From NCBI RefSeq assembly GCF_009914755.1, contig NC_060931.1: DNA of 64,000 nt; one strand, given 5' to 3'. This document shows positions 1 to 64,000 of the stretch, in pieces. Origin of the DNA: the human T2T-CHM13v2.0 reference genome, Homo sapiens. The translations under genes were made by a program, and so were the position numbers. Numbering within the stretch: the stretch's first letter is position 1; the number at the start of each line of letters is the position of its first letter. The notes under the pieces are model-generated. The model was not told the origin of the DNA, did not search any database, and saw only the letters and a list, made by a program, of their open reading frames with translations.

Positions 1-1859
1 TGTTGGTTTGGTGCAGAGTCTAAAGGATAACATATCAAGGCTTACCTGTGATAGGCCATTTTAAGGAAATGGTGGCACTCTGAAGGCTGTCCCCATTCAC
101 CTTCCACAATGCTGGTACCATCCTGGTAGAAGAGCCCTCTGAACAGGACACCTGTTCAGGCCTGGGGGCCCCATGCTAGGCTTGCCTGGGTGTGAGAAGG
201 TCGAACTGGGTGGCTTAGGCCTTCAAATTGAGCTTGGGGGTGTCCAAGAGAGGGGTCTTATTCGAGGAACTCACATACCCCAAATAACCATCAGTGCACA
301 AATCATTCCATGCTCTTTGGCACCAGGCAGGAGATGCTGCAGGCAGGTGTCCGTAGTTGGCAAAAATGGGCAGTAGGGGAAATGGAGTTGCTTCAACCTT
401 TCTCAGTCCCGGCCCTCACTGCACCCACCAAGTCAAGCAGAGCTGGGTGGGCTGAGACCAGCATCCCAGCTGGACTGAGCCTGGGGGGAGGGGCTGGAGC
501 CAAGGAGCCCCCCTGGGTGGGGGCATCAGGAGCAGGGGCAGGGCCTGAGGACTGCTCCCCCTGCATGGAGGGCAGGCCAGGATGGAGCCCAGGGTAGACT
601 TTGAGGAAGGCTCAGTGGGCTCAGCAGAAGGAAGGCTCTTCTCATAGTTGTGGTTTTTCACAGATGGATTTGGGTGATCTGAGTGTGGTCAGGCCCTGCC
701 GTTGGGGAATGAATGCCACACGGGGTTTGTCTGTAAGCTGCAGTGTCTGTGATTCTGTGTGAACTGACAGCAGGGAGCTGAAGGACAGGCCCCGGCCTTG
801 GGAGAGGACACGGGCATGGGCTGCTGGATGCAGGGCTCCCAGGGCTGTGAAGGCAGAGGGGTCTCTGGAGGCAGACAGGGTGGGCTGGGGGCCAGCAGCA
901 GGGGGCAGAGCCCCAGCCAGGGCAGCTGCTTCCTGCACATAGACATTCCTCCTGCGCAGGGCCAAGTGCCCATGAGCACAGCCCCAGACAGACACGGTGG
1001 GGAGCTTGGAGCCCTCCGCTCACCTAGAGGAGCCCTGGGACACGCACTGGAAAGTATTCTAGGGGCTTCCTGCCTTATCCTTCTGTTTGTTCATACACTT
1101 AGTGAAAGCAGATCCTGTACTAGGATGTGAGGATATCTGTCACCTGCGTGGTCCATTCCATAAACACCAGATTCCATTTCAGTTGCCACACATTTTGGGG
1201 CTAGACTTCCCTAAACAACATGCCATTGTGAAATAATGCATATATTTGTATTTTTAAATTTCCCTGAAAATTTAATCTATTCTGTTCCATATGAAGTCTG
1301 TTTCACTACCTTAAAAAATAGATACTCCACTAGAGGCTGTGCTTAATTCAAATCCATGTGTGTGCCTGCATTACATGTGTGAACACGTGTTTCTGTTGTG
1401 TGTGTCATGCACATCTGTGTGTTGCATAGCATAAGCCAAATGAAAATCATTTGTTCATGGGATTCATATGAGGAACAAAATTAAATTTGAATACAGTCAG
1501 ATAACTGCCACGCAGGGCATTTGGGGAACCATCCCCGAATGCCCTGATGTGATTTCCCTCAGAAAATCCTTGTTATTAGAGGAGAAGGTCTGGGCAGGGG
1601 CAGCAGCATCTCAGACATCAAGTCAACTTTATCATCTACTACATCAGCACTGAAGTCCAGGGGCATTGAGGCACTAACTAGGTTCCATTTTCTTTGGTTT
1701 GGTTACTTATTTTTTCTTTTTGGGTTCTCGGTGTGCAGAGGCTGTAGAGAGAGCCTCAGGGCGGTGACCGCTGCAGGAATTCGGCCCTCCAGCTCCCCTC
1801 CAGTTACCAGGAGCCGATTTGGAGGCCAGGCCTTCCCAGCTGAGTGTCTGTCAGCTTCA

Positions 1860-2342
<483 letters not shown>

Positions 2343-2539
2343 TCATTTTAGGCACAACTCCTTCATTCTTTGTGAAATTAGTGAGTTTCCTTCTACCCGT
2401 CACCAGATTCAATATGTTCTATTAATACACCGATAACCACAGGGGAAGGGCACTTGTCGCTCTCCCACCTGGTTACCACAGTCTCCATGGGTCTTTTGCC
2501 GTGACCACAAATAAAGGAAACACTCATCACTAGTATCTA

Positions 2540-2740
2540 AGTCGGGCTTTACAGTAACTATGCACCTTCTGTGTGCTTCACCTCACTCTCTACTTCAAAC
2601 AGCCCATGGAGGGAGGTATTATTATACTCCTTATGTTGACAGTGAAGAATCTGAGGCCCAGAGAGGTTGGGGACTTGAGTAAAGTCACACAGCCCTGAGA
2701 GGCAGGACCAGGGTTCCATTCCTGCTCTATCCAGTTCCAA
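2540..2740 (-). mobile_element. MIR fragment
   Basis: MIR core-like 'gaagaatctgaggcccagagaggttggggacttgagtaaagtcacacagc'. Confidence 0.65.
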
Positions 2741-4822
2741 GCCCTTGTGTTTTCCATTATGTTTAGTGCCTCTTTGCTAACAGCAACATCTGCAAGATTT
2801 GTGTTGGTTTTGATGGAGAACTCTAGCTCATCCACATGCTAGTGCCCAAGTGGTGGAGGGGCCACCTCAGCAGGTGGGTTCTGAATGCAGCCAAGGCTGT
2901 CCCCGCAATGGGTGAGACTCGCTCCAACTGCCCGCCCTCAGAGCAGGTGCCTAAGTCCTCCCTGGCACTGGCAGGCCTTACCTCACATTGCTAAATTAAA
3001 GCAATGCAATTCCTCTTGGGTAAGAGGAATTCCTCCTTCTTTACTAACTGATCCCCAGCAAGGAAATAAAATGTTAGGCTTTAAAAATCCCTACTTTGTC
3101 ATATCAGACTATATTCTAAAACTATATTTGAGCGAAACCTGTCATTGCGTCTAATTTCAAATATACAGAATCTCCTTAAGAGCTGTTGCCTTATTTTTTT
3201 GTAAAGCCTCTCTGACATCAAATGGGGAGAAATGGTGGCACCTCCAGACACCCTGAAACTACACACCATTTCTTCCCTGCTCAGCTTCTGCTCAGGAGTT
3301 CTGTGAGCTATGGGAAGGCCATTGGTTGTATTTGCTACTTTTACTTTCATCTTCCTCTGCTGTAGAGCCATTTAATGTTATTGTCATATGCTGCTGGTGA
3401 GGTAAAGGTGGGTCCGGGTGCCTTCCCAGGGGTTAGAGGATGTTCAAAGGGCCGATTTCAGCAGGAGTTCAGAGGGCTTATGATGGATGGTGAGAGATTT
3501 GACAACCACCAGAGCACATGTGCTCTGACCCTCTCCTGGGCATTGGTTCCTGCTGGTACCGGGCGGTTCAGACCTTCAAATAGGTTGCTTTCAAAAGAGC
3601 TTTCAGGCACTTATTGAGAATTAATGTTTAAACAGACATAATAGCCTAGATGAACTCCCAAGAGATCTATTAAATCTTGTGGGCTGAATAAATATCTCGT
3701 GCAGGACTGTGCAACAGTAGCCCAGAGCATCCTGCCTGTGGGCATCCACCTCCCAGGTGAGGGCAGTGGGAAGCTGGCCCGACGGCAGCCAGAACTTGTT
3801 TCTCACCTCCCACCAGCAACCCCCCACCCAACTCTGGGCCCCAGGCACACGAAGCACAAGTCTCAGGGGACCATTCCCACATTGGGGGATCCTGAGGGAG
3901 CCCATCACCGCCTCTTGCATACAACTGTCCACTAGGAGGCACGCCCAGTGTGGGAGAGATGTATGGTCTTGCCTTCCACCTGTAAAAACTGCACATATGC
4001 AAGCCATTTGCACTCTGGAACTGCATGCCGTGAAAACTCCTAATGGTGTGGAACTTAGTTTGAATTTGAAATCACGCCGCATGCACAAAGGGACAGGCCC
4101 AGGCCCGACCTCAGGTCATCCGCCCGCTGGCTGCAGAGCATCCCTGGGAGCCAAGGCGAGGCCCGTGGAGCCTGAGCTTTGTGTAGCTCGAGCTTTGTGT
4201 AGCTCGTGCACTTATTATGCACCACCTCCCTTCAGTCACCACTCCTCTTCCTCCGCCATCCTCATTTATACTGATTGCACACCCCCCGCTCAAACAACAA
4301 TGTCCTTATTATGATGACCATCTCGTAGTGGTACATTCCATTCCTATTTAAGGTAAGCCCAAAGCCCACTTTTGGATTTTCTCGACTGTCCGAGAAAAGT
4401 TGTGTAAGCGCCTGCGTTCTTCTGGGTTTGGCTAGATAGGGTTGTGTCCCTCTATGGAATGGAGAGTGATGTGGGCAAGGGTGTCATTTTCTCGCACAAT
4501 ACAACTCACTGAGGATGCTTCTGTAGAAGTGAGAAACACGATGAGTACATTCAGAATTACAATAACTCACTCTCACTGGGTAACTTCTCATGATAGATTT
4601 GTATGATCAATACGGGTCTATTTTTATGTCAACTGAACACTGTAGGGTACCTTCCAGTCTTTTTCAAGATTGTTAAATTGAGACAAGTAATTGAATAATT
4701 TGTCCTATTTTTATTTTAAAAAAAGTGAATGGACTGAAATGTTAAATGTGAATGTACATTTCTTAATTGCAACTTTTCTACTGAGTGTTTGCACTATACT
4801 TTCTGGAATCTTATTTAACAAA

Positions 4823-4828
4823 AATAAA
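4823..4828 (+). terminator. Polyadenylation signal AATAAA (second AATAAA at 4874-4879)
   Basis: Canonical hexamer with upstream TGTA/U-rich element and downstream GT-rich sequence. Confidence 0.75.
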
Positions 4829-5020
4829 GGGAAAAAATTGCTTGACTAAACTCTGTGGCCATTTCAGTTGAAAAATAAATGGTTATGTGGATGTTTTGAA
4901 GACATTCCTGCCTGTTTCACATAACTTCTGGGGGAAGTTTTATTATTCAAAGTATTAAATACTACGTGACCCCATTTAGACTAAACCACACATGAACTGT
5001 TATCCCCCCATTACATACTA

Positions 5021-5322
<302 letters not shown>

Positions 5323-5543
5323 CATTATATGCTATTCCTATCCAGTGTTTTCATCTTGTGCCTTTTTGAATCTCACAATTACATTTTAGATAATATTTAA
5401 AATGTAATATAGACTCTCCATTTTACTAGCCTTTCTTGTATCTTAGAATATCTTGCTGAGACAGTATTGCTTTTTTGGTCTCTCAGAAGTTACTGTAGCT
5501 CAGGATGCAATGATAAGTTCATTTTACATTCATCTGTAAATAC

Positions 5544-5549
5544 TTTATT
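5544..5549 (-). terminator. Minus-strand poly(A) signal AATAAA, candidate distal 3' end of the SEPT7-pseudogene transcript
   Basis: TTTATT on + strand; use as a transcript end is inferred. Confidence 0.5.
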
Positions 5550-5704
5550 TCATTTCCTGTCTTAAAAGATGAAACTGATTACACGATCAGTTGATAATTT
5601 TTTTTTAAGTTTGATAATATCCCATTCAAGTTTAGTTGAATGGTGAAGATGGCTTCCATTGTTGTCATTGAAGAATCTTCTGTCTATCGAGTTGTTTTTC
5701 CTTT

Positions 5705-6158
5705 GTGTGTTTTCCTGGGGTTCTTCAAAGAAACAGAACCAAGAGGGCATGTGTGTGCTGTCAGAAAGAGAGAGGGGGCAAAAACAGGACAGAGAATTTA
5801 TTTTAAGGAATTGGCTTACATGATTGTGGGGCTGGCAAGTCTGAAGTCTATAGGAAAGGCCAGCAGGCTAGAGCCGCAGGGAGGAGGTAATGTTGCTACT
5901 TGAGTTGGAAGGCTGTCTGGAGGCAGAATTCCTTCTTCGTTTGGGATCTCAGTCTTTTTTCAAAGGCCTTCAACTAATTGGATAAGGCCCATCCACATTG
6001 TGACGGGCTATCTGCCTTACTCAAAGTCTACTGATGACAAATGTTCATCACATCTAAAAGATACCTTCAAAGCAACATCTACTCACAGGGACATCTGCTG
6101 CTGTGTTTCACCAAACACTGGGACCCATGGCCCAGCCAAGCACATATAACAACCATCA
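5705..6158 (-). mobile_element. MLT2 (ERVL) LTR, MLT2B/C-like
   Basis: Diagnostic 'gagaatttattttaaggaattggcttacatgattgtggggctggcaagtctgaa' and 'ggcccagccaag...aaccatca' end. Confidence 0.8.
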
Positions 6159-6369
6159 TGAGTGGTCTATAGTTTTTCTCTGATTGTCTCTTCAATTTCA
6201 GATGAAATCAGTTCCTTATAGAGAGAAGTTAAAAAAATCATTATGAAGAGAGCAATAGCCCAGTAGAAAAATGTTCAAAAAGCACATACGGAATTATAAC
6301 CACCTGAATTCTTCCTGCCTGCTGCATAAAGACCATGGCATTATAGTGGAGAAAAAGTTTAAGAGACCC

Positions 6370-7100
<731 letters not shown>

Positions 7101-7104
7101 CAGT

Positions 7105-7239
7105 AGAAAGAAAAGAAAAGAAAAGGGAAGGAAGGAAGGAAGGAAGGAAGGAAGGAAGGAAGGAAGGAAGGGAAAAGAGAAAGAAAGAGAAAGAAAAAGA
7201 AAGAAAGAGAAAGAAAAAGAAAGAAAGAAAAAGAAAGAA
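7105..7239 (+). repeat. (GGAA)n / (GAAA)n purine-rich simple repeat
   Basis: Direct reading. Confidence 0.95.
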
Positions 7240-7996
7240 TTTTGTCCCAGGAAGAGGGCCGGCCTGATGTGGTTCCAGCAAACTGACACAGGCCAAAGTG
7301 TGCATGTTACAGAGAAGATCAGGAGGGTGTCAGGACTTCCAAACACCCTGGAGCAAATTCTGGAGGCCCAGCTGTTGCCATTGATGTGGCAGATCCCAGC
7401 ATACGAGGAGCAAAGGAGAGATGACCTTCTTCTGGCTCTGAGAGTCCATAACCCTTTGAGGAAGATTAAGCAACAGGCACATTCTCACATTTATTTAATC
7501 TTTAACACCCCTACTGGCTAGGTATTGTTAACTGAATATCACAGATGAAGGACCCAAGGCCAGAGAACTAAAGGCTATGCCTGGCCTAATACCTTTTCCA
7601 CTACAGTGCTCCCTGATGGTGGACTTTCATATCAAAAAAGCACAAACAGTTACAAGCAGTTACAAGCAGTAGCAGTAATAGAAGTAAAAATGATGGCAAT
7701 AATGCCATGCAATAGAATGCTTATTATATGCCCAGCTGGGTTCTCAGTGTTTGGCGTGTAGCAACTCAGTGAATTTCTGCAACAGCATCATAAAGTAAGT
7801 ACTATTATTAATTCCATCTTGCAGATTAAGAAACTAAGTGTGGCTGAGAATATAGATGGCAGACATTTCTTTCAGATCTTACAACTTAGAAGGGCTCTGG
7901 ATAATTTGGAATTGCTAGTACCTGTGTCTCTTTTTCTGGAGGCCTTTTTCTGATGCCAGGAAGGTCCGCTGTACCTGTTTTTAAGGCAAAGAGAAG

Positions 7997-8505
7997 TGCC
8001 GAGACCAGCTCAGTTGGGGAGACCCTAACCCAGTGGTGCTAGAGGAATTAAAGACACACACACAGAAATATAGAGGTGTAAAGTGGGAAATCAGGGGTCT
8101 CACAGCCTTCAGAGCTGAGAGCCCCGAACAGAGATTTACCCACTTATTTATTAACAGCAAACCAGTCATTAGCATTGTTTCTATAGATATTCAATTAACT
8201 AAAAGTATCCCTTATGGGAAATGAAGGGATGGCCTGAAATAAAGGGGTGGGTCTGGCTAGTTATCTGCAGCAGGAACATGCCCTTAAGGCACAGATCGCT
8301 CATGCTACTGTTTGTGGTTTAAGAATGCCTTTAAGTGGTTTTCTGCCCTGGGCAGGCCAGGTGTTCCTTGCCTTCATTCCGGTAAACCCAAAACCTTCCA
8401 GCGTGGGCGTTATGGCCATCATGAGCATGTCACAGTGCTGCAGAGATTTTATGGCCAGTTTTGTGGCCAGTTTATGGCCAGATTTTGGGGGGCCTTCTCC
8501 CAATA
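7997..8505 (-). mobile_element. MER9 LTR (HERV-K9/HML-3), 3' LTR
   Basis: Minus strand TATTGGGAGAAGGCCCCCCAAAATCTGGCCATAAACTGGCC...GAGCTGGTCTCGGCA; preceded by polypurine tract AAAGAAGGGGGACA (8506-8519); AATAAA at 8147-8152 (-). Confidence 0.9.
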
Positions 8506-8625
8506 TGTCCCCCTTCTTTGATTTGCAAATCGATAAAAGCAAACGCAGCTTCGTCACGGTGAGCTACTTCTCTCAGGAGTCAGGATCCACATCTGCAGAC
8601 TATACAAAGACAAACAACACAGAAG
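8506..8625 (-). mobile_element. HERV-K9 internal remnant: env TM/cytoplasmic-tail end + PPT
   Basis: Translates FCVVCLCIVCRCGS*LLREVAHRDEAAFAFIDLQIKEGGH, similar to the HML-2 Env C-terminus (VCRC...KRKGGN). Confidence 0.75.
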
Positions 8626-9055
8626 GGTCATGGGTGCCTATGCCTGGGGGCCCGCAGCTGAGCCCCGGGGGAGGCGTTGGACAGATGCCCTCTCCGCTGC
8701 GGCGCCAGTTTCCCGAACCTCCTGGCAGGCAGGTGGTGCTGAGGGCTGGGCCTGCTGTCCCTCGCGGCTCCATGCGCAGGGCAGCTGCATGGTGCAGGGG
8801 CGCACGGCTGGGGGTGCTGGTGGGGCAGCTACGGAGGTGGTTCACGCGTCCCAAGCTAGGGTTGCCCCACAGGGGAAGGGGCGCCCGGGCGCGGCCGCCG
8901 GAGGCATTTGGCCTAGCTTGGGAGCCGTAGAGCCCTTCCTCAACCATCATCTCAGGGCGGCTTCACGTCCCCTCCACCCACGCGGACCGAGCTGCGCTTC
9001 CCTTCCCCCTGCTCGGGCCCGCGCTGGGCGTCCCAGACTCGACACTTCCTGAAGG
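8626..9055. other. Orphan CpG-rich fragment (CpG-island-like) between HERV-K9 remnant and SEPT7 intron
   Basis: Abrupt GC/CpG-rich block with sharp borders; source not recognised. Confidence 0.6.
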
Positions 9056-9915
9056 CCTGTAATTTTTAATTATAGCAGATTTATGTTGAGAAAACTTCAT
9101 ACTGAAATCACTGATTTATTTTGGGATTACCCAATTTTTTTCCTACTATTCTCAGATATCTATCAAACTACTGCTCTGTGGATTCTTATATTAAGTTTAT
9201 CCTTTTCTCCATCTTTTCTTTCTTGCCACCTAATGAAGGAAATGTCTCCAAGGTCTTTTTGACTAATAGAAACTAAATGTATAACTCGACATCTAGAAGG
9301 GTTTCAAGATAGTAGATATGTCTGCTGGGATGTTTTGTCATTACCCTGCCCAATGTTGCGACGCTAGGAGTTTCCTTGACACTACATTATAAATAAGGCC
9401 CAACCTGTTAGCAAAAATATCACATTCCCTAATTTTCTCTCCTTTAACTGTGTGTAATTTATCCAGGCATGTCTTTAGTTCAGTAAAGGTTATTTCCCTC
9501 TTTTTCATTCATACACAAATAAGTCTGGTCAATTATTATTATCCTAACACTAGTTTTTGTGCATACATCCACCCCAAACTCTCATTTTTAGTGTTCTTAT
9601 GCCACCTGTATGGAATGGCTTATAATTTTATTTTTCCCAACTCACACTTGTTCATTATAACTTTAATAATTCATTGTAAGTACTCTATTATGCTGTCATA
9701 CCTAATACACTATGTCCAAGCACTTATGTATTGAAGTCTATATTATTTTATTGTAAACAGTGCTTGCTTGTAGAAATTTCTCCATTTTGTTATGCTAGGG
9801 TATTAATTTTTAAAAAATATGTATAAGAAGGTTATATTATCTATAAATTTTACTGAAGATACTATTTAAAAAGGAACACAATGTCTGCTAAGAGATGGAA
9901 TATTGGACTGATTAC

Positions 9916-10051
9916 CTCAGCTTCAGAGTCCTTCAGTTTTTGAACTTTTTCTTTGACCTTCATCTCAAACACCTGCTCCATCTCCATCTCCATCTTCTTA
10001 ATTTTAGCTACTTGCTCCCTTCTTTCTTCTTCCATTTGTGCCAGAGGGCTC
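9916..10051 (-). pseudogene. SEPTIN7P2: SEPT7-derived exon I (136 nt), coiled coil: [45 protein letters not shown]
   Basis: catgacag|GAGCCC ... GCTGAG|gtaatc. Confidence 0.95.
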
Positions 10052-10648
10052 CTGTCATGAATATTAAGGGTAATCATTAAATGTCTGTGAATAAAAATTA
10101 TAATAGAACTATGAAACAGTTTGATGAAAACAGAGATGCTATAAATGTATATATGCCATTATTAATATATTTATAACCTAGAACTTCTTTCCATGATATT
10201 TCATATATAAAACTTATGAAAAAAATGTAAAAAGCAAAGATATTCTCTAAACCTACTACATATCAAATCTAAGGATGATGACATACCAAATAAAGTGTAG
10301 AAGGAAAATGGGGAAAAAAATTCCCAAAATACATTCACAGAATAAAATATCAGAAGAAAATCATTTAATTTTGTTCTTTAAACAACATTTTAACATGAAA
10401 AACAGAAAATGAGTAATGAAGTTAATGTATGTAGAGTATTTTTAGTTTTACCAAAATTTCAAGTGTTACAATCTCTTCTAAGACAGCTACTAACACCACA
10501 AAAATGAACAATATTATTATTTATTTTGGTAACTGAACTGATATGCTGGAAATCACTACTAGTCAATACCTAGAGCACTATATAGGTATACAGAGTATTT
10601 CTAGGCCCCTTATGGTAACTTCAATGCTCTTGAAAATTCATTCCACTT

Positions 10649-10992
<344 letters not shown>

Positions 10993-11901
10993 TTAAAACA
11001 CACACACATACTTTAGAGATAATCAGAAGCAAATATTTTTTTAAATGCCAGAATATACACATAAGCATAGTTAAATAAAAAAAAATGTTCACTCTGTTGA
11101 TGTTAAAGTCCATGGACTCAAATCTCTTTGGACAATTGGGTTCAAAATTTTTCACACTGAGATATATTTACAGGTGGGATTTATGTTAAGGCCAATATAC
11201 TTACTCACAGAGACACAAGAGAATACCAAAGTACCTAATGCTTTCAGCCCAGGAGCAGAAAGAGAAGTGGGCTCTTTGCTTTGAGAGTCTCTGAAAATTA
11301 TTCAATACCCTGGGACAAATTAAATGAGGTAGATCCTTCTTTGAATTTGTTAATAAAGCATGCTTGTTTTGTCTCCATAAAAACAGGCTTTGACCATTAA
11401 GGTTTATATTTTAAATGGGTAAATTTTATTGTAATACACTAATTTTAAGAAAAGAATTAACTCATGGCTTAAAAACAAAAACCAGACCTTGGATTTCACC
11501 CATAACTTTAAGGCTGGTCATTTTAACCCTGATTTGACACACTCTTATTATGGTGTCTTTTCTCCTTATTTGGCTAAATATTTCTGACCATCATAGCAAT
11601 CTTTTCTATAAAGGAAGCAGGCAAGAGAGCTAGAGTGAAAATGTTAAAAACAAAACAAAAAAGACAGCATACTGGCTACCAGTTTTTCTTAATTAAGATG
11701 ATCTGTTTTCGCAATTGCGTAAATTAGAATAAAATGTTATTTAACTCAAGGATATTTCTTCACTGAAAGAAAACTTACTTCTACATGTAAACCTGCCATA
11801 TACTTTTCCAATTAAGCAATGGATCAAAAGTTCTGAAAATGAAAGTAACCAGACATATTAACTTAGAACAAGAACCTGCATTTTAAAAGCGAGTCAGCTG
11901 A

Positions 11902-12152
11902 GGCCGGGCACCGTGGCTCATGCCTGTAATCCCAGCACTTTGGGAGGCCAAGGCGGTTGGATCACGAGGTCAGGAGACCGAGACCATCCTGGCTAACACA
12001 GTGAAACCTCGTCTCTGCTAAAAATACAAAAAATTAGCTGGGCGTGGTGGCACCCGGGATGCGGAGCTTGCAGTGAGCGGAGATCATGCCACTGCACTAC
12101 AGCCCGGGCAACAGAGCGAGATTCCATCTCCAAAAAAAAAAAAAAAAAAAAA
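11902..12152 (+). mobile_element. AluY-like with internal deletion in right arm
   Basis: 'ggtggcacccgggatgcggagcttgc' joins across the missing segment; TSD gagtcagctga. Confidence 0.9.
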
Positions 12153-12742
12153 GTGGAGTCAGCTGAAATACATTTTCAAGTGTAAATATCTTTTTTTTTT
12201 TTTTTGGTTAAAAGTTGATGAGATCCTTCTTAATAATATATTCCTCATATTAATGGCAGGTGTTTTTTAATATAGTTGCCTCTGATCTCCTGAGCACACA
12301 CAGTGTCAGCGACTGCCCTGAAACAGCATACCAAATGTGTTTGCCAGCATTCTTCCAGTGAAAGGGTCCAAAGCTTTTGTTACATTTTCAAAGAGTCTGT
12401 AATTCCCGCTGTCCCCTAACACCCCACAAATCTTTTTTAGGCTCTAGAAAAGAAATAATCTAAAAACGATTAATTGCTCATCTTAAGTAACCGAATATGT
12501 ATATTTAAGCAACTTAAGATTATTCAACAACATAATTGTGATTGTAAATACATTAAATTAGAAATCAGATATAATTAAATATCTAGTCCTACTTATATAA
12601 CTCATCTATAAAATGTTTATTTTACTTTATCCTTGGGAAGGAGCAGGTAATTTTGCTACCTAAATTATTATTTAAATAACTACAAGGGGAAAATAAGAGA
12701 CTGCAGAGAAAACATGCAATGATGTTTCAAAATCTTCTTTTA

Positions 12743-13063
<321 letters not shown>

Positions 13064-15272
13064 TTAAAAATCCCTGTATAGTAAAACTACTATGTCTTTG
13101 GAAAAACAATTCCCCGCCTTACATGCCTTCAACTGTATCATATCTAAAGGAACAAAAATTAGCGATTTAGCACATTAAAAGTAAAGCATGCTAAAAGCTT
13201 CAATTAAAGGCAAATGCGTAGCTTTCACAATTAAATTATGAAGGTATGTGCCGTAAATAAAAAATGTACAGTAAAATTCGCTAAAGCTAATTTATTTCCC
13301 AAATTATGTTCGTAATCATTACACTAAATCACTATGAAAATAAATATGCTGTGCCATTATCTTCTGAAAGTCTGTTCAAAGTTCTAAACCTGCTAAATGT
13401 GTGTACTTTCTAAAAGAAATGTGCAATATTTAACAGTTAAGATACTGTAAGTTTTTAGGCTTGTAAAAATAATCTGACCAAACATACTCAAATACTGTGA
13501 AAAAATGTTCATGCATATTTAAAATGAATTTTTTGAAGTCTCTCACCAGTAAAAATATTTCACATTTTTAATTTTTAAATTAATGCCTCACTTCTAGACA
13601 TCTTTATTAATTTTTAGAAAATCGAAACAAAAAATTATGCTTACAAGGCAGAAAATATAGGGAGATCACTTTTTGTCTTCACATTTACTATTTTTTTCCA
13701 AGTAAAACCTTTTATTAAACAGCTGGAAAAACCATTTAAGTTATATCATTGCCTGCCTGCTTTTAAATAGGAAACTCTTACCCACACACATGTAGTAGTA
13801 AAGCTTATAAACCTATCAGCGAAATTAAAAACCCAAAGAAATGAAAAAAGCCTAGTAAAACAAGCAAAAGTAAATGGTTACAACATAACCCGAATATGAA
13901 ACTAAATCCCCAAAGATTTAGCTCCTTCTAGGGATGTCTTTATAAGGTTAAAATTCCTGCAAGCCACACCCCTTCATGTGACTAATAAGAGAATTACAGC
14001 CACCACATAAGGATGACCTAGTCAAGTTCTACTTTGCTGCATTACACGTGACCCACCCTTGGAGTATAATAAAAAACAATCATGTTTCATTTAAATTATG
14101 TGTGGTTGTCTTTCCTAAAGAATACATTAAGCAAGTAGATTTACATACTTTTTCGCTCCAGTGGTTAGTAGGTCACTATGTGCAAAATTTTCCAAAGGAA
14201 TTTCACTTAAATTATTTGAAAGATCAATAAAAATTTCCAAAAATTTTAAGTAATAATGGTTGCCAACATCTTGTTTTGCCAAGTAAGAGTATTAAAACCA
14301 AACATAAACAAAACTCCAACTACTATCATTATAATTTTATGAAAGGACACTTGAATAAAGAGTAAAAGATATAAATAAATAAGTTTAATTTTTTGAAACA
14401 ACTTGAAATTTTCAGAAAATTGTCTTTATTTCTATTTAGATCAATGAGACTCTTGTATGAAGAATTCTGAGGATCTGCCTTTGGAACCTGTATTTTTAGT
14501 CATTTACTTATAAAGTTTTCCCAAGATGACTGATGGAAAAGGCTATGGAGAACAGAAAAATAAATTAACGTTAAGGGAAAGAGAGACTAGGGTGTGCCCC
14601 AACTTGGAGCAAGGTATCTATTGTCACAATTGGTACCAATGATACACATCAGTTCTGAAAAAGAGTCACCAATCAAATGTGATTTTAAGTAAAAGGTACA
14701 ATGAAGATCAAGAAAAAAGGAGGCAGATAAAAGTTCAAGAAGGAAGTTTAACAAGATGGCCCTCCTCTTATTGGGAATCACTTCCTTTAAGAGATCAGCA
14801 ATCTGATATGACCAACTCTTCTCCCCTTTCCTTTACAGACCCTTGCTGAATTTCCTTTGATTTGAAAGGCTACCCTTTCTGTGGCTTTCAGCCACCCACT
14901 ACCCTCCATAAGGGATGCAAGATACATTCTCTAAGGAATTAAGAAGTACTTTGATGGCTCCATACGTTCTTTGTCAGAAACAGGTAATTACTGGATAGCT
15001 GCTAAGAACAGCATCCACTTCTCCAGATCTAACCTTGAGACAAATTATAGCTGACTGGACAAGTTCAGCTATTCTTCAGATTTAAACAACACATCTAATT
15101 CTTGTTTTAAGTCCCTCTAAAATAGAATTGTTCCAGGGCTATTAACAGAAAGGCACATTTTCAGACATCTACACATATATTTTTAATTTTTATTTTTATT
15201 TCATGTTTCAATAGCCTCTACAGTTTGCCCAAAACTACCTCAGAAAATTTAAATATAAGATAAATTGATCTA

Positions 15273-15477
15273 CAGTCACGCACTGCTTAACAATGGGGAT
15301 ACATTCAGAGAAATTCATTTGTCATTGTGTGAACAACACAGAGTGTACTTACACGACTGTAGATAGTATAACCTACTACACACTTAGGCTCTATGGTATA
15401 GACATTATAATATTATGGGATCTTGTCGTATATACAGTCAGTCATTGACCAAAACATCGTTATGTGGCGCATGAATG
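15273..15477 (-). mobile_element. Tigger3-family MITE (internally deleted)
   Basis: TA-flanked TIR-like ends cagtcacgcactgcttaac / gttatgtggcgcatgaatg. Confidence 0.75.
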
Positions 15478-16891
15478 TATTTTACTATTCAATGTCTAAC
15501 ATCTTTAAAAAGTTTAGCTTATATTCTAAAACCAAAGTGTGATTAGCACTTTGTGAAGCATACATTGCCAAAGATCAATTTAACTATAAATTTTCAATAG
15601 GTTCATGTTCCATTCCAAAATTCTTGCAACTCTCAACCCCTCCCCACTACCACTGTTAAAGAATACATTGCTATGGAGAGTCGCATGAGAGCAATATAAA
15701 AAGAAGATTAAAAGAAGCCTAACTCATACCTGCTTACTTCACTTATTTAAACATTAGTCTTTCTTTTCAGTTATTCATGGATATGTACTGAGCTATGAGG
15801 AAAAGCACCTTACATCAGCTAAAGCACCATAAGTTGTTAATGACTTTTAAAGAAAAATTTAACAAAAATATTTTTTGAAATTGCTAACATTTTCAAGACA
15901 ATGTAAGATACAACCAATAGATAAACTTCTAAGCGATTTCTTTCAGATTCAGTATGTGTTATTCAATGAAGTAGTAACAATCTAATTTATCAAATCATAT
16001 CAAATATCTATTCCAATTACAGCCATTCCCTAGTTGGCTTGATCTTCTCAAATGTTTATTGTTCTACTTATTATTAACATAAAATAAAATATTATGCTAG
16101 CTCCTGGGGCAATTTGCTTTTTAGCAATGCAAACATTTCTTTTCTTATTCGCATAGACAAAGTATGGTATGATTCCTCTCTTTAAGAGATATATTTCCAG
16201 TAGAATTCTACTATTTATGTTTTCACCTGGGATATAGTTTAACTCACGTATCCACACAGAATTTTGTGTATGCGGAAAAAAACCTAATGATACTGTAAAG
16301 TTTACTATTTTTCTCTGAATTATCTTACCTGCATCCAACAGCACTACTTTAAAAAGCCTTACATTTGAGACATGGGAACAATTAAACAGTTCCTTATATC
16401 GACAACATAACAAATGTTTTAAAAAATATATTGTATAAGTACATATATTTTTTGTATATTTTGTATATTTTCTTTTAATATACAAAATCATCAGTAGCTT
16501 TGTGTATGTGTTTCTTTTAATGAGTTAAAACGTTCATCATTAATGAGAATGAGTTTAAAGTGAATTAGGATTTTATGAACAATATTCACTATGATGGATC
16601 CTTAAATTTTTGTGCCAAAGTTGTTCAATAAACATTTGGCTAAAAAAGAGATAAAAAGCCTTCCTTTTGTTCATGTATTGAGGCTTACCTCAAACAGAAT
16701 CTTGTATTTTAAATATTTAAGAAGGGACATTTTTCTATTCCATGATAAAGCATGTTAACCACTACGGAAAACACCATAGCTACTTTGAGAACTTGTATTA
16801 TGTATTTATACAGTTGATCCGTCAGGATTATTGTCTAATGGTAGATAACACCGAGCTACAAATGCACATTATTTAAAATGGTTTCGTAATA

Positions 16892-17700
16892 CAGCTATGC
16901 ACTGCATAATGATATTTCAGTCAACAAGGGACTGCATATATGATGGTGGCCCATAGGAACTGAAAAATTCCTACTGCCCAGTAGCATTTTGATGATCTTG
17001 ACCCTGAATAGGCCTAGGCTAATGTGTAAGTTTATGTCTTCGTTTTTAACAAAAAAAAAGTTTTAAGTGAAAAAAGAAAGAACTTTTAAAATAGAAAAAA
17101 GCTTATGGTATAAAGATTATAAAGATAATATTTTTGTACATCTGTTCATGTGTTTGTGTTTTAAGCTAAGTGTTACTACAAAAGAATAAAAAGTTTTTTA
17201 AAATTTAAGTTATTATAAAAGTTACAGCAAAATAAGATTACTAAAGACAAATTTAGAAAGTAAATTTAGTATAGCCTAAGTGTACAGTGTTCATAAAGTC
17301 CACAGTAGTGTACAGTAATGTCCCAGGCCTTCACATTCACTCACCGCTCACTCACTGACTCATCCAGAGCAACTTCCAGTCCTGCAAGCTCCATTCACAC
17401 CAAGTGCCCTATACAGATAAACCATTTGTAATCTTTTACACTGTATTTTTACTGCACCTTTTCTATGTTTAGATACACAAATACTTAACATTATGTTACA
17501 ACTGTCTATAACATTCAGTACAGTAACATGCTGTATAGGTTTACAGCCTACAAGCGATAGCTAGACCACATAACCTAGGTGTGCAGAAGGCTCTACCATC
17601 TAGGTTTATGTAGGTACACTCAATCATGTTTACAGAATGATGAAATAGCCCAATGACACATTTCCCAGAATGTATCCCCATTGCTAAGTGACATATGATG
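16892..17700 (+). mobile_element. Tigger3b-like DNA transposon
   Basis: TIR cagctatgcactgcataatg..., internal 'cctagg...ttcacattcactcaccgctcactcactgactcatccagagcaacttccagtcctgcaagctcc'. Confidence 0.8.
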
Positions 17701-17932
17701 TAATTGTGATCTTCAATAATGACAAATTTTTTAAAAGTAGGGCACAGACATGGTTACCAGCTTCCTCACACATCTCTTTTTTTGACTCCAACATGAAACC
17801 ACCACAGCTTGAGATATAAGCTCAATAGGGCAAAGCTACACACTTCGTAGTCACTTACACCAGTCTAACAACCAAAAGAAGAAACTGAAACTCCAGCTAA
17901 TTTACTCCCTGGAATAGGAATAGAGAAGGTAA

Positions 17933-18270
<338 letters not shown>

Positions 18271-18524
18271 CTAAATATTCCTTTTCTTAAAGCCTGTCCT
18301 TTGTTTCCACACAATCTGTAAGTGAAAACTCTTATCAAAATGGTTCATTCAAAAAAGCTTCTACTATTAACAAAGCATAACAATATAAATTTATGCTGTT
18401 ATGCATAGAGAATGTTATCCAAATTTTCTACTGAGTAGCCAGGAGAAATTTAATGAAAATGAAACAATATGATTACTGACTACAGAAAGAATACCTTTTT
18501 TTGGAGAAAAAAATATATACTTAC

Positions 18525-18648
18525 TTAGTGAGCTGCCCTTTATTCTTCTTGTTATCAACTCCATGATAAGTCACAGCTGCCAGTTTTCTGATTCCATAGT
18601 TCTCGTAGTGGACATTATTAGTAACATCTTTCAAGTCCTGCGTGTGTT
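18525..18648 (-). pseudogene. SEPTIN7P2: SEPT7-derived exon H (124 nt, 2-nt deletion frameshift): [41 protein letters not shown]
   Basis: atgacag|AACACACGCAGGAC (SEPT7 RTHMQD needs 2 more nt) ... ACTAA|gtaagt. Confidence 0.93.
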
Positions 18649-18884
18649 CTGTCATAAATAAACGGCAAGAGTTTGCTTCTATTAATAGCTAGGGGGCATA
18701 AAGCTAAAAAAGCTTTAATATAAATTCAAAATTTTACCAAAACAAAAATTTCAGATTTAAAATGAACAAAAGACTATTGTTAAGGAAGGTGGCATTCATC
18801 TGCTTTCATTTACACCCAAAGTAGAATAAAAAATAAGCTAACTTGACACCAAATTTAGACTCCATAGAGATTTTGAGACCCATA

Positions 18885-19972
18885 GCAAGGACTTCATGAC
18901 TAAAACAACAAAAGCAATGGCAACAAAAGCCAAAATTGACAAATGGGATCTAATTAAACTAAAGAGCTTCTGCACAGCAAAAGAAACTACCATCAGAGTG
19001 AACAGGCAACCTACAGAATGGGAGAAATTTTTTGCAATCTACCCATCTGACAAAGGGCTAATATCCAGAATCTACAAAGAACTCAAACAAATTTACAAGA
19101 AAAAAACAAACAACTCCATCAAAAAATGGGCAAAGGACATGAACAGACACTTCTCAAAAGAAGACATCTGTGCAGCCAACAGACACATGAAAAAATGCTC
19201 ATCATCACTGGTCATCAGGGAAATGCAAATCAAAACCACAATGAGATACCATCTCACGTCAGTTAGAATGGTGAACATTAAAAAGTCAGGAAACAACAGA
19301 TGCTGGAGAGGATGTGGAGTAATAGGAACACTTTTACACTGTTGGTGGGACTGTAAACTGGTTCAACCATTGAGACAGTGTGGCGATTCCGCAAGAATCT
19401 AGAACTAGAAATACCATTTGACCCATCAATCCCATTACTGGGTATATACCCAAAGGATTATAAATCATGCTGTTGTAAAGACACATGCACACGTATGTTT
19501 ATTGCAGCACTACTCACAATAGCAAAGACTTGGAACCAACCCAAATGTCCAACAGCGATAGACTGGATTAAGAAAATGTGGCACATATACACCATGGAAT
19601 ACTATGCAGCCATAAAAAAGGATGAATTCATGTCCTTTGCAGGGACATGGATGAAGCTAGAAACCATCATTCTCAGCAAACTATCACAAGGACAGAAAAC
19701 CAAATATCACATGTTCTTACTCATAGGTGGGAACTGAACAATAAGATCACTTGGACACAGGGTGGGGAACATCACACACTGGGGCCTGTCAGGGGTGGAG
19801 GGCTGGGGGAAGGATAGCATTAGGAGAAATATCTAATGTAAATGATGAGTTGATGGGTACAGCAAACCAACATGGCACATGTATACATATGGATCAAACC
19901 TGCACGTTGTGCACATGTACCCTAGAACCTAAAGTATAATTTAAAAGAAAAAGAAAAAAAGAAAAAGAGAAA
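18885..19972 (+). mobile_element. 5'-truncated L1PA (L1PA5/6-like): ORF2 C-terminus, 3'UTR and A-rich tail
   Basis: ORFs 18896-19402 and 19378-19737 translate to L1 ORF2 ([25 protein letters not shown]...HCWWDC, IKKDEFMSFAGTWMKLETIILSKL), with a frameshift near 19371. Confidence 0.96.
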
Positions 19973-20289
19973 TGGCCATAGGAGGGAAGACTTTCTTCTA
20001 GGGCATTGAGAAGATTGTCAAGCCCAGATGACAGGCACCACCTTTCCACCTTATGCCTCATTAATGGAAATATCACAATGCCCAGATCAAAGGCAGAGCT
20101 TCCCACCTATGAGCCTGCATCTCAATCTTCACCTTCCAGAAACCAGGCAGTGTCTTCTGGGCTGATTACTTCCAGTTTATCTCATTGTGATGTCCAAATA
20201 TTATAGCTCCCCTCTCCCTTGTGATGAGCATGGAAAATATCGGTGGCTCCAAATTCCGATTGTTTCACCTTAGAAAACAAATCTGAGAA

Positions 20290-20372
20290 CCCCCCTAGCA
20301 CCAAGCACAGTACCTGGATACAACAGGCACTCAATAAATATTTGCTCAGCCAATGCAAGGATAAATGGATGA
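20290..20372 (+). mobile_element. L2 3'-end fragment
   Basis: 'cctagcaccaagcacagtacctgg...ggcactcaataaatatttgct'. Confidence 0.65.
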
Positions 20373-21790
20373 AATTCCTCATCCCTGTATTCATTTCTGA
20401 AGACCTGCTGGTGAAAATCTAGCTCTAAACATCTTTCAGATTTATTCCATTGAGGTATGAAAAAGGAAAAAAAAATGACGATGCAAACGAACTCAGCAGC
20501 TGGCACAGAAAGTGCAGTCAGATTCTGCTTCCCCTGTAATTAAGTGTGCCCCATGCCTCTGACTTAGGCGATGACAGCGTGCAGCTTGCCTGCCTGCCCT
20601 GGGTGCCTGGGAGGGCAGGCAGCCTTCAGGATGCCACTATACAACACATTCGCCACCTTATCAAGATTTCCACAGCCACAGGAAGATTTCTCACCCCGCC
20701 ATGCCCCCCACAGGCTGCCCTGTGCTGTCATGCCCCTTCCTGGCTGAAGACATGCTGGCTGTCCCCTCCGCTCCTCCCCGGAGATGAGCATCTTTCCTGG
20801 GCCTCCCTTGGTGTTTTGACAGCTGCTCCATGTCCCCGCTGCTCAGAGAGGGAAAACCACTAGGGAGGCCTTGGATGGAAATATTACTCTCTGTCCAGGG
20901 TAGCATGGGCTTGATTGCGCCGGATTATTTCTGATTGTTGTCACTGGGCCAAGAGCACAGCGAAGTCAAGAAAGAAATAGCCTCATTAGTGAGAGTGCAG
21001 CGGTCTGGGTAGGCAGCAGTGGCGTGGAGGACCTGCTTTTGCAGGAGCAGTGAAGAGAGGGGAAGGAGTGGTGTCTTTATATTGAGATATTTTGAGATTC
21101 CTGGTTTCTCCACTCACTTCAACTGCCCATATAGGTTCTGCAGGTTCCACGAAGTTCTAGAACTTGTACAGGATCGAGCCCACAGCTTCTCATGGAATAA
21201 ACACAGAATCAAGAAAATCTGGTGGAAGTCGCCTGGTTTAACTCCTTTGAGGTCTAGAGCAGAAATTAAATAGTGCTTAATCTGTTACTTTAAAGAAGCC
21301 TAGTTCTAACTTTTCCTCAGCTCGCTCCCTCTTTTGCCTAGGATAGGAAGGGTGAGTGCAAATGGCCAGCTCCCTGTAGGTCTGCCTCTTGGAGCCCTAA
21401 GTTTTCCGCCATTTCTCTGCACTACAGGCTTTGCCCACAGTGGGATCCTCAGCCCAGGGACCTTGTTTGTACTCCTCTTGGTGCTGGTGCCTGCTGCCCA
21501 GCCACACACCCTGAGATTCATTTTTAAAGAAACATCAACAGCTCTTAAATGGCAAATAAGCCCCTTTCAAAGAGCTGGGATGACTTTGAAAAAGGGCCTG
21601 AGACAGCAGTCGACCTCTGACCATCTCCCCTCAGATGCCCTCTCCATCCCACCCTCTCTCCCCGTCCCTGTCCTCTGCTCTCCCAGCGAGCCTGTCTGCT
21701 CTTCAACCCTCCTTCCTGCCCGATTGTGCTGTCTCCTCAACACGTCCCATGTTGCTTGATTCCTAAAATAACATAGGGGAAAACATTTTT

Positions 21791-22098
21791 TTTCTTTGTT
21801 CTTTTTTTTTTTGAGACGGAGTCTCCCTCTGTCCCTCTTTCGCCAGGCTGGAGTGCAGTGGTGCAATCTTGGCTCACTACAACCTCCGCCACCTGGGTTC
21901 AAGCGATTTCCTGCCTCGGCCTCCTGAGTAGGTGGGACTACAGGTGCGTGTCACCACGCCTGGCTAATTTATTTATTTTTAGTAGAGACAGGGTTTCACC
22001 ATGTTGACCAGAATGGTCTCAATCTCTTGACCTTGTGATCCACCCACCTCGGCATCCCGAAGTGCTGGGATTACAGGCGTGAGCCACCGCGACCGGCC
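21791..22098 (-). mobile_element. AluS (Sc-like) nested in the transduced segment
   Basis: Full Alu with its own TSD AAAACATTTTTTT. Confidence 0.92.
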
Positions 22099-22751
22099 AA
22101 AAACATTTTTTTAAATAAAGAAAATGAATCCTCAAAAAAGAAAAAAAAAAAACCCACAAATCTCCCAAAGCAGTAACTGAAGGATGACCTTTCTATGAAA
22201 GAGTATTCATTTTTATATTATCTATTTAAATACTAGACAAGAGAGTGTAGATTAGCTACTACTGAAGCTCATAAAATCTAAAAGTAATTGCCTTTTAGCA
22301 ATATTACTAAGGTAATATATGAGTTTTTATTAAGACATAATAATACATTTCAGATGACATATCAAGTTGCTTTCAAACTAGGGAATTTTAGAGTAAATTT
22401 CTGTTTCTTCAAACTGTCTAGGTGAATGTGGTATTTTGGTTAAACAAATTTTTGCTTACAGCATTTCTATCATATATAAAATCAATACATATGAGATAAA
22501 TCTACAATAAATACGGGATGATGTCATCATTATTTAATTATTCAAGACACCGAAGATACCCTTAGCTGCTCCATGGATATCCTTTACCAATGTAGTGTTC
22601 TTGGATATACACGGTGTGGCAATACTCTGTATTGTCAGTTCTCCCTCTTCCCATCATCTGTTCTATCTCAAACTTCCTATATCTGCCATCATTCATCTTC
22701 ACCACTTTACTAAAACTCCCTTCTGGGAGACAAACACAAAGGTGTATTGTT

Positions 22752-23043
22752 GGCTGGGTGTGGTGGCTCATGCCTGTAATCACAGAACTTTGGGAGGCCG
22801 AGGTAGGTGGATTGCCTGAGCTCAAGGAGTTTGAGACCAGGCTGGCCAACATGGTGGAACCCCATCTCTACTAAAAATACAAAAATCAGCTGGGTGTGGT
22901 GGCGGACACCTGTAATCTCAGCTACTTGGGAGGCTGAGGCAGGAGAATAGCTTGAACCCAGGAGGTGGAGGTTGCAGTGAGCCAAGATCGTGCACTGCAC
23001 TCCATCCTGGGTATAAGAGTGAGACTCCGTCTCAAAAAAAAAA
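22752..23043 (+). mobile_element. AluS
   Basis: Full Alu; TSD gtattgtt. Confidence 0.92.
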
Positions 23044-23748
23044 GCGTATTGTTGTACTGTTTTTATCATTCCTTACATCCAGAAAACCTTTACTGTTACT
23101 TCACAATCCAGCTTCTTGAATCTCCCCCTTTGTGAATAAAATGTGATATTCAATTACTCTGATTCATATCGTACTGACATTTCCATGCAATTCTCTGATA
23201 GTTCACTCCCCTTAGTCCTAAGTCTGAGTTTTCCAAAAATCTCATCTCCCAGACTTTGTCCCTTGATAAATTCATGTTCTCTTATAGCCACAACAGTTAC
23301 TTCTAAAGCTCTACCACTCCACTTAGGGCAAGTCAGACAGCTCCCTACTCCTGGCGTATCTGGTGATTGACACTGAACAGTTCAGGCTAATTTGTCAATC
23401 TCTCATCAAAGAGTTCAACTGCTTTAGAAACCTTTGTCCCAGCCTTGACATCAAAGCATTCCAACCATGAACATTTTCTTCTTGGTTGTCATTCATTTTT
23501 GGTACAAGTATATGTCACAGGTGACATCATACCTCTTCAACTATAAGTTCCCCTTTACAAGGAACACACCATTACCTTTTGTGTCCCAATGCAGATAGCA
23601 GAAAATAGGAATTTTAACAAAATTGGTAACTCAAGATTGAAGCTGAGATATGATAAACACTTTTTGGAATAAATTATTGTTACCAGTTTCTCTAAGTGGA
23701 GAATAATAAGAATAAACACCTATGCCAATATAAAAAAAGTTTATGTAA

Positions 23749-24053
23749 TTTTTTTCTTTCTTTTTTTTGATACAGAGTCTTGCTCTGTCGCCCAGGCTGG
23801 ATGGAGTGTGGTGGTACAATCTCAGCTCACTACAACCTCTGCCTTTCAGGCTCAAACCATCCTCCTGCCTCAGCCTCCTGAGTAGCTGGGACTACAGGAA
23901 TGCAATACCACGCCCAACTATTTTTTATATTTTAGTAGAGACGCAGTTTCGCCATGTTGCTCAGGCCAGTCTTAAACTCCTGAGCTCAAGCAATTCTCCC
24001 ACCTTGGCCTCCCAAAGTGCTGGGAGTACAGGTGTGAGCCACTGTGCCCGGCC
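23749..24053 (-). mobile_element. AluJ/S
   Basis: Full reverse Alu. Confidence 0.9.
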
Positions 24054-24926
24054 TAATTTTAATTATTATATATTACATATCATCACTACATCCCTGAAAA
24101 ATCATTAAAGGTTCTAAGGAAGAATACTTACATGAAATGTTTGCATGAATGTGTAAAATAAAGGTAAGGTGAATTTACTAATTGTTAAGCTATTTTTGTT
24201 AGTGTCATCTAATGTTTTAGATAATGGATGATTTTCCTTTCACTAAAATCACTTTCACTTCTATATGACTACATAATTCTGATTTTTTCAGGTTATATAA
24301 GTCTTTATTTCCATTTAATTAAATATGCTTTAACCTTTTATGATTCATCCCACTCCTCCATTCTCAAAATAATTTGGTAATTAGCAATACAGTTTCCCCA
24401 CAGTTTCAGGAATTTGTCTCTTCCATTTCCCATTGCTGATACCATAACTCTTTCTGTTCTCCTTTTGTTTTCTTTCCATATTTGATTTCTGAAACACCCA
24501 TCTCCACACCCTGAAAATATTTGTATAGTTTTCCTCCTTTCCATTGCCTTCTTTGGTTTGCCTGGAGTAATTCAGTTCTCTTAATTAGCAAACACTTCTT
24601 TGAACTTGACTCTTTCTTAGAAGCAATCACTATTCCTTTGACCTGAAGATTTCAATTACTTGGGATTTACAGACATCTGCAATACTGGTATTGTATTTCC
24701 TTCCTTCAGGTATTTACTAAATATCCACTAGACGCCTTTGTCTTAAAGACATGAGCTAAATTAAATATACATCTTTCTAATACGTATAACTTTAGAATTT
24801 TTAGGCATAAAAGGCTTGCTGCTCTGCTGTATTAAATCTTCCTGCAGGCATGGTCAATTTGCTCTGTAATGCTTATACTAGGGAGGACCCTCACTAGCTG
24901 CCAGGCTGTGAACTTTCAAATATTCA

Positions 24927-25262
<336 letters not shown>

Positions 25263-26734
25263 CTACAGTGTTTTAGGTATGTAGGAAATTATTGATTGTA
25301 TACTTTTAAAATACACAAGAAAAAGTTATAGAATGCCACCATGTCAAGCACTGGACAAGTACCATAGAAGATTTAAAAATAAGAGGAATGCAATGGTAAT
25401 TAGTATTTATTAAACATTCTCTACTTATATACTGTCATAGCAGATTATATTATTAATAGGTATCCTTTTGAAGTCACACTTTAAGAATGGAAGAGGAAGG
25501 GAATAGTTCATAACACAGCCTGAAGTGTTGTATTCTCAAAACCCAGAGGATGACCTTCTCGTGCATTTGCTCTTCTCCCCTAATTGAGGCCTGGCAACCC
25601 CAACTGCTCAATCAACCCTGTCATGTAGTTCCTACCAAAAACACCTGCTCCTTTGAAAATAAAAGTCAATTACATGTCAATTTCTTTCATTTCAAAATTC
25701 ACTCTCATCTCTATTGTATTTCTTGAAGTAGCAGTTTGACTCTCTTAAATTTTCCCCCTCACTTCTCACTTGTGAGAATGACCTTCTTGTTATTCCATGA
25801 TTTCCAATTATTATCCATATTTATGTTACTACCTTTCTTTACATAGCTAAAGAGATTCTTGCGTTTCGGGAAAGTGGGTAAGAGGTACGAAAATGAATAG
25901 ATATCAACTTAAGACAGACATCTAAAACTGGAGGTTAAAGAGAGTATGTGGTAAAGGCGTAGAGAAGCAAGAGAGAGAAGCGGGAAATAGGGAGTGAAGT
26001 AGAGAGAGGAAGGAATGTGTCTCAAGATGAAAACACTGAGGATCATTTTGATGCCCTTTCTGTTCCTTACCTACTAACATCTCTAGTCCTATTACACTTT
26101 TTCTTCATGATTTCCTCTCTGCTGCTGCTTTTCTAATTCATTAGTAAGAGCTCCTCTTTACTAGTCCTGGTCCTCTAATCAGGATGGCCTCAATGTCCTG
26201 CTCCCATAGGCTTTCCTTCTCTTTCAGCAGGTGTGCAAGACACAGTGTAGGGATTTTTTTGTCTCACCTGATAGGAAGATTGGTTTTGTTCTCTATGTTC
26301 CAGTACATAAAATATGCCCTACTCACCAGCTACCAGGTTGTGTACCTTTTAACATTCAAATTCTAGCTTTTGACTCAAAAACTAGCCTTCCCTTATACAG
26401 TTTTCACAAGTTTTTCACATTAAGAAAGAAGAAGAGCCTCTTCTATTTCACCTTCCATAGTTATTTCAGTATTAAACCTCAACACAAAGTATAACGATAA
26501 AGTAAAGAGACTAATTTTCCTATGTATCCCTAGACACACAAATTATTTTGTAACTTTTGCTGATGACTTCAAAACCTTGGAGAAAGAATCGTCTACCTGT
26601 AGTGCTAACTTCATTACTAGACTGAAGATATAAATTTAAATTAGCTACATTTATAGAAGGCAAAAAGTAAATCTATCCAATTCTTATTTAGGGAAAGAAA
26701 ATCTTATGCTATTTCCATCATTGCTTGTACTTAC

Positions 26735-26786
26735 CTTATCAACATATTTCTTAAAACTGTAAAATCACAATGTTCACCATTTTCAA
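26735..26786 (-). pseudogene. SEPTIN7P2: SEPT7-derived exon G (52 nt): VENGEHCDFTVLRNMLI
   Basis: cttacag|TTGAAA ... GATAAG|gtaagt. Confidence 0.94.
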
Positions 26787-27482
26787 CTGTAAGAAAAAAA
26801 TAGACCGCAAATATTATATTTTCACTAAGCCTAGTCTTTTCAAAAAATATTTCACAGGAACTTGGGGGGTAAAAACAAGGGAGGGGAAATGCAAAACAGC
26901 TCAGATCAATTTTTTTGAGATTTAACACTAACATAGTACTCAATGTAAGGGCATGACAGAGAAGTGTACTATATTATTACCTTACTGTAGTTTAATCCTC
27001 AGAAACAGATGTCAACCTAACTAAAATGAGCTCTCCGGAAACAACTTTGAAATTTTGAAAGGGGAAATCACACATTTTCTCATTATTGGTAAAAAATATA
27101 TTTATTATATAATACATTTAAAAAATTCAGTGGTGTAAGTGAAGGGGGAATCACTTTAGAAAAAAATCTTAAGGTAACCAAAATGAAAAAGGGAGCCAAG
27201 AACTTTAAGATTCTTTACTTTTATTTTTAAAGAATGTATCACAAACAGGAATATTACTTGGGAGTAGAGAGGTAAACTACAAAAGAGAGATGCAAATCAA
27301 TTTCTCTGGTGCCTATTTTTAAGGGGTATGTAAGTTCTAAAGCCTCAACTCAGCAACTGAAAGTTGCCTGGGCATGACAGAGAGAGCTGGGAACAAGGTA
27401 CAGGGGTCACTGGTGGGAAAATTGTCAATAAGGACAGTAACTTGAAACAATATCCTAAAAATTAAAGAACTGTTCAAAATAA

Positions 27483-27615
27483 ACCAGGGGCAGTGGTGTG
27501 TGCCTATAGTGATGTGATGTGGGAGGAGCATGTGGGAGGATCACTTTGAGCTCAGGAGTTTGAGGCCAGTTGGGCAACATAGCAAGACCTTGTCTTTAAA
27601 AAAAAAAAAAAAAAT
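27483..27615 (+). mobile_element. FLAM/AluJ left monomer
   Basis: Single Alu arm with A tail. Confidence 0.8.
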
Positions 27616-28178
27616 TCAAAAATAATAGCAACAAACATAAAACAATCATGTCTCAATTTTGGTTTCAGCTTACTATAATACAGAAGATTAAATATCAGAT
27701 TAAACCAATACAATAAACCTATTGCCAAGAGGAAGGACTTCTGAGGTTTGGTGTTATAAATAAGATTTTATTGGTATTTAAAACTCCTTACTTAACCCTT
27801 AATAATTTAAGATAGCAGGTTAAAAAACAAAAAAATCCTTACAAAACTAGTAAAGAGTATCTCTTACTAATGAAATTTTTTTACTCTAAATATGCGATGT
27901 CAAAAAAGGCAACTTTTGCACTGAGGAAAGGAGACTGTGAATGTTTTAACTGGGCTTATTCATTTTTAAAATAATTCTTGAGGGTCCATGACCCATCTGA
28001 CATTCTGATAAAAGTGACTAGCCTTCTCTCCAAAATGTTTAATTCCAGGAGGTTCATTAGATTCCCTGGGAGCAAACTTAGGGCCCCAGGTAAAGAACCC
28101 CTCAATTTTAGTTATGTTTTCAAATAAGAAAACAGAAATAGACTTAATAATGAGGCAGGGATGTCAGCCAGGGTGGGG

Positions 28179-28408
28179 CAAGTTGAGTATCCCTTATTTG
28201 AAATGCTTGGGACCAGAAGTGTTTTGAATTTTTTTGGAATTCTGGAATATCTGTGTTATACTTACTGGCTGAGCATCCTTAATCCAAAAATCCAAAATTC
28301 AAAATGCTCCACTGAGCATTTCCTTTGAGTGGCATGTCAGTGCTCAAAACGTTTTAGATTTTGGAGCAATTCATATTTTGAATTTTCTCTTTAAGAATGT
28401 TCAACCTA
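28179..28408. mobile_element. MER2 (TcMar-Tigger) MITE, terminal end split by Alu
   Basis: caagttgagtatcccttatttgaaatgcttgggaccagaagtg ... aatgttcaacct. Confidence 0.8.
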
Positions 28409-28723
<315 letters not shown>

Positions 28724-28951
28724 CTACAACTTTAGGACTTAACACATACTTGCATGACTTAGTAGGATACAGGTTTGAAAAATATGAATGTATTTAAGAG
28801 GAAAATGAGACTACAAGAACCTGAAATCAGTACTATCCTTGAAATCTAGATTATATCAATACAGTGTGCATATTATACTCCTTACTATAAATACAAATTT
28901 TTAATCAGTTTTGAGATCTTATAGAAACTCATTCACTGAAGAAAACCTTAC

Positions 28952-29048
28952 CTTCAGCAACACTCCAAGGATACTGCCTTCCTATGACCCTTTTGCCATT
29001 AACTTCAATGATAGTATTACTACCCACCACAGCAAGAGGTAAATGGTC
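28952..29048 (-). pseudogene. SEPTIN7P2: SEPT7-derived exon F (97 nt): [32 protein letters not shown]
   Basis: ttttatag|GACCAT ... GCTGAAG|gtaagg; septin unique element GRQYPWG>GRQYPWS. Confidence 0.95.
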
Positions 29049-29739
29049 CTATAAAACAAAGTATTCTTGTTCAAATACATCTCTATAGTATTCACAAATT
29101 TCAAGAATAAAAAAAGTTACATGACTCAACAGATTAGCCAAAAAAAATTACTTTTGATAGTTTCTGCATTAGTTTTTATAGGCCATTTAACCAATATTTA
29201 GTAAATTGACATCACATGATATTACCACCAAGGTAAATAATAAATAAAATTAAATGTTCTCTTTAAAGTTAAGAATATTCAAGCATATACTGGTCAAACT
29301 ATTTACTAAAAATCACTACAGAAAGTTGTCCCATGCTTGGGGGGAAAAAGGTAAAAAATATATTAGCATCTGGGAAAATAAAAGGAGGCTAATGACTAGC
29401 CTGACTACTTGATCACAAACCAACTGTAACAGTACCTAAACAGGGAATAGTATATTTGCTAAGCTCTAACTTTGGAACTTCAAATCCAGGTGACTGGATT
29501 TGTATTCATCCATGTGTAGCCCTTCACAGTTCTGTGGCTCCTGGAAATATCTAACCAGCTATTTTATATAACTGCAGAAATTCTTCACTGGCGAGGTATA
29601 AGCATTTCATTATTCCAAGGTATTTGCCTACATAATGCCATTATTCAGTATACCATTTTTAGGGACAAAGTACTTAGAAAACCACGATAAATTAAAATAC
29701 AGAAAATTGTGTTGATGTGAATTTTTGGTTGGTTTTTAT

Positions 29740-29992
29740 TATTTTTAATTGAAACATAATTGTACATATTTGTGGGGTAGAGTATGGTATTCTGATACCT
29801 GTATACAAATATGTAATGATCAAATTAGGGTAATTAGCACATTTATCAACTCACACTTATTTTTCTGTATTGGGAACATTCATAATCCTCTCTTCTAGCT
29901 ATTTGAAAATATAGACTAAATTATTGTTAACTACAGCCACCCTACAATGCTACAGAACACTAGAACTTATTCCTCCTATCTAGCTGTAATTT
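29740..29992 (-). mobile_element. L1M (L1MA/MB-like) 3' end fragment
   Basis: 'ataattgtacatatttgtgggg...ctagaacttattcctcctatctagctgtaattt'. Confidence 0.7.
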
Positions 29993-30362
29993 TGGTTGGC
30001 TTTTATAAAGATAAAAGAAATACAGTTTTTGTCTGGCAATTAAAACATAACAGAAGGAATTCTCTCCTTTCTCATCACTTGTTTCTTAAGAGGGAAAAAA
30101 TTACATAATATGAAAGCCAGTTAATTAAAAACAATTTGAAATAAGGATTGTGTTATTCACCTCAGTAGTTTACACAATTGCTTGTTATATATACTAGCTA
30201 ATCTTCAAAGTTAACTATAAAGTTGAATTCAACATTAAATCTCCCTAGGCATTTTGTAAGCCAACTACTTAAAACACCGATACTTTTGATCTTTCCTGTG
30301 GACGCTGTAGTATGTTTTTAAGGCCTCAGATTACTTTAGTGTATGTACAGGGATGAACCTAC

Positions 30363-30451
30363 CTTTATCTTTTTAACAAGTTTTTTTTCTTCTTCATCAT
30401 CTGTTTCTGGAAATTCATATATTTTAACTTTATGTTCTTGGATTTCTTTAT
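30363..30451 (-). pseudogene. SEPTIN7P2: SEPT7-derived exon E (89 nt, 4-nt deletion frameshift; in-frame TAA at 30365-30367)
   Basis: cattttag|ATAAAGAAATCC (SEPT7 IMKEI needs 4 more nt); shifted frame gives [29 protein letters not shown]; ends ATAAAG|gtaggt. Confidence 0.94.
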
Positions 30452-32131
30452 CTAAAATGGAAGTAGTCAGCAAAAGAGCACCATACATAATTAGTACATT
30501 AGTCTTATGTTTATTACATGCTTCTTAGATTCCTATATGGCTCCTTGTTTCCACATCCTTTACTGTTTTTTTAATGATGCAAAGTTGTAATCTAAAATCA
30601 AAGTACTATGCTGGTCTTTTTTTTTTAAACTGTAAAGTTGATATATAAACACCAAATCCAATTACTTCAGAAGTGTTGAAGTCATACAGCTATCATATCA
30701 AAAGAGTTCCAAAAAAGATGTAAAACTCCAGAAAGGAATTTCTCTGGTTGATTTCCAGAATAATGACTTTAGGTCATTTATTTACAATGACTGAGATTCT
30801 TCCTTTAGATATAAATCTCCAAGTATCTTATTTAGTTGAATAAACAGGGCTAAACTCACCTAAAATTTTTAGTAGAATCTGGCAAAAGTAAAGTGAAACT
30901 AAGTACAACACTGCCCCCTGCACATTCATCAGAAAAATCCTTGCATGTACATGTGCATACACACAAACTGAGGAGCAGCAGGTATAAGATTAGGGGAGGA
31001 CACAGGGAGAAAACACACCCTAGAAATCAAGAATTAATAAGAATGCAGAAAACTAAAGAAGACAACTTATTAATAACATCAGGAATGACCTAGTTCAAAT
31101 TAAATTATCATGTCCAAAACCACTCCAAATTCTAAACAGAATACAGACATCCAAATAATTTTCAACTACCTATCCTTCTTTGAGCCCATAACAAACCAAT
31201 GGCTGATATACCTAAAACTAGCTTCCCTGCCTATACTTATATTTTGGTGCAATTTTCATGGCAAAGCTTCCCAGCAGCTATAAAAGGACCCTGAACAAAT
31301 TGTGTTACATGGTTACTATACTAGATAGAAGTAAACAGAAGTAAAACTGTCACTGAAGAAAAATAGGACCACATATCTTTTATAATTAGGGTATGTACCT
31401 ACATATATATTAAAAAAAAAACAGAATAAATGAGGCAACATATACATAATGAAGAGAAAAACGAATAATTGTAGCTAGGTTTAAAAGCAGTGGTTTTAGT
31501 CAGAGGTTGTATATTAAAATGACCTGAGTACAACCACCAGAATGTGACCAATTTGAAAGAAGACGTCACTTCATATTCATCTTTTTTTACCTTAAAGTTA
31601 TCAGTAAAAATCCAAATAGAAATATATAATAAAAGAAGAGAAATGTATTATAGTACTTGAAACTTAGAAATAGCACATTACAAAATAAAAATGGGAATGG
31701 ATAAGTGTAAAACAGAAAAATACTAGATACAGTAAAAACAATGTACTAAAACATTCTGAAAATTTATATGAATTTAGCGTAACTTCAAAGCAAATTTTAA
31801 CAGGCTTTTTATAACAGGTTTCAAGGTATTCTGAAATGCATATTGAAAAAGGTGAAAAACAAAATATTTTGTTACAACAGGACTATATGGACAATAGAGA
31901 TAATTACCATCTATTTTTAAATATTATACAAAGTTGTTGTGGTTTAAACAATATAATACTGGCTGAAAATAAAGACTACTGGAATAGAGAAAGTTTCCAG
32001 AATTGACCCTACATTTCATAAAATGTAATATATAATGAACCAAACACAATTAAATTAGAAATATGTGTGACTGTATAACTCAATATTATTGAGACAACTA
32101 GACATGAGTCTAGAAAAACAGTTTAGTGGTC

Positions 32132-32190
32132 TTCCAGCTAGCTCAGTCATACAGCATGAGACTCTTAATCTTAGGGTCACGGGTTTGAAC
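32132..32190 (+). pseudogene. tRNA-Lys(CTT) retropseudogene, 3'-truncated at the T-loop
   Basis: ccagctagctcagtca-tacagcatgagactcttaatcttagggtcacgggtttgaac aligns to GCCCGGCTAGCTCAGTCGGTAGAGCATGAGACTCTTAATCTCAGGGTCGTGGGTTCGAGC; 3' acceptor-stem strand missing. Confidence 0.85.
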
Positions 32191-32736
32191 AATAACTTAA
32201 ACTATAAATATCCCATAAAGTGCACTGAAAACAAAATTAGGATATAAGCAGCAAAAGAGAAAACATAAAAAATATTGTGAAAATGAGAGACAACTAAATA
32301 CCCAGAATAAAAAGAACCCATATCAATAAATACGGGCAATACCAAGTACTACCGGTCAAAAAGACAAAGGATTTAAACAGGTGTTTACAAAAAGTTAAAA
32401 AAAAACTTTGTTTTTAAATGTTCAGCCTTTCTGGAAAATAAAAGGAAAAGATAAAGAAATGATTAGGTACCACTTTATTCCAAAAAGGTTTTCAAAATAA
32501 AAATAACAAACAATGCTGGCAAAGTCACAGTGAAACAGATGTACGCTTTATAAAATGAATTTGTTTTATTGGGAAAGCACCATGACAAAATGGGGAGTGG
32601 GGAAGATAAAGACCCATAAAAACAATCATAGCCTTTGAAAGAATAATCCTCTTCCTGGGAATTCATTCTAAGAAAATAATTCTAAAGAGTATGGGTCAAA
32701 ATTATCTGTGTGGAGGTGTTATTAAAGAACACTTAA

Positions 32737-33035
32737 GGCTGGGTGTGGTGGCTCACACCTGTAATCCCAGCACTTTGGGAGGCCGAGGCAGGTGGATCAC
32801 GAGGTCAGGAGATCGAGACCATCCTGGCTAACACAGTGAAACCCTGTCTCTACTAAAAATACAAAAAATTAGTCAGGCATGGTAGTGGGTGCCTGTAGTT
32901 CCAGGCTACTCGGGAGGCTGAGGCAGGAGAATGGCGTGAACCCAGAAGGCAGAGCTTGCAGTGAACCGAGATCATGCCACTGCACTCCAACCTGGGCAAC
33001 ACAGCGAGACTCTGCCTCAAAAAAAAAACAAAACT
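32737..33035 (+). mobile_element. AluY/Sc-like
   Basis: Full Alu with 'gagatcgagaccatcctggctaac' and 'gaatggcgtgaacc'. Confidence 0.93.
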
Positions 33036-33265
33036 TAAAACAGCCATATTTAAAAACTGACAAAGGATAAGGATACTATGACAATGGGTAAGAGCTTTGA
33101 GGGGAAAACTAAGGCAGAAGATTCAAGAGTTATTTTTAATACAGTATAAATGACAATACAGTAAAGCAGTAAGAGGAATGGATTGCAACACATTATACTA
33201 AAAATAGTAAAACCTGCAAATTATGAGAATGGTATAAGAAACCTGAGTTAACACATCCTGCTCAC

Positions 33266-33383
33266 CTGTTTTTTAAACTGTTGGCATTCCTCTGGCATGA
33301 GTGTGTCTGCTTTGGCAATAAGTGGGATGATATTCACTTTTTCATGCAAATGCTTTGTAAACTCAATATCCAATGGTTTAAGT
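33266..33383 (-). pseudogene. SEPTIN7P2: SEPT7-derived exon D (118 nt): [39 protein letters not shown] (G4 AKAD intact)
   Basis: tatttcag|ACTTAA ... AAACAG|gtgagc. Confidence 0.95.
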
Positions 33384-33479
33384 CTGAAATAGACGTATTT
33401 TATATGACTGAATTAATCAGTTTGAGAGAACAAGATTCTTCACATCCCCAGTTAGATTTCAATTATCTTCAGTTGGTCG

Positions 33480-34255
33480 ACTGACTCTCAAATCTTCATA
33501 CGCAGCCCATATCTTACTGTTAAGTTCCACATTTGTGTTTACCCAGTGGATACGCTACCCAGGTGTTCCATGGGCTCCTTAAAATCAAAAGCTCGTCTGA
33601 ACCCCATTTTCCCTCTTCTGTGCTTCCTATCTCAGTGAATGGCACTACAGTCTACCCAGTTACTCAAGTGTGAAACCTAGCATTCCTCCCCTCCTCTAAT
33701 CCTCTTCCCATATATATAGTATGTGTATAGATGTATATATGTATGTATGCATATCTCCAATTCCATTACTTTAGTCTAGGCCACCAAGACCTTTGGAATG
33801 AATAACTATAATACAAACCATCCATACTAAAGTCAGAGTGGTCTTTCTAAATCCAAATCTTACTGAGTTATGCCCTGACCAAAAATCTTATCAAGACCAG
33901 ATGCCTTAACTAGTATGGCCTACGAGGCTTGTGAAGACCTAGATTCTCCAGCTGACCTCATCTCTTAGCATTCCTGGCCTTTCCTTTGCCTCCTACTTCC
34001 AATGTGCCAGCCTTTTACTTCTTTTACTTTTACTTCTTACAATTCCTTAAAAGCACCATACTTTGGCATCTGGCCACAGGCTATTACCTTGGCTGGAACA
34101 CCCTCCATTCTCATCCTCCTTCTCCTTGGCCTGGCTAATTCCTATTCATCCTTTAGGACACTGGCTTACGATCCAATTTCCACTGGGAATCCTTTTCTAA
34201 CCTAAGACTAGGCATATTTCTATGTGGTCACAACACTTAATGTGCTGTACAGTAA
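33480..34255 (+). mobile_element. L2 fragments
   Basis: 'ttcctatctcagtgaatggcactacagtctacccagttactcaag' and other L2 ORF2-derived motifs; continues ~34561-34690. Confidence 0.65.
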
Positions 34256-34270
34256 CTGCCTGCCTGCATA

Positions 34271-34560
34271 CAGATGGTTCCTCACCAACTATGGTTCCAC
34301 TTAACAATTTTTCAACTTTTTGATAGTGTGCAAGCAATACGCATTGAATAGAAACCATACAACCATTCTGTTTTTTACTTTCAGTACAGTATTCAATAAA
34401 TTACATGAGATATTCAAAACATTATTACAAATAGGCTTTATGTTAGATGATTTTGCCCAACTGTAGGCTACGCTATAATGTTTAGTAGGCAAGGTATATC
34501 AAACGTATCTTCAACTTATGATGGGTTTATGTAACCCTGTCCCAAGTCAAGGAGCATCTG
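34271..34560 (-). mobile_element. MER47A (Tigger5-related) MITE
   Basis: TA-flanked CAGATG...CATCTG termini and MER47A internal 'ttttgcccaactgtaggcta'. Confidence 0.82.
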
Positions 34561-34852
34561 TATTTGTTTCTCCCATCTTCTCATTGAAATACCCTTTACA
34601 GTGAGGGCTTTATCTCATTCATCTGTATCCTCAGCACTTAGCATGGTATCTAACACTCGAGAAGGTGCCCAAATATTTGTTGACAAAAAAAGTAAGCTGC
34701 TGTAATTTTCCTTTAGTAATTCTAAATGAGAATCAAAGTCCTCAAATCTAGAATATACTGTGGACTAAAATTTAATGTTTCACAAGAATAAATGAAGATA
34801 CTAGAAATATTTTGCAAAGGACTATCATTCTAAAGTGGTATTCCTTGACTGT

Positions 34853-35151
34853 TTTTTTTTTTTTTTTTTTTTGAGACGGAGTCTCACACTCTTGCCCGGG
34901 CTGGAGTGCAATGGCATGATCTCGACTCACTGCAACCTCCGCCTCCCAGGTTCAAGTAAGTCTCCTGCCTCAGCCTCCTGAGTAGCTGGGATCACAGGCA
35001 CCCGCCACCATGCCCAGCTGATTTTTTTGTATTTTTAGTAGACTGGGTTTCACTATGTTGGTCAGGCTGGTCTCGAACTCCTGACCTCCTGATCCACCTG
35101 CCTCAGCCTCCCAAAGTGTTGGGATTACAGGCGTGAGCCACCGTGCCCGGA
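34853..35151 (-). mobile_element. AluS
   Basis: Full Alu; TSD ggtattc(c/a)tt(g/a)act. Confidence 0.92.
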
Positions 35152-35609
35152 GGTATTCATTAACTTTTATAAAAACATGAGAAAAATGAAACAAAAGTCT
35201 CATTCTGTTATTAATTTTATTGACTAATACTAATAATTGAATTGACTCACATTTTAAAATGAAGAAAGAGAAACATATATATTAAAATTGGGGGGATTAG
35301 GGCCCTAAAACTAATAAGATAGTCCAGTCCTTTTTACTAACAAAGATTACCGCATATACTTCACTGTGGCGGTAAGGCTGACAGGCAGAAAGACAGAGAC
35401 AGTGAGGGGGAGAATGCAAATATGGAGAATTAAGATAGTTGCCTCCTATTCTAATTCTCCTTATCTTAAATCCCTTGAAATTTGACACTGGCATTCAGAG
35501 AATAGGGAGCACAATGAAAAAGAGTGTGTGGATGGAATAACACTGTTTAGATTATCTGTAAACTGTGTTCTTGCCTCACTAGTGTTAACTAAAAGAACCT
35601 ATCCATTTC

Positions 35610-36177
<568 letters not shown>

Positions 36178-37361
36178 TGAACCTATCCATCTTTGAAAAA
36201 AAATTTAAGTTTTGCTTCTTTTCATTAATCATTATATAAAACACTAAATATAAATGCCATGAAATATTCAATCTCCGATTTCTAAATTGTTATGATTTTT
36301 CAATTTATACTCATGACAAATTTAAATTGTCACTGCCTTATTAAGCTATTATGTCAGATACAAGCCTGCTTATTAATCCAGTGACAAAAAAGCAGAGTTC
36401 AGTTAACCTAAAATTTTAATAAATCTTAAAGGCATTTAATATAAAGTATTAAAATCCAAATAAGAAGATTTTATCTTTAAATGCAAAATACTTGCTGAAT
36501 ATTTATTATAGTATCCCAACTTTTAAAGAGAAAGATATTTAAAAATAAACGTGACAAGGAAATTAGAGAAGTCAACTTCTTAAATATAACCAAAGGGTCA
36601 AAAAACATTTAAGTCAGTTTAGAAATTAAACTTTAGGAAAAAAGGTAAACCTTGTAAAAGTCTCATTAAATTTCAGAAGCCTACAAGACGTCAGCAACAG
36701 AAAACATTTAGTTCACATGTGTATTACATTCCGGTTGAATTTTTTCCCTCTGTCCATTTAGATTTATATTGGCTAGTCTTTTCATCAACAAATTTAGTCT
36801 TTAAATCTTGTTTTTAAGAAATAGAAAATCCTTTATCATTTCTAGAAGATAAACCCACAGTAGAGAGAAAAGACTATTTAGCCTCAAATTCTACAGCATA
36901 ATAAACAACTACAGGGAAAGTGACAAATTTTTTTTGTATGTATGTATTTCTAAGGGAAAAAATCCTTCTGTATAAAACTCACTGGATGACACCAATTTTT
37001 CTAAAAGTGGGAATCAATACTAGAAGGATAAAACACCATTTTAAAATTCATGTTCCAAGTCAGTATTTTACTTTAATAACAGTTACAAAATAGTGAAGAA
37101 CACACATGAAGCGATAATAGCCAAAATCATAAATCAGCCGTGCATGCAGTTCATACTTGGTAGAGGGAGGTAGGAGGCACTGAAAGTGCACTGTTGGACG
37201 AATTTATAATCACTCTAAAAACAAAACCCTCTAAAAAGGGAACCTAGGGACTACCTAGACAAGATGGAAAGGCTCTGATTCATTTACTAGACTGCATAGA
37301 ATTTCAGTCTGTAGTGAGCAGGGTACCTGGAACTCTATACATAAAATTCTGTGTCATATTC

Positions 37362-37715
<354 letters not shown>

Positions 37716-38225
37716 TAAAAATAGTTAAACTAAGAAATTATTCAAAGGTACATTTTTATATATAAGATATAGCAATTTTAAACATCTTACCCCTTGTGAC
37801 AAATAAGAAATGGCACAAAGCCACTACATATCATTTGAATATAAAAATCTTTTTCTTTTAAAAAAGCTCTCATTTCCCATGCAATTTTAAGAAATAAAAT
37901 TTTCCCCAAAGGGATGGCAGGAATGTGATTTCATGAGAATTACCCTAGTTGGAGAGAGTTCGGAAAATCTAAAATAATAAAATTGGTTATAAGCTAACAA
38001 ATTTTATTGACTTAACTGCAGGTTAAGATTTCACTCTGCTGGCTTTCAGGAAAAGGCCCTGACAAGTTAAATGAGAATGATTTAAAAATATAAATTCAAG
38101 AAGCTACACAAATACTTATAAAAGGTTATACAGTGTGTTGTATTTTTGAGATGACTTTTTTTGAGCCTTTTAAGTCAAAGAGTCAGTTTAGTGATTTAAA
38201 TATGTAAACTGAGAACACCATAAAA

Positions 38226-38635
38226 TGATAGACTGGACTAAGAAAATGTGGTACATATACACCATGGAATACTATGCAGCCATAAAAAAGGATGAGTTCA
38301 TGTCCTTTGCAGGGACATGGATGAAGCTGGAAACCATCATTCTGAGCAAACTATCGCAAGGACAGAAACCCAAACACCGCATAGGTGTTTCTCACTCATA
38401 GGTGGGAATTGAACAATGAGAACACTTGGACACAGGGCGGGGAATATCATACACTAGGGCCTGTCGTGGGGTGGGGGATGGGGGAGGGATACTATTAGGA
38501 GAAATACCTAATGTAAATGACCAGTTAATGGGTGCAGCAAACAAACATGGCACATGTATACATATGTAACAAACCTGCACATTGTGAACATATACCGTAG
38601 AAGTATACTACTACTACTAATAATAATAATAAAAA
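38226..38635 (+). mobile_element. L1PA 3'-end fragment with (TAC)n(TAA)n tail
   Basis: 'gatagactggactaagaaaatgtgg...aaacctgcacattgtgaacat'. Confidence 0.93.
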
Positions 38636-39789
38636 CTGAAATTACCTCAACAAAAGGCAATGCCAGGTAGTTACAAACATGTACTACCCAATCCTGCCTG
38701 AAGGTGGGAGTCTTCAGTTATGTAACGGTCTAGGGCACAGCAAAAAAACAAAAAAAAACAAAAAAAAACAAGAGTATTAGACATAAAAGAAGAAACATTT
38801 TTACCCCACTCCAATCTGACAGTGCAAAAATATAAGTATATAATTAAGGCTCCCTTATCCATCTACAGTGATAATGGGCATTGACCCATCTATAAAAACA
38901 AACAAAAAAAAGAGAGCGAGAAGCCAAAAATGGAAGAGAAAGGTATACCTGAAGGAATTGGTTTACTCTACTGTAATGTGAGTGTTAGATAACTTAATGC
39001 TATTTAGCCTGATGCTACTACAGTTCTTTTGGTGGAGAGATGGTGGAGTTACAATCACCAGGTGGCTGAATTATGTATGCTGAGTTACTTACCCAAAGGA
39101 AAAGACTGAGGAAGAATAATTGGAAAAATCTGCAGTTACAAATGACACATATATGTACTCAAAATGAAAGGGGAAGTACGAAGAACAAAAAAAGGGAGTA
39201 CAGGCTAACTATAACAAACAGAACAATCACATCAGATTAATGTCTAGATTCTTAGATCTTATGTCCTAATAAACAAAAGGTTAGTACTGACAATATGATA
39301 CTTAAACGACATGTCTATGACAGCTAAGGTGAAACAGAAGCCAAACAGATTTCTTGCAGAAAGAAATGGCACAAGAAAACATTGGCATGCAAGTGCTTTT
39401 GATAACCATCTCTTATGAGACTTATAATAAATAGCATCTTTGGATTTATTTTGAATATGTCTAACTGGTTTGGCTGCTTCTCTTTATTTGGTAGTTCAAC
39501 ATGAAAGCTAAATTTGCCACACTGAGACCTCAAACCATGGTGGCAACACTGTTTATTTCCATGAAGCAGGGAAAATCCTCATGAATGAAGAACTAAGGAG
39601 TAAAATCACTGTTAGCTTACACAGGACTTAAAAAGGCTTTTCAACTAAGACATTTCTACATGAAATTTGGTACTTAATAATGGGTATAGTTGTATGTACT
39701 TCACAAACTTAAAGATTACTCAAATATGCACATAAAGGTAACAGTAAGCAACAACAACAAAAAGGAATCAGAAGTATCAGGTTACTGAC

Positions 39790-39924
39790 CCATGTCCTGA
39801 AGGAGCAATGAAGTATAAACAACAGTGCACCCTGTTACCAGGCATCTGACATCTGTTCACTTGCGATTCTGCATTTAGGTAGTCCTCAAATTTACTATCA
39901 ATGTAATTGATAACAGGCTGCCAG
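39790..39924 (-). pseudogene. SEPTIN7P2: SEPT7-derived exon C (135 nt): [45 protein letters not shown]
   Basis: ttctatag|CTGGCA ... ACATGG|gtcagt. Confidence 0.95.
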
Positions 39925-40820
39925 CTATAGAATGCAAATAAACAAAACAATTAAGTTGCAATTCTATATATGAATTAACTGATGACTGTTAAAGAACAAT
40001 AATCAATATTTTCAAATAGGCAAAATGAATTTACCAATGGAAGACATGTCAAGTTATTCTATATAAAGATTCAAAAATATAAATTATGTTGAATAAATCT
40101 TTATTATTTCAAAACTTTCCAAATGAAAGAAAATATTTATTGTTGAAACACAGCTAAATTATTAGCATATTACTGGCACTAGTAAGTGTATTAATAACAC
40201 ACTTCATAATATGAAAACAATTATATTCAGTTTCAAATTTCAAATGAGAGATTACTTTAAATAATATAAAAACTTCATGATGAACTTAGGAGTTTTAAGA
40301 GTTGACAGAAAAATACCTCAAAAACAATGTGAATTCAAACAAAAATAAAAGTTATTTATAAAATACTAAGATAATTACTTCAGACTAAAATTTCATAGTT
40401 GTTTTCTTCACTTAGGACTTATGGAAAAACTGAAGGTCTAAATATCAGGTTTAAATTAGGATTGAGATAGAATTTATACAAATGGATAAAATTAAAGCAA
40501 ACAGTTTTAAATTTCTTACAATAATGAGAATTCTTCTATCTAGCTACGTTATTTTGGAACATGTCTTAAAAACAATTTTTATGATAGGTATTATCTCCAT
40601 TTTATAGAAAAGTAAATGGGTTCAAAGAAGTTAAACTTCTTTGTTTAACTTTGAAGTTAAACTTTGTCAAATAAGTGGCAAAGCTGGTATACAAACCTGT
40701 CATGTTACTTGAAGTTTGGTGACCTTTGCTAAGAAGAGTTTTAAAATGTTAAGAAGAGAAAGTTTAACCACCCCAGTACCCCAAATACACTGGAAAGTTG
40801 TGAGGACAAATCCTTCTTAC

Positions 40821-40921
40821 CAATTACTATTATCCACTGCATCTCCAAATCCTGGGGTATCAACTATTGTAAGCAGCAACTGAATACCACCTTCTTTGAT
40901 TAAAACTTTGGATTGTTCCAC
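40821..40921 (-). pseudogene. SEPTIN7P2: SEPT7-derived exon B (101 nt): [33 protein letters not shown] (G3 DTPG intact)
   Basis: ctcttatag|GTGGAA ... TAATTG|gtaaga. Confidence 0.95.
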
Positions 40922-41947
40922 CTATAAGAGTAATTGGTGCAGATGTTAGTATCATACATTACACCAGTGATTTCCTACCAGGGGTGATGGTAGGGATGTT
41001 TGAGTTTATCTACCTACTCCCACATTTTCTTTAGGATCAATGATTGTGGGCATTGGGAATCCAGATTATTTGAAAGAAAAGCGTATATACAAATAGTATG
41101 CCAATCTCTTGGAAAATTAATACTGGGTTTATGAGTCATACTTGGTATAAAGAAAGACAGAGGAACTGATAAAATAGTGATCACCACTAAAGACATGTAA
41201 TACATAACTTAAATGTGCATCTAATAATACAAATAAGCAGATTGAGTGATTCAGTCATTCACAGAGTTCAAATGTAATTAATCAGGCAAGAACATTTAAT
41301 CTACTGTTTATAGTAAATGTCTTCCTGGACTATTCTCTATCAAGTTTGGCCCAAACCACTCACTCAAGTGAACTTACTATCATTCCTAAATCTTTCTCAG
41401 CATGGATGTAATTACCCTTATATTTATGTTATGGCTAGGATCCAATCCTCTTCTCAAATGCGATACTCCACATTCTGGACAATGTAATCAGCAAAAGTCC
41501 AGACAGTTAATAAAAAAAAGTGTATTCTGGTAGGGTGAAACCTTACTGATTATTGGACTTAAATGATAACAACAGTTCCTGGAACAATTTAAGATATTCT
41601 GTAACCTCAAGCTCTGTATCAGAAGATGTATTATCATTCATCCTGGGCATATGCTGCTATTAAATGCAAAGTATCAGTTTTCAGGAGCCCAAGATAAAGC
41701 AAACACGGATTCAAATAAAAAGGGAATAATTCCTTCATAAGATAGGCTTTCTCCTGATACATATTTATATCAAGTCCTTATTAAGGCAAGAGGCTCCAAG
41801 TATGCTGATAAGCTAATTTACAAGACAAAAAGTTTGGGACACTTTTACAGATAGCCTATTTCCTTTTGGCATGTTTTATAGATGCTACCTAATGCATGAA
41901 GAGACTAACATGCGGAGACTAAGATTGCTGAGCAAGAAAAGTCTGTA

Positions 41948-42150
41948 GCCACACTATCCAATAACACTTTCTGAGATGATGGAATTGTTGTGTATCCACA
42001 CTGTCCAATATGGTAGCCACTTGCCCATGTGGCTACTTACTCCTTAAAATCTGACTAGTGCAAATAAGGAACTGATATTTAATTTTATTTAATTTGAATT
42101 AACTTAAATAGCCACATGTGGCTAGTGACTACTGAATACACAGCAGAGGT
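41948..42150 (+). mobile_element. MER3 (hAT-Charlie)
   Basis: 'ctgtccaatatggtagccact...aatagccacatgtggctagtg'. Confidence 0.8.
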
Positions 42151-42649
42151 CTATAGCAATCAAGAGTTTTCTGTTAAAAGAATTTTATTATCAAGAATAA
42201 AACTTATAAAACTGAAAAAAATTGCCTGAGATGTGGACATGCATGACTTATCTTTTAGAGAAATGAGATGCCAAAGTCTTATCTTTTAGATTAATGTTCT
42301 TGAAACTGCTTTGATCCTGATACAAACTATCAGTGAAAATTTTGCAGATCCAAAAGATATTTACCCACCAAATATATATTATTGGCAATCTGAATATTAA
42401 GTATTAATATGTATTATCATTTATCTGTAGATTAAAAGTAAACATCAATAAATAAGAGTTGTAATAGTTTCTGATCATCCTCAGCATCAGTGATGGATGC
42501 ACATCATTTAGAAGATCACTGTTACATACCACATAACTAAGATAACATGTCTATTATCAGGTTACCCTAATAACATGAGAGAGGCAAAATGACTCAGAGA
42601 AAACAATCAGATTCATCAGTGTGAAATCATGAGAACCAAAGGAAAAAAA

Positions 42650-42777
42650 ATTTTTTTTTTAGTCAGGGTCTCACTCTGTTGCCCAGGCTGGAGTGCATGG
42701 TAGATCATAGCTTACTGCAGCTTCAAACTCCTGGGTTCAAGCAATCTTCCCATTTCAGCCTCCCAAAGTGCTGGGCC
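42650..42777 (-). mobile_element. FLAM/AluJ monomer
   Basis: Single reverse Alu arm. Confidence 0.8.
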
Positions 42778-45700
42778 AAAAAAAATTTTTAACAATATCA
42801 TCTTATCTGGTTTAGGTAGTTTACATTTTCTTTATCTGGTGATCTTCTAGTCAAAGGACAACCCAGTCAAATCTAACATCTCAATATCTTGAATTCACCT
42901 CCCTCTCCTTTATAAAGACAGATCATTTATTCATGGTAACTGTGGCTGAAGCAGAAATATCCAAAGTAATTATACCACTCCTTTACGTACTTACTCTTTT
43001 AAACAACATAGTACTGTATTCTAGAAAGTGATACAACAACATAGTTAATCTACATGAATCATCTCCCAATTTTACTTAAAAATATTTCTGGTTCCTTTAT
43101 TACCAAATGAAGCCCATTCTACCTTCAGTAATATGCTGTATACCAAATACACATTTTAACCTAACAGCTTAAATTTTAAGATATTTCCCTGTTTAAAAAA
43201 AAAAATCAGTCCAACAACTTAATTACTTATTGACTTGCTAAGACAAATGAAGATTTGTATTTTACACACATAAGGAATGTTTATAAAGCTTCTTTTCTTC
43301 TCTGGCCTATGAAATTCTGTATGTCCATACATGGTCAAATACAAAGAAGTCAGCGACATATGGAAGAGATCCAGAAAACATAACTGTAAACTAGTGCCAT
43401 TCACAGGATCCAACTGTATCCTATCATCTGCTTTTACAAGTATCCTCATGGGATCCATGGAAAACAAATTAGTTCAAGTCCAAGAATTTCAAACTTTTCT
43501 AACAAATCTATTCCAAATGGTCACTTTCCCACGCACTTCCCTTAAGCAGGTCACATCAACATCTTTTATGGCATCACTCAGGGTTCTCTAAGATTAGCTG
43601 CATCATCTAATACCAAAAGAATGAATCAAGGGCATTTTCAACTGTTTTTCCCTGAAAAATAAATAAAACTAAAACTATCGTCTATGAATCATCTATGTAT
43701 AATTCATCTATTGAGACCTCTTTTGGAATCTGAGATTCCAGAAATCCAAGGTACTCATTTTCTAATACTGAGTGTATACAGTATACAAGAGTATTAGTAT
43801 ACCGAGTTTTCAGTTTTACAATCTGAGGAAAAAAAGTCAAACAATGTTGATTATACAGCTTCATATACACTAACCTTTTCTAACTTAATGTTTACGTGCC
43901 ATTTATTAAGGTAAATTAAGAAGTTATTTAATTAAGCATATAACATTTTGAAGAGAGGGTTAACATTTTCTTTCAAGAGCTTACCTCTACCTACACTTGC
44001 TCAAGAGGTAGCATTACAGCCAAAACTCTGAAGACATTGGAATGGCCTGAGATACTCCACTTAGCTCAAACACAAAAACTATCTATTTCCCTTATTTATT
44101 GGCTCAAAAGACAAATATCATCTTAAATATTTCATCGTGTTCCACAAGAAAATGAAAGAGGAAGTAACCAATAGTAGAACAGTTATGCCTAAAGAATACT
44201 TTCTTCTCATGAAGACCCAGAACTACTTTACTAAGAAGAAAGTTGATCCCAAAACTCTAATTTGGCTTTCTATTCTGAACCTCTCCACTCCTCATATCCC
44301 TGTCTCCTTACACTGAGCCTCAAATCCCTTGCCCCTCTTAATTTCTACTAGCAACCTCCTTCCCAAAACCTTTATTTCTTTCCCTTTCCAACTCAAATCC
44401 CATTCTGGATTAACCCATCTTTCTATTCCTATACCATAAAATTCATGACCTTCAACCTCAACAAGAATTTCTCTGCTAATATTCCTCTTATGTGCTCCTT
44501 AATCTCATGCCTCTCCCATTTCCTAATAGGCTCTTCCCAAGCCCGTGCCTGTCACAATGCTCAGTGAAGTACCTCACATCACCACTTAAAAATGAGACCA
44601 TTCCCAGTCTGTCTGAATCAGCACTGTACCTTCCATGGTAGAGTGTGTGTGAAATTTATCTTTTTCCTAAAGCTAATTTCTCAATCTATTCTAGGAAACT
44701 GATTAATTTCCATTTTAGATTTATCTTGACAACCGTTTACACTATTTCCCCTATATCTTCAAGACGACCGGGCTTGGTAAGGAGCCAGCCAACTATTAAA
44801 AAGATTACATTCTCATTTTCTAACTATATTCAGGCTTCTTGAATGACTCTGACCCTGTCCGTAATATGGCATGTTCTTTCCTAACTGGGCAAAAGAGTTT
44901 ACATTATCTTCAGCTAGTTTTCAGTATATAAAGGAATACACCTCCATGGTTCAATCAGGAAAGAGGACTTCTACAAGATTCTACTAAGGATCAATCTGGT
45001 TCTCAAATGCTACAGGTCTTCTTTTTGGTAAAGAAAAGATATTTAACAGTGGTGCACAGGCCTGTCTTAAAAATCCTACCAGAGATATTCTCACCTCCAT
45101 TACCCCTTTGTTTTCAAGATAAAGAGAGTTTCCGAGAAGATATTCAAAACAGAAGAGGATATTTTTGAAGTGTTACTTTAAAGGAAGGTAAAATGGGTTT
45201 AGGCAATTTATTTTGAAGCTAAGCCAATGTAAGAATTCTAGTAAATTGAGGGCATGTCACATCTTTAACAGATGCTCACCTGGGGAGAAAATGTCTGCAA
45301 TATCTAAAATGTAGGGGATTATTAGATTTTTCAAACTCCTATAAATCAGCAAGAAAATGACAGAAAATATTAAGATTACCAAAACACTTTAATGAAATCT
45401 GAACAGTTATTGAGTACAAAAGACATGTTCAACCTCACTAGAAATCAAATAAAATAAACTCAAATACCTCTATATCTTTATGCACACACAACAGCAATGA
45501 GTGCCTAAGTCTACTAAGACATACACAAGAATGTTCCCGTTAGTAAAAAACTGAAAACCCAAAGGCTTATCTACAATAAATAATAAAGGATATATACTGA
45601 TACAGTCACACAATGGAGTATTATACGACGATGAAAAAACAACTACACCCAACATGAGTAAATAATACAGACATAATCTGCACTGAAAGAAAACAGATAC

Positions 45701-46374
45701 AAAAAAGTATATGTATATAACGTTCAAGAACAGGCAAATTTATGGAGAAGGCAGTCAGTATGGTGTTTATCTTTGGGGGTTGTAATACTGAATGAGAGTG
45801 AGCACATGGAAGAAACTAGGGTTCTGGAAATGAACTGTATATTAATTTGGATAGTGGTTAGTTTTACCTTTCATATCTAAATTCATAAATACTTAAGTGA
45901 AGGTATTCATAACAGATACCCAAATTAAGATAGTTCAAAGTTCATTTTCTTACTTAGGTTTAAAATTTCCAATATTTATCACAAAATAAATAAGCATGTA
46001 GGATCAAGTTTTTAGAGTAGAATTTTGCAGGTAATTTTAAATCTCAAGCCCTATGAAGGTTACTAAAAAAAAAAAAAAAAAAAAAAAAATTCCTAAAATG
46101 GAAACATTAAAAAGGAGAAATAAGATATTTACTTCACAAAATTACTCCTTTGGGGTCTTGCAGTATGATATGTATGAGTTACTGCTCAGAATATATAGAC
46201 TGCCCTACTATCCTGTGCACTGGGATGATCACTACCACTTCTTCAAATCCAGCTAAAAGCATCACGGCCTCAATGAAGCCTACTCCCGCCAGAACTGTTC
46301 ACGTGCCTCCTCTCTGCTCGTGTCCTATATATTACCTAAGCAGAGCTCACCAACAATATTTTTCATTAACAGCT

Positions 46375-47188
46375 TAGAGCAGCGCTGCCAAATAAAAATA
46401 CCATGTCAATCATGTAAGTAATTTAAAATTTTCTTAGTAGCCACTTTTAAAATAGGAAAAAGGTGAAATCAGTCAATTTTATTTAACCCGATACATCCAA
46501 AATATTATCACTGCAGTATACAATCAATATAAAAAATTACGGAGATTTTCTTTTCCATGCTCAGTCTTAGAAATCTGTGGTATATTTTATATTTGCAGAA
46601 CATCACAATTCAGACTACCCACATTTCAAAGATTAATAGCCACATGTGGCTACAGGCTGCTGTACTATTTAATAAAAAGTGCATATCTAGAGTCTAGCCC
46701 CTTGCTTTATAAAGTGTGATCTACCATCCAGCAGCATCAGCATCACCTGGGATCTTGTTAGAAATGTAGAAAGGCAGCCCATCTCAGAACTACTAGAAGA
46801 ACTAAATTTAACAGGATACCCAGGATTGGAATTCATAGCAAAGACTGAGAAGCAGTAAATTAGATCACATATACCTTGGGAGTCTTACAGAATTGCTATT
46901 GCCATTCAACTATGATATGGTATTATCCCACCGACTAATATAGAACACTGTATTTAAATAACAATAGCTTTTCTATGAATCATGTTTTCTCTACACTGTC
47001 CAATGCAATTTTCTACAATGATGAAAATCTTCATATATGTGCTGCACAAAATGGCAGCCACTTGCCACATGTGGCTGTTGAGCACTTGAAATGTATCTGG
47101 AGCAAATGAGAAATTGCATTTTAATTTAATTAATTTTAATTGATTTAAACATGTGGCAAATGACTATCATACGACATAGCACAACTCC
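46375..47188. mobile_element. hAT MITE cluster: MER33-like (~46375-46670), MER5A-like (~46695-46857), MER3 (~46995-47188)
   Basis: 'aatagccacatgtggcta', 'cagcagcatcagcatcacctggga..ttgttagaaatg', 'ctgtccaat...gcagccacttgccacatgtggc'. Confidence 0.72.
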
Positions 47189-47452
47189 AGGGGAATTGGT
47201 TACTATGTCACAGTGTCATCTCTAGGAGAATCCTTAGGACAAATTTGGAAAGTTCTAGTCAAGATAATTCTTTTGATTAACTGTACTTCTTCTGTTTTTT
47301 TAATTTTATGAAGTCATATTTACCATCTTACACTGGCTAAGGGCAAATTTGCATCTTACCTCTAAGGAAGCATAATAAAAGTTACAACATGTGCTTTGTG
47401 TGTATTAATATTATTCCAGCTTATCATCAATTAAAAATACTAATATCTAGAC

Positions 47453-47559
47453 CTGTACAGTCTTTTTAATTCTCTGAGAAGGACCTGGATACTCTGGAGA
47501 ATACAAATCTGTGAGGAATAATGAGTTGATTAATGTCAACTTTCCCAGTCCAGATTCAC
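47453..47559 (-). pseudogene. SEPTIN7P2: SEPT7-derived exon A (107 nt): [36 protein letters not shown] (P-loop GKS>GKL)
   Basis: tttcttttag|GTGAAT ... GTACAG|gtctag; also seen in ORF 47447..47737. Confidence 0.96.
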
Positions 47560-48631
47560 CTAAAAGAAATAAGGGAAAATATCTGTTAAACTCACCCACT
47601 TTACCCAACCTTAAATATTCAACAGATGCTATAATTGAACTTGCTTTATGCAAGTATTTCTTGGTGAGACAATGAAATGACATTAGAAAATACGCTACAA
47701 AGAATAAGTATCTTGTCCTCAGTTTCTTAGCTATCAAATTAAACTCACGTTTCCAAGGATTCTTTTCAGCCTTCTAATTATACCACTTATATTCATTAAA
47801 AGTAATGTATCTAATAATCTACATTTTTAACAGTAATGTATTCCCAAAGAAAAAAGTCAGTCATTATTTAAAAATCCAAGTTGGATTATGTATCACTGCT
47901 TCAGTGAAATAAAGTTTTTCTTTATTAATAGACAATAATGAATGAATAATAAACAAGAAATCATGCAGCTATAAAAAGCAAAAATCTGCTAATACAAAGA
48001 ATAATTAATCACAATGAACATCTCCGTATAAAATTCTAAATCACAAAAAATACTTTCTAATTTCGCCACCCATCAGCCTAAATATAAGGGTGCTTCTCCA
48101 CAAACCAGAATCCAAAAAATCTTAGGTAATTACTTTTTCTACCGCTTCTACTCAAGGTAGGAGGTAGACACGAAGGAAGCTAGGGCATGATTTCTACTCT
48201 GACCACATACTCTTTTTTGACTCTCCATGTTTAGTCCAATATACATAGTCCAGTGTATAGTAACTATTACAAGTATACCAAAATATAAATGGCTTCAAGG
48301 TATATATAACCTAAGGTTAAAACAAATTATAAATCAGATTATGATAATTAACATGGCACAGAGTTAAAGTATTTATTGTTAATAACTCACTTAGCATAAT
48401 AGGCATGTTTAGCCTAAGTAACTGATGTCACAATATTTTTATGCCTAGGAGGAATTCTTTTTATATTAGCTCTCAAAAGAGATAAGATTCTCTCCACGTG
48501 GTTTGGGCTTACCCCTTTGACTGAGAGCATGCCACTTTTTACTAGAGGTTGATGTATGACTCAACTTAGAGTTGAGGATGAAAAGTGGGGATCATAGCAC
48601 CTGCCTATACCCTGGTACAGATCATATGATG

Positions 48632-50160
<1,529 letters not shown>

Positions 50161-50406
50161 GATCGCTTATATTTTTAAAAAGATGTTTTCTTCGTTTCCT
50201 AGCCCCTTCTACCCCGCTACAAAGTTTCAAAGACTTAATGCTATTACAAAGGGCCGTCAGACGTCAAGCTCAGGGGTGCAGCTCCCTCATGCCGGGCAGC
50301 CTCAGAGGGGGCCGACCCTGCCCAGGATGAACGGCGCCAGGTAGCCGGGGACGCTACCGGGAGTCCCCGGGCCCTGGCTGGTGGAGGTGTTGTGGGGCGC
50401 ACGTAC

Positions 50407-50750
50407 CCAGGCTCAGGTGAGGCGAGTGGGCAGCCGGGGCTGCAGCTGGCGCTGGCCATTGAGGAGCTTCTGCGCGACAGTGCGATCGGTTGCACCTTCT
50501 GCGACAGGGGCCGGCCGGTTGGCGCGCAGCGCCTGCTAGCGCAGAGTCTGGCCCTTGCTGCGCCCGGCCCCGAAGACCGAGAAGTCGTAAAGCTCCTCCT
50601 CGCAGTTTATGTGCGGCGGCGGCCGGGCCGAAGCCTGGGGACACAGAACTGCCAGCTCAGCAGCCGGTTACATCCCGCCCGGCCACCCGTAGCCAGCGTC
50701 CGCTAATGCGCGATCCTGGAAGACCCAGCAACCCCGCCGCGAGTTCCGAT
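50407..50750 (-). other. SEPTIN7P2: Candidate non-SEPT7 first exon of the minus-strand transcript (5' end approximate)
   Basis: Strong donor CTGG|gtacgt at 50407/50406; TSS inferred from island position. Confidence 0.55.
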
Positions 50751-50755
50751 TGGCT
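50746..50755 (-). promoter_or_regulatory. NF-Y CCAAT box (AGCCAATCGG)
   Basis: Matches RRCCAATSR consensus within CpG island. Confidence 0.7.
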
Positions 50756-50772
50756 CCGCGTGAGTGGCGGTC

Positions 50773-50897
50773 TCCTGCGAAGTCACAAGAGCGCGCCTTC
50801 CGTGACGTCACAAGGGCGCGTCTTCGCCGACACCATAGAGGTGGGCCTTCCGCGACGCCACAGGAGCGGGTGTTCGCCTACGTCACTGGGGCGCTAC
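50773..50897. repeat. Degenerate tandem array 5 x 25 bp containing CRE/half-CRE cores
   Basis: Units start at 50773, 50798, 50823, 50848, 50873 with no indels; consensus TTCSSCGACGTCACARGRGCGSGYC. Confidence 0.8.
50802..50811. promoter_or_regulatory. Full palindromic CRE GTGACGTCAC abutting an ETS core (CGGAAG on -)
   Basis: Exact TGACGTCA at 50803-50810. Confidence 0.8.
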
Positions 50898-51047
50898 AGT
50901 ACCTGGAGCTGGGCAGTCTTCTCATCAGAGTGGGGACTAATAACAGTGACCTCCCCGCCAGGTCCTGTGTGTTGCCGGCTGAAGAAGGGTAGCTGAAAAA
51001 TTCAGACCCAGCACAGTGTTTATGTTGGTCAAAAATAGAAAACTATG

Positions 51048-54790
<3,743 letters not shown>

Positions 54791-55310
54791 CAGCTCTATT
54801 TCTTTAAGACTACATGTTTTGCACTTGTTAAAAGTATTTGAACATACAATTACTCAGCTTCCCTTGTTTATGCTTGAATTTTGTATAATCTTAAATATTT
54901 TTTCCAATCTAAGCTTTATTTTATCCCGTTTCTTCTATATTTGTATAACTTTAGGTGGCTATCTTCATTGAAAGTTTTTTCTCAAAAGCCTTAAAATAGA
55001 ACGTAGTTCTTGGCAGCAATTTGAAAGTTATTTGAGGAGAAGGGGAGACTTAAAATGATGATTCAAATGAAGCAAACTAAAAAGTAATAAAGCAAGACAG
55101 AGGAAAAAGCAGTATTCACTTGAGCACATCCCAAAAGAATAACATTTCAAATGTAACTAGAAAAAAGTATGCTGAAGTTCGCAATACAGAAATAATTATT
55201 AATAAGATAGCTTTAAAGCCCTGCTCAGCTTTTCAATGTTGGGAATTGACCCAGAGGTGGCTGTAACCTAAGATGGTTCCTTCAGTAATGACCATTTTTT
55301 CTTTTTCAAG

Positions 55311-55551
<241 letters not shown>

Positions 55552-56175
55552 TAAAGCCAGGAGCATTTTGAAAGTCACGTTACAGACATTGTTTAAACAT
55601 AGTCTGTATTTACCAAAGTATAGGACATTGTATCATCTCGTATTAATTAGTTAGTCGGCTCAAAATTAGTGCTAATGACTTAGTAATTCAGTGATTTCTG
55701 TTAGCTTTAAAACCTTTATTTCAGAACTATTTCACCTCTTGGTTTTCATTTTTGCTGTGCGTCACTGCCTGCCGGCTGCTAATTTATTAACTCCCAGTGA
55801 ATCGTGTCCTGTGAAGGGACTGAATATTAGTGGCAAATTATGTTGATGATTTGTATTTTGAATAAATAGTTTGAATACATAGAACATTAAGCTTGTATAC
55901 ATTTTGAAAATAGTATTTTAATATTCTACTGTGTCATAGTCACAACGATTGGATATATATTGAATTTATATGTACTTTAAGTTGTTATATGTTTATGGTC
56001 TTTAGCATTCTAACATGCAATTGTGTATCTGTTAAGTCTTATTTTTTTTTCAAGATTACACTCTGATTTATTGAGGCATCTGTTTGATGCCACATTAAGT
56101 GGCCCAGGCTTTGTGTAGGGGTTGAGGTTAAAGCAGGAAGAAGGGTGGTGAGAGGCAGGGGTACCAGGATTAGGT

Positions 56176-56226
56176 TGGAATACCTGGGGGTGCTCTGAGG
56201 CTCTGGAATACCTGGGGGTGCTCTGA
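56176..56226 (+). repeat. Tandem duplication, 28-bp period (TGGAATACCTGGGGGTGCTCTGA x2)
   Basis: Direct reading. Confidence 0.9.
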
Positions 56227-56506
56227 AGTTTCCCTGGTCTTGGCCGGCTGTGCTGCTGGCCAAGGCATCTGATGGGCCTGCAAGGTGGTCCAGGGGCTAG
56301 GGCAGGGACTTTGGAGTCACGCCGTTGGCTTTGAATCCAGACTCCTACACTTGGTAGCTGTGAACTCTCCATGCCTCAGGGACCTGCAGAACTGAGCTCT
56401 GTCTGAGCCAGTTTCCATCCAGGCACTGCGCATCCATCCAGAGGGGCACTGCCTCAGGTTGCTCACTATTCACTGCCTTCTCAAGCAGACCCTTGTCTCC
56501 TTCTAG

Positions 56507-56638
56507 GCCCTCACAATCCAGTGGAGGAGACGAAACTCATCTGCCTCTGTCCCTCTGGGCACGCTTCATGCCAGGTGCATCTGTGGACAGGGGCCATGCT
56601 CCTGGGCTTCCAAAGTTGGAGAAAGCTGCCAGGCTCAG
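56507..56638 (+). other. Candidate non-coding neo-exon (132 nt)
   Basis: ccttgtctccttctag|GCCCTC ... GCTCAG|gtgggt. Confidence 0.55.
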
Positions 56639-57958
56639 GTGGGTACATCACAGCAGCTGCTGCCCTCTGGACACAGTGACAAAAGAACACTCTGGGCCTG
56701 GAGCCGTGGTCTGGGGCATTGGGCAAGGCTGTTGCACTTCTCTGAGCCCATTTCCCCATCTGGAAAGTGCACTGATTGTATCTCCCTGTGGGCACTGAGG
56801 GCTCAGTGTTAGTTTGAGAGCCAGCATCTGGGGTTTGGGCTGTAATTCCCCGTCAGCCCCATAGCTGCGGGGAACCAGGGACTTTGTTGGGATTACCCTA
56901 GGCATCAGTTTAGCTTCCTGTCCCTGGCTTGGGCTCAGCACCTGAAGTAGTCTAGGGGGTAGGTGGTCCTGGTGGGGGCTGGGGCTTTTCCCCAGACTGA
57001 GGTCACACCCAGAGCCAGAAATCTTGGTGCCTGCTCTGGGCAAAGGTGCCAGCCTGTGCGACAAGAGCGAAACTCCGTCTCCAAAACAAAAACAAAAAAC
57101 CTTGCATCATTTCAAGGGGCTCACACCTCCCTAAGGGCCTGGTAATTGGCTGGCTCTGGCCTGCATCTAGCCCCGAGGGTGTAGGTAACACCCCACCTTA
57201 CCTGGTTTCTTCCTGCCAGGGCCAATCTTCAGACCTCAGGACTTTGCAGCCTATCCCACCTCCCCTCTGGCCAGCCTCGAGCCGTTGTGGGTCCAGCACT
57301 TTTTCCAGGCTGTCTCCTGGTTGTCCTTCTGCCTTGAGGCCTGGCTCATGCTGCTCCCCTTCCCACTCACCAAGACCCACAAGGACCACTCCACACCCAG
57401 CTCAGCCCCATCCCCTCAGATAGTCCTCTCTCTTTCCTCAGGTGGCCAGGTGCATATCTTGGTGTGAGGACCTTCACTGTATCTGGGAATGCCTACTGGT
57501 CACCTCGGTGACAGAGACCAAGGCATTTACCTGATATGAGTGTCTTGGTTCATTGTCTACATGGCTAGGGAGGGAGTCAATAATAGGCTTTTCACTTGCT
57601 GCAAGGGCCGGTTCTCCTGGCCCCATGGCTCTAGGGATGGAGGACACTGCAGGAGATGCACCGCTCACTTCCCAGCTGAGGACTGTGGGTCATCTCAGGG
57701 CGATTTCACAGTCCCCACATGCCCCACCCCCTCAGCTCTGCAAATACCAAGCAGCGCAGCCTGCCTAGGGGATGATGGGCTCGAGAGTGCCCAGGTAGTG
57801 CCCAGAGTGCCCTTGGCAGGCCCCTCACCTAGCTGCTTCCACAGCTCTGTAGCAAGAGTTCTAAACTTTTTTGACCGTGAAGTCTGCTGAGAATAAGAGC
57901 TGTGGACTGTTTTCCCAGAAAGGCATGTATGTGCTCTCCACACAAAACCTTTCATTGT

Positions 57959-59825
<1,867 letters not shown>

Positions 59826-59854
59826 CCTTCAGGGGGTTTTGAGGCTTCACTACA

Positions 59855-60283
59855 ATACTAGTTTCCTGTGGCTGCTGCAACAAATTACCACACACTTAGT
59901 AACTTAAAACAACCAAAATGTATTCCCTTACAGGTCTGAAGGCCAGAATTCTACAGTAAGTCCTACTGAGTCAAGGTGGGAGCAGGGTCGGTGGCTTCTG
60001 AGGCTCTGTGGGAGAATCTGTTTCCTGGCCGTGGAGGTGGCCTGCACTCCTCAGCTTGTGCTGCCCGTCTCGAATGACTGGAGTTTCCTGCTTCTGTCAC
60101 TACACCTCCCACCCTCTCCATCACCTGCTCTGCTCTTATAAGGATCTGGGTGAGTACATCAACCCCAACAGCCAAAGACCCTTAACTTCATTATATCTGC
60201 AAAGCCCCTTTTGCCATATAAGGTCATGTTCACCAGTTCCCGGGATTAGGATATGGGCATCTTGGGGACATCAGCCTGCTACA
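59855..60283 (-). mobile_element. MLT1 (MaLR) LTR, MLT1C/D-like
   Basis: 'tagtttcctgtggctgctgcaacaaattacc...cttaacttcattatatctgcaaagcccc...ggattaggatatggg'. Confidence 0.85.
59934..60149 (+). other. Candidate non-coding neo-exon (216 nt) in antisense MLT1
   Basis: tattcccttacag|GTCTGA ... ATCTGG|gtgagt. Confidence 0.55.
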
Positions 60284-60407
60284 GCTAGGCTGCAAAACTA
60301 TTACACCCTCCTGGTGTTTCAATGATTGGGAGAAAAAGGGTTGGCATTTTTTGCTTAGGGGTCCCTCTTAAACTTATATCTGTAAGGTCTGGGGTCCCTC
60401 TTAACCT

Positions 60408-60703
60408 TGTGTTTGTTTTTGTTTTTTTGAGGTGGAGTCTTGCTCTGTCATCCAGGCCGGCAGTGGCGTGGTCTTGGCTCACTGCAACGTCTGCCTCCTG
60501 GGTTCAAGTGATTCTCTTGCCTCAGCCTCTTGAGTAGCTGGGGCTACAGGCTATATGCCCTGCTGTTTTGTATTTTTGGTAGGGACGGGGTGGGGGTGGG
60601 GCTAGGGAGGGGGTTTTGGCTATGTTGCCCTGAGCTCAAAGCGATCCGCCTGCCTCTGCTGCCAAAGTGCTGGGATTACAGGCCTGCACCACTGCACCCG
60701 GCT
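60408..60703 (-). mobile_element. Rearranged Alu at 5' end of the composite, with a G-rich non-Alu insert
   Basis: Minus strand starts (C)AGCCGGGTGCAGTGG one base after the TSD. Confidence 0.85.
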
Positions 60704-61021
60704 GCTGTAAAGTCTTATTTCACACAGCTGAGACATGTTTTAGGAAGTTTGCTGAAAGACTCCTGGAGACCTCCTCGTTGTGACCTCCCTGTTATTGTGT
60801 CTAATTTGATTGAACTTTTCTGCCCTCCTGCTTTTCAGCTTCTCTAATAGTCTCTCATTAAACCAATTCTAAGAACCACCAAAAAAGGGAAATCTTTTTT
60901 TGAAAGCAGTAAAATGATATGGACTGTTAGAATGTAAAATATATGAAATAAGTCATTATATGTTAGTGCTGCTCTGACATAGGGACGTATTATTGAGAAT
61001 CAACTTTTGCTTGATTTTCAG

Positions 61022-61087
61022 AGAAATGGAATAATCGTATCGCTGATCTACGTAAACAAATTGAAGAATTGTCTGAAAGAAAGTATG
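61022..61087 (+). pseudogene. GTF2IP13: GTF2I-derived exon (66 nt): EKWNNRIADLRKQIEELSERKY
   Basis: gattttcag|AGAAAT ... AGTATG|gtatgt; GTF2I [22 protein letters not shown]. Confidence 0.93.
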
Positions 61088-61395
61088 GTATGTCTAAACT
61101 GGAAAAGTCCTGTAATCTTATGTTCATGGGCGTTTACACAATGGAGTTACTGTTCATCATGGGGGTACCGTGGACAAGCCCAGGGCTGCCGGCGAGTCAT
61201 GCCATCCTTACACGTTTCTCCTTGTAAGGTGCTTTGTAGTGTCTACACACTTTGTTTCTAGATTGCTGCAAAGCTGAGGAAAAGTTGTATTTCTTTAATT
61301 ATTAGTTAGCATTTCTTTTAAACTTTCAGTATGGAGATTGGAAATTTATTTACATATTTATTGCAAAGCCCTGGATCTTAGGGATTTCATTGAAT

Positions 61396-62053
<658 letters not shown>

Positions 62054-62832
62054 TGTTCAGTACTCACCAAGGTGCCCCTATTGTCTCTACTTTTATCTTG
62101 ATGCATCACTGAATTGATGTTAGATTTCAAACTCATCATTGCCCTTATACTATTCTATTCTGAAGCCACCTTTATATAATGTTGAAAGAAATTAGTGATT
62201 TGTTATTATCCTCTCTCTGTTGGTATACATCAAATGCTCACCTAAAAAGAGCAACAACCAGTGGAAAACACATGATGTTTTTATTTGGATGACTATTTAC
62301 TTGTAACCTACTAGCAAACTATAAAATTGTATGATATGCACAATTTTAACTGAATTGCTTTAAGTGAACATTTAAACATGATAAACCATATTGATGGTAT
62401 TTATGTTAATATACTTAAAATGAACATTTTTCTTCATCATGAGTAATATAACCTACTTGTCAATGAAAACCTAGCATTAAATTTGCTAATGAATTCAATA
62501 ACATTTTCATAATATTTTTAGTTACATGCTTAAGGTTCTCTTAGTGTTTCTCCCACTTTTTAATAGCTTAAGCCTTTTTCGCCTTTGGGTTTTTTTGGTT
62601 CATTTTAAAGCAAAAATCTTACAACATGTGATACCTGGAAACACTGTAACCTAGTGGTAAGACCATAGGCCCTGGGGACACAGGCTGGCCATGTCTCTTG
62701 TCCTGTCTGAGCTTTAGTATCCTCTTTTGTGGTCATGAGAACTGAAGATCTGTCCCAAAGATTTGATAAGATAGTAAAGTGCTTCACATAATACCAGACA
62801 TATAAATATACACTAAATGCTTCCTCCTTATA

Positions 62833-63128
62833 TTTTTATTGATTGATTGATTGAGACAGAATCTTGCTCTTTTGCCCAGGCTGGAATGCAGTGGCGTGAT
62901 CGTGGTTTCTGCAGCCTCCACCTCCTGGGTTCAGGCAATTCTGCCTCAGCCTCCCGAGTAGCTGGGATTACAGGTGCCTGCCACCATGCCCAGCTAGTTA
63001 TTGTATTTTTAGTACAGACGGGGTTTTACCATGTTGGCCAGGCTGGTCTCGAACTGCCGACCTCATGATCTGCCTGCCTCGGCCTCCCAAACTGCTGGGA
63101 TTACAGGTGTGAGCCACTGTGCCCAGCC
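62833..63128 (-). mobile_element. AluS
   Basis: Full reverse Alu. Confidence 0.9.
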
Positions 63129-63241
63129 TGTCTTTTCTCTTCACACCCACAGTTCATGATGAAATATTAAATATGTACTAGTGGATATTACTTTGCTGAA
63201 TATTGCCTAGTGAATATTAAGTATTTATTCTCACCTTTCAG

Positions 63242-63300
63242 ACATGAACTTATGAATTCAACAGGTGAAGATTTACAACTTGATAAATCAGCTTCGTGAG
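63242..63300 (+). pseudogene. GTF2IP13: GTF2I-derived exon (59 nt): HELMNSTGEDLQLDKSAS* (Gly codon to TGA)
   Basis: cacctttcag|ACATGA ... CGTGAG|gtacgt; GTF2I HELLNSTREDLQLDKPASG. Confidence 0.92.
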
Positions 63301-63868
63301 GTACGTCTTCAGTCTTAAGTCAGATTAGAAGATTATGTGAAGTAATTAACACTTAACATTGATTTAATGGTAGCTTCCACATGAAATAGTATGCCTCTAA
63401 GTATTAATTATGTCCTAGGACAGGAGAATTCATGTTGTCAAAATTCTCATACTCTCTAGAACAATAAACTCATTTTCTTTTTATTAGTAAATATTGCATT
63501 TATGGGTAGACAAAACTGAAAGAACAATATTTGTTCTACTTTTGAGATGCAAGATTCATCTGGCATAATGCATTGAACAGGTTATTATTGAAGTCTACAC
63601 CAGTCAACTGAATAAGCATTCATCAAATGTCCATGATATGCAGGACATAAGTTTTCTTTTAGAGTAGGGAACCATGCATATTATCTTGTAATTAGATGAT
63701 TTAGTTAGATATGTTTTTAAAGAAATAGAAATATAATTGATTTTCTTGTTTTGGCTCTGGAGTGGGGACAAAACGGAATGGATTCACACTGTTTAGATTT
63801 ACTAAAATGGAAGGATTGCAGCAAGATCATATCCCTAGTCTCCCTGTAGCAAATGTCACCTGCTAGCT

Positions 63869-64000
63869 GTTTTTTTTTTTTTTTTTTTTTTTTTGTAAGT
63901 TGAAGTTTTGTTCTGTCGCCCACGCCAGAGCGCAGTGGTATGATCTCAGCTCATGGCAAGCTCACCTCCTGAGTTCAAGCAATTCTCCCTGCCTCGGCCT
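63869..64000 (-). mobile_element. Alu (partial, runs off window)
   Basis: Poly-T then reverse Alu right arm. Confidence 0.85.

What the first reader, a model, noticed from the sequence alone, without database searches (positions are those of the whole stretch)
18876..22158. L1-mediated 3' transduction of ~1.8 kb foreign DNA into a SEPT7 intron
Seen: a 5'-truncated L1PA (18885-19942) whose end reads TATAATTTAAAAG, with no AATAAA. Its A-rich tail (19943-19972) is followed by a GC-richer unique block unlike the flanking AT-rich intron. After removing a separately TSD-flanked Alu (21791-22098), the block ends AATAAA (22114-22119), 14 nt, then a second A tail (22134-22152). Candidate TSD AGACCCATA (18876-18884) / AAACCCACA (22150-22158) matches 7/9, and both mismatches are transitions. 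Established: L1s with weak poly(A) signals read through and co-mobilise 3' flanks. Inference: the ~3.27-kb unit is one insertion, and 19973-21790 tags its source L1 elsewhere in the genome.
Basis: partly seen in the sequence, partly recalled or inferred. Interest (0 to 1): 0.75.

Follow-up and report, generated by a model that had tools for sequence, protein, structure and literature searches.

The report
Old parentless LINE-1 3' transduction
A jumping gene (LINE-1) fragment and 2.2 kb of DNA copied from chromosome 6 sit together in five duplicated copies of the septin-7 gene but not in the parent gene; they likely arrived as one read-through RNA copy roughly 25-35 million years ago from a source element that is missing from this genome, which makes it a clear but ordinary example of a known process.

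Summary
The parent SEPTIN7 intron has an empty site with one 10-bp target (TTTT|AAGACCTATA); the 3,274-bp insert fits exactly between its two copies. The cargo matches chr6:91,611,072-91,613,235 and ends at the donor's own poly(A) site (AATAAA, 14 nt, CA, then a GU-rich stretch), so it was copied through RNA. Four more chr7 duplicates carry the same unit.

Corrections: the cargo is ~2.17 kb and includes the Alu, which the donor also has. Most of the first 'A tail' is donor DNA. Three of five copies have an intact L1 AATAAA. No young L1 lies within 30 kb upstream of the donor, so the predicted source L1 is not there.

Best reading (~0.8): 3' transduction from a source L1 that never fixed or was later lost, a known 'parentless' class. 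Rivals are a second insertion into the L1 tail (~0.09) and a template-switch chimera (~0.07). Distances put gene duplication, insertion and first re-duplication close in time, about 25-35 Mya (calibration recalled). No function is evident. New member of a known kind; modest interest.

The parts
18875..18884 (+). Left target-site duplication copy (GAGACCCATA here, AAGACCCATA in the 4 other chr7 copies), preceded by TTTT; L1-endonuclease-type site TT|AAGA
   Evidence: Parent SEPTIN7 empty site TTTT-AAGACCTATA-AATC at chr7:~36,031,406-36,031,415
18885..19942 (+). 5'-truncated L1PA: end of ORF2 (broken) plus 3' UTR; no microhomology at the 5' junction
   Evidence: 88-93% identity to the other L1 matches listed; junction compared with 6 unrelated copies; three-frame translation shows stops
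19943..19951 (+). Short remnant of the L1 A tail, with later GAAAA-type expansion; the exact boundary with the cargo is ambiguous
   Evidence: Copies at 64.70 and 57.31 Mb have only 4 A between GTATAAT and the donor-identical run
19952..22133 (+). Cargo (~2.17 kb) copied from chr6:91,611,072-91,613,235; starts with the donor's A-rich run (inferred original target site of the source L1)
   Evidence: blastn 19948-22135 against chr6 at 90.4% over 2192 columns; unique part 92%; 21-nt exact match at the 5' end in 3 of 5 copies
21791..22098 (-). Alu carried inside the cargo; already present at the donor, with its own flanking repeats at 21780-21789 / 22100-22109
   Evidence: Same position, orientation and flanks at chr6
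22114..22119 (+). AATAAA poly(A) signal of the cargo; donor homology stops 14 nt later at a CA
   Evidence: Conserved in all 6 copies; donor continues with a 17-of-21 G/T stretch 11 nt further on
22134..22148 (+). Non-templated A tail of the inserted RNA copy
   Evidence: Absent at the donor, which reads CCTC-AA-GCCAAC
22149..22158 (+). Right target-site duplication copy (AAAACCCACA, decayed)
   Evidence: Parent alignment resumes at 22149; other copies read AAACCCCATA or AAAAAACACA

Best explanation
The 3,274-bp unit is absent from parent SEPTIN7, sits between the two copies of a 10-bp target, and joins an L1 3' end to 2.17 kb of chr6 DNA ending at that DNA's poly(A) site; it is likely one L1 3' transduction whose source L1 likely sat at chr6:91,611,072 and never fixed or was later lost. 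Inferred steps: an active L1PA inserted at the donor's A-rich run. Transcription read through the L1's weak end and two upstream hexamers (+360, +1293) and was cleaved at the site after the Alu. The RNA was reverse-transcribed into a TT|AAGA nick in the intron of a newly duplicated SEPT7 copy (or of a SEPT7 allele that was then duplicated) and stopped 1.06 kb into the L1. Segmental duplication then made five chr7 copies. Shown: empty parent site, TSD, donor location, poly(A) end, five copies, no young L1 at the donor, near-equal divergences. Not shown: that an L1 ever stood at the donor junction.
For: Empty site and 10-bp TSD; the parent exon is 41 of 41 aa identical to PDB Septin-7. One non-chr7 full-length match; its flanks have no second copy apart from a simple repeat and a ~200-bp repeat, and it shows no tail or TSD, so chr6 is the donor. 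Homology ends 14 nt after AATAAA at CA, with a GU-rich stretch downstream only at the donor. L1 and cargo are in the same orientation, L1 5' and cargo 3', with one TSD around both and none around the L1 alone. All 5 copies carry both parts. The five L1 copies share only 1 derived site in 1021 columns against 6 unrelated L1s, and the cargo's internal branch is ~0.004, which leaves little time for two separate events. Parentless transductions are common in print: 17 of 18 (PMC7980453) and 24 of 27 (PMC13141329) in dogs (passages).
Against: No L1 remnant at the donor: the only L1-like match in 38 kb is an ancient fragment ~20 kb upstream (76% over 55 bp; 33-43% aa). No independent sibling insertion carrying this cargo was found; these searches score only the best candidates. 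The A-rich junction fits all three mechanisms equally well. The donor junction (C|AAAAG) is a weaker endonuclease match than TT|AAAA (consensus TTTTT/AA quoted). The published parentless rates are for recent canine insertions, not old fixed primate ones.
Confidence: 0.8

Rival explanations
1. Nested insertion: the L1 inserted first with the 10-bp TSD, then a polyadenylated chr6 transcript (an orphan retrocopy) was inserted into its A tail with an invisible all-A duplication.
For: L1 tails are good endonuclease targets; three paralogs did gain a later Alu exactly at the cargo tail with no visible TSD. The A-rich junction allows it.
Against: It needs two events at one ~20-bp site inside an internal branch of ~0.001-0.004 substitutions per site. 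0 of 5 copies has the L1 without the cargo. It still needs a transcript through the chr6 region, which an upstream L1 explains most simply.
Confidence: 0.09
2. Template-switch or RNA-ligation chimera: L1 reverse transcriptase primed on a chr6 RNA, copied 2.17 kb, then jumped to an L1 RNA tail through the A-rich match.
For: One TSD, same orientation, A-rich match at the junction, no L1 at the donor. Such chimeras are described in 10.1101/2025.02.02.635956 (passages).
Against: In the passages read, the chimeras have the L1 at the 3' end and the other RNA at the 5' end, the reverse of this case. No chr6 transcript was identified; annotation of that region was not available here.
Confidence: 0.07
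3. DNA-level capture (double-strand-break repair or duplication) of the chr6 segment next to an L1.
For: Repair-mediated capture exists (PMC2671141, search listing and start of abstract only).
Against: The copy stops 14 nt after AATAAA at a CA and gains an A tail the donor lacks; the target is a TT|AAGA site with a TSD.
Confidence: 0.02

Closest known systems
L1 3' transduction (Moran 1999, Goodier 2000, Pickeral 2000, Szak 2003: seen only as citations; signatures read as passages in PMC3024322)
   Same: L1 3' end, then unique flank starting with an A-rich run, a downstream AATAAA, a second A tail, one TSD around the whole, and a donor match lacking the tail.
   Different: The source L1 is absent; the cargo (2.17 kb) is longer than the 50-1600 bp confirmed set in PMC3024322; the event is old and was then copied by segmental duplication.
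'Parentless' LINE-1 3' transductions (PMC7980453, PMC13141329; passages)
   Same: The transduced sequence maps to a site with no adjacent L1; PMC7980453 also mentions one shared with a duplicated sequence.
   Different: Those are recent dimorphic canine insertions whose parents may still segregate. This one is an old primate insertion, so the parent is likely extinct in humans.
AluSx3-WaluSat transduction followed by segmental duplication (10.1101/2021.07.12.451456; passages)
   Same: Same genome assembly; a catarrhine-age transduction later spread by segmental duplications.
   Different: Alu-linked, a 64-nt cargo that grew into satellite arrays. Here the cargo is 2.17 kb of intergenic-looking DNA with no expansion.
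RNA/LINE-1 chimeric insertions such as U6/L1 (10.1101/2025.02.02.635956; passages)
   Same: Single TSD around L1 and non-L1 parts in the same orientation.
   Different: There the L1 is 3' and the passenger 5'; here the order is reversed.

Membership tests
L1 3' transduction | Whole unit absent at the pre-insertion site, with one target copy | tested here: met
   Parent SEPTIN7 empty site
L1 3' transduction | One TSD around L1 plus cargo at an endonuclease-type site | tested here: met
   10-bp TSD after TTTT; none after the L1 alone
L1 3' transduction | Cargo matches a donor locus that lacks the terminal A tail | tested here: met
   chr6:91,611,072-91,613,235
L1 3' transduction | Cargo ends 10-30 nt after a poly(A) signal | tested here: met
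   AATAAA, 14 nt, CA; GU-rich stretch downstream in the donor
L1 3' transduction | L1 5' of the cargo, same orientation | tested here: met
L1 3' transduction with traceable parent | Source L1 directly upstream of the donor in this genome | tested here: not met
   No young L1 in 30 kb upstream or 5.8 kb downstream
Parentless L1 3' transduction | Donor found but not adjacent to an L1 | tested here: met
   class as defined in PMC13141329
Parentless L1 3' transduction | Independent proof of the former source (sibling insertions, or an L1 at the orthologous site in another genome) | tested here: inconclusive
   No sibling in this genome; no other primate genome is held
L1PA5/L1PA6 subfamily | Subfamily diagnostic positions | not testable with these tools
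   No repeat library on hand; 3.8-5.1% from the majority of 6 close genomic relatives, which themselves score 2.9-4.3%; age class inferred only
RNA/L1 template-switch chimera | Non-L1 RNA 5' and L1 3' | tested here: not met
   Order is reversed

The most novel reading that the evidence does not exclude
The unit is a reverse-order chimera: L1 reverse transcriptase began on a polyadenylated intergenic chr6 RNA and jumped onto an L1 RNA's tail through an A-rich match, producing a transduction look-alike with no parent L1 ever present. If so, some 'parentless transductions' in genome catalogues would be template-switch products.
Probability: 0.07. Interest if true: 0.55.

Novelty: new member of a known kind. 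Interest (0 to 1): 0.27.

Why it matters
It is a well-documented old example: donor, empty target site and five descendant copies are all in one genome. It marks where an active L1 likely stood ~25-35 Mya and left no other trace found here. The unit is also a shared derived marker tying the five intron-containing SEPT7 duplicates on chr7 to one ancestral copy, and its later Alu gains and deletion order the duplications. No functional effect was found: the cargo is intronic, antisense to the pseudogene, with longest ATG ORFs of 59 and 75 aa.

Tried and rejected
1) Source L1 next to the donor: blastn and tblastn over chr6:91,581,001-91,619,000 found only an ancient fragment ~20 kb upstream; the positive control against an L1 locus gave 81-89% aa matches. 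2) Sibling transductions: searches with the block, its first 340 bp, the downstream 2 kb and a junction pattern gave only chr6, the five chr7 copies and short or weak repeat hits; the exact pattern matched only 2 of the 5 known copies, so it is a weak test. 3) chr6 as recipient: rejected; no tail, and only two 5-mers are shared between its ends. 4) Alu as a later insertion in the intron: rejected; the donor has it. 5) Missing L1 AATAAA as the cause: rejected as evidence; with only two lineages the direction of that change is likely, not proven. 6) Coding role of the cargo: no ORF over 75 aa. 7) A GTATAAT 7-mer 25 bp upstream of the donor junction was taken as chance; not tested. 8) Prior description: searches for SEPT7P2 + transduction (7 papers listed), SEPTIN7P2/SEPT7P2/SEPT13 + duplication (11 listed) and septin 7 + segmental duplication terms (15 of 72 listed) showed no title on this insertion; in-text searches of PMC1475853 and PMC13015009 found no SEPT7 mention. 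Szak 2003, Pickeral 2000 and the Science version of the T2T repeat paper are not held, and the T2T transduction table (S13, all confidence bins) could not be seen, so this locus may already be listed there.

Full report
Observation. The features are in the sequence as described. The unique block is 49% GC against 29% and 32% in the adjacent intron. The proposed 7/9 TSD is weak on its own: 2.4% of 20,000 random 25-nt intron stretches match that 9-mer as well, and 4.1% for random 9-mers.

Empty site. The left flank matched six intron-containing loci, all on chr7, plus five exon-only hits; the right flank matched the same six. One of them, at chr7:36.03 Mb, lacks the insert. Window 18271-18884 and 22149-24000 align to it with a 10-bp overlap, and it reads TTTT-AAGACCTATA-AATC. 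Its neighbouring exon translates 41 of 41 residues identical to Septin-7 in the PDB, so I take it as the parent gene; only this one exon was checked. The TSD is therefore 10 bp, 18875-18884 and 22149-22158, at a TT|AAGA site, and the insert with one TSD is 3,274 bp. The L1 begins at 18885 with no microhomology, judged against six unrelated L1 copies.

Donor. Window 19980-21770 gave 13 matches: itself, four chr7 duplicates (three split in two pieces), one full-length match at chr6:91,611,100-91,612,890 (92%), and four weak 50-80 bp hits. The chr6 match runs from window 19948 to 22135 and includes the antisense Alu. At its 3' end homology stops 14 nt after AATAAA, at a CA. The donor continues with a 17-of-21 G/T stretch, whereas the chr7 copies continue with an A tail. 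By established knowledge this is the layout of a cleavage and polyadenylation site, and it shows the copy went through RNA. Two upstream hexamers were passed. At the 5' end the donor has its own A-rich run; 21 of 21 nt match it in three copies, 15 and 9 nt in the other two. The donor's flanks have no second copy apart from a simple repeat and a ~200-bp dispersed repeat, and the donor shows no tail or TSD.

Missing parent. There is none. In chr6:91,581,001-91,619,000 the only L1-like match is an ancient fragment about 20 kb upstream. No sibling insertion was found, though the tool scores only the best candidates. The L1's lack of AATAAA is a property of 2 of the 5 copies; the other three read GTATAATAAAAAA, and 3 of 6 unrelated L1s also lack the hexamer.

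Copies and timing. The five copies form two well-supported groups: this locus with chr7:36.09 Mb, and 64.70, 64.44 and 57.31 Mb (100/100 in both trees). All-site distances are 7.7-8.2% for cargo against donor, 6.8-7.6% for flanks against parent, and 5.9-8.3% between the two groups. Without CpG sites they are 5.9-6.1%, 6.2-6.6% and 5.2-5.8%. Under a clock the cargo and the gene duplicate each predate the two-group split by only about 0.003-0.004 substitutions per site. The five L1 copies share 1 derived site in 1021 columns against six unrelated L1s; those six were picked from the top of 40 scored among 15,687 candidates, so they are biased towards similarity. Duplication, insertion and first re-duplication were thus close in time. 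With a human-macaque divergence of about 6.5% (recalled, not from a call) this is roughly 25-35 Mya; PMC4083085 places the L1PA6/L1PA7 boundary at 26.8 My (passage). The subfamily was not assigned. The data cannot tell whether the insert entered the new duplicate or a SEPT7 allele that was then duplicated.

Mechanism. The best explanation is a 3' transduction from an L1 that stood at the donor's A-rich run and did not persist (0.8). The order of parts, the single TSD, the poly(A)-site end and the short time window support it. The class is in print: 17 of 18 transduced sequences in PMC7980453 and 24 of 27 in PMC13141329 had no adjacent L1 (passages), and PMC3024322 describes the cargo as starting with a copy of the source's target site (passage). 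The former presence of the source L1 is inferred, not shown. A nested orphan retrocopy in the L1 tail (0.09) needs two events at one spot in a short interval. A template-switch chimera (0.07) would have the reverse order of those described in 10.1101/2025.02.02.635956 (passages). DNA-level capture (0.02) does not explain the tail.

Known or new. It meets five tested features of a 3' transduction and fails the 'parent present' feature, so it is filed as parentless. The T2T repeat preprint reports 183 high-confidence L1 3' transductions in this assembly (passage); its table could not be seen, so this locus may be listed. Literature searches showed no paper on this insertion. Papers were seen as search listings or passages only; none was read whole, and no supplement was seen.

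Verdict. New member of a known kind, with no sign of function. Interest 0.27.

Noticed in passing
window 17966-18270 (- strand): An Alu with 22 CpGs and a clear TSD is present only in this copy; it is absent from parent SEPTIN7, from the chr7:36.09 Mb copy and, by alignment gaps, from the other three. Likely a younger insertion.
   Followed up: partly
L029, L030, L031 (chr7:64.70, 64.44, 57.31 Mb), at the point matching window 22133/22134: A full-length + strand Alu sits exactly at the cargo's cleavage point with no visible TSD; the site TC|AAAA fits an endonuclease nick, so a blunt or deletion-type gain in that lineage is likelier than a loss in the other two.
   Followed up: partly
L029, L030, L031, inside the cargo Alu and at window 20731-20828: These three copies share a second Alu nested in the cargo Alu's middle A-rich linker and a 98-bp deletion; the donor and the other two copies lack both changes.
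   Followed up: yes
chr11:50,367,499-50,371,677: Another SEPT7 duplicate matches window ~26000-28770 and ~32740-34000 at 92-93% but was not hit by either flank of the insertion.
   Followed up: no
L026 2039-2045 (chr6, ~25 bp upstream of the donor junction): The 7-mer GTATAAT, the same as the L1's last bases, lies just upstream of the donor junction; probably chance.
   Followed up: no
window 18525-18648: This pseudogene exon is 124 bp here and in the 36.09 Mb copy, against 126 bp in the parent and the other three copies: a shared 2-bp frameshifting loss.
   Followed up: partly
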